From NCBI GenBank assembly GCA_051531975.1, contig JAOPTT010000016.1, positions 88,927 through 152,926 of the forward strand: 64,000 bases of DNA. The letters run 5' to 3'. Shown in pieces: positions 1 through 64,000 of this stretch; the stretch's first letter is position 1; each line of letters opens with the position of its first letter. This DNA comes from Spirochaetaceae bacterium. Its GTDB lineage: Bacteria; Spirochaetota; Spirochaetia; DSM-2461. A program made the translations under genes and the position numbers. The notes under the pieces were generated by a model. That model saw nothing but the letters and a program-made list of their open reading frames with translations, searched no databases and had not been told where the DNA came from.

Positions 1-33
1 AAACATTTTCTCGTCGAAAAGTTTGTTATAAAT

Positions 34-62
34 AAAAAACCCACTTTTCAGTGGGCTTTTTT
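34..62 (-). terminator. Intrinsic terminator downstream of glutamine synthetase III
   Basis: Minus strand reads GCCCACT-GAAA-AGTGGGT followed by a T run, about 15 nt after the stop codon; a T run on the plus strand too, so possibly bidirectional. Confidence 0.85.
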
Positions 63-77
63 GGGTTCTAAGTATAA

Positions 78-2189
78 CTACAGTCTAAATAATAGATCTT
101 CATATGATGGGAAAGGCCACATATCTTTGTCTGTAATAGTTTCTAGTTTATCAGCATGAGATCTAACGATATCCATTGCTGGAAGTACTTCGTTTGCATA
201 ACATGTTGCTTGAGCAAATAGGTCTTCTTCTAAAGTTTCAGCTTTAGCATGAATAGCATCTAAAGATTCAACACTATTCATTAGTCCAGATAATTCTTCG
301 CTTAATGTAGCAATCAATTTTTCTTGACCAGTTGTATTTGCGTTAGCTAATACAGCTTTTAACTCCATAACTGAGTTTGTTAATGTAGATAAATACTCAA
401 TAACTGCAGGAACAATAGATCTTGTAGCCATTTCTGATGTTATATTTGCTTCGATGTTAATCTGTTGTGAATATTGCTCTAAATAGATAGCTTTTCTGGC
501 TTCTAGTTCAGGTTTAGTAAAAACGTTGTGCTTCTTAAATAACTCTACAGAGTAGTCTTTAGTTAATTCAGGTAATGAATCAACAGTAGTTCTTAAGTTA
601 GCTAAACCTCGTTTTTCAGCTTCAGGTAACCACTCTGCACCATAACCATTACCATCAAATATAACTCTACCATGGTTTTTGTAACAGTCAGCAACAATAG
701 CTGTAACTTCAGTGTTAACATCAGATGCTTTCTCTAATCGAGCAGAATATTTAGTTAATATCTCTGCAACAGTTGTATTTAAAATAACGTTTGGTCCAGC
801 AATAGATTGACTTGAAGCAACCATTCTAAACTCAAACTTGTTAATAGTAAAAGCAAAAGGAGATGTTCTATTTCTATCAGTTGCATCTTTTGGAAGGTCT
901 GGAAGAGCACTAACACCCATTTCAAACTTTTCACCTTTAGTATTCTGAATAACTTCACCTTTAGAAATCTTTTCCAGTACTTCAGTTAATTCTTTACCTA
1001 AGTAGATTGAGATTACAGCTGGAGGAGCTTCGTGTCCACCTAGTCTATGGTCATTCCCAGCATTTGCAGCACTCATTCTAAGTAGTGGTGCATATACATC
1101 TACAGCTTCAATAATTGCAGCTAAAAACAGCATAAACTGAGTGTTTTCTTGTGGGTTTGTTCCAGGGGAAAGCAAGTTTACGCCTTCATCAGTAGCTAAT
1201 GACCAGTTATTATGTTTACCTGAACCGTTAACACCTGCAAATGGTTTTTCATGCATTAATGCAACCATGTTATGTCTCATTGCAATTTTTTTCATAGCTT
1301 CCATTGTTAATTGGTTTCTATCTGTTGCAACATTTGCACTATCATAAATTGGAGCTAACTCAAACTGGTTTGGAGCAACTTCGTTATGTTGTGTTTTAGC
1401 ACTAATACCAAGTCTCCATAACTCATGGTTTAAATCTCTCATGAAATCAGCAACTCTATCTTTAATAACACCAAAGTAGTGGTCTGATAACTCTTGACCT
1501 TTAGCAGGCATTGCACCAAATACTGTTCTACCAGTTAATAATAAGTCAGGTCTTTTTTCAAAATATTCTTTATCAACTAAGAAGTATTCTTGCTCAGGAC
1601 CAACTGATGCAGTTACTTTCTTTGCTGTATTGTTTCCTAATAAATTTAAAACCTTTAAAGAAGCAGTATTGATCGCTTCCATTGATTTTAATAGAGGAAC
1701 TTTTTTATCTAAAGCTTCACCTGTATAAGAAAAGAAGGCAGTAGGAATACATAATGTAATACCTGTATTGTCCTCTTTTAAGAAAGCTGGAGATGAAACA
1801 TCCCATGCAGTATAACCTCTAGCTTCATATGTATCTCTTAAGCCACCATTTGGAAAAGAAGATGCATCTGGCTCACCTTTTATAAGTTCACTACCAGAGA
1901 ATTCCATAACTAATGAACCGTCAATACTTGGATCAATGAACGAATCATGCTTCTCTGCAGTTAACCCTGTTAATGGCTGGAACCAGTGAGTAAAGTGAGT
2001 AGCACCTTTAGATATTGCCCAGTCTTTCATAGCTGCTGCAACAACATCTGCTGTCTCTTTACTTAATTCTAATTCACCATTTTCAATTCTTAACATCTCT
2101 TTGTAGATTGTCTTAGGCAATTTATATTTCATTACTTTGTCACTAAAACAGTTTGATCCGTAGATCTCTTCAACATTTACATTACTCAT
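78..2189 (-). CDS. glnN: Glutamine synthetase type III
   Basis: About 700 aa; GSIII motifs THFTHWFQPLTG, GEPDASSFPNGG, GPEQEYF, HEKPFAGVNGSGKHNNWS, DRNRTSPFAF. Start moved to ATG 2189, which follows a GGAG RBS. Confidence 0.95.
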   Translation of the reverse strand: MSNVNVEEIYGSNCFSDKVMKYKLPKTIYKEMLRIENGELELSKETADVVAAAMKDWAISKGATHFTHWFQPLTGLTAEKHDSFIDPSIDGSLVMEFSGSELIKGEPDASSFPNGGLRDTYEARGYTAWDVSSPAFLKEDNTGITLCIPTAFFSYTGEALDKKVPLLKSMEAINTASLKVLNLLGNNTAKKVTASVGPEQEYFLVDKEYFEKRPDLLLTGRTVFGAMPAKGQELSDHYFGVIKDRVADFMRDLNHELWRLGISAKTQHNEVAPNQFELAPIYDSANVATDRNQLTMEAMKKIAMRHNMVALMHEKPFAGVNGSGKHNNWSLATDEGVNLLSPGTNPQENTQFMLFLAAIIEAVDVYAPLLRMSAANAGNDHRLGGHEAPPAVISIYLGKELTEVLEKISKGEVIQNTKGEKFEMGVSALPDLPKDATDRNRTSPFAFTINKFEFRMVASSQSIAGPNVILNTTVAEILTKYSARLEKASDVNTEVTAIVADCYKNHGRVIFDGNGYGAEWLPEAEKRGLANLRTTVDSLPELTKDYSVELFKKHNVFTKPELEARKAIYLEQYSQQINIEANITSEMATRSIVPAVIEYLSTLTNSVMELKAVLANANTTGQEKLIATLSEELSGLMNSVESLDAIHAKAETLEEDLFAQATCYANEVLPAMDIVRSHADKLETITDKDMWPFPSYEDLLFRL

Positions 2190-2217
2190 ATTTACTCCCA
2201 AAAAATTATTTCATATT

Positions 2218-3441
2218 TTAATAAAGATAAACCGGATGTGAATCCGGGTTTTTACCAAACATTGTTAAATCGTCCATTCGAGTTATCTTTTTACCATTTA
2301 ACATCGCAAAAAGGCATCTCTCAATACCTAATCCACCACCCATTGTAGATGGGAACTGTGCCTTACCATTTTTATCCTTTGCATTTGCAGCAGCAAGGAA
2401 AGGGCCATAACCCTCTAGTTCTTCAATATTCTCAATTTGACCTTCGTCAAAAATTGGTTCAGATTTTATTATCTTGTTGTCAATTAACCTTTTAATAATA
2501 GGTTCGTATAACCACTCTCTGATTGCACCTGACATAACTTCGTATGCATCACCAAATGTTCCATCGGCCTGTATACTTTGAGCACAAAGATCATAGTTAA
2601 AAATATTCTCAGATTTAAACTCTTTAATAGCTTTTCTTGATCCATCTTTGTTAATATAAGGATAGATTAGGTCATAATTTTCTCTCATTAAACCTGTAAT
2701 CCAGAAGAAAGGTGATTTTGCAACTTTTGCAACACTAGCTTCCATATTTTTTTTACCATATTTTTCTGCTACTTCATCTTTTGTATAACGTGGAAATGGT
2801 TTAGTTGGTATTTCCATTTTTACACCTAAATATTCTAGGTTTTCAGCGTTGTTTTCCTTAATAGTTGTTACAGCTGCTATCATCATATCTTCAAAAAAAT
2901 CTATAGCACCGTTCATATCTTCTGTGCTTTTTCTAAAAACTTCATCATGATTATTTAAATAGTCATCATAGGTTATATAAGAATCTCTTCTCCACTCTAT
3001 ATCCATCTGTGAAAAGTCTATTAAATACTTTTTTCTTTTTTCTCCATTTGGTGATTCTAACTCAAGTCTTATGTTTGGTGAGTCAATAAAGATACCTTTC
3101 ATTTTTGGATTAAAACAAGCCAAAAATTTAGAATAGATCATAGAGTGTGTAGTTCTATACGGTATACCTTTATAACTAATTGTAGGTGAATGTTCAATAT
3201 CATGTGCTAATGGATCAGTAACTGGACTCATAGAGACACGTTCAAGATTAAATAAGCCTTTTTTTGTAAGGTAATTTTGCATTGAGTTAACAAGAGACGT
3301 TCTAATCGCCATTGCGTGATAAATAGTATCTCCTGTCCATTTATTAACATAAGTATCTTTAATAAATCCTTCAAGTGAATCTCCACCCTGTCCAAGCATT
3401 GCTTGAAAACCGTGTAATCCTTCTCCTATTTCTCTTTCCAT
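2218..3441 (-). CDS. Ammonia-dependent asparagine synthetase of the archaeal AsnRS-paralogue type (class IIb aaRS catalytic core without anticodon domain)
   Basis: SPVTDPL, THSM, SPNIRLE, DFSQMDIE, NYDL, EVMSGAIRE and GGGLGIER motifs; no N-terminal OB-fold; AAGGAG RBS; lies directly upstream of GSIII. Confidence 0.75.
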   Translation of the reverse strand: MEREIGEGLHGFQAMLGQGGDSLEGFIKDTYVNKWTGDTIYHAMAIRTSLVNSMQNYLTKKGLFNLERVSMSPVTDPLAHDIEHSPTISYKGIPYRTTHSMIYSKFLACFNPKMKGIFIDSPNIRLELESPNGEKRKKYLIDFSQMDIEWRRDSYITYDDYLNNHDEVFRKSTEDMNGAIDFFEDMMIAAVTTIKENNAENLEYLGVKMEIPTKPFPRYTKDEVAEKYGKKNMEASVAKVAKSPFFWITGLMRENYDLIYPYINKDGSRKAIKEFKSENIFNYDLCAQSIQADGTFGDAYEVMSGAIREWLYEPIIKRLIDNKIIKSEPIFDEGQIENIEELEGYGPFLAAANAKDKNGKAQFPSTMGGGLGIERCLFAMLNGKKITRMDDLTMFGKNPDSHPVYLY

Positions 3442-3466
3442 GTTACAGTCTCCTTAATTATATATA

Positions 3467-3483
3467 AGCATTTTATGTGCCAA
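3467..3483 (-). promoter_or_regulatory. Sigma54 (-24/-12) promoter of the Asn synthetase-GSIII operon
   Basis: Minus strand TTGGCACATAAAATGCT gives GG-N10-GC, about 25 nt upstream of the start codon. Confidence 0.8.
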
Positions 3484-3615
3484 TTTATTATTTAAAAGTA
3501 AAAAAAATACATTCAATCTATGTAATTCATTTCCTGGTATGAACTTATGGGAATATAATGAATTCGTATTATATATGTTCAATAAATTGCCCGTGAAATA
3601 AATCACTACTTTAAC

Positions 3616-3718
3616 TACATATATGTAGTATTATGACATATAACATACAAAAATGTAAGAACTGAGTAAATACTTATCGTTTAAAGTAAATATATGAAAT
3701 ATATCTTACATAATTGTA
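3616..3718. promoter_or_regulatory. Putative enhancer sites TACA-N4-TGTA (three copies)
   Basis: TACATATATGTA 3616-3627, TACAAAAATGTA 3646-3657, TACATAATTGTA 3707-3718. Confidence 0.7.
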
Positions 3719-3727
3719 GGTTTGTAT

Positions 3728-5281
3728 CTATCTAGTCACATAATGTGAATCTTGCAGATTATATTTAGAAACTCTTGTTCCAATCTGACGTTCAGTTATA
3801 CCTAAACTTCTTGCAGCTGCAGCCCTGTTCCCTTTTGTATTTTTTAAAGTTTCTATTAACATATCTTTTTCAAGAGCTTCTACAGCCTCTTTTAAAGTTG
3901 ATGTGTTTTTTGTATTTGAAGAATCAGCTGACTGTAAACTTGGAGGTAGATGATATCCATGTATTACTTGATCTGAACTTAAAAGTACAGCTCTTTCAAT
4001 ACTGTTTTCAAGTTCTCTTACGTTTCCAGGCCAATGATAAGATGTAAATAGTTCAATGGCTCCGGAAGAGATTCTTTTAACAGTTTTGTTATTTTTTTTA
4101 TTATATTTCTCAATGAAATGGTCACATAAAGATATAATATCAGTTCTTCTCTCTCTTATTGGTGGAATTATGATTGGGAATACATTTAATCTATAATAAA
4201 GGTCTTCTCTAAATATTCCATTTTCTATCTCGACTTCTAAATTCCTATTTGTTGCAGTAATTATTCGTACATCAACTTTAACCAAATTGGATCCACCAAC
4301 TCTTTCTATTTCACGCTCTTGTAATACTCGTAAAAGTTTTACTTGAATCATTGGAGATAGTTCCCCAATTTCATCTAAAAAGATAGTTCCACCATCAGCT
4401 AATTCAAAACGGCCTTTTCTGCTAGAAAGTGCACCTGTAAATGCACCCTTTTCATGGCCAAAAAGTTCACTTTCAATAAGGTTTTCAGGTAGGGCCGCAC
4501 AATTGACTTTAATAAAAGGTTTGGATGCTCTTAATGAGTTATAATGTATTGCATGAGCTACAAGCTCTTTACCTGTACCACTTTCTCCTCGGATCAAAAC
4601 TGTAGCTTCTGATTTTGAAACTTGATTAATAAGAGTGAATACATCTTGCATCGCCTGGGATGACCCGATCATGTTAGTTGGCCGGTAGGATGCTTGTAAC
4701 TCTTTTTGAAGTCGACTGTTTTCTTCCCGGAGGCGTTGATTTTTTTCTATTATACTCTGTCTTAAATGTACATATTTAGCGATCATTGAACATATAATTG
4801 CTAATAATTTCAGATCTTCATCGATATCTTCAATGTTTAGGTAAACTTTATCCATACTAAATGCACCAATTGTTTCGCTTCCATGAACAACTGGAACACA
4901 AATGAAAGAGACTCGACTACTACCTCTTGCTCTTTTTTGTCTAGTTTTATCTAAAAATTCTGGAGATTCTTTTATATCTTTAACAACTATAGGGTTTCCT
5001 GATTGAATTACAGCACCTGTGATACCTTCGCCTGGTTTATATGTTGTCCTTTTTTGCTGATTTTCAGTTAAGTGAACAGATGTTTCTATTGTTATTTCGT
5101 TAGTTTCTCTATTTAAAAGTGCTAAGGTACCGTGTCTCATACCTAGTCTATCTGATAATTTTTCTAAAATTGGTGTAATTATTTCATGTAACTCACGGCT
5201 TTCATCTAAAGTTTGGCTTATTTCAAAAAGCAGGGTTAATTCGTCAATTTTTTGTCTATAGTGGTGAGATTTTGTTGGCAT
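3728..5281 (-). CDS. NifA-like sigma54-dependent transcriptional activator (GAF-AAA+-Fis HTH)
   Basis: N-terminal GAF, Walker [41 protein letters not shown]-terminal HTH. Start uncertain: ATG 5281 (leaderless) or ATG 5350 (AGGAG RBS). Confidence 0.92.
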
Positions 5282-5288
5282 AGTCGTT

Positions 5289-5317
5289 ATTATGTGATTT
5301 TGCGGAAATAATTTCAA
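5289..5317 (-). promoter_or_regulatory. Sigma70-type promoter for the NifA-like gene
   Basis: Minus strand TTGAAA-17 nt-CATAAT, then 7 nt to ATG 5281. Confidence 0.55.
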
Positions 5318-5362
5318 TATCAATGAATTGATCGGTAATGTTTGTTGCATGTTTTCTCTCCT

Positions 5363-5396
5363 AAAAAAGCTATCCCTACACAAAAGTAGGGATAGC
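5363..5396 (-). terminator. Intrinsic terminator after amtB-glnK
   Basis: Perfect 11-bp stem GCTATCCCTAC/GTAGGGATAGC, 6-nt loop, followed by six T on the minus strand. Confidence 0.85.
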
Positions 5397-5438
5397 AAAA
5401 ATACGTTTTATTTATATTCTTTTTTAAATTATGATTTA

Positions 5439-5780
5439 TTAACCAATAGCGTCAGTACCTTCCTCGCCACTTCTAATTCTTATAGTTTTTTCAATTGGTA
5501 AGACAAATATTTTTCCATCACCAATTGCCCCTGTTCTAGCACCTCTAACAATTGCTGCAGTTGTTTTTTCTACAAAATCGTCATTTACTGCTATTTCAAT
5601 TCTCATTTTGTCTAATAGATTTACTTCAGTTTCAACACCTCTGTAAGACTCAACAAAACCTTTTTGTTGTCCACAACCTTTTGAAGTAGTTATGGATATT
5701 TTATGAATATCATCTTTAAATAACTCTTGTTTAACTTCGTTTAACTTATACGGTTGTATATATGCAATTATCAATTTCAT
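5439..5780 (-). CDS. glnK: P-II nitrogen regulatory protein
   Basis: 113 aa; GxGxQKG, YRG T-loop, TGAIGDGKIFV, RIRSGEEG; linked to amtB. Confidence 0.95.
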   Translation of the reverse strand: MKLIIAYIQPYKLNEVKQELFKDDIHKISITTSKGCGQQKGFVESYRGVETEVNLLDKMRIEIAVNDDFVEKTTAAIVRGARTGAIGDGKIFVLPIEKTIRIRSGEEGTDAIG

Positions 5781-5795
5781 CTTTTAGCTCCCTTT

Positions 5796-7109
5796 TTATA
5801 CGTTGTGGAATATCTGGAATCCAGGGTACGACTCAGTACCATGCTCTTCCATATCTAATCCTCTGATCTCTTCTTCTGGTTTAACCCTAAGACCCATTGT
5901 TAATTTAATAATTAAAAATAGTGCCCCAGCTGTTAATGTTACCCATAGAAATGCTATTACTACACCAAGTGCTTGTACACCTAATAGGTTCCAACCTCCA
6001 CCATAAAATAGTCCAACTAAACCGTCTTCTGGTCTATTTGCAAACAGACCTACTGCTATTGTTCCAAATGCTCCACATACACCGTGTACTGATATTGCTC
6101 CAACTGGATCATCGATGTGTAATACTTTGTCAAAAAAGTTAACTGAAAATACTACTATGATACCTGCAAGTAAACCAATTATTATTGCAGCACCTGGAGT
6201 AACTGCATATGTACCTGCTGTTATACCAACAAGTCCTGCTAGTGCCCCATTTAATGACATTGATACATCTGGTTTACCCATTGTTATCCACATAGTAAAC
6301 ATTGCCGCAATTGCTCCAGCAGAAGCTGCTAAAGTTGTTGTAATTGCAATGTGTGCAATCGAAGTATCTGTTCCAGATAAAGTTGAACCACAGTTAAAAC
6401 CGAACCAACCAAACCATAATATAAATACACCTAAAGCTGCTAATGGCAAGTTTGAACCAGGAATTGATTTAACCTGTATCTTTCCATCTTTCTTAATATA
6501 CTTTCCAATTCTAGGTCCTAATATAATCGCACCCATTAAGGCTGCCCATCCACCAATTGAGTGAACAATTGTAGAACCTGCAAAGTCATGAAATCCCATT
6601 TCTGCTAAAAATCCACCACCCCAAGTTAAACTACCAAAGAATGGGTAGATAAGACCTGAAATTACTACTGAATAGATTAAATAAGCGTTAAACTTAGTTC
6701 TTTCAGCCATTGCTCCAGAAACAATAGTTGCTGCTGTTGCTGCAAATACTACCTGGAATATCCAATCTCTTAATACTGTAGAGTCTTCGGATTGTAAAAA
6801 TGTATTGGATGCAAAACCACCGTATGATGTTCCATACATGATCGCCCAACCAACTGCCCAGAAGATTAGTGCTCCTCCGGCAAAATCCATTAAGTTTTTC
6901 ATAATGATGTTTCCAGCATTTTTAGGTCTTGTTAATCCGATCTCAACAAGTGCAAATCCAGCTTGCATAAAAAATACTAATGCTGCAGCTATAACTAGCC
7001 AAATCATGTCCATAGAAGATGTCAGAAGTTCAATTGATTCTGCATTATCTGCAAAAGCAGTTCCGCTCATCCCCAGCAATAAAAAAATTGGTAAAATAAT
7101 CTTTTTCAT
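5796..7109 (-). CDS. amtB: Ammonium transporter
   Basis: FFMQAGF, DFAGSTIVH, LWFGWFGFN, DDPVGAISVHG; signal peptide; GGAGG RBS. Confidence 0.96.
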   Translation of the reverse strand: MKKIILPIFLLLGMSGTAFADNAESIELLTSSMDMIWLVIAAALVFFMQAGFALVEIGLTRPKNAGNIIMKNLMDFAGGALIFWAVGWAIMYGTSYGGFASNTFLQSEDSTVLRDWIFQVVFAATAATIVSGAMAERTKFNAYLIYSVVISGLIYPFFGSLTWGGGFLAEMGFHDFAGSTIVHSIGGWAALMGAIILGPRIGKYIKKDGKIQVKSIPGSNLPLAALGVFILWFGWFGFNCGSTLSGTDTSIAHIAITTTLAASAGAIAAMFTMWITMGKPDVSMSLNGALAGLVGITAGTYAVTPGAAIIIGLLAGIIVVFSVNFFDKVLHIDDPVGAISVHGVCGAFGTIAVGLFANRPEDGLVGLFYGGGWNLLGVQALGVVIAFLWVTLTAGALFLIIKLTMGLRVKPEEEIRGLDMEEHGTESYPGFQIFHNV

Positions 7110-7135
7110 AAGATCCTCCGTTATATCTCTAGTAA

Positions 7136-7152
7136 AGCAAAGGACGTGCCAA
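7136..7152 (-). promoter_or_regulatory. Sigma54 (-24/-12) promoter of amtB-glnK
   Basis: Minus strand TTGGCACGTCCTTTGCT, a full match to TGGCACG-N4-TTGC. Confidence 0.9.
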
Positions 7153-7286
7153 AAAAATATTTATTACTAATTTGAGGTGATGATTAAGGACTTAACTCTT
7201 TGTATGGTATGAAGTTAAAATATATAATATTCTTTTTTTATGAAGTATGAGTATTGGATTTTAGATTTAAAGATGTTTGATAGGGT

Positions 7287-7328
7287 TACATTTATGTTGC
7301 TTGAAGGGCGTAGTATTACATTTTTGTA
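7287..7328. promoter_or_regulatory. Putative enhancer sites TACA-N4-TGT(A/T) (two copies)
   Basis: TACATTTATGTT 7287-7298 and TACATTTTTGTA 7317-7328. Confidence 0.65.
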
Positions 7329-7352
7329 TGGATTATTGGTAGGAAGGAAATG

Positions 7353-7396
7353 AGCTTGTAACGGTATCCGGACGTTTTTAACTACCGTTACAAGCT
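7353..7396. terminator. 14-bp perfect inverted repeat downstream of the Maf-like gene, possible terminator or stabiliser
   Basis: AGCTTGTAACGGTA-16 nt-TACCGTTACAAGCT; lacks a clean U tract. Confidence 0.5.
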
Positions 7397-7424
7397 ATAA
7401 ACTTATTTTCGGTAATAAAAATAG

Positions 7425-9224
7425 TTACTTAACCATAACTTTTATTTTATTAATAGATTGTTCTAAATATTTTATGTGCAGCCTGCTGGTGTATGCTACT
7501 TTTTTGTATAATTCCCTAGATACTATAAGGGCGTCCAGTGCTGTACTATTTTCTGATTCATTTATCTCATCAATAAATGGTTCAATAATAAATGAGAGTG
7601 TCTGACTCTGGTTCAGACCTATAATCTTATTATCTAAATTAGTTAAAATATTTAAATCGTTATTAACATCGATGCCTCTATGAAAGTTCTTCTCAATTTT
7701 ATGACACAGAGCTGTAGCTCTATTTGCTAATATTATTACCTTATCTAAACTTATTCTAAATTCTTCAGCAGCAGTTAATACCTCAGGTAAAAAGTGGTTC
7801 TCATCTCTATCTTTTAATACTTCTAAAACAGTACCTATAGAATCTGCACAATCAGGGTATTTTAGAAGTTCAGAAATATTTACATAATTCATTCCGGCAA
7901 TTTTACAACCGTTTGGTGATAAATTAAAACAGTTAGTTATACTGTTAAGAGCAATTTTTTCTTTAAACCAATCGATATAAATACCCATTCTTTTATCAGA
8001 AACTATTTGATACCCACTATTAGATGTAACAGTCGTTGGGTATCCATTATATATATAGGCTAAAGAGAGTGTTTCTAATGGTTTAGTTTTAGTAGAACAA
8101 GTTAACATATTCTTTTCGAAATAACTATTTTTATAATGTGTAATTCCACCAGGAAAGCCAAGGTCTTGTCCTATAAAGAATATTTTAGATAACCCTAGTT
8201 TTAATGAAAAGTCCCATATGTTTGTACTTACAGAGCCACCAGAAGCAATTTTAGGAAAGGGTTCTCTTTTACTTTCGAAATATTGACCTAAAGGGAAAGT
8301 AGATTTAACAAAATATACTCTATCTTTAAATTCTCTTAATGCTGATGGTTGTATTGATGAGTCTGCAATTAATATTGTTTTTTTAGTGTTAATACCCTCT
8401 AGATGCCTTGCGTTCCAATATTGGGAATCGATGCTCATTACAAAATCAGGTTCAATACCTTCTTCTAATAGGGACTTCAATGCGGTATCAACAGCTAAAA
8501 TTAGGAATTTATTTTGCAAGGTTTTTAAATGAGGTATTATTAACTCCATACTAGGCCCTGCTGAGATAATTATTCCAGGTATATTATTAAATTTATTAAA
8601 AACCCTAGAAATATCACCTTTATAACCCATTTTAGGAAGGTTTTTACTCTGATTTTTAACCCATAACTTTCCAAATTTTAGTAGAGTATTTCTATTTATT
8701 TTTAATCTAGCTAAGTAAATTCTAATGGATTCTTCTACTTTAGAAAACTGCTCCGAATCAATCTTAGTCCTATTAGGTAGAGGTATGTAGCTTATTGTTT
8801 TTATTAATCTTGGTATAAAAAAGTTTTTAATACTTTCTGGGTACTCTCCAACAATAAAATGGATATATGGGTTTAAAAACAGTTCTGTATAATCTCTAAC
8901 TTCTAAAGCTTTAAGAAAAAGTTCTTTAGATGGCTCAAATATTACAATTGTAGACTGTTTTTTTAGATTACATAGTTCTACAATTTGGTACCCAAGACCA
9001 AAACCACCAAAAATATAAAGATCTGAATCAGGTTGACTACTAGATATCTTCTTAGCTTCCCTAATAGGATCATATTTTGAATGTAAAAATAGTCCATTTA
9101 AAGTAGCTGTTAACTCACCACCTCTGGTTTCTACTATTTTTAGTTCTAGTGGTTTTGTTAAAATATCCCTAGTAAAACCGGGATACCTATGTAAAAGTAC
9201 TTCTAAATTTTTATCTAATATCAT
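7425..9224 (-). CDS. Motility-associated factor (Maf/DUF115, MptE-like) family protein, putative flagellin glycosyltransferase
   Basis: LHSKYDP, GFGLGY, IISAGPS, LAVDTAL, GIEPDF, GGSVS, FIGQDL motifs; ATGA overlap with the upstream PBP gene. Confidence 0.8.
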   Translation of the reverse strand: MILDKNLEVLLHRYPGFTRDILTKPLELKIVETRGGELTATLNGLFLHSKYDPIREAKKISSSQPDSDLYIFGGFGLGYQIVELCNLKKQSTIVIFEPSKELFLKALEVRDYTELFLNPYIHFIVGEYPESIKNFFIPRLIKTISYIPLPNRTKIDSEQFSKVEESIRIYLARLKINRNTLLKFGKLWVKNQSKNLPKMGYKGDISRVFNKFNNIPGIIISAGPSMELIIPHLKTLQNKFLILAVDTALKSLLEEGIEPDFVMSIDSQYWNARHLEGINTKKTILIADSSIQPSALREFKDRVYFVKSTFPLGQYFESKREPFPKIASGGSVSTNIWDFSLKLGLSKIFFIGQDLGFPGGITHYKNSYFEKNMLTCSTKTKPLETLSLAYIYNGYPTTVTSNSGYQIVSDKRMGIYIDWFKEKIALNSITNCFNLSPNGCKIAGMNYVNISELLKYPDCADSIGTVLEVLKDRDENHFLPEVLTAAEEFRISLDKVIILANRATALCHKIEKNFHRGIDVNNDLNILTNLDNKIIGLNQSQTLSFIIEPFIDEINESENSTALDALIVSRELYKKVAYTSRLHIKYLEQSINKIKVMVK

Positions 9225-11080
9225 TCAAACTCTAATTCAACTATAGTTTTTTGTGTAATTTTTACACCTGGGGCAGGAACTTGATTAACTAAAAATCCAG
9301 TACCCTTAATGTTAAAAGATAACCCAGACTTATTTAGTATTGTTAATACATCTCGTTTAGAGAGTCCTGTTAAGTCAGGTATTTTATCTACTATTTTAAC
9401 ATTAGTATAGTCAGGAACATCTATGTTTGAACTCACTTTATGAATGGGAGATGAAACAGTAGATATGTTTAAGTAGTTAGTAAAATCATCAACCAACTTT
9501 TTTATTACAGGTACTGCAAGTCTACTACCATATATAGATGAACCTTTAGGATTCTCTATTACAACATATATAATAACTTGAGGATCCTCTGTTGGAAAAA
9601 TTGCTAGAGCTGAAGCCATAAATTTGTCTTCCGAATAATTCCCTGTTTCAGGATCAATAATCTGAGATGTTCCTGTTTTAGTAGAGATATTAAGACCTTC
9701 TGTAAAGGTTCTAATACCTGTTCCTCTCTCGGTTGTCTCCTGCATCATTTCTAATACTAATTTTGCTACTTCTGGGGAGATAACCTCTTTAATAGGTTCA
9801 CGGTAATACTCTTTTTTAATAGTTCCAGCCTGAGTTGTTATACGTTTAACAATATGTGGTTTAAGTAGAACTCCTCCGTTTGTTAATACTGTTGCAGCAG
9901 TTGCAACTTGCATTGCTGAGACACTTAATTCTTGCCCCATGGAGATCGTTGGTTTACTTCTAGCTGACCAAAATTCTGGTTGCCTTAATATTCCGTTACT
10001 CTCACCATTAAATGTTATTCCTGTTTGATTACCAAAACCAAAATTTCTAAGTGATTTATATAGTTCGTTTTTAGTTACGGTTTCAGAAGCTTGTGCTGTA
10101 CCATCGTTACAAGAGTGTATTAATATTCCATTGGTATTTATATTGCCATGGACACCTAAACATTTAATTACAATATTATCGTTATCTGGATCTATATATT
10201 GCCCATCGCATGTGAACTCTGTATTTGGTCCAATTCCACCTAAGTTTAAAAATGAAGCAACGGAAAAGACTTTATATACCGAACCAGGTTCATAGGACTG
10301 CTGGGTTATCCTGTTTGATCTTTCGTTCTGGGTATATAGATTAAAATTATTAGGATCATAGGTTGGAAAAGATACATAACTTAAGATATCTCCATTTTTT
10401 GCATCCATTGTAATAACAGATACAGAGTCTGCGAAGTTACTTTCATAGGCTTCCATTGCAGCTGTTGCTGTAAAATATTGTAGATTAAGATCTATAGTCA
10501 GATGAACATTATGACCATATTCTTGTCTTGCTGAGGATTTAATCTGCTTAGGAGATAGAAGCTCATTCAGAGTATATTCGATACCGTCAAAACCAATGTT
10601 ATCGTAACCTACATAACCAGTAATATGAGCTGTTAAATCACTCTCTGGGTAGGAACGTCCAAATTCCCTCTCAATTCTAATACCTTCTAATTTATTCTGG
10701 TTCAATAGATCAGTAATCTGTTGTGCTGCAGTATCTGTTATTTGCCGCTTTATATAAAAGTAACTACTATCTCTCTTTTTAATAAGATTTTTGTATATTA
10801 CTTCTTCATCTAATTCTAAAATTGGAGATAATAACTTTGCACTTTCTCTCTCATTTTTTAGTTCTGTTACCCAACCTGCAACAGATGGGACCTCTTTTTG
10901 AAAAGCTAATATTCTACCATTTCTATCAACTATATTACCCCGAGCTATTTGTGGTATCTCTGGAGGTGTTGGACTTTTACCAAAAACCATAACTTTAAGA
11001 AAGCTTATAGATATAATAATAGCTAAACCTAATGCTAAAAATTTCAGTATATCTATACGTTTAAGTGGTAGTGTTTTCAA
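9221..11080 (-). CDS. ftsI: Class B penicillin-binding protein (FtsI/PBP3-like) with C-terminal PASTA domain
   Basis: RGNIVDRNG, EPGSVYK (SxxK), SCN (SxN), KTGT; N-terminal TM; TTG start with AGGAG RBS. Confidence 0.85.
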   Translation of the reverse strand: MKTLPLKRIDILKFLALGLAIIISISFLKVMVFGKSPTPPEIPQIARGNIVDRNGRILAFQKEVPSVAGWVTELKNERESAKLLSPILELDEEVIYKNLIKKRDSSYFYIKRQITDTAAQQITDLLNQNKLEGIRIEREFGRSYPESDLTAHITGYVGYDNIGFDGIEYTLNELLSPKQIKSSARQEYGHNVHLTIDLNLQYFTATAAMEAYESNFADSVSVITMDAKNGDILSYVSFPTYDPNNFNLYTQNERSNRITQQSYEPGSVYKVFSVASFLNLGGIGPNTEFTCDGQYIDPDNDNIVIKCLGVHGNINTNGILIHSCNDGTAQASETVTKNELYKSLRNFGFGNQTGITFNGESNGILRQPEFWSARSKPTISMGQELSVSAMQVATAATVLTNGGVLLKPHIVKRITTQAGTIKKEYYREPIKEVISPEVAKLVLEMMQETTERGTGIRTFTEGLNISTKTGTSQIIDPETGNYSEDKFMASALAIFPTEDPQVIIYVVIENPKGSSIYGSRLAVPVIKKLVDDFTNYLNISTVSSPIHKVSSNIDVPDYTNVKIVDKIPDLTGLSKRDVLTILNKSGLSFNIKGTGFLVNQVPAPGVKITQKTIVELEFE

Positions 11081-11153
11081 AAAAATCTCCTAATGACTTT
11101 TTTATATTAATATTTCTATCTGGTCTTGTCGATACTAAATTTCAGAGGAATGC

Positions 11154-12185
11154 ATGGTAATATCATTAGAATCTCAGAATGTGAAAATTAAGAAATCAAT
11201 TTATAAACCACAAATGAGAATTCCAAATATAGAATTTAATATCTCAAACCCTTTTAAAAAGTTGAAGAATGTAACAATCAATAACCGTTATATACCTTTT
11301 ATAATAAGTTTGTTTATATTCTCTATTCTATTTTCCAGGGGATCAAGTCTTTTTATTCCTACATCAAAATTAAAAGTTGATATAAAAAATATTACCTTAC
11401 CAGACCATACTGCAGATGTTATATCAAAGGATAGTATTCAAATTTACGAAAGCTCGGTACAAGATAGTTTATATACCAAAGCACTGCTTCATGCTGGAGA
11501 AACACTTTCTACTATATCTATACAGTATGGTGTATCTAGGCAGACAATTTTACAAGTTAATAATATAAGAGACATTAAAAAAATAGATACAATAGCTTTT
11601 TTAACTGTCCCACCAACTGATGGTTATCTGCATCAGTTATCAGCTAGAGATACATTGGACAGTTTGTCCTTAAAATATGATGTCCCAATTAAAGATATTT
11701 TTAGGTTAAATAACTTAAAATCAGAAAATATAAGCCATTTAGATACCATCTTTATTCCTGGAGTTGATCCATTATTACAAGGATGGCAATCTAATTTAGA
11801 TCGTTTTTTTATATATCCAGTTGACGGTTTTATTTCTAAAAGATTTGGCTATCATACAAATTCTATTACCGGTATTACTTCCCTTTATCAAGGGTTAGAT
11901 CTGATTCCATTAGAGGGGGACAAGGTTTACGCTAGTAAATCAGGTTATATTTCTAGAATTGGTTATAGCGCAAACTATGGGAAATATATTTATATTGATC
12001 ATACTGGCGGTAGTAGAACACTTTATGCCCATCTGGATGAAGTTGAAATATCTATTCGCGATAGTGTAAAGCAGGGACAAGTTATAGGAACTGTTGGTAA
12101 TAGTGGTTTTACGAGTAGAAACAAACTCTTTTTTAGTATGTTTATTAAAGAAGAGCCTATTAATCCGGAATTATATCTTAAATAA
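11154..12185 (+). CDS. LysM-domain M23 family peptidase-like protein
   Basis: One TM, two LysM repeats (GETLSTIS, RDTLDSLS) and an M23 fold (YGKYIYIDH, YAHL, VGNSG); zinc ligands look degenerate. Confidence 0.85.
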   Translation: MVISLESQNVKIKKSIYKPQMRIPNIEFNISNPFKKLKNVTINNRYIPFIISLFIFSILFSRGSSLFIPTSKLKVDIKNITLPDHTADVISKDSIQIYESSVQDSLYTKALLHAGETLSTISIQYGVSRQTILQVNNIRDIKKIDTIAFLTVPPTDGYLHQLSARDTLDSLSLKYDVPIKDIFRLNNLKSENISHLDTIFIPGVDPLLQGWQSNLDRFFIYPVDGFISKRFGYHTNSITGITSLYQGLDLIPLEGDKVYASKSGYISRIGYSANYGKYIYIDHTGGSRTLYAHLDEVEISIRDSVKQGQVIGTVGNSGFTSRNKLFFSMFIKEEPINPELYLK

Positions 12186-12195
12186 GGAGAGTTAA

Positions 12196-12330
12196 ATGAA
12201 AAAGATAGTTTATGTCATAATATCATTAATGGCTTTAGTTGTACTTATAAACATAGGTACTATAGAAGATAACAAAACATTGAAAATTGAGGATGCGAAT
12301 CAAGTTCTAGAGATAAATCCTTTCTATTAA
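12196..12330 (+). CDS. Small (44 aa) membrane-anchored or secreted protein, absent from the ORF track
   Basis: AAGGAG RBS, ATG 10 nt after the M23 stop; MKKIVYVIISLMALVVLINIGTIEDNKTLKIEDANQVLEINPFY. Confidence 0.6.
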   Translation: MKKIVYVIISLMALVVLINIGTIEDNKTLKIEDANQVLEINPFY

Positions 12331-12533
12331 AACAGCAAAAAATAACCCAAAAGTGGTTAAAAAACGGCTTTTGGACCTAAATTACCTAAAATATTAAAAA
12401 AAATATAATTCAGTAAATCATCCATTTTTAATCCAAAACAGCCCTATATATTAACCTTATTTTGTAAAAATCAAATATCCGTACAAAATTAAAAATTATC
12501 TCAATAAAATGTATACTGACAGAAGTAAAGAAA

Positions 12534-12562
12534 TTGTCATAATAAAAAATATGTAGTATAGT
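12534..12562 (+). promoter_or_regulatory. Sigma70-type promoter of the oxidoreductase operon
   Basis: TTGTCA-17 nt-TATAGT upstream of an AGGAG RBS. Confidence 0.65.
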
Positions 12563-12595
12563 ATTCTTAATTGAAACAACAAACAGGAGTGATAA

Positions 12596-12808
12596 ATGCG
12601 AGGTAAACCCGTAATTTTTACTGAAAAGTGCAAAGGCTGTGAGCTCTGTATATATGCGTGTCCTAAAGACATTTTAGTAATGTCCAAGGATACTAATAAA
12701 AAAGGTGTAAACTATTCAGTATGTATAGATGAATCTAAATGTATAGCTTGTAAAATGTGTGCAATTACTTGCCCAGACAACGTTATAGAGATAATTAAGT
12801 TTAAATAG
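12596..12808 (+). CDS. 2[4Fe-4S] ferredoxin-like delta subunit of 2-oxoacid:ferredoxin oxidoreductase
   Basis: Two CxxCxxCxxxCP motifs; first gene of the operon. Confidence 0.93.
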   Translation: MRGKPVIFTEKCKGCELCIYACPKDILVMSKDTNKKGVNYSVCIDESKCIACKMCAITCPDNVIEIIKFK

Positions 12809-12820
12809 GAAACAGATAAT

Positions 12821-13861
12821 ATGAGTAAAAAAATACTAATGAAAGGGAACGAAGCTGCTGCTGAAGCTGCTGTAATTGCAGGCTGTAGGTTCTACTTTGG
12901 TTACCCAATAACCCCACAAAATGAGATACCAGAATATATGGCTAAAAGATTACCAGAAGTTGGTGGAACTTTTATCCAAGCAGAAAGTGAAACAGCTGCA
13001 ATAAATATGGTTTTTGGAGCAAGTGCCGCTGGTGCGAGAAGTATGACTAGTTCATCCTCTCCAGGTATAAGTCTAAAACAAGAGGGAATCTCTTATTTAG
13101 CTGCTGCTATGTTACCTTGTGTAATAATTGATATTACAAGAGGTGGGCCAGGGCTTGGAAACATTGCAGGAAGCCAGGGAGATTATTTTCAGGCGACCCG
13201 TGGTGGTGGACATGGAGATTATAGAAATATTGTATTAGCTCCTGCAAACTGTCAGGAGTTAGCAGATTTAACACTAAAAGCTTTTGATTTAGCAGACCAA
13301 TATAGAATGGTTGTTATGATATTAGCCGATGGTTTTTTAGGGCAGATGTCAGAACCAGTTATTTTACCAGAACCTTCAGGTAAAACTTTTACTAAAGACT
13401 GGGCTGTAGGAATTGGTAAAAAAAATAAAGTTGCATCTCTTATTTTATCCCCAGAGGATGGATTAACGAAACATAACTACGCATTAAAAGCTATTTATGA
13501 CAAAGTTGAAGAGAATGAAATACTATTTGAAGAGTATATGTTAGACGATGCTGATTATATGTTAGTAGCTTATGGTTCGTCTGCAAGGATTTGTAAACAA
13601 GCTGTTACATCATTAAGAGAGCAAGGTATTAAGGTTGGTTATTTTAGACCAATATCCTTATGGCCATTCCCATATAAAGAGTTAAAAAATGCCAGTGAAG
13701 GAAAGAAGAAGATCTTAACTGTAGAGATGAGTTTAGGACAGATGTTAGAAGATGTTAAATTATCTGTGTTAAGTTCAATTCCTGTTGATTTTTACGGAAT
13801 ACCAGGTGGTATGATCCCAACTTCTGAAGCTATTGTAGAGAGGGTATTAAGTTATGAGTAA
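12821..13861 (+). CDS. vorB: 2-oxoacid:ferredoxin oxidoreductase alpha subunit (VorB-type, probably branched-chain 2-oxoacids)
   Basis: MKGNEA, GYPITP, QAESE, TSSSSPGISLKQEG, RGGPGLG. Confidence 0.88.
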   Translation: MSKKILMKGNEAAAEAAVIAGCRFYFGYPITPQNEIPEYMAKRLPEVGGTFIQAESETAAINMVFGASAAGARSMTSSSSPGISLKQEGISYLAAAMLPCVIIDITRGGPGLGNIAGSQGDYFQATRGGGHGDYRNIVLAPANCQELADLTLKAFDLADQYRMVVMILADGFLGQMSEPVILPEPSGKTFTKDWAVGIGKKNKVASLILSPEDGLTKHNYALKAIYDKVEENEILFEEYMLDDADYMLVAYGSSARICKQAVTSLREQGIKVGYFRPISLWPFPYKELKNASEGKKKILTVEMSLGQMLEDVKLSVLSSIPVDFYGIPGGMIPTSEAIVERVLSYE

Positions 13862-14603
13862 TGAAGAATTAATATATACAAAGTCTAAGACAATGACTGA
13901 TAAAGAGTCACACTACTGTCTTGGTTGTACACATGGTGTTATACATAAACTTATAGCTGAGGCTTTAGACGAGATCGAGATGTCTGATGAAGCTATAATT
14001 GTTGCTCCTGTTGGTTGTGCTGTTTTAATTTACGACTACTTAAACATGGATGGTGTTGAGTCTGCCCATGGTAGAGCACCAGCTGTTGCAACTGGTTTAA
14101 AAAGAGTACATAAAGATAAAATTGTTATCTCGTATCAAGGGGATGGAGATCTACTTGCCATTGGTATGGGTGAAACTATTCATGCTGCAAATAGAGGAGA
14201 AAATATAACTGTAATTTTTGTAAATAATGCAATTTATGGAATGACTGGTGGACAAATGGCTCCAACAACAATGCCTGGTCAGCCAACTACAACAACACCT
14301 AATGGTAGAGATGCAGATGATATTGGAATGCCAATTAAAGCATGTGAAATGATAAATACACTGCATAAACCTGTTTATATTGAAAGAGTTAGTTGTCATA
14401 ATGTTGCAAACATATTAAAAACAAAAAAAGCTATTAAAAAAGCACTATTAAATCAGAAAGAGGGTAGAGGTTACTCATTTGTAGAGGTCTTATCCACTTG
14501 TTCTACAAACTGGGGAATGTCTCCTAAAAAAGCTTATGACTGGTTAGAAGAGAATATGATTCCTTATTTCCCATTAGAAAAGTTTAGAGATACGGAGGTT
14601 TAG
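13854..14603 (+). CDS. 2-oxoacid:ferredoxin oxidoreductase beta (TPP-binding) subunit
   Basis: HYCLGCTHG, HGRAPAVATG, GDGD, NNAIYGMTGGQ. Confidence 0.92.
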   Translation: MSNEELIYTKSKTMTDKESHYCLGCTHGVIHKLIAEALDEIEMSDEAIIVAPVGCAVLIYDYLNMDGVESAHGRAPAVATGLKRVHKDKIVISYQGDGDLLAIGMGETIHAANRGENITVIFVNNAIYGMTGGQMAPTTMPGQPTTTTPNGRDADDIGMPIKACEMINTLHKPVYIERVSCHNVANILKTKKAIKKALLNQKEGRGYSFVEVLSTCSTNWGMSPKKAYDWLEENMIPYFPLEKFRDTEV

Positions 14604-14604
14604 G

Positions 14605-15147
14605 ATGTTATACGAAGAGATAATATTTGCAGGTTTTGGTGGACAGGGAGTAATTTCTGCTGGTAAGTTATTAGCAATTGCTTCTATGTTAGAAGGAAAA
14701 GAAGTTTCTCATATACCATCCTATGGTGCAGAGATGCGTGGTGGAACTGCAAACTGTTCAGTTGTTATCGCAGCGAATCCAATAGCATCTGCTATTGTTA
14801 ATAATCCAACAATTTGTATTGTTTTAAATGAACCATCTTTAGATAAGTTTGAGCATAAGATTAAACCAGGTGGAATACTTATATATAACTCTTCTAAAAT
14901 TCCTAGAAAACCAGTAAGAGATGATATTAAAACTTATGCTGTTCCATGTAATGAGTTATCAGAGAAAAACGGTTCTATTAGAGCTGCTAATATGGCAGCA
15001 ATTGGAGCGTTATTAAAATTAAAACCTGAGCTTGCAAGCCTAGAAACCATGAAAACAGCATTAGATGAAGGGATTTCTGAAAGAAACAGAAAATTTAACC
15101 CTACAAATATGTTAGTTATGGAAGAAGCTTACAACTCTATTAAATAA
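14605..15147 (+). CDS. 2-oxoacid:ferredoxin oxidoreductase gamma subunit
   Basis: AGFGGQG and PSYGAEMRGGTANC. Confidence 0.92.
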   Translation: MLYEEIIFAGFGGQGVISAGKLLAIASMLEGKEVSHIPSYGAEMRGGTANCSVVIAANPIASAIVNNPTICIVLNEPSLDKFEHKIKPGGILIYNSSKIPRKPVRDDIKTYAVPCNELSEKNGSIRAANMAAIGALLKLKPELASLETMKTALDEGISERNRKFNPTNMLVMEEAYNSIK

Positions 15148-16134
15148 TTAACTAAAATCACGACCTATAGTTTCGTAAAATATATCTTCGAAACTATGGG
15201 TTTTATCTATTAAACCCAAGGCATAGATCATTTTTTGTGTAGCCGCATGTATACTTAAATCCCTACCAGATAAAGCCCCAGCAATCTTGGCATCGTAACC
15301 TGTTTTATACTGTTCTAAAATAGTTGAACCTTTAGCACAACTTGTAACGATTACTACTTTTTTACCAGCGTCTGTAAGTTTTTTTATTGTTTTAATAAAT
15401 CTTTTTTGAATATTACCAGTTCCATAACCCTGAATTACAATACCTTTAATAGAGCTATCATTAATACAATACTCTAAGATATTACAATTACCCCCAGATA
15501 CTTGTGTAAAAGCTACAACACCGGTTTCATATTTTTTAAAAAACTTAGGATTACCATTAAATCGCTTTATTCTATTTTCATTTAACTTTATATTAACCCC
15601 TAAATTTCCAACAAAGGGTGCTCTAGGTGAATCAAAGGCGTTAAAACCTTCAACATTATTTTTATAGGATCTATTACCTCTAATTATTCGATCTCCAAAA
15701 CAGATAACAACTTCCCCTAAGTCATCTGTAGCAGCTTTAACCGAGTAAAACAGGTTATTTAGACCATCGGGACCTGGGGCGAACATTGGTAACTGAGCAC
15801 CAGTAATAACTATTGGTTTACCAAGGTTTTGAACCATATAATTTAAGGCACAGGCTGTATCCGCCATAGTATCTGTACCATGTGTTATTACAAAGCCATC
15901 AAATATCTTATGTTTTTTCTCAATTACATTTACTATTTCTGCTCTTATCTCCTGTGTAATATCTGTACTATCTACCCGAGTAATAAGCTCATACTCTATA
16001 TTTGCTATTTCCTTTAATCTAGGAACAATTTTTACAATATCTGCTACACCTGGAATTAAAGAGCCATTTTCACTTTTTTCTTGGCTAATTGTGCCACCAG
16101 TATCAATTATTAAGATTTTTTTAATATTTGTCAT
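15148..16134 (-). CDS. ansA: Type I (cytoplasmic) L-asparaginase
   Basis: TGGTI, DSTD, THGTDTM, TGAQ, NAFDS, GYGTGN; no signal peptide. Confidence 0.9.
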   Translation of the reverse strand: MTNIKKILIIDTGGTISQEKSENGSLIPGVADIVKIVPRLKEIANIEYELITRVDSTDITQEIRAEIVNVIEKKHKIFDGFVITHGTDTMADTACALNYMVQNLGKPIVITGAQLPMFAPGPDGLNNLFYSVKAATDDLGEVVICFGDRIIRGNRSYKNNVEGFNAFDSPRAPFVGNLGVNIKLNENRIKRFNGNPKFFKKYETGVVAFTQVSGGNCNILEYCINDSSIKGIVIQGYGTGNIQKRFIKTIKKLTDAGKKVVIVTSCAKGSTILEQYKTGYDAKIAGALSGRDLSIHAATQKMIYALGLIDKTHSFEDIFYETIGRDFS

Positions 16135-16186
16135 ATTTTAAAATTACCATAAAAGATTATATAATGAATATAACAGGAGCATTATT

Positions 16187-16840
16187 ATGAAAAGATATTT
16201 ATCAATTGTATTTTTATTTACTTTATCATCAATTTTATTTGCAAATAATATGGATGTTTTAGATCGAGCAGTTAAAAAGATGGATTTTGATCAAAACCGT
16301 TTTAGTTATATGTCCAGCATCGAAACAATAAGTAAGGATAAATCTGATATAAAAATTGTATCCCATAATCCAAATAGTGATCCAGTAGAGACTTTAGTTA
16401 AAGTAAATGGAAACACTCCTACTAAAAAAGAGATAAAAAAATTCTATAAAAAGAATAAACCTGGTAAAAATGAAGATTCTAAAACAGAAGATATACTAGG
16501 TGAAACATATACTTTGGTTTCAGAAGACAATGGAATTGCTCATTATAAATATACCACTGATACTATGATACCCAAAATTGATGTAAATCTTTATGGTGAA
16601 CTATGGTTAGATCTAGAAAATGAGATTATTACTAAAATTGTTATATCTAATAGAGAAAAACTTCCTGTAGCTATTGGAGTTAATTTAACAGAATTTTATA
16701 TGGAGATAAATTTTGAAGCTTTTGATAAAAATACTTCAATTGCAAATAAAATGATTATGAAAATTGCTGGTAAAGCTATTGCATTTGTATTTGGTGAAGA
16801 GAGTATAAGTACTCTTTATGACTATACCCAAGTAAATTAA
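16187..16840 (+). CDS. Exported hypothetical protein
   Basis: AGGAG RBS; signal peptide ending LFA; mature part looks beta-rich. Confidence 0.75.
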   Translation: MKRYLSIVFLFTLSSILFANNMDVLDRAVKKMDFDQNRFSYMSSIETISKDKSDIKIVSHNPNSDPVETLVKVNGNTPTKKEIKKFYKKNKPGKNEDSKTEDILGETYTLVSEDNGIAHYKYTTDTMIPKIDVNLYGELWLDLENEIITKIVISNREKLPVAIGVNLTEFYMEINFEAFDKNTSIANKMIMKIAGKAIAFVFGEESISTLYDYTQVN

Positions 16841-19180
16841 ATGATAAAGGTAAAAATATCAGTTAGGGATCTAATATCCTTTAATTCCCAGGAAGGTAGT
16901 TTAGGTGGCACTATCTTAACTTCCTCAAGAGCGGTTATAGGAACTAAAGAACATAAACGAATCCAGGAATCCCGAGACGAAGACTATCTTAAAGAGTACT
17001 CACTAAAAACAATAATTGAGAGTAGTGGTATTACATTAGAAGTTTTTGGAAGAGCTGATGGTATTTATTCTAAAAAAAGTCCTCCTGTTATCGAGGAGAT
17101 AAAGACAACTACAACAGAAAAAACTTCAGATGCCCATATGGCACAGGTAAAGTTATATGCATATCTATATTTAATAGAAAATAAGTTAAATGGTATTACA
17201 CTCGATGAAATTGGGATTTCCCTTTTATATATCAACATAAATAATAAAGAAGAGAGAACTATAGAGCAGGTTTTATCTGATAATGAATTAAAGACATTTT
17301 TTAATAGCTTTGTAGAACCGTATCTCAAATATTTAACTGATAAGCAGGATTGGAGCCAAAAAAGAGATGACTCTTTAAAGGTATTAACTTTTCCGTTTAA
17401 ACAGTTCCGGGAGGGGCAGAGGGAGTTTTCTGTAAATGTTTATAGGTCGGTTAGAGATTCAGAGACTCTATTTGCAAGAGCCCCAACTGGTACAGGGAAA
17501 TCTATAGCTGCACTATTCCCAGCTTTAAAAGCCATGGGAGAAGGGGTAACAAATAAAATATTTTATCTAACTGCTAAAACTGTGGGAAGAATTACAGCCC
17601 GTGAAGCTGTAAATCAACTACGACATAATAATACTAAAATAAGATCCGTGGTTTTAACAGCTAAAGAAAAAATATGTATACATACCGAGTATAACTGCAA
17701 CCCAGAAGTCTGCCCATTTGCAAGAGACTACTATAAAAAGTTAGCCAAAGCTTTAGAACACATAACATTAACCGACGATTTTTATCAAGATAACTTACAA
17801 GAGTTTGGTAGAACATATAATATATGTCCATTTGAACTATCTTTAGATATATCTGAGTATTCAGATGTTATTATTTGCGACTATAACTATGTTTTTGATC
17901 TAAGAGTTCACCTTAAAAGGTATTTTGACTCATCAAAACAGGACTTCACCCTATTAATAGACGAAGCACATAACTTACCTGATAGATTAAGAGGTTCGTA
18001 TTCATGTTTAATAACAAGAGAGGACATTCCACCGTTAATAAACATAACAAAACATGTTTCAGATCGTGTAACTTCCCAGTTAGAGGCTATAAATGATCTG
18101 TTATTAGAGTATATAAAAGAAAACCCAAAAGAAGAGACTACTTTTAATAAGCCTCCAGAAATGTTAATTAAACTATTAAGAAAGTTTACAACTTTATCAG
18201 AACTAGATTTAGTTCAAAGTGAGTTTCAAGGTAAAGCACCACTTTTAGATTGGTATTTTAACGCTCTATTTTTTATTAAACTAAGTGAATTATACTCTGA
18301 AGGGCATATCTTTTTACAAGAGAATACCGGAGGCTTAGGTATCGATGTTGAGATCTTATGTAATGACCCAAGTTATCTTTTTACAAAGATGTTATTAAAA
18401 TCAAAAAGCCACATATTTTTTAGTGCAACTCTTAATCCCCTAGATTATTACCATACTCTGCTATTAGAAGAGAGAGAGTTTAAGGCTATAGATATTCCAT
18501 CCCCATATATAAAAGAGCACCTGAATGTTGTAATTAGGTCTGATATAAAAACGACATATAAAGAGCGGGGACGTTCATACCAACAAATTGCGGATTGTAT
18601 TAATAGTGCGGTTGATTGTAAAGAGGGGAACTACTTAGTATTTTTTCCATCCTACAGTTACATGGAAGAAGTTAATAAATTGATGATATTAAGGGATGTT
18701 CATATTCAGAAACCAAAAATGGACGAAACTCAAAGAAAGGATTATATAGATAAATTTCACAATCATAAAAATGTAATTGCATTTGCAATAATGGGTGGTG
18801 TTTTTGGTGAGGGTATAGACCTTGTTGGGGATAAATTAATTGGGGTAATTGTTGTAGGTGTTGGACTTCCACAAATTTCCTTAAGAAATAACCTAATTAA
18901 AGAGTATTTTCAGAATAAAAGATTTAACGGGTATAATTATGCATATAACTATCCAGGCTTTAATAAAGTAATGCAGGCTGTTGGTAGGGTTATTAGACGG
19001 GAAGAGGATAAAGGTATTGCAATATTAATAGACGAGAGGTTTAATACACGTAACTACAGACCTCTTTTTCCTCCAGAGTGGGGTCACCATTTGATAATTA
19101 ATAGTGATGATGATATGAAATTAAATATACAGAACTTCTGGAATTCACATACTGTTTCAAAAGAAAAATTTGACCATTAG
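16841..19180 (+). CDS. DinG/Rad3 (XPD-like) Fe-S helicase with N-terminal PD-(D/E)XK nuclease domain
   Basis: GRADG...EEIKT...QVKLY nuclease motifs; APTGTGKS, four Fe-S cysteines, DEAH, SAT, EGID, QAVGRVIR. Confidence 0.9.
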   Translation: MIKVKISVRDLISFNSQEGSLGGTILTSSRAVIGTKEHKRIQESRDEDYLKEYSLKTIIESSGITLEVFGRADGIYSKKSPPVIEEIKTTTTEKTSDAHMAQVKLYAYLYLIENKLNGITLDEIGISLLYININNKEERTIEQVLSDNELKTFFNSFVEPYLKYLTDKQDWSQKRDDSLKVLTFPFKQFREGQREFSVNVYRSVRDSETLFARAPTGTGKSIAALFPALKAMGEGVTNKIFYLTAKTVGRITAREAVNQLRHNNTKIRSVVLTAKEKICIHTEYNCNPEVCPFARDYYKKLAKALEHITLTDDFYQDNLQEFGRTYNICPFELSLDISEYSDVIICDYNYVFDLRVHLKRYFDSSKQDFTLLIDEAHNLPDRLRGSYSCLITREDIPPLINITKHVSDRVTSQLEAINDLLLEYIKENPKEETTFNKPPEMLIKLLRKFTTLSELDLVQSEFQGKAPLLDWYFNALFFIKLSELYSEGHIFLQENTGGLGIDVEILCNDPSYLFTKMLLKSKSHIFFSATLNPLDYYHTLLLEEREFKAIDIPSPYIKEHLNVVIRSDIKTTYKERGRSYQQIADCINSAVDCKEGNYLVFFPSYSYMEEVNKLMILRDVHIQKPKMDETQRKDYIDKFHNHKNVIAFAIMGGVFGEGIDLVGDKLIGVIVVGVGLPQISLRNNLIKEYFQNKRFNGYNYAYNYPGFNKVMQAVGRVIRREEDKGIAILIDERFNTRNYRPLFPPEWGHHLIINSDDDMKLNIQNFWNSHTVSKEKFDH

Positions 19181-19227
19181 TTAAAATAAACTTAGTTTTA
19201 AGTATAAGAGAAATAAATGAGGTATAT

Positions 19228-19962
19228 ATGAGTTGGTTTGGAAAAATAGCAGGTGGAACAATAGGTTTTATTATAGGTGGACCTTTAGGGGCTGCCGGTG
19301 GAGCATTTTTAGGGCATAAACTATTAGATAACGATCAGAACCTATCTAAACACGAAGAAATTCAAGCTAACTATTTTGTAGCTCTGTTTTCTATGTTAGG
19401 TAAAATGGCTAAATCCGATGGGTTAGTTACTGCAGACGAGGTACAAACAGTAGACTATATTATTACCCATAATTTAAGGCTAGGAGAATCACAACGTAAG
19501 TTTGCAATAAATGTATTTAACGAATCTAAAAGTAGCAGTTTTACATTCGAAGATTTTGCTAATAATTTTTACAGACTTAATAGTCATAGTCCTAGTATAT
19601 TGTTTACAATGTTAAGTCTGCTGTTCGAAGTAGCAAAAGCCGATGGAAAGCTACACCCAAACGAAGAACGATTGTTAGAGAAAGCACAAAAAATATTTAA
19701 CATATCTGATTCTGATTATCACAACTTAAAAACTCAGCATTTTCCAGCAGAAACCTCGGATAAATATTATGCAATTCTTAATTGTTCTGAAGCTGACTCG
19801 GATGCTGCACTAAAATCTAGTTATAGAAAGTTAGTTCGGGAATTTCATCCTGATAAGATTGCAAATAAAGGTATGCCAGATGAGTTTAATACCTACGCTA
19901 AAAATAAATTTCAGGAGATACAGGACGCTTTCGACTATATAAAAGAGATTAGAGAGATTTAA
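19228..19962 (+). CDS. djlA: DjlA-type co-chaperone (TM-TerB-like-J domain)
   Basis: Gly-rich N-terminal TM, AKSDG and AKADG repeats, C-terminal J domain with HPD. Confidence 0.9.
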   Translation: MSWFGKIAGGTIGFIIGGPLGAAGGAFLGHKLLDNDQNLSKHEEIQANYFVALFSMLGKMAKSDGLVTADEVQTVDYIITHNLRLGESQRKFAINVFNESKSSSFTFEDFANNFYRLNSHSPSILFTMLSLLFEVAKADGKLHPNEERLLEKAQKIFNISDSDYHNLKTQHFPAETSDKYYAILNCSEADSDAALKSSYRKLVREFHPDKIANKGMPDEFNTYAKNKFQEIQDAFDYIKEIREI

Positions 19963-19970
19963 AATAATCT

Positions 19971-19999
19971 TTGCTTGTTTTAAACCATTCGTTTATACT
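19971..19999 (+). promoter_or_regulatory. Sigma70-type promoter for the STAS/hybrid kinase pair
   Basis: TTGCTT-17 nt-TATACT, about 120 nt upstream of the STAS start. Confidence 0.5.
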
Positions 20000-20119
20000 A
20001 ATAATTAGATTACTAAGAAGAAAATTGATGGTGTTTAATTCTTTATTTAAAGATTTTAACCGTATAATTTTCAATAATAGTCTTATTTAGTTAATAATAA
20101 ACCAAATTGGGAAGTTTGA

Positions 20120-20473
20120 ATGGATAATGTATCAATAAATGTTTTAAAAAAATGTCTAATTGTTAGTTTACCTGCTGTATTTTCACCTGGTACACTTAAA
20201 ATATTAGCAGAAGAGGTTCCTAATTCCCTTATTGAATTTTCTTGTATTGGTATTATTTTCGACTTTTCCCAAGTTAATCAGATTAGTGATGACGAGTTCC
20301 AATCAATTTTAAATATATCAGAATCTTCTAAACTAATTGGTGCTAGTCCTGTATTTGTAGGTTTTAAACCCGGGGTTGTAGCAGCTATTATTAGGTTAGG
20401 TATTAATACAGATAATATAATGGCAAAACTTAATATTGAAGATGGTGTGGAGCATTTAATAAATGGTATTTGA
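20120..20473 (+). CDS. STAS-domain protein, RsbS-like
   Basis: 117 aa; GIIFDFSQV and KLIGA...[15 protein letters not shown] pattern; overlaps the next gene. Confidence 0.75.
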
Positions 20474-23135
20474 TATTGGTTCTAAAATAGTTACAGAGTA
20501 CTTACTTTTTAATACTAGAGAGAAGGTTTCAACTTTAGAGAAAAATTTAAAATTTAGACAATACCACTGTTCTAGTTCTTCATCTATTTTATCCAGTCTG
20601 TTTAAAAGAATAATAGATGAATATTGTATGTTCACTATAGAAGTTAAAATTGATACAGGTAGTACAACACCATGTCTCTATTATGTCATTACGTATAAAG
20701 GAACTAAGAACTTCGATAACAGTTCCCTTGAAATCTACAACAATACAACTTTTTTAAAATATGATGACAGAGTTTCATTAACTATTGAGACAGAAATAGA
20801 TAACGATATTGAACTTTACGAAGACAATATAAACAAAATCAGAAATACTTTTAATGAACTAAGTAAGGATGAACTTTTTAACCAGCTACAATTAGCAAAA
20901 GATGAAGCAGAGGCTGCAACTAAAGCAAAATCTGAGTTCTTAGCAAATATGAGTCATGAGATAAGAACTCCAATGAACGCAATAATAGGTCTATCCCATC
21001 TTATTAAAAAAACTGATCTTTCTGAACAGCAGGATGATTATATAAATAAAATAAACGGTTCTGCTCTTAACTTATTAGGTATTATAAATGATATTTTAGA
21101 TTTCTCAAAAATAGAAGCTGGAAAATTAACTATAGAGGACATAGATTTTGATCTAAATGTAGTATTTGATAATTTAGCTAGCATGGTAGCTCAGAAGGCT
21201 CAAGATAATAATCTAGAACTAATATTTCATATTAATACAGATATTCCAACTAATTTAACTGGTGATCCATTAAGGATTGGTCAAATCCTACTAAACTTAG
21301 CTAATAATGCAGTAAAGTTCACAGAAAAAGGTGAGATTGTAGTTGAAGCTGGTCTAATTTCTAAGAAAGAAGATGAAGTTACACTAAAATTTTCTGTTAG
21401 AGATACGGGTATAGGTTTAACAGAGGAGCAACAAGGTAGACTTTTCCAATCTTTCTCTCAAGCTGATACTTCTACAACAAGAAAATATGGTGGTACAGGT
21501 TTAGGTCTTTCAATTAGTAAAAAACTATCAGAATTAATGGGTGGAACAATAGGTGTAGAGAGTGTCTACAATGAGGGTTCAACTTTCTTTTTTACTGGTA
21601 CTTTTCCTACAAGATATGTAGATGATATAGATGTTCCAAAACTAAATAAAGAGATAAAGAACCTTGAAGTTCTAGTAGTAGATGATAGTGCAACTTCGAG
21701 AAAAGTAATATCAGACTACTTATCAAAAATAACAACAAATATAACAACAGCTAAAAATGGCTCAGAAGCAATTGATCTGTTTAAAAAAGATCCTGAGAAA
21801 TACAAAGTAATTTTAATGGATTATAATATGCCAAAACTAAATGGTGTTGAAACTTTAAGCCAGATCCATGAGTTATTAGGAAACAAAACAAAACCAAAGG
21901 TTATATTAATAACTTCTATAGATAGAGATGAAATAATAAAAGGCAAAATAGAACCAGACGGTTTGATGTTAAAACCTATAAATCCAGTAACTCTTTTCAA
22001 CTGTATGATGCAAGTTCTAGGTCAAAAAGAGTATAAAAAAGTAGTTGATGAGAATTCACTTTTCCCTGAAGACTTTGACTTAGTTCGTGGAGCTAATATC
22101 TTACTTGTTGAAGATAATATTATTAATCAGCAGGTTGCAGTTGAGATCCTAGAATCTGAGGCCTTCAATGTAGACATCGCTGACAACGGTAAGATATCTG
22201 TAGATATGGTTCAATCAAAACAATACGATATAGTTTTAATGGACTTACAAATGCCAATAATGGGTGGTGTAGAAGCCACTAAGTTAATAAGAAACCTATC
22301 AAAGGGAAACAACATACCAATAATTGCTATGACTGCCGACGCTATGTCCGGTGTAAGAGAGTCTGTAATAGAATCAGGTATGAACGACTACCTAACCAAA
22401 CCAATAGAGATGGCACACTTATGGAAGGTATTAAGTACCTGGATAACAAAAAGAGAGAGAGAACTTCCTAACTGCAAAATCAACCAAACACAAAAAATAA
22501 AAAAAGCAATAAAAGAAGAATCAAAAGAAGAGTTACCAACAATATCTGGTATTAATATGCCTGAAGCAATAGCTAGGGTTTCAAATAACAAAGACCTTTT
22601 TTACAGACTACTATTAGACTTTTCAAAAACTTACTTAAACATAACAGATGAAATGAATACCCTATTAAAAGAAGAAAAATTAGAAGAAGCAATAAGACTA
22701 ATACACTCCTTTAGAGGTGTCTGCGCTAACCTAAGTGTAATAGATCTTCAAAAGATAGCAACATCTATAGAGGTTGGTTTAAAAGATGGTAAAGACATGT
22801 CTACTGAAATAGAATCAATAAAAGAACCAATGACAGTTACATCAGAAGAGATAAACCAAAAACTAGAAAAAGATGATAAAAACATAAATACTAATGACAT
22901 AGATTCAAAAGAAAAGTTACCAAAAAAACTACTGTTAGAGAACTTAAGCCAAATAGATGAATCCCTAAAAAAAAGAAAACCAAAGCCAGCTCTAGAAGCT
23001 CTAACTAACTTAACAACCTACTACATAGACCCAGTTCTACTAACACAACTTAACAAACTCCACGACTTCATTTCCAAATACAACATGAAGGGAGCAATAG
23101 TAGAATTAGAAAGTATTCTAGTGTCATTAAAATAA
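20463..23135 (+). CDS. Cytoplasmic hybrid histidine kinase (HisKA-HATPase-REC-REC-Hpt)
   Basis: [32 protein letters not shown]; receivers with LMDYNMP and LMDLQMP; Hpt IHSFRG; no TM segment. Confidence 0.93.
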
Positions 23136-23227
23136 TAAAAACAAACCACAATAAAACAATAACATTTAAAAAGAACTATAATATCAATAAGAGTATAGTC
23201 GTTACTAATATTTTAGGGGTTAATAAT

Positions 23228-25420
23228 ATGAGTAAGAATGATGGGGTTTTTCGGAAAAAAGAGAATTTACAATGGGAAATTGTTAATCCTTATTCAAAAC
23301 TTATTGTTTTGATATCTGTATTAATTATACTCATTTCCTCAGCTTTAACATTTTATAATTCAATCCAGTTTATCAAAGAAGTTGAACTAGAAAGATCATC
23401 TAAAATATCTCAAGAAGTTTTATCTTTCTTAGATTTACCACTAAAAGCAGTAGAAGAAAATATAAACTTGTATAATATTGGAATCCTAGATGACCTTTCA
23501 GTAAATGAAATAAGAATTCTTTTTACAAATCAGTATCACTTATATACTGATCTTACACTAATAGGTATAGGGCTTGAAGATGGAACTTATATTGATGTTC
23601 AGTATTTTAGTAATAATAGCCTTTATTTTAGTGAAAGAGATTCAAGAACAGGTGATTATAAAGGTAGGATTATAAGCTATGATGCAGACATTTTATCTTT
23701 AAATAATGAAATGGTTTATGATCATAGATTAAGACCATGGTATCAGAACGTAATTAAAAATAATGATATAGAGCTAAAATGGACTCCAATTTATACATCA
23801 ATAACTCCTAAAGCTCTATTTATAACTGCTACAAAACCAATCTTCAATGATATAAATAAATTTATGGGAGTCATGGTTTCCAGCTTAAGTTTAACTAGAT
23901 TAACTAATATTTTATCATCTATAAAAAATATTGGAGATGCTAAGATCCTAATTGTTGAGAATAATGGAGATATTGTTGCTTCAACAGAGCATAAAGTGCC
24001 TTTTTCCCAGATAGATGATGAATTAAAAAGAATAAATATATCCAGCATAGATAATCAGTTATATAAAAAAATCTATAGTTTCATGGAAAAATCAGATCGT
24101 GATGTAGAGTTAGTCTGGAATAACTTAGAACTTTATTTTTTAGACTCGTATAACATAAATGATGATAGAGGTATTAATTGGGAAATGATTATCTTACATC
24201 CTATAGAAAGTATAATTAATCAAATTATCTTAAAAATTGTAATTATTGTTATAATAACTTTTTTTATTAACTTTATAGGAATTATTATTGGAAGAAATAT
24301 AGCAAAGAACATTAGCGAACCTATCATTAGTATTAAAAATGCTGCGAACGATATTGTACATGGTAATCTAGATAGCAGGTCTAAGGTATTTAAAAATAAT
24401 GAAGTTGGCCAGATGGCTATTTCATTTAATGTAATGGGAGATACAATCAATAGTCTTATTAATAATCTAGAAGAAAAAGTAAAGGAAAGATCTAGAGAAC
24501 TAGAATTATCCCAAAAGAAACTTTCATTACATGTAGAAAATACCCCACTCGCTGTAATAGAATGGGATAATGATTTTAATATTACATCCTGGAATAAGAG
24601 TGCTGAAAATATTTTTGGTTATTCCGAAGCTGAAATAATTGGTATTCATAGTATCGAGTTATTACTGTCTAAAGAAAAAATAGTTGAAGAAAAAGTTAAA
24701 AGGGTACTAGATTCACTTAAAAAAAATGAAGGTGAAAAAAGAAGCATTAATATTAATATAACTAAAGATGGTCGTATAATTCATTGTGACTGGTATAATA
24801 CTGCTCTAGTTGATAGTCACGGAATTGTATATGGTTCAGCATCATTAGTATTAGATATTACACATCAAGTTAAGTACCTAGAACAACAGGACAGAGAAAA
24901 TCAGCAATTAGAGTATATGTCATATATAGATGGTTTAACAAATATAGCAAATAGAAGAAGTTTTGATTTATATATAGGAAAAGAGTTAGAAAGAGCTTTT
25001 AGGAATAAAACTAAAGTATCTCTAATTATGGCAGATATAGACTTTTTTAAAGATTTCAATGACAAAAATGGTCATGTAGATGGTGATGAATGTTTAAAAA
25101 TGATTGCTGGGGCAATTAACAAATCTGCCAGAAGACCTGCTGATAAAGCGTTTAGGTATGGTGGCGAAGAGTTTACATTTGTTCTCCCTGAAACAGATAT
25201 CGTTGGAGCTATGTTTGCAGCACAACAAATAAAAGAATCGGTTAAAGCTCTAAAAATACCACATGAAAAATCAAGTATTAGTGATATCGTTACTTTGAGT
25301 ATGGGAGTCGCAAGTATAGTCCCCAATAAAGGATTTACTCCTGAAGATTTAATAAATCTTGCAGATAAAAGATTATATAAAGCTAAGGAAAGTGGTAGAG
25401 ATTGTATAAAAGACAGTTAG
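23228..25420 (+). CDS. Membrane diguanylate cyclase (Cache-HAMP-PAS-GGDEF)
   Basis: Two TMs, YDHRLRPWY Cache motif, HAMP, PAS, DGLT/NRR, DIDFFK, RPAD I-site and GGEEF. Confidence 0.93.
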   Translation: MSKNDGVFRKKENLQWEIVNPYSKLIVLISVLIILISSALTFYNSIQFIKEVELERSSKISQEVLSFLDLPLKAVEENINLYNIGILDDLSVNEIRILFTNQYHLYTDLTLIGIGLEDGTYIDVQYFSNNSLYFSERDSRTGDYKGRIISYDADILSLNNEMVYDHRLRPWYQNVIKNNDIELKWTPIYTSITPKALFITATKPIFNDINKFMGVMVSSLSLTRLTNILSSIKNIGDAKILIVENNGDIVASTEHKVPFSQIDDELKRINISSIDNQLYKKIYSFMEKSDRDVELVWNNLELYFLDSYNINDDRGINWEMIILHPIESIINQIILKIVIIVIITFFINFIGIIIGRNIAKNISEPIISIKNAANDIVHGNLDSRSKVFKNNEVGQMAISFNVMGDTINSLINNLEEKVKERSRELELSQKKLSLHVENTPLAVIEWDNDFNITSWNKSAENIFGYSEAEIIGIHSIELLLSKEKIVEEKVKRVLDSLKKNEGEKRSININITKDGRIIHCDWYNTALVDSHGIVYGSASLVLDITHQVKYLEQQDRENQQLEYMSYIDGLTNIANRRSFDLYIGKELERAFRNKTKVSLIMADIDFFKDFNDKNGHVDGDECLKMIAGAINKSARRPADKAFRYGGEEFTFVLPETDIVGAMFAAQQIKESVKALKIPHEKSSISDIVTLSMGVASIVPNKGFTPEDLINLADKRLYKAKESGRDCIKDS

Positions 25421-25512
25421 TGTTGAGTTTTAAACTCTATTACAATTTTTTTATCTACTAAGAGATATACTACTCATACACTGATATTTTAATTTTTTAA
25501 TTATCTGTGAAC

Positions 25513-25545
25513 AGGGAGACAAAAAAGATATTTTCAAGTCTCCCT
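25513..25545. terminator. Inverted repeat between convergent genes
   Basis: AGGGAGAC-17 nt-GTCTCCCT, 16 nt beyond the lipoprotein stop. Confidence 0.45.
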
Positions 25546-25561
25546 TGAAACTTATCTCAGA

Positions 25562-26608
25562 TTAGAATCGCCCTTTAATTACTTGTTTTTCGGTGATAAC
25601 ATCAGCAGCAACAAGAGCTCTCTGATAGGAAGTGGATTCACGTGACATTCTCACTGTTGCACCTGATATTCCATCGGTAGAGTCCTGAGCTGTTTTGGTA
25701 GCTCCAGAAACAATATCCACACCAAAGAAATTATTATCATTGACTCCATTTTTAAATTTAGGAATAGACCAATCAATAAGTGAGTCAAGTTCTTTAACAT
25801 TCTTTCCTACGATAAAATTTCCAACGGTTTTATAGTTTCCTGTCCATCCGCCAGATGAGAAAAATCCGTGTTCCACGCTCATTGTCTTAGGAATTCCATT
25901 ATTAAATGATACACCAGCTTTTTCCATTAGTTCCTGAATGGAACTCTCTGAAGTTAGGCCCCTATAGGTACCTCTTGCGATGTAAACGTATTCATCTTCG
26001 TAAAATCCAAAAAGGTGAGTATTTTCATACTTTTCCCAATTTGTTGGTTTTATATATCCAGATCCTGATGTTCTAACCGTTGGAATTAACAATCCATTAG
26101 CAATGGTTATATCAGAAATTGGTCTAGAATAATCAAAATCTGATGTCAGTTTTAACTCAGACATATATCGGTGGAATGGGTCAACCATGACGAAAGCCAA
26201 TGTGGAATCATCATTAACTGCAACTGCAAAAAATGACATTTTATCATTTGTTTTTATGTTGAACATAGAAGAACCGGCTGTATAATCCTGAGTGTCAGAT
26301 TGAGGTTGAGCTAAAGATGGCTCTACTGAAAAATCTACTGTAACTGTGGATGATGGGTCATTTCTCAAATACCAAGATTCGCCAGACTTACTCAATTTCA
26401 TAAAATCCATAGATGCCTCTAGGACATTACCTTTTTTATCTAATACCAATGTTGTCTCTATTTTCTGCGAAGCTTCTTCAAGAATGACACCCTTGAATTC
26501 TCCTTTCCATGAGTATCCGGTGTAGGTTCCAGAATAATCTTTTCCACAACTCATTAGTACTAGTACTGAAGTAAGGGCAAATAAGCTTTTTATAATATTT
26601 TTGTTCAT
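25562..26608 (-). CDS. Lipoprotein with FMN-binding (flavinylation) motifs
   Basis: Lipobox LMS-C; tandem DIVSGAT and DGISGAT near the C-terminus; AAGGAG RBS. Confidence 0.7.
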   Translation of the reverse strand: MNKNIIKSLFALTSVLVLMSCGKDYSGTYTGYSWKGEFKGVILEEASQKIETTLVLDKKGNVLEASMDFMKLSKSGESWYLRNDPSSTVTVDFSVEPSLAQPQSDTQDYTAGSSMFNIKTNDKMSFFAVAVNDDSTLAFVMVDPFHRYMSELKLTSDFDYSRPISDITIANGLLIPTVRTSGSGYIKPTNWEKYENTHLFGFYEDEYVYIARGTYRGLTSESSIQELMEKAGVSFNNGIPKTMSVEHGFFSSGGWTGNYKTVGNFIVGKNVKELDSLIDWSIPKFKNGVNDNNFFGVDIVSGATKTAQDSTDGISGATVRMSRESTSYQRALVAADVITEKQVIKGRF

Positions 26609-26841
26609 AGGTTCTCCTTAATTATATTAGTGTTCATAATATTCAAGTATTGATAAATTAACAATAAGACATATGTCCCTGTTCCAGATACTGTGGCTAA
26701 ATACATCAAGGAATTATTCCTATCTGCAAAGCACTATCGATACAGGGTGAGGTCTAATAAAATCACGAAAATTTAATAAAAAATGAATGACTTCAAAGAA
26801 TTTTCAGTTTATTATTTAAATTAAATTATGATGGAGTTTAA

Positions 26842-27519
26842 ATGAAAAGAAAATATTCAATTCTAATATTTTTAGTTGGGGTAATTTCAGCTTTTGGATA
26901 TATTATATTTCACAATATAGCACCCTTAGCTGTAAATATGATATTTAAAACATTACCTTGTATTTCAATGTGTGTTTGGATGATTATAAAAAAATTAGAT
27001 AAAATAAATTCCTTTATTTTTATAGGAATATTTCTATCTTTGGTTTGTGATATTTTTATGCTACTTGATTTAATTACAATAGGAATGGTTTTTAATATGA
27101 TAGCATTAGTTTTTTACACTATCTACTTTGTTCGTTCAGATCCTAGTTTAGATATTTATAGAGTTATTCCATTTTTTATTATCCTGACAATTTTTTATAT
27201 CATATTATATAAAACACTAGAGGATAATAAAATTCCAGTATTAATTTATTGTATTTTATATATTGTTTTTTTATGGAGATCCTCTGCAAGAATTGGAGAA
27301 AAGCATATCAGTAAACTGTCTCAATGGGTATGTTTCTTTGGAGTTCTACTTATCGCTGGTAGTGATTTTTTATTAAGCCTAATGTTATTTAGCGTAATAT
27401 CTTATGCTAATATATTATATATGATAGTCATGATCTGTTGGTGGACTGGATTATTCTTCTTAATGATTACTGCTGAACTAAAAAAACAGGTATATTTAAA
27501 ACTGAGCGTAGCTTTATAG
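26842..27519 (+). CDS. YhhN/TMEM86 (lysoplasmalogenase-like) membrane protein
   Basis: Multi-TM; KTLP, SLVCDIFM, PVLIY and GSDFLL patterns. Confidence 0.75.
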   Translation: MKRKYSILIFLVGVISAFGYIIFHNIAPLAVNMIFKTLPCISMCVWMIIKKLDKINSFIFIGIFLSLVCDIFMLLDLITIGMVFNMIALVFYTIYFVRSDPSLDIYRVIPFFIILTIFYIILYKTLEDNKIPVLIYCILYIVFLWRSSARIGEKHISKLSQWVCFFGVLLIAGSDFLLSLMLFSVISYANILYMIVMICWWTGLFFLMITAELKKQVYLKLSVAL

Positions 27520-27549
27520 ATTCACTAAAATGTAATTTGCATCATCACT

Positions 27550-28710
27550 TCATTCCGAGCGTCGTTGATCAATAAAATATAATAGAACAATATACACAAC
27601 AGCAACGGCAGATGTTATGGTTATGAACTTATAGAAAACATTTATACCATAATCATCAATCAGTAAACCTCCAAGGATATTAGCAAATAGTGAAGCAATA
27701 CCAAAATAGGTTGAAGCACCAACAGTTTGTGCACTAGCTAATAGTGATAGTGGTGTTACTTTGGAGATATAGATTTTAAATGTAACAAGGAAGATACTAA
27801 ATGCAAAACCTTGTAGTACGGATGTTATTAACACACCTATATAAGAACCTGATTGTGTTAGAAAATAGACACGGAAGAAAGAAGCTACAGCAACCCAGAT
27901 CATGATAACTAGTGGGTTGTGTTTTTTTTGAAGTCTACTACCTAAGTAGAAGCCTAATATTTCGGTAAAGGCTGCTGCGGAAGCAGACATACCAATGAGT
28001 CCTTCATTACCACCAACATTTTGTACAACATATATATAGAAATTATTAATACCCATATGACCAATAAATATTAGAACACTAAAAAGTAAAAGACCCATAT
28101 AACGAGGATTAGTTATAAGTTGCTTGACCTGCTTAAAGCCCATAGGTGATGGCACCTTTAGAGTCTTGGTTTTTGTAGTAATTGCGGTAATAAATAAAAG
28201 ACAACCAGATATAATAAAGGCCATTATAGATACTTTAAATCCAAACCTAACTATTAACCCACCAAATATAATTGTAATAATAGAAAAACCGAAGGAGCCA
28301 CTTGAACGGATAGTCCCATATCCAGAGTGGGGCAGGTCTTTTGTTGAAAATATCCAACTATCTAGAAGTGATTCAAGAGGCATCCACGTTATGTTGAAAA
28401 GAATCATAATACCGATGGCTAGGACACTGTACCTAGCAAAAAATATGAATAAAGCAACAGTACACATCATTGCCACTAATAGAGCTAGAAATATGGTTTT
28501 TATCTTAGATGTTAGGTCGCTGATATATCCAAAGAGGTACTGAGATATGATACCAATTAAAGTTGATAAAGTCAGACCTAAGGCAATAAACTTGCTAGAA
28601 TAGCCAAGATCTTTCAGATAGGCTACATAAAATATGCCGAAGGTACCAAAAGTGAACCATAAAAGAAATTGCATTAACATGAAACGGTACTTTATCTGTT
28701 TTATTGTCAT
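27550..28710 (-). CDS. MFS transporter (MFS_1-like / LacY-HcaT-type)
   Basis: About 12 TMs; FGYISD and YGTIRSSGSFGF; start moved to ATG 28710 after AAGGA. Confidence 0.88.
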   Translation of the reverse strand: MTIKQIKYRFMLMQFLLWFTFGTFGIFYVAYLKDLGYSSKFIALGLTLSTLIGIISQYLFGYISDLTSKIKTIFLALLVAMMCTVALFIFFARYSVLAIGIMILFNITWMPLESLLDSWIFSTKDLPHSGYGTIRSSGSFGFSIITIIFGGLIVRFGFKVSIMAFIISGCLLFITAITTKTKTLKVPSPMGFKQVKQLITNPRYMGLLLFSVLIFIGHMGINNFYIYVVQNVGGNEGLIGMSASAAAFTEILGFYLGSRLQKKHNPLVIMIWVAVASFFRVYFLTQSGSYIGVLITSVLQGFAFSIFLVTFKIYISKVTPLSLLASAQTVGASTYFGIASLFANILGGLLIDDYGINVFYKFITITSAVAVVYIVLLYFIDQRRSE

Positions 28711-28931
28711 ATGGTTCCTTCTAAAATCGAATAGCGGCATAGTTTATCTAAAGACAATGGAGAAACAATGGATTATTGATGTAACTATTGGGTTTTATGA
28801 TAATATGTATATCAAAAATATTTTAGCATAAAACTATCCATAGACGCCACCAGTGTATGTGATACCATTTATATCGATATTAGAATATAGAAATTTATTT
28901 CTTAGTTATTATTGGTATATATAGATTAACA

Positions 28932-29849
28932 TCAATTAATATCTAAAACTTCACCTCTAGTAGAGTTATGTATGAACCAGCTAAACCACATTTCATAATA
29001 GCCAGGCATAACCTCTTTATCTATTAAAACTTTTACTTGGCCTTTCTCATATTTAACCATAATATTTTTATTACTAGTATTATAAACATGATTGTTTTTA
29101 TCTAAATCCTTTAATTTAAAAGTATATGATTTATTATTGTAGTCAAATACATACATTAATTCTTTTGGATGAAAGTCTTTATCAAATGGGCTTATTGGGA
29201 AATAGAATTTATCATTAGTGTCGTAATCACCGTAGGGATTATAACCATATTCTCTTTTAAACCCTGTATTAGTAGATAAGATAAGAGCTTTAGGGTAATT
29301 ATCCATAACAGTCTTAAACTCAAGTATGTTAACCGGTATTTTTTCAAGTTTATATCCAGTATATTTACCTACAACTGATTCCCCCTTAGACTGGGACCAC
29401 AAACTCTCTGTGCTAATGTCGTACATTAAAAGGTTAGACTCATATAACAAACCACTAACACCAAACTTATGAACCCTGTTTTTGAACTCTCTATTAAAAA
29501 CTATTCCAGATCCACATAAAGGACAAAAAGTTACGGATATATAGTTATCTGATATTTTATCGTTAACTATTTCATGCCAGACTAGAATATTAAATGGGTA
29601 GAATTTTTGAATACCATCTATATCTAAAAATAGTCCTAAATCTGTATCTTCAAGATTACTTTTTGATATTGTATTAAAAACTGGTTTATTTATAGCAGGA
29701 ATCCCATCTTTACCTGGGCCTCCTGATAATATTTTATTTAAATCTATAGATGATCTACTAGAATCTGTCTTAAATCCTTTTAAATCTAATGCTTCACTTG
29801 TAGTTGTGATTAAAAACAGAATAAATAGTTTAAATATTATCCTTTTCAT
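28932..29849 (-). CDS. Exported DUF3179-family protein
   Basis: GGPGKDGIPAI, YPFNILVWHEIVND, TFCPLCGSG, FGVSGLLYESNLLMYD...SLWSQ. Confidence 0.85.
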   Translation of the reverse strand: MKRIIFKLFILFLITTTSEALDLKGFKTDSSRSSIDLNKILSGGPGKDGIPAINKPVFNTISKSNLEDTDLGLFLDIDGIQKFYPFNILVWHEIVNDKISDNYISVTFCPLCGSGIVFNREFKNRVHKFGVSGLLYESNLLMYDISTESLWSQSKGESVVGKYTGYKLEKIPVNILEFKTVMDNYPKALILSTNTGFKREYGYNPYGDYDTNDKFYFPISPFDKDFHPKELMYVFDYNNKSYTFKLKDLDKNNHVYNTSNKNIMVKYEKGQVKVLIDKEVMPGYYEMWFSWFIHNSTRGEVLDIN

Positions 29850-29927
29850 AATGACTCCTAATATAATATTAGTTCATTTTACTATTGTTTTGTATTCAAA
29901 TTATCAGCAAAGAAACCACCACATGAA

Positions 29928-30671
29928 TTACTGCTTTAATCTCCACATCGAGGAAATAGAGCATATTTCTTTGTTTGTTTTGATATTGATAAAAGTATGA
30001 TATCCCTTATTGTCTATAATTGTTGTTTTTAACCTTAGTTCATCGTTAAGGTATGTTTCACCTTTGTATGAAATGTTTACAAATGAAAGTTCCATCTGTT
30101 CTAAATAATCTTCCTGTAGATATGTGAACAACCAGGTTATATATTGGATATTACTTACATGGTTATTGATATCTAGATCACTTCTATTAACTAATATTAT
30201 CTCTTCATGCTCTCCACTATGATCTAACTTCTCAGGTCTTCCTGGAATTATACCAGATAATATATCTTGATCATCTTCTGTTGCCATTCCAGATGCAACT
30301 GTCTCAATTTTAGTTGGTCTTTTAGTTTCAATGTTTAACAAAGCCCATATACTGCTACCATGTATTATATTTTTTCCATCATCATCAAAAACAGAATAAT
30401 CTCTTAATGCTTTAAAGCCCTTAAGACTTTTTGCCCATGTATCAATTTTTACAGATCCTGGCCACACTGGGTAATTGTCGAACTTTAAAGCCATTCCTAT
30501 TAAAACCCAGGTAAGCCCTTGTTCACTTATTAAAGATGGTGAGTCTAATTTGTAGGGTTCGCTGTGTCTTCCAGCTGATTCCTGTAAAAGATCTAATATT
30601 GATGAAGGTGTAATTCGTAAATTCTTATCACAATCGGATGTTCTTATTTTTAGTTTTTCAGTATATGGCAT
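29928..30671 (-). CDS. Acyl-ACP thioesterase (FatA/FatB-like double hotdog)
   Basis: LQESAGRHS, RDY, SDLDINNHVSNIQY; start moved to ATG 30671 after GGAG. Confidence 0.9.
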   Translation of the reverse strand: MPYTEKLKIRTSDCDKNLRITPSSILDLLQESAGRHSEPYKLDSPSLISEQGLTWVLIGMALKFDNYPVWPGSVKIDTWAKSLKGFKALRDYSVFDDDGKNIIHGSSIWALLNIETKRPTKIETVASGMATEDDQDILSGIIPGRPEKLDHSGEHEEIILVNRSDLDINNHVSNIQYITWLFTYLQEDYLEQMELSFVNISYKGETYLNDELRLKTTIIDNKGYHTFINIKTNKEICSISSMWRLKQ

Positions 30672-30851
30672 ATTATCTCCAATCAATTTTACTTTTTTCA
30701 ATATAATTTAGTGTTTATAATACGTATTTATCGAATTTATTGAAAGTACAAAAAAAAATTAAGTGTATAAAAAAGTATTTTACTGTTACTTAATGATAAA
30801 GTAAAATATTAGAAGTTATTAAGTTCTACAATGTATTTTAAAAGGAATCTT

Positions 30852-31802
30852 ATGAGTAAAAAATGGGTAATAATTATAGTTGTTTTGATATCTCTAATAA
30901 TAATCCCAATTGGTGCTAGTAGAAATGGTAATAGAATAATTGAAGTTAAAGCTAATAAAAATAAGGGTTTTTATACTAACTATTATCTATATATACCAAA
31001 GAGGATTGATAACGATAAAAACAGTGTATTGTTGGTAGAACCTAATAATACAGGTACAACAAGTGATAACCATAAACAACATGAATCTGCAGTAATAAAT
31101 AAAATGGAATATGGAATTAGTGTTAAGATCGCTGAAGAATTAGGTATCCCACTGTTAGTACCAGTTTTTGATAGATTAGATAGTCACTGGCAGATGTATA
31201 CACATTCATTAGATAGAGAATCGTTAAAAAACAATAAAGGATATTTAAAACGAATTGATTTGCAGTTAATCAATATGATAAAAGACTCAAAGGTTATATT
31301 AAAAGAATATGGAATAAATATAGCTGATGATGTACTACTTAATGGCTTTTCTGCATCTGGAAGTTTTGTGAATAGATTTACTGCTATACACCCCAAAAAG
31401 GTTAGGGCTGTAGTCGCCGGTGGTATAAATTGTATGCCGATATTGCCAATAGAGACTTTAGATAATAAAACTCTTATTTATCCAATTGGTATAGGAGACA
31501 TTAAAGAACTGATTAATATTGAGTTTGACTTGCAAGAGTATACTAAAGTGCCACAATTCATCTATATGGGAAGCCTTGATGATAATGATACTTTACCTTA
31601 TGACGATGCATTTGGTGAGGAAGAGCGTATCCTTATTAAATTAGTATTAGGAACCAAAATGTTGGACAGATGGAATAGATCAAAAATGATATATGAAGAA
31701 CAAAAAATTAACGCAAAAATGGTAATGTATGAAGGTATCGGTCATACGATGAATGATGATGTAAAAAAAGATATAAAGAACTTTTTAAGAGATAATATAT
31801 AG
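30852..31802 (+). CDS. Membrane-anchored or exported alpha/beta hydrolase
   Basis: Nucleophile elbow GFSASG, GSLDDND, C-terminal GIGH; N-terminal hydrophobic segment. Confidence 0.75.
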   Translation: MSKKWVIIIVVLISLIIIPIGASRNGNRIIEVKANKNKGFYTNYYLYIPKRIDNDKNSVLLVEPNNTGTTSDNHKQHESAVINKMEYGISVKIAEELGIPLLVPVFDRLDSHWQMYTHSLDRESLKNNKGYLKRIDLQLINMIKDSKVILKEYGINIADDVLLNGFSASGSFVNRFTAIHPKKVRAVVAGGINCMPILPIETLDNKTLIYPIGIGDIKELINIEFDLQEYTKVPQFIYMGSLDDNDTLPYDDAFGEEERILIKLVLGTKMLDRWNRSKMIYEEQKINAKMVMYEGIGHTMNDDVKKDIKNFLRDNI

Positions 31803-32042
31803 TAATAGTTTCTGTTAATACCTATATACATACATTAAATATCAAAAAATTGTAAAGTTTTATACTAATGATTCTCTATATAAATAATATTTCATTGTAG
31901 TTAAAAATAATTTTGTTTAACTGTTAGAATCTAATAAGTTTTATCCTCGATTGTATGGTATAATTAAGTATAAATACTGTTAATTATTGTTGTCCAAAGG
32001 CATGAGTTTCTAGATAAATTGAAATTTTAATTGGAGGGACCA

Positions 32043-32243
32043 ATGAATCTATTTAAATGGGGAATTAAAGGAACAAAAAAGTTGGATGCATGGGATGTTT
32101 TTTGTATAAAAATATTCGCTTTTGCAGGGGCTTTATTATTTGCAAATCTATGGAGTCCAATACTATCTCTTGATTGGTATTGGTATCTAATTATAGTCTT
32201 ACTTGCAATGATAAAACCGACTTTAAGTTTCTTCAAAAAGTAG
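32043..32243 (+). CDS. Small two-TM membrane protein
   Basis: GGAGG RBS before ATG 32043; two hydrophobic helices. Confidence 0.7.
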   Translation: MNLFKWGIKGTKKLDAWDVFCIKIFAFAGALLFANLWSPILSLDWYWYLIIVLLAMIKPTLSFFKK

Positions 32244-32260
32244 TTATTTAAGAAATTATA

Positions 32261-33010
32261 TTATTGATCAGCGTAAATACTAAGAACTAGCTTAGTTTGT
32301 GCTTCATTATAATTATCAAAGTTACCACTATCAGGATAGTTTTCCTGTATGTAATTAACTAAAGATTCCCATTCTTTATATACTATTGGTATCATTTTTT
32401 TCATCTTTATTCCTAAATAATGAAGGATTGCTATTTCTATATAGTTGTTATAGAGCTCTGGCTTATTATCAAATAGAGATTCTACAAATATTAAATATCC
32501 TACTACTAAAGCCTGATCAAAACGATTTTCACTTGATATTCGTAAATAGTTTAAAGTAACAGCTTCTACTAACTCCTCGTCTAAGTTAGAAATTTCATTT
32601 ACTGTTGTTAATATCCCACTAAAAACTTGTTGATTATTCTCTTTCTGAGAGATTAAAATATCCCTTAATATTGCTTCGGATTTAACTCCAGGGAGTAAAC
32701 TCAGTATTTGGTAACACGTCATTCTAACTAAAGGGAAATCATAGCCTGCATCAGTAACATCAGTTAATAAATATGATATTAATTCATAATGGTTATAATT
32801 ATTTTCTATATTTTGCTCAATTTTAGATCCTAATATTTGCAGAGTATCGAATTGAACTTTTTCGTTCGATATTTCAGGATGAATTTGTGATTCCTTATAT
32901 ATTTCCAAAGCAGATGGAGTATTTTCATAAAGATTATTAACATCAGTCTCACTAAATACGAATAGACTGTTTATTAGAATTAACACAGATAACAAAAATA
33001 TAATTTTCAT
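32261..33010 (-). CDS. Exported hypothetical helical (possibly HEAT-like) protein
   Basis: GAGGTG RBS, signal peptide ending VFS, 249 aa. Confidence 0.65.
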   Translation of the reverse strand: MKIIFLLSVLILINSLFVFSETDVNNLYENTPSALEIYKESQIHPEISNEKVQFDTLQILGSKIEQNIENNYNHYELISYLLTDVTDAGYDFPLVRMTCYQILSLLPGVKSEAILRDILISQKENNQQVFSGILTTVNEISNLDEELVEAVTLNYLRISSENRFDQALVVGYLIFVESLFDNKPELYNNYIEIAILHYLGIKMKKMIPIVYKEWESLVNYIQENYPDSGNFDNYNEAQTKLVLSIYADQ

Positions 33011-33164
33011 AGTTCACCACCTCAGACAACAATACTTTAATAGTAATTAATTTTAATTGAAAGAATTAAAATATTAATTTATTGGAATCTATAAATATGA
33101 CTCTTTTTTTTTAAGTTTTGTTGAATTATTACTAAGTATAAATAATAATTTAATTAGAGGAACA

Positions 33165-34154
33165 ATGAAGATATACAATTGGACATTTTTATTATTATCT
33201 TTAATATTAGTTATGTCATGTAGACCAAAAAACAAAAAAAATGATGAAGAAAACCAATTAGAAAACTCTAAAAAAGTAGTAATTGTACATTCTTACCATG
33301 ACAGTGTTGGTGGTGTTATCACAAAAAATGAAAGCCTTTTAGCTATATTAAATAGATATAATATTATATATGACATTATTTATTTGGATACCAGAAGAGT
33401 TACAGATGAAGATAAAAGACTAGAAATCTCAATTAATGCCTATAACAAAATATTAGAAATACAACCTGATTTGGTTATTACATTTGATGATAATGCTATG
33501 AAATACCTAGTAAAACCATATCTTAGAGATAGTGAAATACCTATAATTTTTGGTGGAATAGACTGGGACGCATCTGTATATGAACTTCCATATAAAAATA
33601 CCACAGGAATAGTCTCTGTGGATCTTATAGAACCATTAATTAAAAATCTTAAGTCCTTAAGCAGTGGAGATAAAGTTGCATGGTTAGGATATGAAGATTT
33701 GACTTCCAGAAAAACTATAAAAGCTTATAAAGATGTATTAGATCTTAATATTGACCACTATTATGTTATATCCAACTCAGAGTTTAAATCTCAATTTATT
33801 AATATCCAAAAAGAATACGATATAGTTCTATTAAGTGGGTCACTAACAAATATTGTGGATTGGGACATCTTATCCATAACAGAGTTTATTCATAATAATA
33901 TTAAAATCCCAACAGGTTCAGTAAACATAGAAGTATTTGACCTCTCATTAATATTAATTACTAAGAGCAAATATGAGTTAGGAAACTGGATTGGAAAAAC
34001 TGCAATAAAAATATTACAGGGTGCGCCTGTTTCGGATATAGATATAACACTCACCACAGAAGCAAATTTATATCTAAATTTTGAATTAGCAGAACTATTA
34101 GATCTCTCTTTCCCTTCAGAACTTATTAAAAACATGCAAGAACTGGAAAATTAA
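33165..34154 (+). CDS. Substrate-binding lipoprotein (ABC_sub_bind-like)
   Basis: Lipobox VMS-C; VHSYH, PDLVITFDDNA, PIIFGG, NTTG; no permease or ATPase nearby. Confidence 0.78.
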   Translation: MKIYNWTFLLLSLILVMSCRPKNKKNDEENQLENSKKVVIVHSYHDSVGGVITKNESLLAILNRYNIIYDIIYLDTRRVTDEDKRLEISINAYNKILEIQPDLVITFDDNAMKYLVKPYLRDSEIPIIFGGIDWDASVYELPYKNTTGIVSVDLIEPLIKNLKSLSSGDKVAWLGYEDLTSRKTIKAYKDVLDLNIDHYYVISNSEFKSQFINIQKEYDIVLLSGSLTNIVDWDILSITEFIHNNIKIPTGSVNIEVFDLSLILITKSKYELGNWIGKTAIKILQGAPVSDIDITLTTEANLYLNFELAELLDLSFPSELIKNMQELEN

Positions 34155-34250
34155 CTTAAGACATATTAAAAGTATATTATTACCATTATCAAAATAAAAA
34201 AAAAATTATATTTCTGCTGTTTATTGGGACATAATTTTATCAAAAAACAG

Positions 34251-34296
34251 TTATCAATTGACAAGTATTTATCGTTGTTATATTATCAATTGATAA
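34251..34296 (+). promoter_or_regulatory. Sigma70 promoter overlapped by two palindromic operators
   Basis: TTGACA (34258)-17 nt-TATTAT (34281); TTATCAATTGACAA at 34251-34264 and perfect palindrome TTATCAATTGATAA at 34283-34296. Confidence 0.8.
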
Positions 34297-34325
34297 GCAT
34301 AGATGAGAAGATTAAGGAAGTATTC

Positions 34326-35108
34326 ATGCGCACAGAACTATATTATTTTACAGGAACTGGGAATTCTCTATATTTAACAAAACAGATAGCAAATAAATTT
34401 GAGAATTCAAAGATAATTCCAATTACTAATCTAGATTTAACAAAAGATGTAATTTCATATGCAGAAAATATTGGAATCATTTTCCCAGTATATTGTCTTG
34501 ATATACCTGAGATTGTGAAACAATTTATGAAAGTTCTAAAAACTAACAATAATAGTTATATCTTTATATATTACAGTTATGGTGGTTCATCAGGAAATAC
34601 AGCTTTTAAATCATTTAAGATATTAAAAGATAATAATATAATACTTTCAAATTATTTTGGTGTAAAACTACCGGATAATAGCATTGTATATACTCCACCT
34701 AAAGAAAATATTAAGATTATATTTGATTCGGCATACAAAATTATTATTTCATCCATAGATAAAATTTGTGCTAAAGAAATCTCAAAAGCACCACCATATA
34801 ATTATTTAAACAATATTTCAGGTGCTCTACTAAAAATAGGTGTTTGGTATCTTGGATTTGATAGGATGTATATAATTCCAGATAAATGTACTAACTGTAA
34901 TTTATGCACCCGTATCTGCCCATTAAATAATATTGAGGAGAATGAATCTTTACCAATAATAAAGAAAAACTGTGAAATGTGTTTTGCATGTATTAATTTT
35001 TGTCCAAAAGAAGCTATTAGATATCATAGGATGAAAGATGATAATAATTTTCAATATAAAAATCCCCATGTTACATTTAGTGAAATCGAAAATATGAAGG
35101 TTTATTAA
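34326..35108 (+). CDS. EFR1-family flavodoxin-ferredoxin fusion
   Basis: YYFTGTGNS, FPVY flavodoxin part; CTNCNLCTRICP and CEMCFACINFCP; start moved to ATG 34326 after AAGGA. Confidence 0.9.
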   Translation: MRTELYYFTGTGNSLYLTKQIANKFENSKIIPITNLDLTKDVISYAENIGIIFPVYCLDIPEIVKQFMKVLKTNNNSYIFIYYSYGGSSGNTAFKSFKILKDNNIILSNYFGVKLPDNSIVYTPPKENIKIIFDSAYKIIISSIDKICAKEISKAPPYNYLNNISGALLKIGVWYLGFDRMYIIPDKCTNCNLCTRICPLNNIEENESLPIIKKNCEMCFACINFCPKEAIRYHRMKDDNNFQYKNPHVTFSEIENMKVY

Positions 35109-35266
35109 TCTTCTAGATAGTTTAAAAGAAATACATCAAAAAAAATAATAACGAAATTCAAAAAGATTTATATTACAATTAATTAAACAAAAAGTTTAAT
35201 AGTTACAAGAAACCTGTGAACTTAATTTAGCAAATTAACATAGAAATAAATTGTTAATATCGGAGG

Positions 35267-36940
35267 ATGTATATGAAACAATCAAAATATCAATTTGCAA
35301 TCCTGTTTATTGCTATTTTTGCTACATTGGGTATATTTCCCATATCCGTATATCTTTTTTCTAAATATTCAGATTATTTGCATAAAAGAGAAACTTATAT
35401 AGCTGTTCAAAGAGAGTTACAGGAGCAGTTAGTTAGAAGTATTAATTACAACCATCTAGAGATAATTAAAGATTTGGAATTCATAATATACTCCTCTAAT
35501 TTTCAGATGTATATAAATAGTGACATTATTACTAATCAACTTACAGATGATCTATTATTATTAAGTAGTTTGAATGGTAATTACGATCAGGTTAGGTATA
35601 TAGACATAAACGGGGATGAGAAGATCAGAATAAACTATAATAATGGTGAACCGGTTATAGTTCCTAAAGGTGAGCTTCAAAATAAAAAAGACAGATATTA
35701 TTTTAAAGATACTTTGTCCTTTAAGGAACCGACAATACTGATTTCAAAATTGGATTTAAATATAGAAAATGGAGAAATTGAGACTCCATATAAACCAATG
35801 TTAAGGTATTCTATACCAGTTTTTGATAATAAAGGTATAGTGAAAGGTGTATTAGTTTTAAATTATTATGCTGATGAATTAATTAACTCTTTAATAGAAG
35901 AGACTAAACTCCATGATAGCAATTTTATGATGTTAAATTCCGAAGGTTATTTTTTTCATGGTTTAAGTAATGACAAACTTTGGGGATTTATGTTTAAGGA
36001 TGGAAAAGAGAACAATATTATAAATATAGAAAGTCTACCGGATGATTTTGAAAATGAAATAAGTTATATAGATAATAATATTTATATTCAAAGGAAAATA
36101 AAATTAAATAAAGAAATATGTATTAAAAATAGTTACGGTATTAAATATTATCAAGTTCACCAAATGGATGATTTTTGGGTAATTATTAGCGAAGGGAAAA
36201 ATAAAGTTTACTTTAGTAATGATATTATATTTAAGATCTTTAGTTCTTTATGGCATGTCGAGGTATTATATCTTATTTTGTCTTTAATAACTTCTTATCT
36301 TTTAACATATTTAGTAAATAGGAATATTTCAATTAAAGACCAAAAAGAGACATTAAAACAGATAATGAATAAAGTTGTTAATGCTCTTGAAGCAACATCC
36401 TTATTAGACGATGACGATACGGGTTGCCATATAAAAAGAGTTTGTGAATATTCTTATATACTAGCAAAAAAATATGGACTTTCAGAGTCTGTTTCTAAAG
36501 AAATTAAAGAATTGGCATCACTGCATGATATAGGGAAGGTTGGTGTTCATGATAATATTCTCAAGAAACAGGGGAAGTTAAATAAAGATGAATGGGAGGA
36601 GATGAAAAGGCATGTTTTGTATGGAATGAAACTTGTAAGCAATCTTAACCTTAGTCCTGCAGCCCTAAATATAGTATTATATCATCATGAAAACTGGGAT
36701 GGTTCAGGTTATACCAATAATTTAATTGGAGAATCTATCCCTCTAGAAGCCCGTATAGTTGCTTTAGCCGATGTATATGATGCATTAAGAAATACCAGAA
36801 GTTATAAACCGGCATTTTCACATAGTAAATCAGTTGAAATAATTAAGTCAGAAAGTGGTACAAAGTTTGATCCTGAGATTGTTAATTTGTTTTTATTAAT
36901 TGCTGATAAATTTAATGAAATTTCTATCAGACTGAAATAA
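35267..36940 (+). CDS. Membrane Cache + HD-GYP cyclic-dinucleotide phosphodiesterase
   Basis: Two TMs, LQNKKDRYYF/SKLDLNIE Cache pattern, TGCHIKRV, LHDIGK, HHENWDGSGYT, ADVYDAL. Confidence 0.9.
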   Translation: MYMKQSKYQFAILFIAIFATLGIFPISVYLFSKYSDYLHKRETYIAVQRELQEQLVRSINYNHLEIIKDLEFIIYSSNFQMYINSDIITNQLTDDLLLLSSLNGNYDQVRYIDINGDEKIRINYNNGEPVIVPKGELQNKKDRYYFKDTLSFKEPTILISKLDLNIENGEIETPYKPMLRYSIPVFDNKGIVKGVLVLNYYADELINSLIEETKLHDSNFMMLNSEGYFFHGLSNDKLWGFMFKDGKENNIINIESLPDDFENEISYIDNNIYIQRKIKLNKEICIKNSYGIKYYQVHQMDDFWVIISEGKNKVYFSNDIIFKIFSSLWHVEVLYLILSLITSYLLTYLVNRNISIKDQKETLKQIMNKVVNALEATSLLDDDDTGCHIKRVCEYSYILAKKYGLSESVSKEIKELASLHDIGKVGVHDNILKKQGKLNKDEWEEMKRHVLYGMKLVSNLNLSPAALNIVLYHHENWDGSGYTNNLIGESIPLEARIVALADVYDALRNTRSYKPAFSHSKSVEIIKSESGTKFDPEIVNLFLLIADKFNEISIRLK

Positions 36941-37084
36941 CATTTAATCCATAATTTAATTCATGATAACAACACATCTACAAAACTCACAATCTCTCCT
37001 TTGCGGATAATATACATAATAAATCAGATTCTATACATATGTTTATACAATAATCAGGTGTATAAGCATATTATAGGAAAATAA

Positions 37085-37408
37085 ATGAAAAGATATGGTC
37101 AAATAATTAAAGTTAAAGAAGATAAAATTCAGCGTTATAAAGAGCTTCATAGTGCTATATGGCCTAAAGTTGCCAAGATGATTACAGAGTGTAATATTAG
37201 AAATTATTCAATCTTTTTAAAAGAGAATACCTTATATGCTTATTTTGAATATATTGGTACGGATTTTACAAAAGACATGGAAAAAATGGCTGCAGATGAT
37301 ACAACACAAAAATGGTGGGCTGAATGTAATCCATGTCAGGAACCTATAGAAACAGCATTAAAAGAAGAGTGGTGGATCAATATGGAAGAAGTATTTCATC
37401 AGGATTAA
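37085..37408 (+). CDS. rhaM: L-rhamnose mutarotase family protein
   Basis: YKELHSAIWP, IRNYSIF, TQKWW, MEEVFH. Confidence 0.85.
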   Translation: MKRYGQIIKVKEDKIQRYKELHSAIWPKVAKMITECNIRNYSIFLKENTLYAYFEYIGTDFTKDMEKMAADDTTQKWWAECNPCQEPIETALKEEWWINMEEVFHQD

Positions 37409-37432
37409 AATATCGTAATACCGGAGTAAAAC

Positions 37433-37867
37433 ATGTTATTTGAAATAAATAGAACAACTGATGCAGTTAAGGAACTGATATCATTATGTATTGGATATCC
37501 TACAGATGAAAAAGTAGAAAATAAGTTAAACATATATTTAAACTCAGAAGAACATAGACTTTACCGAAATGCTGATTTCTCAGGGATTATTGGAATTAGA
37601 CATAAATGTGATGACGTTATTGAAATTACAAGTATAGCGGTCTCTACTGATAAGAGAAAACAATACTTAGGAAAAAATCTTATTGATGATTTAATTAAAA
37701 TGGAGAATTGTAAGTCAATATTTGCAGAAACTGATAACAGTACTGTTGGATTCTACCGTAAGTACGGTTTTTCTTTTGAAAATCTAGGAGAAAATTATCC
37801 AGGTTTTGTTAGGTATTTATGTAAGCTAGAATGTTCTAATTTAATAACCACCACTACTAATCTCTAA
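37433..37867 (+). CDS. GNAT family N-acetyltransferase
   Basis: IAV...RKQYLGK acetyl-CoA motif, AETD, GFYRKYGF. Confidence 0.85.
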   Translation: MLFEINRTTDAVKELISLCIGYPTDEKVENKLNIYLNSEEHRLYRNADFSGIIGIRHKCDDVIEITSIAVSTDKRKQYLGKNLIDDLIKMENCKSIFAETDNSTVGFYRKYGFSFENLGENYPGFVRYLCKLECSNLITTTTNL

Positions 37868-37904
37868 ACTAGTTTAATGACTATTGTTATGTTAAAATTA
37901 GATC

Positions 37905-40900
37905 ATGGTTCGACGATCAATATTAATCATATTAGCCCTTATTTCCACAACAGCATTTTCTGGCTCTCTAGAAGATGGAACAGAACTATTTAACAGTGGT
38001 ACAGCATTTTATCAAAATGGTGATTATAAATCTGCATATGAAACTTTAAAAGAAAGTATAACTCAATTCAAAATGGTAGAAAATGAGGTCGCTGATGAGT
38101 GGCTTCTAAATTCATTTCTCTGGTCTGGAGCAGCAGCATATAATCTGGGGTACTTTGATGAGTCGGAAAGTTATTATCTAAAATCTTTAAAACTAGCGGA
38201 ATACCATGAAAGTATTCAGTATCAGTCAAATATTGTAACTGCACTGGCTAACTTGAAATTTAGTTTAGCTGAATATTCAGAGGCAGGTAATTGGTATATT
38301 AAATCTTCGAAACTGTTAAAAACATTAGATTCAATTCCTGAATCTACCTGGGCATTAGAATATGGTGGATATAGCAAAGTTCTAGCTAAAGAATACAGTT
38401 TGGCCTATGAAATATATGAAGAAATTATAGAAAATTACTCATCTAGTAAACAGGATAATGAAATAGCTAATTTATATTCTATGTCAGGTAACTGCCTCTA
38501 TTATATGATGGATTTAGAAGGTGCTTTAAGTTATTACCAACATGCGACTTCACTATTAGAACAGTATGGGTCCTCAATACCACTTTCACAATTTTATGGG
38601 TGGCTTGGTAAAATATATTTTGATTCATCAGAAAATGAAAATGCATTAAGGTATTTTAAACAATCCTTAAACATGGCTAAAGAACTAAACAGTCAAGAAG
38701 ATGAATCGAGAATACTTGGATATTTAGGTTTTTTATATGCTAGTATTGGTGAATATACAAATGGAGTAAATTATTATAAAAAGTCACTTGAAGTTGCAAT
38801 AAATATCGGACAAGCTCAGTTTATAGTTGCAGCATATGAAAGTCTTGCCTGGATATACGGTTTAAGCAAAGATGAAGATGAAATAATAGAGATTAAAAAG
38901 AGACTAATAGAACTATTTAAACAGACTAATGATGAACCAAAACTAGTACAAAATTTTAATGATTTAGGTTATATCTTTTATGAGAGAGAATTATATAAAG
39001 AATCAATACCACTCTTTGAAAGTTCTGTGAATCTATTAAGAAAAGCACCTGATAATGAAACGCTAAAAACAGTTCTAATTAACTTAGGAATGTCATATGA
39101 AAAAATAGGAAATAAGGCACTTTCAGAGAAATATCTAAATGAAAGTTTATCAATAAGTTTAAATGAAGGAGATACTTCTGGGGCTGAAGATATTCTAGGT
39201 CACTTCAATCTGATTTATTCAAATGATTCTGACTATTATAGTTTAATAGATTCGCTAAAAAGGTTTATCCCAATTTACAAATTGGAAAAGGACTATAAAA
39301 AACTTCTACATGTAACAAATAACATTGGTGTTGCATATTATGAAATAGACGAATATAACAAAGCTATTAAATATTATACTGATGCAAAAATACTTGCGAC
39401 CCAGTTAGAGGATTATGAAGAACTGAGTATCTCTTTGCACAATATTGCTCAGTCAAAAGCTAAACTTGCACTATTTGACGAAGCGTTAGAAATAAATGAA
39501 CAAGCCTTGGATATTGCAACAAAACATGGCTTATTAGATATAGAAGCTAATCTGTGGAACAGTCTTGGTGAACTTTATAGAGCCTGGGGTTGGTATGAAA
39601 AAAGTTTAACTTGTTACAATAATGCTTTTGTAATATTTGAACAAGAAAATAACATAGAAGGTATAGCGACTATAAATAATAATATAGGTCAAGCTCTTAG
39701 GGGTAGTGGACAAGCCCAGGCTTCAATCCCTTATTATATAGATGCCCTAGAATTAAGTATAAAAGTTAACGATAAAAAATTACAGGCAATAACACTTAGT
39801 AATTTAGGTGAAGCCTATAGAGATAATAATGAAAATGATAAGGCTATGGAATATTATTCTAAGGCTTTACAAACTGATATTGAAATTAAAAATCTAGAAG
39901 GTATTCATATAAGAAAAAATAATATAGCTCTTCTAGATCTTATTTCTGGGGATTACATAAAAGCACGGGATACTTTTGAGGTCGGTCTTAAATACTGGCA
40001 AAAAATAGGAGATAGGCGGGAAGAGTCTATAGCTTTAAAAAACCTATGGGCAGTTAATTTTCAAATGGATAAATATGAAACTGCAGCAGAATATTTAGTA
40101 GAAGTTGTAAGAATACAGGAACAATTAAGATTAACTGCTAAAGGAGCAATACGAAGAGAGTATCTTGATTCGCAGATAGAATCCTATAGAGATCTTGCAG
40201 CTACATATTATTACATGAAAGACCCTTTAAACGCTTTATATTTTATGGAACTCTCTAGGGGTAAATATCTTCTTGAACAGATGAATATAACTAATGATAG
40301 TGTCTATGATTGGAGTACATATACAGATTTTATTCAAAATATGAAACAAGGATCAGCACTTTTAACTTATTCAGTAACTGATAAAAATTTAATTCAGGCT
40401 ATTTCAATAGAAAATGACAGGGTTTCAACGACTCTAATAAATATTGAAGAGCAGTTTCTAGATTCTATTTATGATGATTTTGGTTCTCTAATTAATAGAT
40501 ACGTAGATGGATCTACAAATAACCAATTTGAAACTATTCTTAAGTTCTACCGTATTTTACTTTCCCGTCCTATTCAGTCCAGATCTACAACTAAAGCTAT
40601 TAATGATATCGGAGGATATCTATATTCAAAATTAATTACTCCATTCCATGATAATCTTAAAGGTATAAATCAGTTAATTATTGTCCCTGATGGTATTCTT
40701 GGAACTATCCCATTTGAAGTTTTAACCGATGAAAATAGTAAATATTTAATAGAAAGATATGATATAAGTTATTCACAATCTTTAGTTATTTCTCAGATAA
40801 TAAATAATAGAGAATACAAAGAAGATCGAAATCCCATGCTTGCATTTGGTGGAGCTATTTATGAAGATAATATTAATGTTGTTAGTTCAGATAAAATAGT

Positions 40901-41573
40901 TGATCGTCAGGAAATATTAGAAATGATACGTTCAGGCCGGGATACTAGAAAGGCATATAATGGTATGGGGCTTGGATCTTGGCAAGACCTACCAGGAACA
41001 TTGGAAGAGGTTAAAAAACTTTCTGAAATAGTTCCAAAATCAAAAATAATAACGGGTGCAGATGTAACAGAAGAGACAGTTTTTAATATATCAAATTCTG
41101 GGGATCTTGCTAACTATAAAGTTATACACTTCGCAACACATGGTATTGTTGTACCTGAGATTCCAGAGTTATCAGCTGTCGTTTTATCCCAGACTTCTAA
41201 TAATAGCGGTGAAAATGATGGTTATTTAACAATGAGTGAAATTGCATCACTTAAAATAAAGGCAGATTTTGTAAATTTATCCGCTTGTGAAACAGGTCTT
41301 GGTAAAATATACCAAGGTGAAGGTGTTGTTGGTTTAACCCAAGCTTTTTTAATTGCTGGAGCCAATGCATTATCAGTTTCTCTTTGGCAAGTATCTGATG
41401 AATCGACTATGAAGTTCATGACAGGGGTATATACTTTAGTAGAAGAACAAGGTTTCAGTTATTCGGGGGCAATTTCTGAAATGAAAAGGGTCTTTCTAAA
41501 AGACGATTTGTATAAAAACCCATTTTATTGGGCACCATTTGTATTGTATGGTGATTATGAGGCAGGATTATGA
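37905..41573 (+). CDS. Exported TPR-repeat CHAT-domain (caspase-like, clan CD) protease
   Basis: Signal peptide ending AFS; about 750 aa of TPRs; IVPDG..PFE, LPGT..E, HFATHG (His), LSACETG (Cys), SLWQVSD, PFYWAPF. Confidence 0.93.
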   Translation: MVRRSILIILALISTTAFSGSLEDGTELFNSGTAFYQNGDYKSAYETLKESITQFKMVENEVADEWLLNSFLWSGAAAYNLGYFDESESYYLKSLKLAEYHESIQYQSNIVTALANLKFSLAEYSEAGNWYIKSSKLLKTLDSIPESTWALEYGGYSKVLAKEYSLAYEIYEEIIENYSSSKQDNEIANLYSMSGNCLYYMMDLEGALSYYQHATSLLEQYGSSIPLSQFYGWLGKIYFDSSENENALRYFKQSLNMAKELNSQEDESRILGYLGFLYASIGEYTNGVNYYKKSLEVAINIGQAQFIVAAYESLAWIYGLSKDEDEIIEIKKRLIELFKQTNDEPKLVQNFNDLGYIFYERELYKESIPLFESSVNLLRKAPDNETLKTVLINLGMSYEKIGNKALSEKYLNESLSISLNEGDTSGAEDILGHFNLIYSNDSDYYSLIDSLKRFIPIYKLEKDYKKLLHVTNNIGVAYYEIDEYNKAIKYYTDAKILATQLEDYEELSISLHNIAQSKAKLALFDEALEINEQALDIATKHGLLDIEANLWNSLGELYRAWGWYEKSLTCYNNAFVIFEQENNIEGIATINNNIGQALRGSGQAQASIPYYIDALELSIKVNDKKLQAITLSNLGEAYRDNNENDKAMEYYSKALQTDIEIKNLEGIHIRKNNIALLDLISGDYIKARDTFEVGLKYWQKIGDRREESIALKNLWAVNFQMDKYETAAEYLVEVVRIQEQLRLTAKGAIRREYLDSQIESYRDLAATYYYMKDPLNALYFMELSRGKYLLEQMNITNDSVYDWSTYTDFIQNMKQGSALLTYSVTDKNLIQAISIENDRVSTTLINIEEQFLDSIYDDFGSLINRYVDGSTNNQFETILKFYRILLSRPIQSRSTTKAINDIGGYLYSKLITPFHDNLKGINQLIIVPDGILGTIPFEVLTDENSKYLIERYDISYSQSLVISQIINNREYKEDRNPMLAFGGAIYEDNINVVSSDKIVDRQEILEMIRSGRDTRKAYNGMGLGSWQDLPGTLEEVKKLSEIVPKSKIITGADVTEETVFNISNSGDLANYKVIHFATHGIVVPEIPELSAVVLSQTSNNSGENDGYLTMSEIASLKIKADFVNLSACETGLGKIYQGEGVVGLTQAFLIAGANALSVSLWQVSDESTMKFMTGVYTLVEEQGFSYSGAISEMKRVFLKDDLYKNPFYWAPFVLYGDYEAGL

Positions 41574-43372
41574 AAAAATCACGTTTATGGATATCTTCAT
41601 TCATTATTATCTTAGTTGTTTTTATTTCAGTTCTAAACTTTCCACTTTCAGGTATTTTAGAATTAAACACTCAAACCTTAAGAGCTAAAACCTTAGGGTA
41701 TAATGAGGTCACTGCACCAATAGTTATTTTAGCTATAGACGACGCTTCATTTGAGAAAATTAACATTAGGTGGCCTTGGCCTAGACAGATTCTTGCAGAA
41801 GCTATAATCAAATTGAAAGATGATGGAGCAAAAGTAATCGGTCTTGATATTATGTTAGGAGAATCTGGTTATACATTAGAAGAAGATGAAGCTTTAACTA
41901 ACGCAATAAAATATGCAGGTAATGTTGTTTTACCTTCTAAAAGAGATGAGAGGAAGTCGTCAGGCTATGTTATTGAATATTTTGATGAACCTATATCTTA
42001 TTTCAGTGATAATGCCGTGACATCTGGTTATGTAAATCTCCTACTTGATAAAGATAAATATATCCGTCGATTATTACCTATAGATAGTTCTCTAGGTGAA
42101 ACAAAACATAGTTTTTCGTTTAGCATTATAGAAACTTATGAAGGTCGTAATATCTCCACAAGTACTGGGAATATCAATATAGGAAAACATAAAATACCAA
42201 CTGCCCATGATAATAGCTTCTTAATTAATTATGCCGATGTTGGTGGTTTCCCTGTAATTCCTTTTTATGAGCTTCTTGAAGGAAATATAAAAAAGGATAT
42301 ATTTAAGGATAAAATCGTACTTATAGGTGCATATTTTAAAGATTCTCACGATCAATTTTTAACTGTATCGGAAGATTTATCTGGTATATATGGTGTAGAA
42401 ATACATGCCAATAGTATCAATACTGTTTTTTCTGGAAACTTTCTTACAGATAATTCTAGAAGTGTAGAACTGCTTATAATACTTCTATTAACTATAATTG
42501 GGTCATTTTTGTTTCTGAGACTAAAGCCACTAAAAGGTTTACTGTTTTTAGGGATTATAATCACTGTTTATCTAATTTTAGCTTCATACTTATATCTGAA
42601 TAGAGGACTTATATTAGAAGTCTTTGATCCCATATTGGCTATTTCACTTACATGGTTATGTTCAGTTTTATATAACTATTTAATAGTTGAAAAAGAAAAA
42701 AAATATGTTAGAAATACATTTTCTAGGTTTGTATCTGCTGAAGTTGTTAATAATATTCTTGATAGTGAAAATGAGATAGAACTTGGTGGAGAGTTAAGAG
42801 ATGTTGCTATATTTTTCTCTGATATATGTGGATTTACCTCAATTTCTGAAAATATGAAACCATCACAAATTGTTGAGATGTTGAATGAATATTTTACTGA
42901 GATGACGGATATAATATTCAAATACGATGGTACATTAAATAAGTATATTGGTGATGCAATTATGGCTATATTTGGTGCTCCTATTCAATCTGATAATAAC
43001 TCTGAAAGAGCTGTTAGAGTAAGTCTTGAAATGAGAACGCAGCTGAACCTGTTAAATGAAAAAAGAATCATAGAAGGGAAAGCACCTATAAAAATTGGTA
43101 TGGGACTTCATAAAGGAAAGGTTCTTGTTGGTAATATAGGTTCTACAAGACAAATGGAATATACTGTAATTGGAGATGCTGTTAATGTATGTTCTAGAAT
43201 AGAGGGGTTAACCCGTATTTTTGATACGGATCTTCTAATTAGTGACGATTTATATAGGGAAGTTAAAGATCTTGTTAATATTACAACTTGTGAACCAATT
43301 GATGTAAAGGGTAAAAGTGAGAAAATCCTAGTACATAAAGTTATAAGCCTAAAAGGAGATTATAATGAATAA
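41570..43372 (+). CDS. CHASE2-domain membrane adenylate cyclase (class III)
   Basis: AIDD, WPWPR, D...RR, GVEIHA CHASE2 motifs; three TMs; FSDICGFT, KYIGD, YTVIGDAVN..SR; ATGA overlap with the CHAT gene. Confidence 0.93.
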   Translation: MKKSRLWISSFIIILVVFISVLNFPLSGILELNTQTLRAKTLGYNEVTAPIVILAIDDASFEKINIRWPWPRQILAEAIIKLKDDGAKVIGLDIMLGESGYTLEEDEALTNAIKYAGNVVLPSKRDERKSSGYVIEYFDEPISYFSDNAVTSGYVNLLLDKDKYIRRLLPIDSSLGETKHSFSFSIIETYEGRNISTSTGNINIGKHKIPTAHDNSFLINYADVGGFPVIPFYELLEGNIKKDIFKDKIVLIGAYFKDSHDQFLTVSEDLSGIYGVEIHANSINTVFSGNFLTDNSRSVELLIILLLTIIGSFLFLRLKPLKGLLFLGIIITVYLILASYLYLNRGLILEVFDPILAISLTWLCSVLYNYLIVEKEKKYVRNTFSRFVSAEVVNNILDSENEIELGGELRDVAIFFSDICGFTSISENMKPSQIVEMLNEYFTEMTDIIFKYDGTLNKYIGDAIMAIFGAPIQSDNNSERAVRVSLEMRTQLNLLNEKRIIEGKAPIKIGMGLHKGKVLVGNIGSTRQMEYTVIGDAVNVCSRIEGLTRIFDTDLLISDDLYREVKDLVNITTCEPIDVKGKSEKILVHKVISLKGDYNE

Positions 43373-44057
43373 TAAAATACGATATATAATAACATTTACA
43401 GTTTTAACGGTTTTAATTCCAACTTTTTTATATGCAAATGACGCAATTATACTTGAAAAAAGTGGGGTTGTGAGTATTCAAGACTCAGTAGAATTTTATG
43501 AGGCAGAGATTGGAACTAGTCTAAATTTTGGTGATATTATTTCAACAGGGAAAGCCAGTTCTGCTATAGTTATATTATCAGATGGTACCCGTATTGATCT
43601 CTTTTCAAGTAGTAAATTTGTTTTAACAGAACTAAATAACAGTAATAATAACAAAGTAACTGGAATTGGCAAATTGTGGAATAAGATTAAAAATAAATTT
43701 TCTGATGTAGAATATTCAAATGCTCAGGCTGGAAGTGTTGGAGCTATTAGAGGGTCTATTACTGATGAAGTAATTTTTAATGATGAAATGTCTGAAGATC
43801 AAAATATAGAACTATTAAAAACGATAGATTCAATTACAAATGAGTCCATACTAGATGAAACAAAATGGCAGCTAAAAGCTATTATCTTTGAGGAATATGG
43901 ACAATTTATAGAGGCTGAAAAAATCTACTTACAACAAATCGAGTCAAATCCTACTGATCTTCTTATATATGATATGTTAATAGATCTATACTTTAAAGTT
44001 GATTTTTATGCCCATGCTTCAGAAATTATTAAGTTAAAAGAAAAATATAAAATATGA
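43365..44057 (+). CDS. Exported FecR-like domain protein with C-terminal TPR-like helices
   Basis: Signal peptide ending LYA; GDIISTG..S.A...LSDGT.I and VGAIRG; 8-nt overlap with the cyclase; AGGAG RBS. Confidence 0.75.
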   Translation: MNNKIRYIITFTVLTVLIPTFLYANDAIILEKSGVVSIQDSVEFYEAEIGTSLNFGDIISTGKASSAIVILSDGTRIDLFSSSKFVLTELNNSNNNKVTGIGKLWNKIKNKFSDVEYSNAQAGSVGAIRGSITDEVIFNDEMSEDQNIELLKTIDSITNESILDETKWQLKAIIFEEYGQFIEAEKIYLQQIESNPTDLLIYDMLIDLYFKVDFYAHASEIIKLKEKYKI

Positions 44058-44124
44058 AAAAATTCACCAAGTAAAGAGTATATTTAGCGGGTATTATATA
44101 AAATAAGAATTTGGGATAGATCGA

Positions 44125-44856
44125 TTGGATAAAAAACACTCAAGATTGTTATATGGTGACATTGGTGGCATTTTTTTAGGGAAAAACATTAAAACCAATT
44201 ATCAATATAATAGACTATATACCATAATTTTATCTTTAAATAATGAATTAGAGTTATCAACTAAAAAGTTTGGAAATGAGATAACTCAATCAGTATTAAT
44301 TCCTCCTAATTTAAAATTTCGAATTAATACAAAAGATGATGATTTAATTATATTTATCCATATAGATCCATATTCTAACTTAGGATTAAAACTACAAGAT
44401 AACAGAGAAATAAATATTTTACCAAAAAACTGGTTCCAAAATCATAAAATAAAATTAAATGACTGTTATGCAAATAATCTTGAAATCAAAGAAGTTGATG
44501 ATTTTATAAATGGAATTATTAACGACATTCCAAATAACTACTTTTCCCATAAAAATATTGATCATAGAATAATGGAATGTATAAACATATTGAATAACTC
44601 AGATATTGTAGATTTTAATGAATTAGCAGCACAATTTTCTCTTTCGTTAAGTCGACTTTCTCATTTATTCAAGGAAGAAACTAATATTACTCTTAAACAA
44701 TATATACAACATCGTAAAATGATTAAGGCAATTGATGGAATTCACAAAAAATTTAGTTTAACTGAGGTCGCATTTTATGGAGGTTTTTCTGATCAGCCAC
44801 ATTTTAATAATGTTTTCAAAAAGATGTTTGGTATAAAACCATCAAAAACACAATAA
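44125..44856 (+). CDS. AraC-family transcriptional regulator
   Basis: LSLSRLSHLFKEE and GGFSDQPHFNNVFKKMFG..PS; TTG start. Confidence 0.9.
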   Translation: MDKKHSRLLYGDIGGIFLGKNIKTNYQYNRLYTIILSLNNELELSTKKFGNEITQSVLIPPNLKFRINTKDDDLIIFIHIDPYSNLGLKLQDNREINILPKNWFQNHKIKLNDCYANNLEIKEVDDFINGIINDIPNNYFSHKNIDHRIMECINILNNSDIVDFNELAAQFSLSLSRLSHLFKEETNITLKQYIQHRKMIKAIDGIHKKFSLTEVAFYGGFSDQPHFNNVFKKMFGIKPSKTQ

Positions 44857-44930
44857 TAGCTGTTTGGTACAATTCTTAATTTTATTGATGAGTTACATTT
44901 TAATTACAAAAACAATCTTGGAGGATTAAA

Positions 44931-45332
44931 ATGTTAAAAAAAGGACTAAAAAGTTTATTAGCAATTATTATTAGTGGATTAGGAATGTGGGTTATTGCAG
45001 GTCTTTGGCATAACTTGGTTTTACCAGCAGTTAATCAAAATGTAGATGCTCATCATGATGGGCTTTTATTGATGTTAATTTCATATTTTATATTAGCTGG
45101 GTTTATGACGTACTTTTATACAGTAATTAGTAAAAGTAATTTTATTTTATCAGGGCTTAAAGTAGGAATTCTAATTGGTGTTTTATGGGTTTTTCCCCAT
45201 GGATTAACAATGGCTGGTATACATGATACTTCAGTTTTTTATGAGATAAAAAATACTTTGTGGCACTGTTTTGAACAAGGTGTAGGTGGTATTATAGTTT
45301 CTTTAATTATGAAGAATGAAAAGTTTATATAA
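44931..45332 (+). CDS. Small four-TM membrane protein, probable target of the AraC regulator
   Basis: GGAGG RBS; four hydrophobic segments with several His residues. Confidence 0.75.
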   Translation: MLKKGLKSLLAIIISGLGMWVIAGLWHNLVLPAVNQNVDAHHDGLLLMLISYFILAGFMTYFYTVISKSNFILSGLKVGILIGVLWVFPHGLTMAGIHDTSVFYEIKNTLWHCFEQGVGGIIVSLIMKNEKFI

Positions 45333-45430
45333 ATCATGTATTTTAAAATTATATTGTTTTGAATCGCAGGAATATAAAAAAGGTTTGATAGATACTAATA
45401 AAATGAATATTATATTTAATATTAAATGAG

Positions 45431-46204
45431 ATGGGTAGTAAAGGAATAAAAGTTTTTGTCATGAGTAGAGTAAACAAAATTGGACTAATATGTCTATTAA
45501 ATATAATTGTTATATCAGACGCATATTCTGAAAATAACCAAACCATACATATAAGTAGTGAAGTAAAATTAAATTCTATTTCAGATAATGTATGGATTTA
45601 TATCTCAGATATAAAACTAGAAAAATGGGGTAAAGTATCGGCAAATGGTATGGCCATTATTACTAATAACCAACTGGTATTAATAGATACCCCATGGAAT
45701 GATGAACAAACCAAATTATTGATTTTATGGTTTACAAATAATTATGATATTACTGAAATAAAAGTAATTGTTAGCCATTATCATGTTGATAATCTCGGTG
45801 GATTAAACTGGATTCATCAAAATGGAATAGAGTCATATTCTATTGGTAAAACACAAGAGATTTGTAAAAATAAAAATCTTTCTATACCAATAAATACTTT
45901 AAGTAATCCTTACATATTCGATTTTAGCGATACTATAATTGAAGTACATTTCCTAGGTGAGGGGCACACTGTTGATAGTGCTAGTGTATACCTGCCAAAT
46001 GAGAAAATACTATTTGCAGGTTGCTCTGTTAAATCACTTAAAAATAGTACTCTCGGAAATGTAGCTGATGCTAATTTAAAGAATTGGCCGGTGACCCTAC
46101 AAAATATGATGAGTTCATTTCCTGATGCTAAAATAATAATACCTGGACATGGGCTAGAAGGTTCTATGTCTTTAATAGATCACACACTTTCATTATTTAA
46201 TTAG
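45431..46204 (+). CDS. Subclass B1 metallo-beta-lactamase
   Basis: ANG, IDTPW, HYHVD (HxHxD), GHTVD, GCSVK, LGN, PGHG; signal-like N-terminus; true start may be ATG 45461. Confidence 0.88.
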   Translation: MGSKGIKVFVMSRVNKIGLICLLNIIVISDAYSENNQTIHISSEVKLNSISDNVWIYISDIKLEKWGKVSANGMAIITNNQLVLIDTPWNDEQTKLLILWFTNNYDITEIKVIVSHYHVDNLGGLNWIHQNGIESYSIGKTQEICKNKNLSIPINTLSNPYIFDFSDTIIEVHFLGEGHTVDSASVYLPNEKILFAGCSVKSLKNSTLGNVADANLKNWPVTLQNMMSSFPDAKIIIPGHGLEGSMSLIDHTLSLFN

Positions 46205-46234
46205 AATTAATATTATAGAAAAAGGATATAGCAT

Positions 46235-46513
46235 ATGGGATTTCAAATTAAATTTAACTGGGTATTACAAATTGATTGAGATAAAGAAATCAATAATAAC
46301 CAAGAATATGACTTTATAAAGACAGGGAATCGAGCTTTCCCCCTAGATACACCTATTGATCTAATAAACCTAGAAAGAACAGCAATTGCTAAAATTAAGA
46401 TTTTAGAGTTTTGTAATACTACAAATAAGACAGAAGGCAAGTTTATCGTATTAAAAATATATTCTGGAGAAGAGAAAAATATTTTAAGTAATTATTGGAT
46501 AGAAAATCAGTAA
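46235..46513 (+). pseudogene. 92-codon gene (DUF2584-like by recollection) interrupted by an in-frame TGA at codon 15
   Basis: AAGGA RBS; MGFQIKFNWVLQID*DKEINNNQEYDFIKTGNRAFPLDTPIDLI...NYWIENQ; TGA at 46277-46279. Confidence 0.7.
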
Positions 46514-46638
46514 TACATTTATAAAGATGAGTGTTAACATTAAATAGTTGTAGATAATTAATTAATTAAAATACAAGGAACAGTTCCCAGTATTATAGTG
46601 TTATATTAATAAGTTTAAGATTTTTAAAAAGGAATAAA

Positions 46639-47535
46639 ATGAATACTAAACTAAAAAACATACTACTTCTAGTCTTCTGGCTGGTTGTTATATTCATTGG
46701 GACTCAAATTACAATAGTTGCATTCTCCTTTATTACTAGATTTATACTAGTCCGACTTGGACTTTTTGATGAACTATCTGGATTTTTACCTAGGATTTTA
46801 TCTATAGCAGTTATAATTACATTTGTATCAATCTATTTCAGATATGTAAAAAATGAAAATTTTAAAATTCACGCTTTTGGAAATCAAAAACTAATATTTC
46901 AAGACTCATTATTTGGAATCATAGGTACGATCATTGTACTAACATCAATTTATACTGTATTAACAATGAACAAATGGCTAATAGTGTCTGGTTGGATGAT
47001 TGATCGTCTAACTTCACAGCAATTAATCCGTCCAGTAGCTCTAGCTCTTGTAACAAGTTTAACTGCTGCCGTTGGAGAGGAAGTTCTTTTTAGGGGATTT
47101 TTTCAAAAGCGATTAGAACAAATACTCAAAAAACCATTTAATGCATTCTGGATCTCAGCATCAATATTTTCATTAGTACATTTTTTTGTATCATCTTCCA
47201 ATGAGGGTAATACTATAATACTTTTTATATGTATTTTGATTGCTGGTATGTTGTTTAGTTATTTATATTACAAAACTGAATCCTTAATTTTACCAATAGC
47301 TTTGCATTTCACATATGACTTTTTTGTTGAAGACTTTTTTAACCTTCCAGGAAAAAATATTGGACCAACTTTGTATGGAGCTATTACTGAGTCAACTCTG
47401 CCCAACTATATTACAGGAACTGAATACGGTATAGAAACAGGATTATGTGGTGTAGTAGTGTGGATTTTTTTATTTATACTTTTTACTAGATATACACGTT
47501 ATCGGAGAAAAGGTATGAATCTGGAGATTAAATAA
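46639..47535 (+). CDS. CPBP (CAAX/Abi) family intramembrane metalloprotease
   Basis: EEVLFRG, FSLVH, HFTYD, GIETG; multiple TMs. Confidence 0.9.
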   Translation: MNTKLKNILLLVFWLVVIFIGTQITIVAFSFITRFILVRLGLFDELSGFLPRILSIAVIITFVSIYFRYVKNENFKIHAFGNQKLIFQDSLFGIIGTIIVLTSIYTVLTMNKWLIVSGWMIDRLTSQQLIRPVALALVTSLTAAVGEEVLFRGFFQKRLEQILKKPFNAFWISASIFSLVHFFVSSSNEGNTIILFICILIAGMLFSYLYYKTESLILPIALHFTYDFFVEDFFNLPGKNIGPTLYGAITESTLPNYITGTEYGIETGLCGVVVWIFLFILFTRYTRYRRKGMNLEIK

Positions 47536-47567
47536 GGAGATGAGACCATTTAACTAATTTTTAATGA

Positions 47568-47660
47568 ATGTTGCTTCCCTATATAAAATCATAGAAGAAA
47601 TAATTACCTGAATATGAGCATGTTTTGTGGAATGAAGAAAAATTTGATACTACACTTTAG
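47568..47660 (+). pseudogene. Short fossil fragment of a GT32-like glycosyltransferase
   Basis: Translates as MLLPYIKS*KK*LPEYEHVLWNEEKFDTTL*, resembling the N-terminal SWKKY.PDYE...WNE..FD motif. Confidence 0.5.
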
Positions 47661-47733
47661 TTAAAAGAACTTGATTTATTATTAAGTTCTTTCAACTACA
47701 TGCCAATATATAAATATTAATAAAGGATAATGA

Positions 47734-48273
47734 ATGGAAATTACAAAATTTAAATTTGAAAATATCGAAGAAATACAAGAGTTATTTATCAAGACATTTT
47801 CAGATACTGAAGGCAAAGAAGAGGGACTGTTAATTGGAAAACTAGCTTTTGAATTAATGACTAAAACAGATAAAAAAGATTTGTATGTTTTTATTGCTAT
47901 TGATGATAAAAAGATTATAGGAAGTATTCTTTTTTCTAGGTTGAAGTTTGAAGTTTGTGAGATTAATACATTTTTATTAGCTCCAGTAGCTATTCACTCC
48001 GGTTATCAAAAAAAGGGAATAGGACAGAAATTGATTAATTATGGGCATAATTATTTGAAGGACAACGGTGTAGAACAGGTCTTCACTTATGGTGATATTA
48101 ATTTTTATTCTAAAGTGGGTTATCATGTAATATCAGAAAATATTGTGAAAGCTCCATTAAAACTAATGTACCCAGAAGGTTGGTTAGCACAGTCATTTAT
48201 TAATGATGAAATTAAGCCAATTACAGATAATTCATTCTGTGTAGAAGCTATTAATAATCCTAAATACTGGTAA
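47734..48273 (+). CDS. GNAT family N-acetyltransferase (YhbS-like)
   Basis: LLAPVAI...QKKGIGQKLI, YGDINFYSKVGY. Confidence 0.9.
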   Translation: MEITKFKFENIEEIQELFIKTFSDTEGKEEGLLIGKLAFELMTKTDKKDLYVFIAIDDKKIIGSILFSRLKFEVCEINTFLLAPVAIHSGYQKKGIGQKLINYGHNYLKDNGVEQVFTYGDINFYSKVGYHVISENIVKAPLKLMYPEGWLAQSFINDEIKPITDNSFCVEAINNPKYW

Positions 48274-48275
48274 TA

Positions 48276-50153
48276 TTAAATATGCAGTCCTGATATCAGT
48301 CTCCAGAAAATAATGATCCCCATTAGTGAAATTATTAAAACCTGGGAAGAAGTAAATAACAATTTGCTTCGTTTTGTAAGTGATTTTGCTGATTTACTAA
48401 AACGGTAGACGATAAATAGATCTAGTGCTACCAGTATGTAAGGTAACATAAGTGTTACTCTAGCAAGTGGAGGAATTCCAAATGCGATGGCAGGGAATCC
48501 CTCTTTTTTATTCATAAGTATGGCAAGTGTCAATGGAGTGTAGAGAAGAAGTGAAGATATGGTTATTAATAACATAGAGAATACGCCACGACTTTTTCTA
48601 TTTTTAATGATTGTAACTATAATTAAAATTATGGAAACAAAAGATAATAAAAAAACTATGAGAGTAGAAATAATCAGAAAGTCTGGATTTTCGATAAATG
48701 TTACTTTTTCGTAAGTTGAATGGTAACCTGCATCAGAAAACATATTTACAATTTTTCCGTTGTTGTCTTCTTCAAAATAAATATAGTGATTATTATCACT
48801 TCTCCTGAATAGATTTTTTGAAACTGGGATAAGCTCCGCATAATCTGGCATACCTCCCCAACCGTAGACATCTCCAGGGGCTTTTGTAGTTAATATAAGC
48901 TTGTTATTATTATTCATAGAAACCTGTGAGTACTCACCAGCTACAAGAAGTGCCAGTTTCATCACATTTCTGTGATACTGTATAATTCTGTAGTGACCTT
49001 TATATTTTTTTAGTTCAGATGGAATATAAACTTCAGTCTCTGCCTGATCTTCGCCATATAATATATTAAGAAGTTGTCTGGTAAAGATATCATGCATTTC
49101 TACCTCACCTTCATCTCTAATATTTTGAATATAAGTAAAACCGATATTATCTTCTGGTATTATTAGCATTTTAGAGAATATTCCTACTCCACTTCCAATT
49201 CTTTCCAGGATTTTTTTTCCGTTATAATAATATTCTAAGAATCCAAATGTAGAACCACCTATACCACTATTAGATGTCAGTTGAGTATCGAGCATATATG
49301 ATAAAGATGATTCAGATAAAATTTGTTTTCCATCGTAGTATCCTGAATTTGTTAACATCTTTATGCTACTGGAAAAATCCTGGGATGTCATACTTGCACC
49401 TCCAGATGGGGGTGTTGTTAGGTATAGAAACGGACGGTTTATATATTCACCATCTTCTATAAAGTAAGTTGTTGCAAGAGATTGTTTCAAGTTTTTAGGA
49501 ACGTTTTGGTTGAAGGTAGAATGATCCATATTCATAGGTATGAAAATAACCTGCTCTATGTAATCAGAATAACTCATTTTTGTAACTTCTTCTATAATCA
49601 GAGCAGCGACAACTGTCCCAAATCCTCCATATGTAATAGCATTTCCAGGGGTCATTATCGGTGACTTTAGCTCTTTGATCATTAGGTCTTTTATACTTTC
49701 AGAGATATCAGTTATTGAGAGTGAGTTAAGATCCCTAGATGAAAATCCCTCACTATGAGTTAAGATATGTTTTACTTGTAATTCTTTAAGAATCTTTTTT
49801 AGCTTCGGATTTGTTATATAATCAGATACATAAGCTTCGGGATTCATTTTATTCTCTTCTATAAGTTTAAGAACAGCCATAAATACATACAGTTTAGAGG
49901 ATGAGGCTATTCTGAATACTGTTTTATCGGTAACTTTTGTGGCACTTTCAAGGTCTGAGTATCCATATTTAATATCATGGATAGTTTTTCCATCTTCAAT
50001 CAATGTAAATGCAAAACCCGGAATCATTAGTTCCTTGGCAGATGCTTTTAAATCAGATTCAAACAGAACTAAATCAACATCTGAAATTGATGATGAAATG
50101 TAAACTGGTATAAATAGTGATAGTATAATAGCAATATAGAATCTTTTTAACAT
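48276..50153 (-). CDS. Membrane-anchored serine hydrolase of the beta-lactamase/AmpC-like family
   Basis: Signal peptide; FRIASSSK (SxxK), ILTHSEG, IFIPMNM; four C-terminal TMs. Confidence 0.85.
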   Translation of the reverse strand: MLKRFYIAIILSLFIPVYISSSISDVDLVLFESDLKASAKELMIPGFAFTLIEDGKTIHDIKYGYSDLESATKVTDKTVFRIASSSKLYVFMAVLKLIEENKMNPEAYVSDYITNPKLKKILKELQVKHILTHSEGFSSRDLNSLSITDISESIKDLMIKELKSPIMTPGNAITYGGFGTVVAALIIEEVTKMSYSDYIEQVIFIPMNMDHSTFNQNVPKNLKQSLATTYFIEDGEYINRPFLYLTTPPSGGASMTSQDFSSSIKMLTNSGYYDGKQILSESSLSYMLDTQLTSNSGIGGSTFGFLEYYYNGKKILERIGSGVGIFSKMLIIPEDNIGFTYIQNIRDEGEVEMHDIFTRQLLNILYGEDQAETEVYIPSELKKYKGHYRIIQYHRNVMKLALLVAGEYSQVSMNNNNKLILTTKAPGDVYGWGGMPDYAELIPVSKNLFRRSDNNHYIYFEEDNNGKIVNMFSDAGYHSTYEKVTFIENPDFLIISTLIVFLLSFVSIILIIVTIIKNRKSRGVFSMLLITISSLLLYTPLTLAILMNKKEGFPAIAFGIPPLARVTLMLPYILVALDLFIVYRFSKSAKSLTKRSKLLFTSSQVLIISLMGIIIFWRLISGLHI

Positions 50154-50289
50154 TTAGAACCCCTAAAAATTAATTCATCTTATCATTCTTTATTGTAGAA
50201 ATAAAGAAATAATTGTTTTTGTACTTTCGTGGACTTTGATTTTATAATTTTTACTAACTATAATAAGTAGATAAAAAAAGGGTATATAA

Positions 50290-50841
50290 ATGATTGAAAT
50301 AGGGACAAAGAGATTAAAACTAAGGAAGTGGAGAATATCTGATTCACAAGATCTTTTTGAATATGGTAAAAATGAATTAGTTGGACCAAATGCAGGTTGG
50401 CCTCCTCACGAATCAGAAGAGACATCTAAAGAGATAATATCTATCTTTCTAGAAAATAATGATGTTTATGCTATAGAGTTAAAATCTGAAAAAAAAGTGA
50501 TTGGTGGTATTGGTCTACATGAAAGAAAGCCTGATGAAAACAATAACTTAGGTAACCAACGTGAAATAGGTTATGTAATAAATCCTAGTTATTGGGGAAA
50601 TGCATATGCTCCAGAGGCTGTTGAAGGGTTATTAGCATTAGGATTTAATGTTATGGGTTTAGATGTTGTATGGTGTGGACATTTTGAAGGTAATTCTAAA
50701 TCTAAAAGAGTTATCGAGAAGAGTTGTTTTAATTACAAGTTTAAAAAAGACGAAATTAAACCTCTACTAAATGATAAAAAAGTAGTTACTCATTATTATT
50801 GTGTTACAAAAAAAGAATATTTTGATTTTATTCGTGAATAG
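50290..50841 (+). CDS. RimJ/RimL-type GNAT acetyltransferase
   Basis: TKRLKLR, VGPNAGWPPH, EIGY...YWGN, NSKSKRVIEK. Confidence 0.9.
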   Translation: MIEIGTKRLKLRKWRISDSQDLFEYGKNELVGPNAGWPPHESEETSKEIISIFLENNDVYAIELKSEKKVIGGIGLHERKPDENNNLGNQREIGYVINPSYWGNAYAPEAVEGLLALGFNVMGLDVVWCGHFEGNSKSKRVIEKSCFNYKFKKDEIKPLLNDKKVVTHYYCVTKKEYFDFIRE

Positions 50842-50881
50842 TTCTTTTATATTTAAATTAACAATAAGAGAGGATATAAAG

Positions 50882-51568
50882 GTGAAAAGAAGAAGTAATA
50901 AAATAACATTTACTTTTATATATTTTGCTATAATCTCAATATTTGCATCTTGTGTAGGAACTTCTAATACTATTGATTATCAAATTAATAATACTGAAAG
51001 CGAGGGGCTTATATTTAAAAATGAGACAGGGCTAGAACTAAATGTTTCACAAATGGAAGATATTGCATTTGGATTTGTACATACAGGTGAATTTAGTCCC
51101 GATTATGAAGTTCAAATTAAAGCTGAAGAAATTGAATTTAACTCCTTTATATTAACTATCAAAACACAATCAAAAACTTATTCTATAGAGAGTCTTTCTG
51201 TTTCACCAATCAGTTTCTCTTGGTCTTCTTCCGGGAGATATGTGGTTATCCACAATATTGATTATTATGCAGGTGAAGGATCTACTGGAATAGTAGTTTT
51301 AAATGTTCAAACTGGACATTTTATAGAGATCAATAAAGACCAAATAATAGGTGGTCGTGAAATAGGAAAACGAGACAAACTGAATATTTACAATATTGTT
51401 TGGTTAGATTTAGACAGATTTTCTTTGGTTGCTAGTGTCGGTTATTTAGGTGAATCAGGTCACCCTGGTATCGATTCTAATAGAAAGACATATTTAGGAG
51501 AATTTTTTGGTAATAAAGATGATATTGTTCTTGTTGCTAATTGGGATATTAAAATATTAAACGATTAA
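50882..51568 (+). CDS. Hypothetical lipoprotein
   Basis: GTG start after GAGGA; lipobox FAS-C; WSSSGRY propeller-like motif. Confidence 0.65.
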   Translation: MKRRSNKITFTFIYFAIISIFASCVGTSNTIDYQINNTESEGLIFKNETGLELNVSQMEDIAFGFVHTGEFSPDYEVQIKAEEIEFNSFILTIKTQSKTYSIESLSVSPISFSWSSSGRYVVIHNIDYYAGEGSTGIVVLNVQTGHFIEINKDQIIGGREIGKRDKLNIYNIVWLDLDRFSLVASVGYLGESGHPGIDSNRKTYLGEFFGNKDDIVLVANWDIKILND

Positions 51569-51619
51569 ATTCATGATATAAAACATAATTCTCTATTAGG
51601 TTCAATATAATCTTTTCCA

Positions 51620-51647
51620 TTGACAAAAATGGTATATAAAGTATTCT
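51620..51647 (+). promoter_or_regulatory. Sigma70-type promoter
   Basis: TTGACA-16 nt-TATTCT upstream of an AAGGA RBS. Confidence 0.55.
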
Positions 51648-51681
51648 TTTAATACAAATAAAAAAGGAAATTTAAAAAATT

Positions 51682-54600
51682 ATGAAATTAATAAAAAGCA
51701 TTATACTTATTTTATTTAGTCTATTTATAATTGGTGAACTATTTGCAGAAGATAAAGAGTACTCTGTTACAATATTAGAGAAAAATGTTGAATTCTATTA
51801 CGAAGAAAACAATCTACAAAAATATACATTTCAGCAAAAGTATTTAATAAATAATCAAAAAGGTGCTGAATCATGGAATTATACATCCAGTAGTTGGAGT
51901 CCATGGTATCAAGAAAAACCAGTTATAACAGCCACAGTTACTAACCCTGATGGCCAAGTTTATGTATTAGATCAATCTACTTTAGTTGAAGTTGGAACAG
52001 AAGAAGATAATGATATATACAGTGATACTAAAAAATTAAAAGCACCTCTAGCATCTATTAAAATTGGTAGTATTGTTGACGAGAAAGTAGTTAAAGTAAT
52101 GACAAAACCATACTTTAGTGGTGGTTATGATACTAGTTATTCATTTTTTAATAGTAAACCAATAAATAAAAATACAATAACAATCAATGTTCCCAAAGAT
52201 ATAGATATTATATTTAAAGAATTTATGATGGATTTTAATCCTAAAATTGAGATTAAAAATAACAGAAAAATATATACCATTTCTTTAGAAGACTTAGAAG
52301 CGTTAGACTCAAAACCTCTGCTTGTGGGAAGTGATTATAGACATTGGCCAAAACTGTATTGGACAACATCAAATAGTTGGAATAGTGTTGTAAAAGAGTA
52401 TCAAAAGTTAATAACTCCACAACTAGTAATGGATAATAATGTAGAGAGCTTTTTAAAAAACGTTGATCTTACTGGAACAAAAGAAGAGATTATAATAAAT
52501 ATTTTAATGCATTTACATGAAGAAGTTAGATATACAGGATTAGAACTAGGAGAATCATCAATAGTTCCCCATACACCAAACGAAACAATAGAGAGAAAAT
52601 ATGGAGATTGCAAAGATAAAGCTGTTCTTTTACAATCAATACTTAAAGAAGTTGGTATAAAATCAAATATAGCCCTTCTTAAAGCTGGATATGGACCAGA
52701 TGTTCCCACAGAAATTCCTGGTATTCGTCATTTTAATCATGCCATTGTATATCTTCCAAAACCATTTGATATATGGATAGATGCAACTTCTGAATTCTCC
52801 AGATTAGGAGAGCTTCCAGTATCTAGTTCTAATAGAAATGCCTTAGTTATAGACGATAAAACTACAACATTAAAAAAGACAACTTCTAAAAAAGAAAAAG
52901 ACAATACAAGAATACTTACCCACAATGTCTACATGAACCAGTTAGGAGAAGCTAAGGTTGTAGAGAAGCTTGAGGTTTCTGGTTTTTTTGGTAGGGACAG
53001 AAGAAGCTATTTTAATAGTTTATCCCCAAAAGAGACTGATGAAAAAATTGGTAATTATGTAGAAAGAACATATAACTCGGAAGAATTTGTTAATTTTAAC
53101 AAACTTAATAGTAGAGATATAAAAGATAATTTCTTTTATGAATTTACAGTTCCAGAGACAAATTATGCTTATACAGATACAGATAGTGCTTACATCTACC
53201 TAAATTTAGTTGATGTTTTTAACATACTTCCTAAATCCTTAAAGAGTATGAACCAATACGAAAAAAATAACGGTGAAAAAGAGGACTCCCAGTGGTTTGA
53301 AAGGACTCAAGATGTTTATTTAGATTACCCATTTATTAATAATCATAACTATATAATTCATTTTCCAGAAGGTTTTGTTATTAACGAACTTCCTAAGGAC
53401 GAAGAACATCTTTTTGGTACAACTAAATATAGTAGAACTTTTAAGCAGGATGAAAATAAAATCATAATTAATTCTCAACTTAATACTGGTAGTGCTAAAT
53501 ATAATCCAGAAGAGTTAGAAAAACTTCGTACATATCTCTTTAAAAATAATAATGAGAAAAATCAAAAAATCATAGCTACATCTTTTAAAAACTTATATAT
53601 AAATAATGATGAATTCCAGAACTGTATAAATTATTATTTAGATAAAATCGAGAGTGAACCTAACGACATCAGTCACCATGTTAGAATAGCAGCAGCTTAT
53701 ATCGAAGCTGGATTTGCCAAAGCTGGTAATAAACATTTAAAGATTGCTCTTACCCTAGATGAAGATAATACCGAGGCTAAAATGGCCTATGCCCTTTCAT
53801 TTTTATACGATGAGTGGGGAAGATATGAATATTTAAAAGATAACAAGACAAAAGCTACAAAAGAGTATCTAGAAGTTACACAGATTAATCCTGAAATTGG
53901 AAATGCCTGGAGAAACTTAGCCATTATTTCAGAGTATGGAGATGAAGGTTTTAGGTATAGCAGTGGGGCTGATTTTGAAGGCGCTATAAATTATTATAAC
54001 AAATATACTGAATACACTAAAGAAGATGATTTAAATTATAATATTTTATTAGACTTAGTAAAACTTAATAAATTTGATGAACTACTAAATAATGTTGAAT
54101 TAGTTAAAAAATTAAATACCTATGATGGATGGAGTCTCTATTTTACAGCTATAGTATTAAAAAATGGTGATGAAATAGCATATAAACAGATATCATCCTT
54201 AACTAGTTCTCCTGATAATAGAAAAAGGTTAATAGATTCAACTGTAACTAATTTGCAACAACTTAGAGAGTATAAATTAGCAGCTAAAATGTTATCTTAT
54301 ATTGATAAATCTACAGATAAATATATTGAAATTGAGAATAAAATAGATTTTCTAAACTCACTTTCTCATTATGAAGATGAGGTTTTTGATGAGAGTAGGC
54401 CAGAAAATGTAGTTCAGAAATACTGGTTCAAGGCTTTTGTTAAAGAAGATCTTTCATCGAAAGATGTAGGAGAAATATTTGCAAAAAAACTTATAGAGAA
54501 TGTGGGTACAAAACATCTCTTAGAAGAAATGACTGATGCAAAAGATGAATTTGAATTCAACTCACTTAATGCTAGTTCCAACTTAAATGTTATGAGGGAC

Positions 54601-55680
54601 ATGCTTTTAACAGAGATTAATTATAATGTTGAACAAGCTGGAGATTTATACCGTATTATTACCACAGTTAATCTTCCAACTGAACAAATATCACAACAAT
54701 TTTTTGTCTGGAAAGAGGACGGAAAATTTAAACTAATACACAATCAAGATCCTTGGTTAGCTAGTGATTCTATTACTAAAATGTTAAAAAGTGGTAAAAG
54801 AATCGAAGCAATAAAAATTCTTAACTGGATAAAAGACGGAGCTGATAATCGTAACTTTTCATCAATATTATCTAGTGTATGGAAATCTAATAAAAGAAGT
54901 GACGATTGGATTAACATGGGAGTTGCATCTTTAACTTATAAACTAAAAGAGAGTACGAACTTCTTATTAGGGGTAGAACAGGCTTTTATTAAAAATGGTC
55001 TTAGAGATATATATACATGGATGCTTGCAATCCACTATAAAGAGAAAAAAGAGTATAAAAAGGCATATGATCTTATTAAGAAACATATAGCTAATGAAGG
55101 TTTATCCACCGAAGTAGTTGGAGATTATTTTTATATATATCATAAAAATGACAAACATGAAGAGTTCCATAAAATATTAATGGAATCACTGGAGTTTGAA
55201 CCAAATAATCTAATACTTCACGACCAAGTTGTTTATAACTATGTTATACAGAAAAGATATACTGAAGCATTTGATTATCTAGAATCCTACATAGAAAACA
55301 GTAGTGAAAGTGCTTTTATGTATAATAACATAGCTTGGCATGGTCTATTTAGTGATCAGGATTTTGAACAGTTACATTCATACGCTTTAACAGCAAATCA
55401 AATAACTAAATTTGAAAAAAATGCTTTCCTAGATACTCTAGCTGTAATATTAGCAGAGTCTGGAAAGGTAAAACAATCTAGAGAAATTTTATTACACCTT
55501 ATTGGGCAGAAAAAAAGTAAACATCTTGATGGTGAATATTATATTATGGGATTAAATGCAGTAACTTTAGGACTTAATGATGAGGCTATTAACTATTTTA
55601 GTCAGGTTAAAAAACCAGAAATTGAAAGTGGTATATCAACCTATTTATTAGCTCAGAAAAAGTTAAAAGAATTAAAATAA
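51682..55680 (+). CDS. Exported DUF3857 / transglutaminase-like / TPR protein
   Basis: Signal peptide ending LFA; VRYTG, GDCKDKA (Cys), FNHAI (His), WIDAT (Asp); long TPR-like C-terminal half ending NNIAW...DTLA. Confidence 0.88.
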   Translation: MKLIKSIILILFSLFIIGELFAEDKEYSVTILEKNVEFYYEENNLQKYTFQQKYLINNQKGAESWNYTSSSWSPWYQEKPVITATVTNPDGQVYVLDQSTLVEVGTEEDNDIYSDTKKLKAPLASIKIGSIVDEKVVKVMTKPYFSGGYDTSYSFFNSKPINKNTITINVPKDIDIIFKEFMMDFNPKIEIKNNRKIYTISLEDLEALDSKPLLVGSDYRHWPKLYWTTSNSWNSVVKEYQKLITPQLVMDNNVESFLKNVDLTGTKEEIIINILMHLHEEVRYTGLELGESSIVPHTPNETIERKYGDCKDKAVLLQSILKEVGIKSNIALLKAGYGPDVPTEIPGIRHFNHAIVYLPKPFDIWIDATSEFSRLGELPVSSSNRNALVIDDKTTTLKKTTSKKEKDNTRILTHNVYMNQLGEAKVVEKLEVSGFFGRDRRSYFNSLSPKETDEKIGNYVERTYNSEEFVNFNKLNSRDIKDNFFYEFTVPETNYAYTDTDSAYIYLNLVDVFNILPKSLKSMNQYEKNNGEKEDSQWFERTQDVYLDYPFINNHNYIIHFPEGFVINELPKDEEHLFGTTKYSRTFKQDENKIIINSQLNTGSAKYNPEELEKLRTYLFKNNNEKNQKIIATSFKNLYINNDEFQNCINYYLDKIESEPNDISHHVRIAAAYIEAGFAKAGNKHLKIALTLDEDNTEAKMAYALSFLYDEWGRYEYLKDNKTKATKEYLEVTQINPEIGNAWRNLAIISEYGDEGFRYSSGADFEGAINYYNKYTEYTKEDDLNYNILLDLVKLNKFDELLNNVELVKKLNTYDGWSLYFTAIVLKNGDEIAYKQISSLTSSPDNRKRLIDSTVTNLQQLREYKLAAKMLSYIDKSTDKYIEIENKIDFLNSLSHYEDEVFDESRPENVVQKYWFKAFVKEDLSSKDVGEIFAKKLIENVGTKHLLEEMTDAKDEFEFNSLNASSNLNVMRDMLLTEINYNVEQAGDLYRIITTVNLPTEQISQQFFVWKEDGKFKLIHNQDPWLASDSITKMLKSGKRIEAIKILNWIKDGADNRNFSSILSSVWKSNKRSDDWINMGVASLTYKLKESTNFLLGVEQAFIKNGLRDIYTWMLAIHYKEKKEYKKAYDLIKKHIANEGLSTEVVGDYFYIYHKNDKHEEFHKILMESLEFEPNNLILHDQVVYNYVIQKRYTEAFDYLESYIENSSESAFMYNNIAWHGLFSDQDFEQLHSYALTANQITKFEKNAFLDTLAVILAESGKVKQSREILLHLIGQKKSKHLDGEYYIMGLNAVTLGLNDEAINYFSQVKKPEIESGISTYLLAQKKLKELK

Positions 55681-55703
55681 CAGTACTTAAGAAGGAGATT
55701 CTT

Positions 55704-56432
55704 GTGATTAGTTATGAAGAAAAATCATTAAATGCATGGCCATCAATTAAAACGTTAATACATAAAGGATGCCTTATTAGATTATCTGATGGATATACTA
55801 AAAGAGCTAATTCAGCAAACCCACTTTATATAAATGAAACAGATATAGAGAATGTAATAGATTTTTCAGAAAATATATTTAGTTCTTCAAAACTACCAAC
55901 TATTTTTAAAATTATTGATAATAAGGAATATAATAAGTTAGATGTAGTATTAGAAAAAAAGAATTATAAAAAAATTGATACAACACATGTTATGTTATGT
56001 GATATTTCAGAATTCAATAATTTTGATGCTAAATTATTACAAATAGATGATAACTTTTCTGATGAATGGTTAACTACATTTTTAAGTATTAACAATGTAA
56101 AAGATGAACATAAAGATACAGCAGTAAAGATGTTAAAAAATATTTCAGTAGAACTGCTTGTTGCATCAATTATAGTAAATAATAAGATAGTAGCTTGCGG
56201 ATATGCAGCTCTGGAAGTGGACCATATAGGTATTTATGATATTATTGTAGATGAAAATTATAGAGGTTATGGATATGGAAAAAGTATTATGTCTGGCATA
56301 ATTAATAAAGCAAAAGATAAAGATATTAAATATGCATATTTACAAGTTGTTGCTTCAAATATGATTGCTAATGATTTATATAAAAAATTAGGATTTAAAA
56401 CATTGTATGATTATTGGTACCGAAAAAAATAG
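55704..56432 (+). CDS. GNAT family N-acetyltransferase
   Basis: NAWP, GYTKRANS, YRGYGYG, YLQV..N..A..LYKKLGF; GTG start with AAGGAG. Confidence 0.9.
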   Translation: MISYEEKSLNAWPSIKTLIHKGCLIRLSDGYTKRANSANPLYINETDIENVIDFSENIFSSSKLPTIFKIIDNKEYNKLDVVLEKKNYKKIDTTHVMLCDISEFNNFDAKLLQIDDNFSDEWLTTFLSINNVKDEHKDTAVKMLKNISVELLVASIIVNNKIVACGYAALEVDHIGIYDIIVDENYRGYGYGKSIMSGIINKAKDKDIKYAYLQVVASNMIANDLYKKLGFKTLYDYWYRKK

Positions 56433-56483
56433 TCTTAAAATTTTATTGTGTACTAAAATACTTTTTACATTTAATATTAAAAT

Positions 56484-57410
56484 ATGAAAGCAATAATATG
56501 TACACAGTATGGTTCTCCTGAAGTTCTAAAGTTAAAAGAAGTAGATAAACCAATACCAAAAGATAACGAAGTTTTGATAAAAGTTTATGGGACATCTGCC
56601 CATATAGGTGATACCCGTATAAGAAGAGCTGATCCATTTTTAGTTAGAATTATGTTTGGTATATTTAGACCGAAGAAGAACTTAAAATTAGGAATTGAAA
56701 TTTCCGGTATAGTAGAATCTGTTGGAAAAAATGTTAAATTATTTAAGTCAAATGATGAAATATTTGCCTTAACTGGATTTAATTTAGGTGGATATGCTGA
56801 TTATATATGTCTACCAGAAAAAACTAAAAATGGAACACAGGAGCAAAAAGGTTTAATATGTCTAAAACCTATAAACTTAACATTTGAAGAAGCTGCAGTA
56901 GTCCCAGCAGGTAGTCTTACAGCTTTAAAGAACTTACAAAAAGCTAAAATAAAAAAAGGTGATAAAATCTTAATTAATGGAGCATCTGGTAGTCTTGGTA
57001 CTTTTGCCATACAACTAGCTAAATATTATGGAGCTGAAATTACGGCTGTTTGTAGTACTGAAAATTTTGAACTCGTTAAGTCCCTTGGTGCAAATAAAAC
57101 TATTGATTATAGAACTGAAGATTTTACTAAAACTAATGAAAAGTACGACATCGTTTACGATGCAGTAATGAAGTCTAAAAAGTCAGAGTGTAAAAATATT
57201 TTAAAGAAAGATGGAATATTTCTAAACAACTTTAATCTTCCTAAAATAATTGATGGTGATTTAGACATTATTAAAGAGTTCATAGAAAAAAATATTCTTA
57301 AATCTATTATAGATAAGACCTACTCAATAGAGAAAATTTCTGAAGCCCATGAATATGTAGATAAAGGCCATAAAAAAGGTAATGTTGCAATAACTGTTAA
57401 TAATATATAG
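56484..57410 (+). CDS. NAD(P)-dependent MDR-family oxidoreductase (quinone reductase/ADH-like)
   Basis: YGSPEVL, GIEISG, NGASGSLG, SLGA..IDY, GHKKGNV. Confidence 0.9.
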   Translation: MKAIICTQYGSPEVLKLKEVDKPIPKDNEVLIKVYGTSAHIGDTRIRRADPFLVRIMFGIFRPKKNLKLGIEISGIVESVGKNVKLFKSNDEIFALTGFNLGGYADYICLPEKTKNGTQEQKGLICLKPINLTFEEAAVVPAGSLTALKNLQKAKIKKGDKILINGASGSLGTFAIQLAKYYGAEITAVCSTENFELVKSLGANKTIDYRTEDFTKTNEKYDIVYDAVMKSKKSECKNILKKDGIFLNNFNLPKIIDGDLDIIKEFIEKNILKSIIDKTYSIEKISEAHEYVDKGHKKGNVAITVNNI

Positions 57411-57443
57411 GTACAGAATCTCATAAAATTATCTGAAACAAAA

Positions 57444-58544
57444 ATGGAAAAAGAAATGAAAAAAATTATTATATTAATACTAATAAGTTTATTAAGTTTA
57501 CAGGTTTATTCACAAGATAATACAGATAAGCAGGAAGCTTATGATAACGCCATTGAAGCTATAAAAATAATGGATAGTGGTGAAATTGATAAATCCATAG
57601 GGATGCTTAAAAATTCTCAACTACTTGATCCAGAGAACTATATATATCCATATGAAATTGCTTATGCACATTTCTTAAAAAAAGATTATGGTAATGCAAT
57701 ATCAATATTAGAAGATGTAATCCAGTTTAAGAATAAAACAGATCAATGTTTCACCTTATTAGGTAATATTTACGATATGGATGGAAAACCAGAAAAGGCT
57801 ATTGAAGTATATAAAAAAGGTCTAGTACTTTTTCCTACTTCAGGACGGCTGTATTTTGAGCAAGGTAATGTTCAAGAGGTTCTTGGAAAGTATAACGAGG
57901 CTTTGGTGACCTGGGAAAATGGAGTTTATGTAGACCCTAGATATGCATCAAATTATCATACATCAGCAATCTATTATAGTAATTATACAACTGAGAAGAT
58001 TTGGGGTATTTTATATGGTGAACTTTTTATTAACTTAGAAAGAGGTTCAGATAAAACAGAACAGATAAGTAAACTTTTATATGATACCTATATGTCTTCA
58101 ATAGAAATTACGTCTAATGCAGAGGTTCGAGTTAATTTTACTCAGACCTCAACAGTAATTTTAGATGAAGATGTTCAAGAAAAAAATACACCATTTCCAA
58201 TTAGTTATGAATTGACATTAGCTGTTGCATTAATACCTGAGTTAAAAGAAGAGAATTTTGGAATGAAGAGTTTATATAATATCAGAAAACTATTTATTGA
58301 AGAGTGGTTTAAATACAGTATAGATTCCATGTATCCTAATATACTCTTTGATTGGCATAAAAAGTTAATAGAATTAGGATATTTTGAATCATATAATTAT
58401 TGGTTATTCATGAAAGGTAATGAAGATGAATTTAGAAGTTGGTTATCTGAAAATGAAGATAAATATAACTCATTTATTCAGTGGTTTAGTGATAATCCAA
58501 TGTCTATTAATGAAAATAATAGACTTCATCGATATCAATATTAA
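57444..58544 (+). CDS. Exported TPR-repeat protein
   Basis: Signal peptide ending VYS (start may be ATG 57456); about four TPRs. Confidence 0.8.
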   Translation: MEKEMKKIIILILISLLSLQVYSQDNTDKQEAYDNAIEAIKIMDSGEIDKSIGMLKNSQLLDPENYIYPYEIAYAHFLKKDYGNAISILEDVIQFKNKTDQCFTLLGNIYDMDGKPEKAIEVYKKGLVLFPTSGRLYFEQGNVQEVLGKYNEALVTWENGVYVDPRYASNYHTSAIYYSNYTTEKIWGILYGELFINLERGSDKTEQISKLLYDTYMSSIEITSNAEVRVNFTQTSTVILDEDVQEKNTPFPISYELTLAVALIPELKEENFGMKSLYNIRKLFIEEWFKYSIDSMYPNILFDWHKKLIELGYFESYNYWLFMKGNEDEFRSWLSENEDKYNSFIQWFSDNPMSINENNRLHRYQY

Positions 58545-58561
58545 TAATTTAATGAATTCTT

Positions 58562-61500
58562 CTATGTTAATATTCCTCCAATTTTAAGAGATAATTCAAG
58601 CTTCTTATATGGTTTTTGAATAAAACCTGAGACACCATCTTCAATTAGTTTTTCAATACTAATGTCTTTAGAAAAACCAGAACTAATTAAAACTTTAACG
58701 TCCGGATTAATCTCTTTTATTGCATAAAATACATCTCTACCATTCATATTTGGCATTACCATATCCAGAACAACTAGATCAATAGAAGAATATTTTTCAT
58801 TATATATTTTAATACATTCTTCACCATCACTGGCATATATTACATTATATCCTAATTCTGTTATTAACTGACCAATTACTAACCTTACAATATTTTCATC
58901 ATCAACTACTAAAATAGTACCATTACCATGATGTACATTAGGTTTAAAGTTTATATCTTTAATAATACTATTCTTTGGTATTATAGGTAATAAAATTTTA
59001 AAAACAGAACCATGACCTAATTCACTAAATAAATGAATATGACCTCTATTTTCTTTTATTGTATTATAAACAATGGAAAGTCCTAAACCTGTGCCTTTAC
59101 CCATGGTTTTAGTAGTATAAAAAGGTTCAAAGAGACGCTCTTGTACCTCTTTTGTCATACCACAACCATTATCTTCAACATCAATTTCTATGTAACTACC
59201 TAGAGGTATTGTGGTGGTAGGACTAGGGTTTTTTCTATCAAAACAGACATTTGAAGTTTTAAATATTAGTTCTCCACCATTTGGCATCGCGTCTCTAGCA
59301 TTTAAACTTAAATTTAAAAGAGAATTCTGAATAAGAGATTTATCCCCATTTATTAGAGAATTCTTTGCATTTAAGTCTGACTTAATCATAATTGATTTAT
59401 CTATACTCCTCTCTAACATCGAATGCATTGTCCTAATATATTCATGTATATCAAATATCTCATTTACTGACTTTCCTTTATGGGAGAAGGATAATAATTT
59501 TTTAGTTAGTTCGGCAGCTTGCATTGATGTATCCATTATTAAATTGGTAAATTGAAGTAGCTCCTCATCTTGTGAAACTCTAGCTGATATTATTTCGGCA
59601 CATCCCATTATACCTGTCAACATATTATTAAAATCATGGGCAACTCCACCAGCAAGCTGACCAATTGCTTCCATTTTTTGAGATTGCCTTAACTGATCTT
59701 CAATCTTTTTGTCTTCTGTTATGTCCGTCTTAATTGCTACATAATTGGTTATTTTATTTTTATCATTAAGAATAGGAGTTATAATTGTTTTTTCACAAAA
59801 CATTTCCCCATTTTTTTTCCGATTATAAAAAACCCCTTCCCAAGTTTTACCACTACTGATGGTATCCCACATCTCTTTATGAAATTCAGATGGGTGATAA
59901 TCTGTCCTTAAGATGCTGACATTTTTACCTATATACTCATCTACGGAATATTTTGTTAGTTCTGTGAAAAATGGATTAGCATATTCTATTATTCCATGAT
60001 TATCAGTAATTAAAATAGTTGCGTCAATTTTTTCAATTACTTTTTTAAATTTATTTAATGATTTTTCAGCCAAATTCTGCTCTGTTATATCCCTGGCATA
60101 AACATTTACATAATCTTCATTTTTAACTGGCATTAACGAAAACAGGTACAACTTATCAAAAATATCTTCTTCTACTGTTAACGTTTCCGAGTTAGAAATT
60201 ACTAGTTTAATTATTTTAATCCATTTTTGGGGAACATTTCCCATAATATTTGTTTCCCAGGATTTAATAACACTGTTTGTGGCATTATTTGCATATAAAA
60301 TCTTACCTTTAGTAGAAATTCTAAATACTGGATTTGGATTTTCTGAAGGGAACTTAGCTAGATAATCTCTCTCTATGGATAATAACTTTTCTTTAGTTAT
60401 ATCTTCAACTACAGCAATATAATAATAAGGCTCATTATTTTTATCTCTGACTAAACTACTTGTAAGGTTTACCCATATAATGTCTCCACTTTTTTTAATA
60501 TATCGTTTTGTAAAAGTGTAAGTAGTGATTTCACCTTTTAATAGTTTATTCATATAAATTAAGTCATTTTCTAAGTCATCTGGGTGAGTCATTTCCTGAA
60601 ATGTTATTAATTGTAGCTCTTCTAGAGTATACCCGACAATGTCACATAACTTTTGATTAACTTCCATCCATAATCCATCTATATTTAATTGAGCTACCCC
60701 AACAGTTGCTTGATCAAAAATAACTCTATATTTCTCTTCACTCTCTTTTAAATTTGATTTCATTTCCAAATCGTTAGTTTGTTCGGTAAATATTATGGCA
60801 ACTTTTTTATTTCCAGCTTTCCAAGCTTTAATAGAAAAATATTTATCAAGTTCTTTAGTATAATTTATATAATTTTCAGGAATTCCTGAAGATTCAACTT
60901 TCTCATATAAATCAATCCAATAGTCTTCAACAATACCAAATACTTCCTTTGCCTTTTTTCCAATGAGATCATCATTTTCTAATCCAACTAAGTTTTTAAA
61001 AGCTTTATTAACCTGAAGAAAATAATAATCTATAGCATTACCATTTTTATCATATATAAGTTCTATTAGCTGAAACATTGAATCCATAGAGTCAAAAAGT
61101 TGGGTTTGTTGTTCTTCATTTAAGTTATCTGATTTTATTAAAATATCATTTTTGGGTATCGTAGTTTTACGGTTTGTTTTATATTCTAGTGTTGTTAAAA
61201 ACTTTTCTAAATCATTTTTGACTTCTAATGCTGTTTTATAGCGATGGTCTAAACTCTTCTCTAATAGTTTCATTATTATATCAGAGATTATTTTAGGAAT
61301 CTTATGATTTATAATACTAGGCGGGGTAGGGACTTTATTTATATGAGAATTTATCAACTCTGATATTTCTAGTGTTGTAAATGGTAATCTACCTGTTAGT
61401 ATCTCGTAGAGTGATACTCCTAATGAATATAGATCTGATGCAAATGTTAGTTTTATATTTGAATACCCTGTTTGTTCAGGTGATATGTAAGCTAAAGTTC

Positions 61501-62005
61501 CTTCTATATAAACATTTTTTTCTGGACTATTAAGACTTTCTGCGATTCCAAAATCAATGATTTTAACCTGGTTAGTCTTGGGATTCCAGATTATATTTGA
61601 AGGATTTATATTCTTATGAATGTATTTCGCACTATGTATATCTGTTAAACTATCTGTTATTTTTATTGCTAAAAATACAAAGTCTTCAAATGTTAAACTA
61701 CTATATTTTACTAGTATATCCAGTGATTTCCCATGAATGTCTTCCTCAACTATCACCATGGATTGTTTTATCTTTTCAACTGATAAAATTTTATTTATTC
61801 CAATGGAGTTTATATTGCATGTGATAGAATATTCCCTTTTTAATCTCTGAAGTTCTTGTGTGGTAGGATTTTTAGACTCAAGTACTTTTAGAATAACCGA
61901 CCTATTAGTTTGTTCTTCTATTGCTCTATATATTATTGAACTTGAACTTTCATAAAGAATAGTAATTAGGTCATATCCTATTATATATTGAATCAATTCA
62001 TCCAT
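58562..62005 (-). CDS. Ser/Thr kinase-like domain fused to multi-PAS hybrid histidine kinase (STK-PAS x4-HisKA-HATPase-REC)
   Basis: VILK, HKNINPSN, DFG, YISPEQTG, DLYSLG; PAS repeats; GGVAHDFNN, NARDAM, GTGLGL, VLDMVMP. Confidence 0.92.
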   Translation of the reverse strand: MDELIQYIIGYDLITILYESSSSIIYRAIEEQTNRSVILKVLESKNPTTQELQRLKREYSITCNINSIGINKILSVEKIKQSMVIVEEDIHGKSLDILVKYSSLTFEDFVFLAIKITDSLTDIHSAKYIHKNINPSNIIWNPKTNQVKIIDFGIAESLNSPEKNVYIEGTLAYISPEQTGYSNIKLTFASDLYSLGVSLYEILTGRLPFTTLEISELINSHINKVPTPPSIINHKIPKIISDIIMKLLEKSLDHRYKTALEVKNDLEKFLTTLEYKTNRKTTIPKNDILIKSDNLNEEQQTQLFDSMDSMFQLIELIYDKNGNAIDYYFLQVNKAFKNLVGLENDDLIGKKAKEVFGIVEDYWIDLYEKVESSGIPENYINYTKELDKYFSIKAWKAGNKKVAIIFTEQTNDLEMKSNLKESEEKYRVIFDQATVGVAQLNIDGLWMEVNQKLCDIVGYTLEELQLITFQEMTHPDDLENDLIYMNKLLKGEITTYTFTKRYIKKSGDIIWVNLTSSLVRDKNNEPYYYIAVVEDITKEKLLSIERDYLAKFPSENPNPVFRISTKGKILYANNATNSVIKSWETNIMGNVPQKWIKIIKLVISNSETLTVEEDIFDKLYLFSLMPVKNEDYVNVYARDITEQNLAEKSLNKFKKVIEKIDATILITDNHGIIEYANPFFTELTKYSVDEYIGKNVSILRTDYHPSEFHKEMWDTISSGKTWEGVFYNRKKNGEMFCEKTIITPILNDKNKITNYVAIKTDITEDKKIEDQLRQSQKMEAIGQLAGGVAHDFNNMLTGIMGCAEIISARVSQDEELLQFTNLIMDTSMQAAELTKKLLSFSHKGKSVNEIFDIHEYIRTMHSMLERSIDKSIMIKSDLNAKNSLINGDKSLIQNSLLNLSLNARDAMPNGGELIFKTSNVCFDRKNPSPTTTIPLGSYIEIDVEDNGCGMTKEVQERLFEPFYTTKTMGKGTGLGLSIVYNTIKENRGHIHLFSELGHGSVFKILLPIIPKNSIIKDINFKPNVHHGNGTILVVDDENIVRLVIGQLITELGYNVIYASDGEECIKIYNEKYSSIDLVVLDMVMPNMNGRDVFYAIKEINPDVKVLISSGFSKDISIEKLIEDGVSGFIQKPYKKLELSLKIGGILT

Positions 62006-62011
62006 AAATTA

Positions 62012-62039
62012 AACATAGGTTATGCAGTGTTATTGTCAA
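62012..62039 (-). promoter_or_regulatory. Sigma70-type promoter (leaderless) for the kinase fusion
   Basis: Minus strand TTGACA-16 nt-TATGTT-6 nt-ATG, no Shine-Dalgarno. Confidence 0.6.
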
Positions 62040-62087
62040 CGAATTTAACAGAATTTTTGGTGTATTATATAAATAAAACTATTAAGT

Positions 62088-62116
62088 TTGTAATTTATGT
62101 ATTAAAAAACTATATT
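62088..62116 (+). promoter_or_regulatory. Sigma70-type promoter (leaderless) for the response regulator
   Basis: TTGTAA-17 nt-TATATT-6 nt-ATG, no Shine-Dalgarno. Confidence 0.6.
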
Positions 62117-62122
62117 TTTAAT

Positions 62123-62467
62123 ATGAAGAAAATTTTACTTATTGATGATGATATAATCATCTTAAAAACTTATGAACATATATTTAAAAATTTAAATTAT
62201 CAGTTAACGGCAATAAGTGATAGTAAAAAAGGTTTAGAGATTGCTATAAATGAAGATTTCGATGTTATTCTTACAGATAATAAAATGCCTAACCTTACTG
62301 GTATAGAATTAATATTGGAGTTAAAAAAAGTAAAAAAAGATGTTAATATTTATTTATTAACAGGATTTATCGAAAAAGATCAATTAAAATTACTGAAGTC
62401 TATAGGAGTTACAGGAATAATAGAAAAACCTTTTAGTTCTTCTCAGATAATATCTCTTTTAGAATAA
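62123..62467 (+). CDS. Single-domain (CheY-like) response regulator
   Basis: LLIDDD, LTDNKMP, LLTG, EKP; start moved to ATG 62123. Confidence 0.9.
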   Translation: MKKILLIDDDIIILKTYEHIFKNLNYQLTAISDSKKGLEIAINEDFDVILTDNKMPNLTGIELILELKKVKKDVNIYLLTGFIEKDQLKLLKSIGVTGIIEKPFSSSQIISLLE

Positions 62468-62492
62468 TGTAATAACATCACTTATGATCCTA

Positions 62493-63608
62493 TTAGTTAT
62501 TATTAAATCTTAATATAAATATATTACTTTTATTAGTTAATCCTTTAAGTTTTACCTTTTTCTTTTTTAATGAAATTGATCTTTCTAACAACAGTTGTTC
62601 TATACCAGAATCTTTGGAAACTTTCTCTGAAATTAGAATCTGGTTATTTTTAGCTTCATTCTGTATTCTTGCAGCAATATTAATAGTTTGACCAAAATAA
62701 TCGATACGTTTATTTAATGTAACCATTATTGTAGAGCCCATATGGATTCCCATTTTAACTAGAATCTCCCTCTCACTATCTAACTTTGTATCAAACTCTT
62801 TAAATCTTTCTCGTATCTCAATAGCAGCTAAAGTTGAATCAGTTGGTTTTTTGAAGGATGCCATTACAGCGTCACCAATAGTTTTTATTACAATACCATT
62901 ATATTTTGCTATTATATCAAAAAGTATATGGAAGTGCTCTCTAATTAGACGGTATGCTGTAGCATCTCCAACTCTTTCGTATAGAGCTGTGGAACCTTTA
63001 ATATCAGTAAATAGTATTGAGATGTTTTTAATTTTTAGAGACTGATCAAAAGGCAGGTTGTCATCGTCGAATAACTCCTTAAATGATTCTATATGTATAC
63101 AATCAATTCCAGATACAAATGTCTGACTTCTAAGATATTTAGCTAGTTCTAGTTTCTTTTCTAATGGTGCATTAATTGCATCATTCATTATTTTTTTGTT
63201 ATTTTCGAAGAATTCAGTAGGAAAATCTACATATGCCTCTGATGGTGTAAAACATATACCTATATTTTGGTCTAAAGTATTACTAAAAGTAATACTACAC
63301 ATCTGACAGTTTGATTCATGGGTTACATCTGCTAACAGTTTGTGGGCTTCAGGCACTCCATTACATGATGGGCAGTGATATTGCCAATTAATATCAACTA
63401 ACTCGTTATGAGCCATTTCTATAAAACATTCTAACATTTTTCTTCTATCAATATTTAAAGTATCTGCTAAATTATGAACATTTATCTGATAAATATCTGA
63501 TAGAGTTGCTGACTCCCCCCATGTTTTTAATTTTATATATTCTTCAGAGGTTAATAATAATTTATCTTTGATCTCATCAGTTTTGGTAAAAAAAATATTT
63601 AATAACAA
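62493..63608 (-). CDS. Soluble class III adenylate cyclase with N-terminal Cys-rich (DUF5939-like) domain
   Basis: CPSC...CQMC; LFTDIKGST, KTIGDAVMA, DYFGQTINIAAR; TTG start after GGTGG. Confidence 0.88.
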   Translation of the reverse strand: MLLNIFFTKTDEIKDKLLLTSEEYIKLKTWGESATLSDIYQINVHNLADTLNIDRRKMLECFIEMAHNELVDINWQYHCPSCNGVPEAHKLLADVTHESNCQMCSITFSNTLDQNIGICFTPSEAYVDFPTEFFENNKKIMNDAINAPLEKKLELAKYLRSQTFVSGIDCIHIESFKELFDDDNLPFDQSLKIKNISILFTDIKGSTALYERVGDATAYRLIREHFHILFDIIAKYNGIVIKTIGDAVMASFKKPTDSTLAAIEIRERFKEFDTKLDSEREILVKMGIHMGSTIMVTLNKRIDYFGQTINIAARIQNEAKNNQILISEKVSKDSGIEQLLLERSISLKKKKVKLKGLTNKSNIFILRFNNN

Positions 63609-64000
63609 TTTGTACCACCTTTTTACATATGTAAAATATTTTAACTTTAAGTTACAATAAACGCTACATAAAATTTATAATATTCCTTAGTTAAGATAAT
63701 AGTTAGTAAATGCATTTATCACAGCTTTACAATAATCTACAATAATAAAGCTTTAATAGCATATATACAGTTCAAGTATGTTAATTGTGATCCAAGAATA
63801 AAGTTTAAAAAAATGGTAAATATATATATTATATACAGATTAAAGAAGATAACAGATGAAGCAAGATATCGTTATTTGATTTTTAGAATAGATTCTTTAG
63901 ATAACTGTTGAATATTAAAAACTAAATATTGACATTTACTGTAACAATACTTATTTTCTATTACTACGAATAATAATAGTTCTTGGAGAATAAATGATAA

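Follow-up and report, generated by a model that had tools for sequence, protein, structure and literature searches.

What could a caspase-like protease that appears to be exported have to do with cAMP synthesis? The question is raised by three consecutive genes in the window (the whole 64,000-nucleotide stretch of spirochaete DNA analysed here), all on the forward strand, which encode a TPR-CHAT protease (gene 1, 37905..41573, an ORF of 1222 aa), a CHASE2 class III adenylate cyclase (gene 2, 41570..43372, 600 aa) and a small MtxA-like partner (gene 3, 43365..44057, 230 aa). The coupling of the three genes described in an earlier, sequence-only reading of this DNA is plainly visible as an ATGA overlap at 41570-41573 and an 8-nt overlap at 43365-43372. 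A possible extended -10 element (TG-n-TAAAAT, 37890..37898, forward strand), read by eye, ends 6 nt 5′ of the gene 1 ATG, and the transcript could possibly be leaderless and start at gene 1; in the equivalent position the homologous loci L007 and L008 carry TTGACA-17 nt-TAAGCT-6 nt-ATG. The candidate element is absent from the output of a generic promoter scan, and the promoter and terminator calls of that scan are at chance level (42 promoters versus 46.6 in shuffled sequences).

Gene 1 gives strong Pfam matches to TPRs and to a CHAT domain spanning residues 903-1217 (40611..41555; E 5e-61, 207 bits against a cut-off of 24). The intact His/Cys dyad attributed to it is indeed present, with H1079 (41139-41141) in an HFATHG motif that begins at residue 1075 and C1128 (41286-41288) in LSACETG from residue 1125, kept in 38 and 37 of the 41 aligned CHAT rows, respectively. 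D1165 (41397-41399) is invariant (41/41) and may be structural, as it is retained even in CHAT copies devoid of the dyad. A sequence search of the PDB with the CHAT domain gave no significant match, leaving the Arg-binding D2151 of separase without an assigned counterpart in gene 1; in structural comparison, an AlphaFold prediction covering residues 735-1222 (pLDDT 88) is matched by Csx29, separase and DdvA (8rot, E 5e-11), and by this model the domain is a caspase-haemoglobinase fold of clan CD. Judged by hydropathy only, the first 19 or so residues form a predicted signal peptide (37905..37961) with no further TM-like segments beyond it; the signal peptides assigned earlier to proteins 1 and 3 thus hold insofar as both N-terminal hydrophobic stretches look signal-peptide-like. 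Hydrophobic N-termini are found in 45 of 51 CHAT relatives with complete ORFs, and a genome search identifies gene 1 as the only CHAT gene of this organism. A GAIR-like stretch inside the CHAT protein itself, near residue 747, was considered and set aside as unconserved (26-28 of 41 rows are gapped there).

The gene 2 product has the domain order of a CHASE2 cyclase, with one TM segment, a periplasmic CHASE2 domain (41612..42502; Pfam E 2.5e-45), about three further TM segments and a Guanylate_cyc catalytic domain (42797..43321, delimited by Pfam and residues; E 3e-26), and is predicted to reside in the inner membrane. All catalytic residues expected from the initial reading are in place, namely the metal residues D418 and D462, K458 and T532, the adenine-specifying positions of class III cyclases, and the transition-state residues N539 and R543, each kept in 89-105 of 105 aligned cyclases; together with the TM-CHASE2-TMs-cyclase order they fit a CHASE2 class III adenylate cyclase. 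As for Pycsar, we found neither a pyrimidine cyclase, K458/T532 being adenine-type, nor a cNMP-activated effector or defence-island context. The CHASE2 residues D57, R72, D93, D106, D160, D162, R166, D261 and E277 are each retained in 103-105 of 105 aligned relatives, a PDB sequence search with the domain gave no significant match and thus no solved relative by sequence, and its look-alikes in the Atlas all lie below 0.9. CHASE2 occurs in 230 of the 301 spirochaete-phylum genomes searched, and its signals are described as unknown (PMC5192318; this and the other articles cited by PMC number are drawn on through excerpts).

The third protein had been described as exported, with a FecR-like domain and TPR-like helices; the helices are borne out by its model, whereas the full FecR domain is missing and the fold is a truncated, MtxA-like one. 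After a predicted signal peptide it comprises a truncated beta domain, probably of FecR/DUF7354 type (residues 27-86), a helix (100-122), a linker and TPR-like helices (144-229) in an AlphaFold model of pLDDT 88.6, and the Ig-like middle domain of MtxA (MtxA_IG-like) is absent from both the model and the Pfam matches. Foldseek relates the model to 5ix9 and to MtxA (4z29, E 5e-4), and hhalign aligns residues 1-118 with an MtxA homologue (probability 73.6, E 2.9e-5). The FecR Pfam match is sub-threshold (E 0.0077, 17.1 bits against a 24-bit cut-off, residues 58-99, profile positions 2-44 of 97); PF04773, whose full domain gene 3 lacks, is matched by 8 of 52 relatives at E 0.01, and DUF7354 by 8 of 52 relatives and not by the window protein. 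An NCBIfam search reached no equivalog; look-alikes of the partner in the Atlas are unnamed clusters at 0.90-0.94, to be taken as leads only.

The linker carries the motif V125-G-A-I-R129-G130 (43737..43754, with the R129 codon at 43749-43751), in a lower-confidence block after the helix (residues 121-130, pLDDT 66). Conservation in the partner family, where mean column identity is 23%, is highest at Arg129: within the V-x-A-I-R consensus it is kept in 59 of 60 relatives, followed by Gly in 44 of 60, with the proviso that the profile that retrieved these relatives itself included the motif. Its position is that of the V-R-G|T of FecR-like proteins, whose Gly|Thr bond self-cleaves (PMC8144685, PMC12036975); here the Thr and the later strands are lost and the Arg is retained. 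Gene 3 accordingly lacks the FecR-type Gly-Thr motif: R-G-T occurs in 1 and RG[TSC] in 4 of its 60 relatives, against RGT in 17 of 18 control FecR-like proteins. The window copy reads R-G-S, so that a Ser-based self-cleavage is possible.

A partner-cyclase pair of this kind is known from the mtx cluster of magnetotactic bacteria, where MtxA (MGR_0208, PDB 4Z29) precedes a CHASE2 adenylate cyclase (PMC4439547). Like MtxA, with its TTVRR|S linker in 4z29, gene 3 encodes an exported-type protein with an Arg-bearing linker and TPR-like helices, preceded by what is probably a similar N-terminal beta domain and helix, and adjoins a CHASE2 cyclase; unlike MtxA, it has neither the Ig-like domain nor an MtxA Pfam match. 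The excerpts of the MtxA paper name neither a protease nor a cleavage model (PMC4439547). The suggestion that the trio is an undescribed system fails for its partner-cyclase pair, though the literature searched gave no published mechanism. In the NsrA-CyaK pair of Sinorhizobium meliloti, a CHASE2 cyclase is similarly coupled to NsrA, an exported protein with FecR and TPR domains that a protein signal requires and that carries AAAIRG|T; unlike the gene 3 product, NsrA forms an outer-membrane barrel and has a complete FecR domain with an intact Gly-Thr, its locus has no protease and the excerpts give no cleavage model (PMC7529298, PMC13001267, PMC5498481). CHASE2 proteins are also encoded with exported FecR-domain proteins in Campylobacterota (PMC9239204) and in Burkholderia BiofilmReg (PMC5192318), in both cases without CHAT or caspase and, in the text at hand, without a stated mechanism. 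With the self-cleaving anti-sigma factors FecR and FoxR, finally, gene 3 shares a related N-terminal beta domain and the motif at the Gly|Thr site (PMC8144685, PMC12036975), but it lacks the Thr and the latter half of the FecR domain and has neither an anti-sigma domain nor a membrane anchor.

We tentatively favour, at somewhat under an even chance, a periplasmic protease-to-cAMP relay in which CHAT would cut the partner after R129 and the exposed end would switch the cyclase. On hydropathy the three gene products would meet in the periplasm, where, by analogy with Craspase and DdvA, CHAT would be activated by a cue, probably a protein recognised by its long TPR array. The protease would then cleave its MtxA-like partner on the C-terminal side of Arg129, in the exposed linker; the released N-terminal fragment, with V-G-A-I-R at its end, would act on CHASE2 to switch cAMP synthesis, and the cAMP would be sensed by some of the cNMP-binding domains that the genome encodes (24 matches, 21 of them over the cut-off). 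The comparative evidence makes the partner, at Arg129, the likely CHAT substrate. The HetF CHAT cuts PatU3 at R117|S118 (PMC9457339) and separase cleaves after Arg (PMC9457339, PMC11506125); both HetF and separase (family C50, clan CD) share with gene 1 the CHAT fold and His-Cys dyad and cut after Arg before a small residue, although their catalytic domains and substrates are cytoplasmic (PMC9457339). The earlier picture of characterised CHAT proteases as intracellular enzymes gives way to Myxococcus xanthus DdvA, a periplasmic TPR-CHAT proposed to start signalling by proteolysis (PMC11506125). DdvA is an anti-sigma factor of the membrane that is proposed to cut itself and to signal through a sigma factor (PMC11506125), whereas the trio has a predicted soluble protease, a separate candidate substrate and a cAMP output; the N-terminus of gene 1 is signal-peptide-like only, with no DdvA-type cytoplasmic zinc anti-sigma domain or TM helix, and its neighbours are not sigma factors. 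Trypsin cuts MtxA in the region equivalent to the partner linker (PMC4439547). Against the relay, Craspases cut after Met or Leu, so that CHAT specificity varies, and deletion of mtxA had no phenotype under standard conditions (PMC4439547). Predicted complexes of CHASE2 (28-298) with partner residues 24-129 scored 0.29 and 0.15 against a mark of 0.32, in runs without folded controls, and are taken as evidence in neither direction.

Around CHAT relatives the trio is kept together in three gene orders: it is complete, and translationally coupled, at L007, L009 and L014 (3 of 16 CHAT loci, two others having CHAT and CHASE2 genes and ending at a contig edge), occurs in a different order at L060/63/64/66, all of one genus, and in a third arrangement at L123. 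Swapping of outputs is likewise seen, CHASE2 being accompanied by a cyclase, a histidine kinase or LytTR. Exported CHATs without such neighbours are nonetheless the majority (11/16, 11/20 and 18/18 in three samples), and a partner-first neighbourhood test, confined to the genome sample, returned 12 full-length matches, of which 10 were training sequences and 2 had no CHAT gene within the 12 kb fetched; both results speak against the relay.

Other CHASE2 genes stand beside different proteases and partners. At L223, L270 and L274 a C14 caspase takes the place of CHAT beside the same partner type. Among 40 hand-picked spirochaete CHASE2 loci, 16 have SH3 partners with [RK]G followed by a hydrophobic residue, 15 of them with an M48 peptidase, and 4 have FecR proteins with [RK]G|T, as does NsrA; where the protease is absent beside some CHASE2 genes, FecR keeps an intact G|T. 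Of 7 loci on cyanobacterial plasmids, 6 pair CHASE2 with a DUF928 protein bearing a small-rich R|G/A/S, and a CHAT gene is present at 5. These unrelated partners (SH3, DUF928 and FecR/NsrA) carry a similar small-small-x-[R/K] motif, a short one whose search pattern was written after the motif had been seen, with three cases recognized by eye. All 5 CHASE2 genes of the present genome have a motif-bearing, exported-like neighbour, the genome-wide rate being 7 in 408 exported-like small ORFs. Conversely, neither partner nor protease was seen at 18 of the 40 spirochaete CHASE2 loci or at 9 of 20 from a second phylum, and the genome's 13 C14 caspase matches are alternative candidate cutters of the partner; both observations weigh against the relay. 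In the excerpts available, PMC5587647 and PMC8195603 merely mention CHASE2 with DUF928 or caspase fusion.

The same data can be read in other ways. The intact partner might hold the cyclase off at CHASE2, with the CHAT cut at R129 destroying a brake and creating no ligand; gene coupling and the Arg site fit equally, HetF acts by removing PatU3 (PMC9457339), FecR signalling is triggered by dissociation of the two self-cleaved halves (PMC12036975), and the constitutive cAMP production of CyaD1 lacking CHASE2 suggests that CHASE2 restrains the cyclase (PMC5498481). We regard such de-repression as unlikely, and it gives no reason for the convergence of unrelated partner folds on shared residues ahead of the cut. 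It is also quite unlikely that the partner stays uncleaved, its Arg motif serving as a docking or pseudo-substrate peptide that inhibits CHAT in a securin-like manner, or as a constitutive ligand of CHASE2, within a stable complex in the periplasm. MtxA-type or other partners without an adjacent protease (L276, L277, L278, L208, L102, L103) and a clade of exported TPR-CHATs without the dyad (L104-L111) would suit such a complex; yet neither catalytic residue has been lost from the trio CHATs whose ORFs are complete, each of the 5 genomes checked for the protease-less loci has a CHAT or C14 caspase match at another site, and the small residue after Arg suits a cleavable bond, as in the R|S of HetF.

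A decidedly improbable alternative takes the CHAT-partner pair as the unit, with several outputs, the cyclase among them, that are interchangeable or loosely attached, or has CHAT cut CHASE2 directly. At 5 of 20 loci the fetched stretch does contain the pair but no CHASE2 gene, and a Bacteroidota CHAT (L257) is accompanied by an ECF sigma factor and a membrane protein bearing IISR|G plus TPR; however, the genes are translationally coupled here and in L007/L009/L014, the five genomes concerned encode CHASE2 genes elsewhere, and we noticed no linker with an Arg motif in the aligned CHASE2 sequences. A role in defence had also been put forward; as an anti-phage system working by envelope sensing and a cAMP alarm it is not supported. 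In its favour, a CBASS-CRISPR island is under the control of DdvA, the only periplasmic TPR-CHAT to have been studied (PMC11506125), and a TIR gene adjoins CHASE2 at one cyanobacterial locus; but PADLOC similarities are confined to generic TPR and class III cyclase (PycC) matches, with none for 10 neighbouring proteins, the three-gene unit has no effector, its GC content is 0.307 against 0.315 for the genome, and NsrA-CyaK, the one characterised CHASE2 cyclase pathway, is a host-signal pathway. We consider defence highly improbable.

Returning to the relay, the comparison across loci suggests that the orphan CHASE2 sensor family may detect a cut protein end. In a broader form, which we hold possible if rather doubtful, CHASE2 proteins beside such partners would be receptors that recognise a peptide end laid bare by proteolysis (small-small-x-R/K, with or without Gly), and that end would be made in three unrelated ways: by Arg-specific CHAT or C14 proteases cutting MtxA-like or DUF928 partners, by M48 peptidases cutting SH3 partners at G|hydrophobic, and by FecR-type G|T self-cleavage followed by release, as for NsrA. 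In the literature searched, from which subscription journals were mostly missing and supplements were left aside, no connection emerged between CHASE2 and the cutting of a partner by CHAT, caspase or M48 enzymes, nor was a link found across the caspase-fold, M48 and self-cleaving versions. For CHASE2, a common sensor, the comparison offers a concrete candidate ligand, the Arg-ending segment of the partner. It also proposes what an exported CHAT protease may cut, and at which bond, and suggests in testable form how NsrA signals to CyaK and what MtxA and DUF928 do. If true, the broader model would give bacteria a widespread equivalent of signalling by protease-activated receptors, with cyclases and kinases as its outputs, and all three end-generating versions would be carried by this one genome.

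Direct reading of the sequence bore out the three open reading frames, their overlaps and the named motifs of the sequence-only reading. Gene 1 (37905-41573) encodes a TPR array followed by a CHAT domain with both H1079 and C1128 in place, gene 2 (41570-43372) a class III cyclase that has a CHASE2 domain and residues of the adenine type, and gene 3 (43365-44057) a probably exported 230-aa protein, hereafter the partner, whose description as FecR-like stands insofar as a Pfam FecR match exists, yet only below threshold. Promoter geometry of the leaderless type, read by eye and clearer in two homologues, lies immediately 5' of gene 1; it supports the gene 1 start codon and suggests that the trio is its own unit. 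The GC content of the trio is close to that of the genome, its closest relatives are from spirochaetes, and structure matching of the predicted CHAT region shows resemblance to Csx29, separase and DdvA. The 5.5-Mb source genome carries a single CHAT gene and five for CHASE2 proteins; its 13 C14 caspase-domain and 24 cNMP-binding matches are many for its size. Also in the window, 5' of the trio (33165-36940), lie genes for a lipoprotein resembling ABC substrate-binding proteins and for an HD-domain phosphodiesterase-like protein with a Cache sensor. An exported metallo-beta-lactamase-fold protein (45431-46204; Pfam Lactamase_B, HYHVD) is encoded just 3' of genes for AraC and for a small membrane protein, and 51682-55680 encodes an exported DUF3857/transglutaminase-like/TPR protein of 1332 aa.

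The expectation that the three genes are conserved together holds in part: the trio is real and recurrent, yet a minority setting for exported CHAT proteins. Among 16 loci found by CHAT-domain search, three hold all three genes in unchanged order (41-58% identity for CHAT, 50-64% for the cyclase and 36-49% for the partner), two show CHAT and CHASE2 before the contig breaks off, and the other 11 lack an adjoining partner. A phylum sample of 301 genomes, 170 with a CHAT match, yielded 20 regions hand-picked around strong CHAT matches: four, all from one genus, have the order CHAT-partner-CHASE2, five have CHAT and partner alone, and 11 have neither partner nor CHASE2. The partner is absent from all 18 further CHAT regions looked at; a CHASE2 ORF is present in 31 of 80 cyclase-found metagenome loci, with the trio in a third arrangement in one and cyclase plus partner on a 3.3-kb contig in another. 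At loci L104-L111 the exported TPR-CHAT proteins, which form a conserved clade, lack the His/Cys motifs; their gene neighbourhood is fixed and contains a gene that looks DnaJ-like from its N-terminal sequence.

In the AlphaFold model of the partner, a signal helix precedes a small beta domain (27-86) and a further helix (100-122); a linker of lower confidence then leads to TPR-like helices. The second Foldseek match of the model is MtxA. A related neighbour of CHASE2, at L276, is a true MtxA by Pfam (DUF7354, MtxA_IG-like and MtxA_C) and matches 4z29 at E 9e-44; the window's partner family aligns to it over residues 1-118 (probability 73.6). In M. gryphiswaldense a CHASE2 cyclase gene comes after mtxA, trypsin took off the N-terminal part of MtxA in the linker region, and loss of mtxA gave no phenotype under standard conditions (PMC4439547). 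The linker motif, V125-G-A-I-R129-G130, retains Arg129 in 59 of 60 relatives whose match spans most of the profile (TPR-only and N-terminal-only matches among 150 listed were left out), a count that overstates motif independence because the search profile included the motif. Its consensus is V-x-small-[VIL]-R, with Gly next in 44/60 and R-G-T in only 1/60, whereas ordinary FecR-like proteins of the same genome sample show R-G-T and then further strands in 17 of 18. In FecR the Gly-Thr bond self-cleaves (PMC8144685, PMC12036975), and from the alignment we infer that the partner motif occupies this site. With the self-cleaving Thr and the remaining fold gone and the Arg kept in an exposed linker, the partner would have the look of an Arg-specific protease substrate.

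Comparable motifs recur beside other CHASE2 genes (a slash marks the proposed cut). For the spirochaete phylum, 40 loci were chosen by hand, so as to be diverse, among 150 listed out of 507 matches. Sixteen encode an exported SH3 protein in which F, L, W or M comes after [RK]G, and in 15 of these an M48 peptidase gene lies no more than 3.5 kb away. A FecR protein with [RK]G/T is encoded in four; one (L223) has a window-type partner with a C14 caspase instead of CHAT, another a partner-like gene bearing Lys but no protease, and the other 18 show neither partner nor protease. The exported caspase of L223 (8571-10247) bears AGVTR/G soon after its catalytic Cys, similar to the partner motif and possibly a self-processing site. 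The SH3/M48/CHASE2 set (15/40 spirochaete loci; SH3 and M48 fused at L016, L211 and L231), on which our literature search found no paper, also forms one coupled unit in the source genome (G000:C15:37931-41428, L003), with LAGKG/F in the SH3 protein.

Swapped output domains, for which the sequence-only reading proposed a survey, were seen: two of 20 second-phylum loci combine a caspase, a partner (R/D) and a CHASE2 protein with kinase or LytTR output. SH3 and M48 accompany CHASE2 in one, the partner alone in three and a caspase or CHAT-like gene with unreadable motif in five, while nine have nothing of the kind. Cyanobacterial plasmid loci encode a DUF928 protein with a small-rich motif, R followed by G, A or S, in 6/7 (two read by eye) and an annotated CHAT gene in 5/7. 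On a Calothrix plasmid (L254:5758-13301), CHAT, DUF928, output-less CHASE2 and TIR-domain genes all adjoin; elsewhere among the cyanobacteria, CHASE2 is joined to an N-terminal CHAT domain (L279) or neighbours an AAA-like or TIR gene. On a Chondrinema plasmid (L257:3007-8035), an exported CHAT protein is encoded together with an ECF sigma factor; a membrane protein of the same locus has IISR/G ahead of a TPR, possibly a sigma-output version of the Arg cut. The FecR domain of Sinorhizobium meliloti NsrA, which along with CyaK is required for a protein signal (PMC7529298), bears AAAIRG/T.

Each of the five CHASE2 genes in the source genome adjoins a motif-bearing protein: one CHAT-type, one M48/SH3-type, two FecR G/T types and a 154-aa truncated protein whose linker ends in TASTR/A. 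The last (G000:C13:217992-218456), exported, FecR-like and acidic-tailed, lies divergent from its CHASE2 cyclase with no adjoining protease and is a possible second substrate. The pattern matches seven of 408 exported-like small ORFs in this genome, three of them beside CHASE2 genes, a neighbour count that is suggestive rather than a statistical test, as the pattern was written post hoc and the loci are related.

The residues ahead of the putative cut are alike in unrelated partner folds (FecR/MtxA-like, SH3 and DUF928) and across three chemistries, and CHASE2 is the element that stays constant. On the simplest reading, CHASE2 would read the end that the cut exposes. The invariant residue is Arg in the caspase-fold versions, mostly with a small residue behind it, as expected of P1 and P1'; it is Gly in the M48 and FecR versions, where cutting behind this Gly would leave the same Arg- or Lys-Gly end. 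Metalloproteases of the M48 kind prefer a hydrophobic P1', on which the putative cut position in SH3 partners rests. The CHASE2 domain contains two Arg as well as seven acidic residues that hardly vary, a set compatible with an Arg-peptide pocket but also with metal binding.

We tentatively favour cleavage of the partner followed by cyclase activation, at somewhat short of an even chance. Cleavage might instead de-repress the cyclase, which we consider unlikely, and a partner kept uncut in the complex is slightly less probable still. That the cyclase is only loosely linked to the CHAT-partner pair appears improbable. A defence system, suggested earlier as an alternative to signalling, is the most doubtful of these readings.

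The sensor side of the trio is like the mtx cluster and NsrA-CyaK, and its protease side like DdvA and HetF; the partner is MtxA-like but lacks the Ig domain of MtxA. HetF cuts at R/S and separase after Arg (PMC9457339, PMC11506125), whereas Craspases do neither. The trio is neither a FecR anti-sigma system nor one of the DdvA or Pycsar kind. The trio is a real, conserved and uncharacterised module, of a kind that is known but unsolved.
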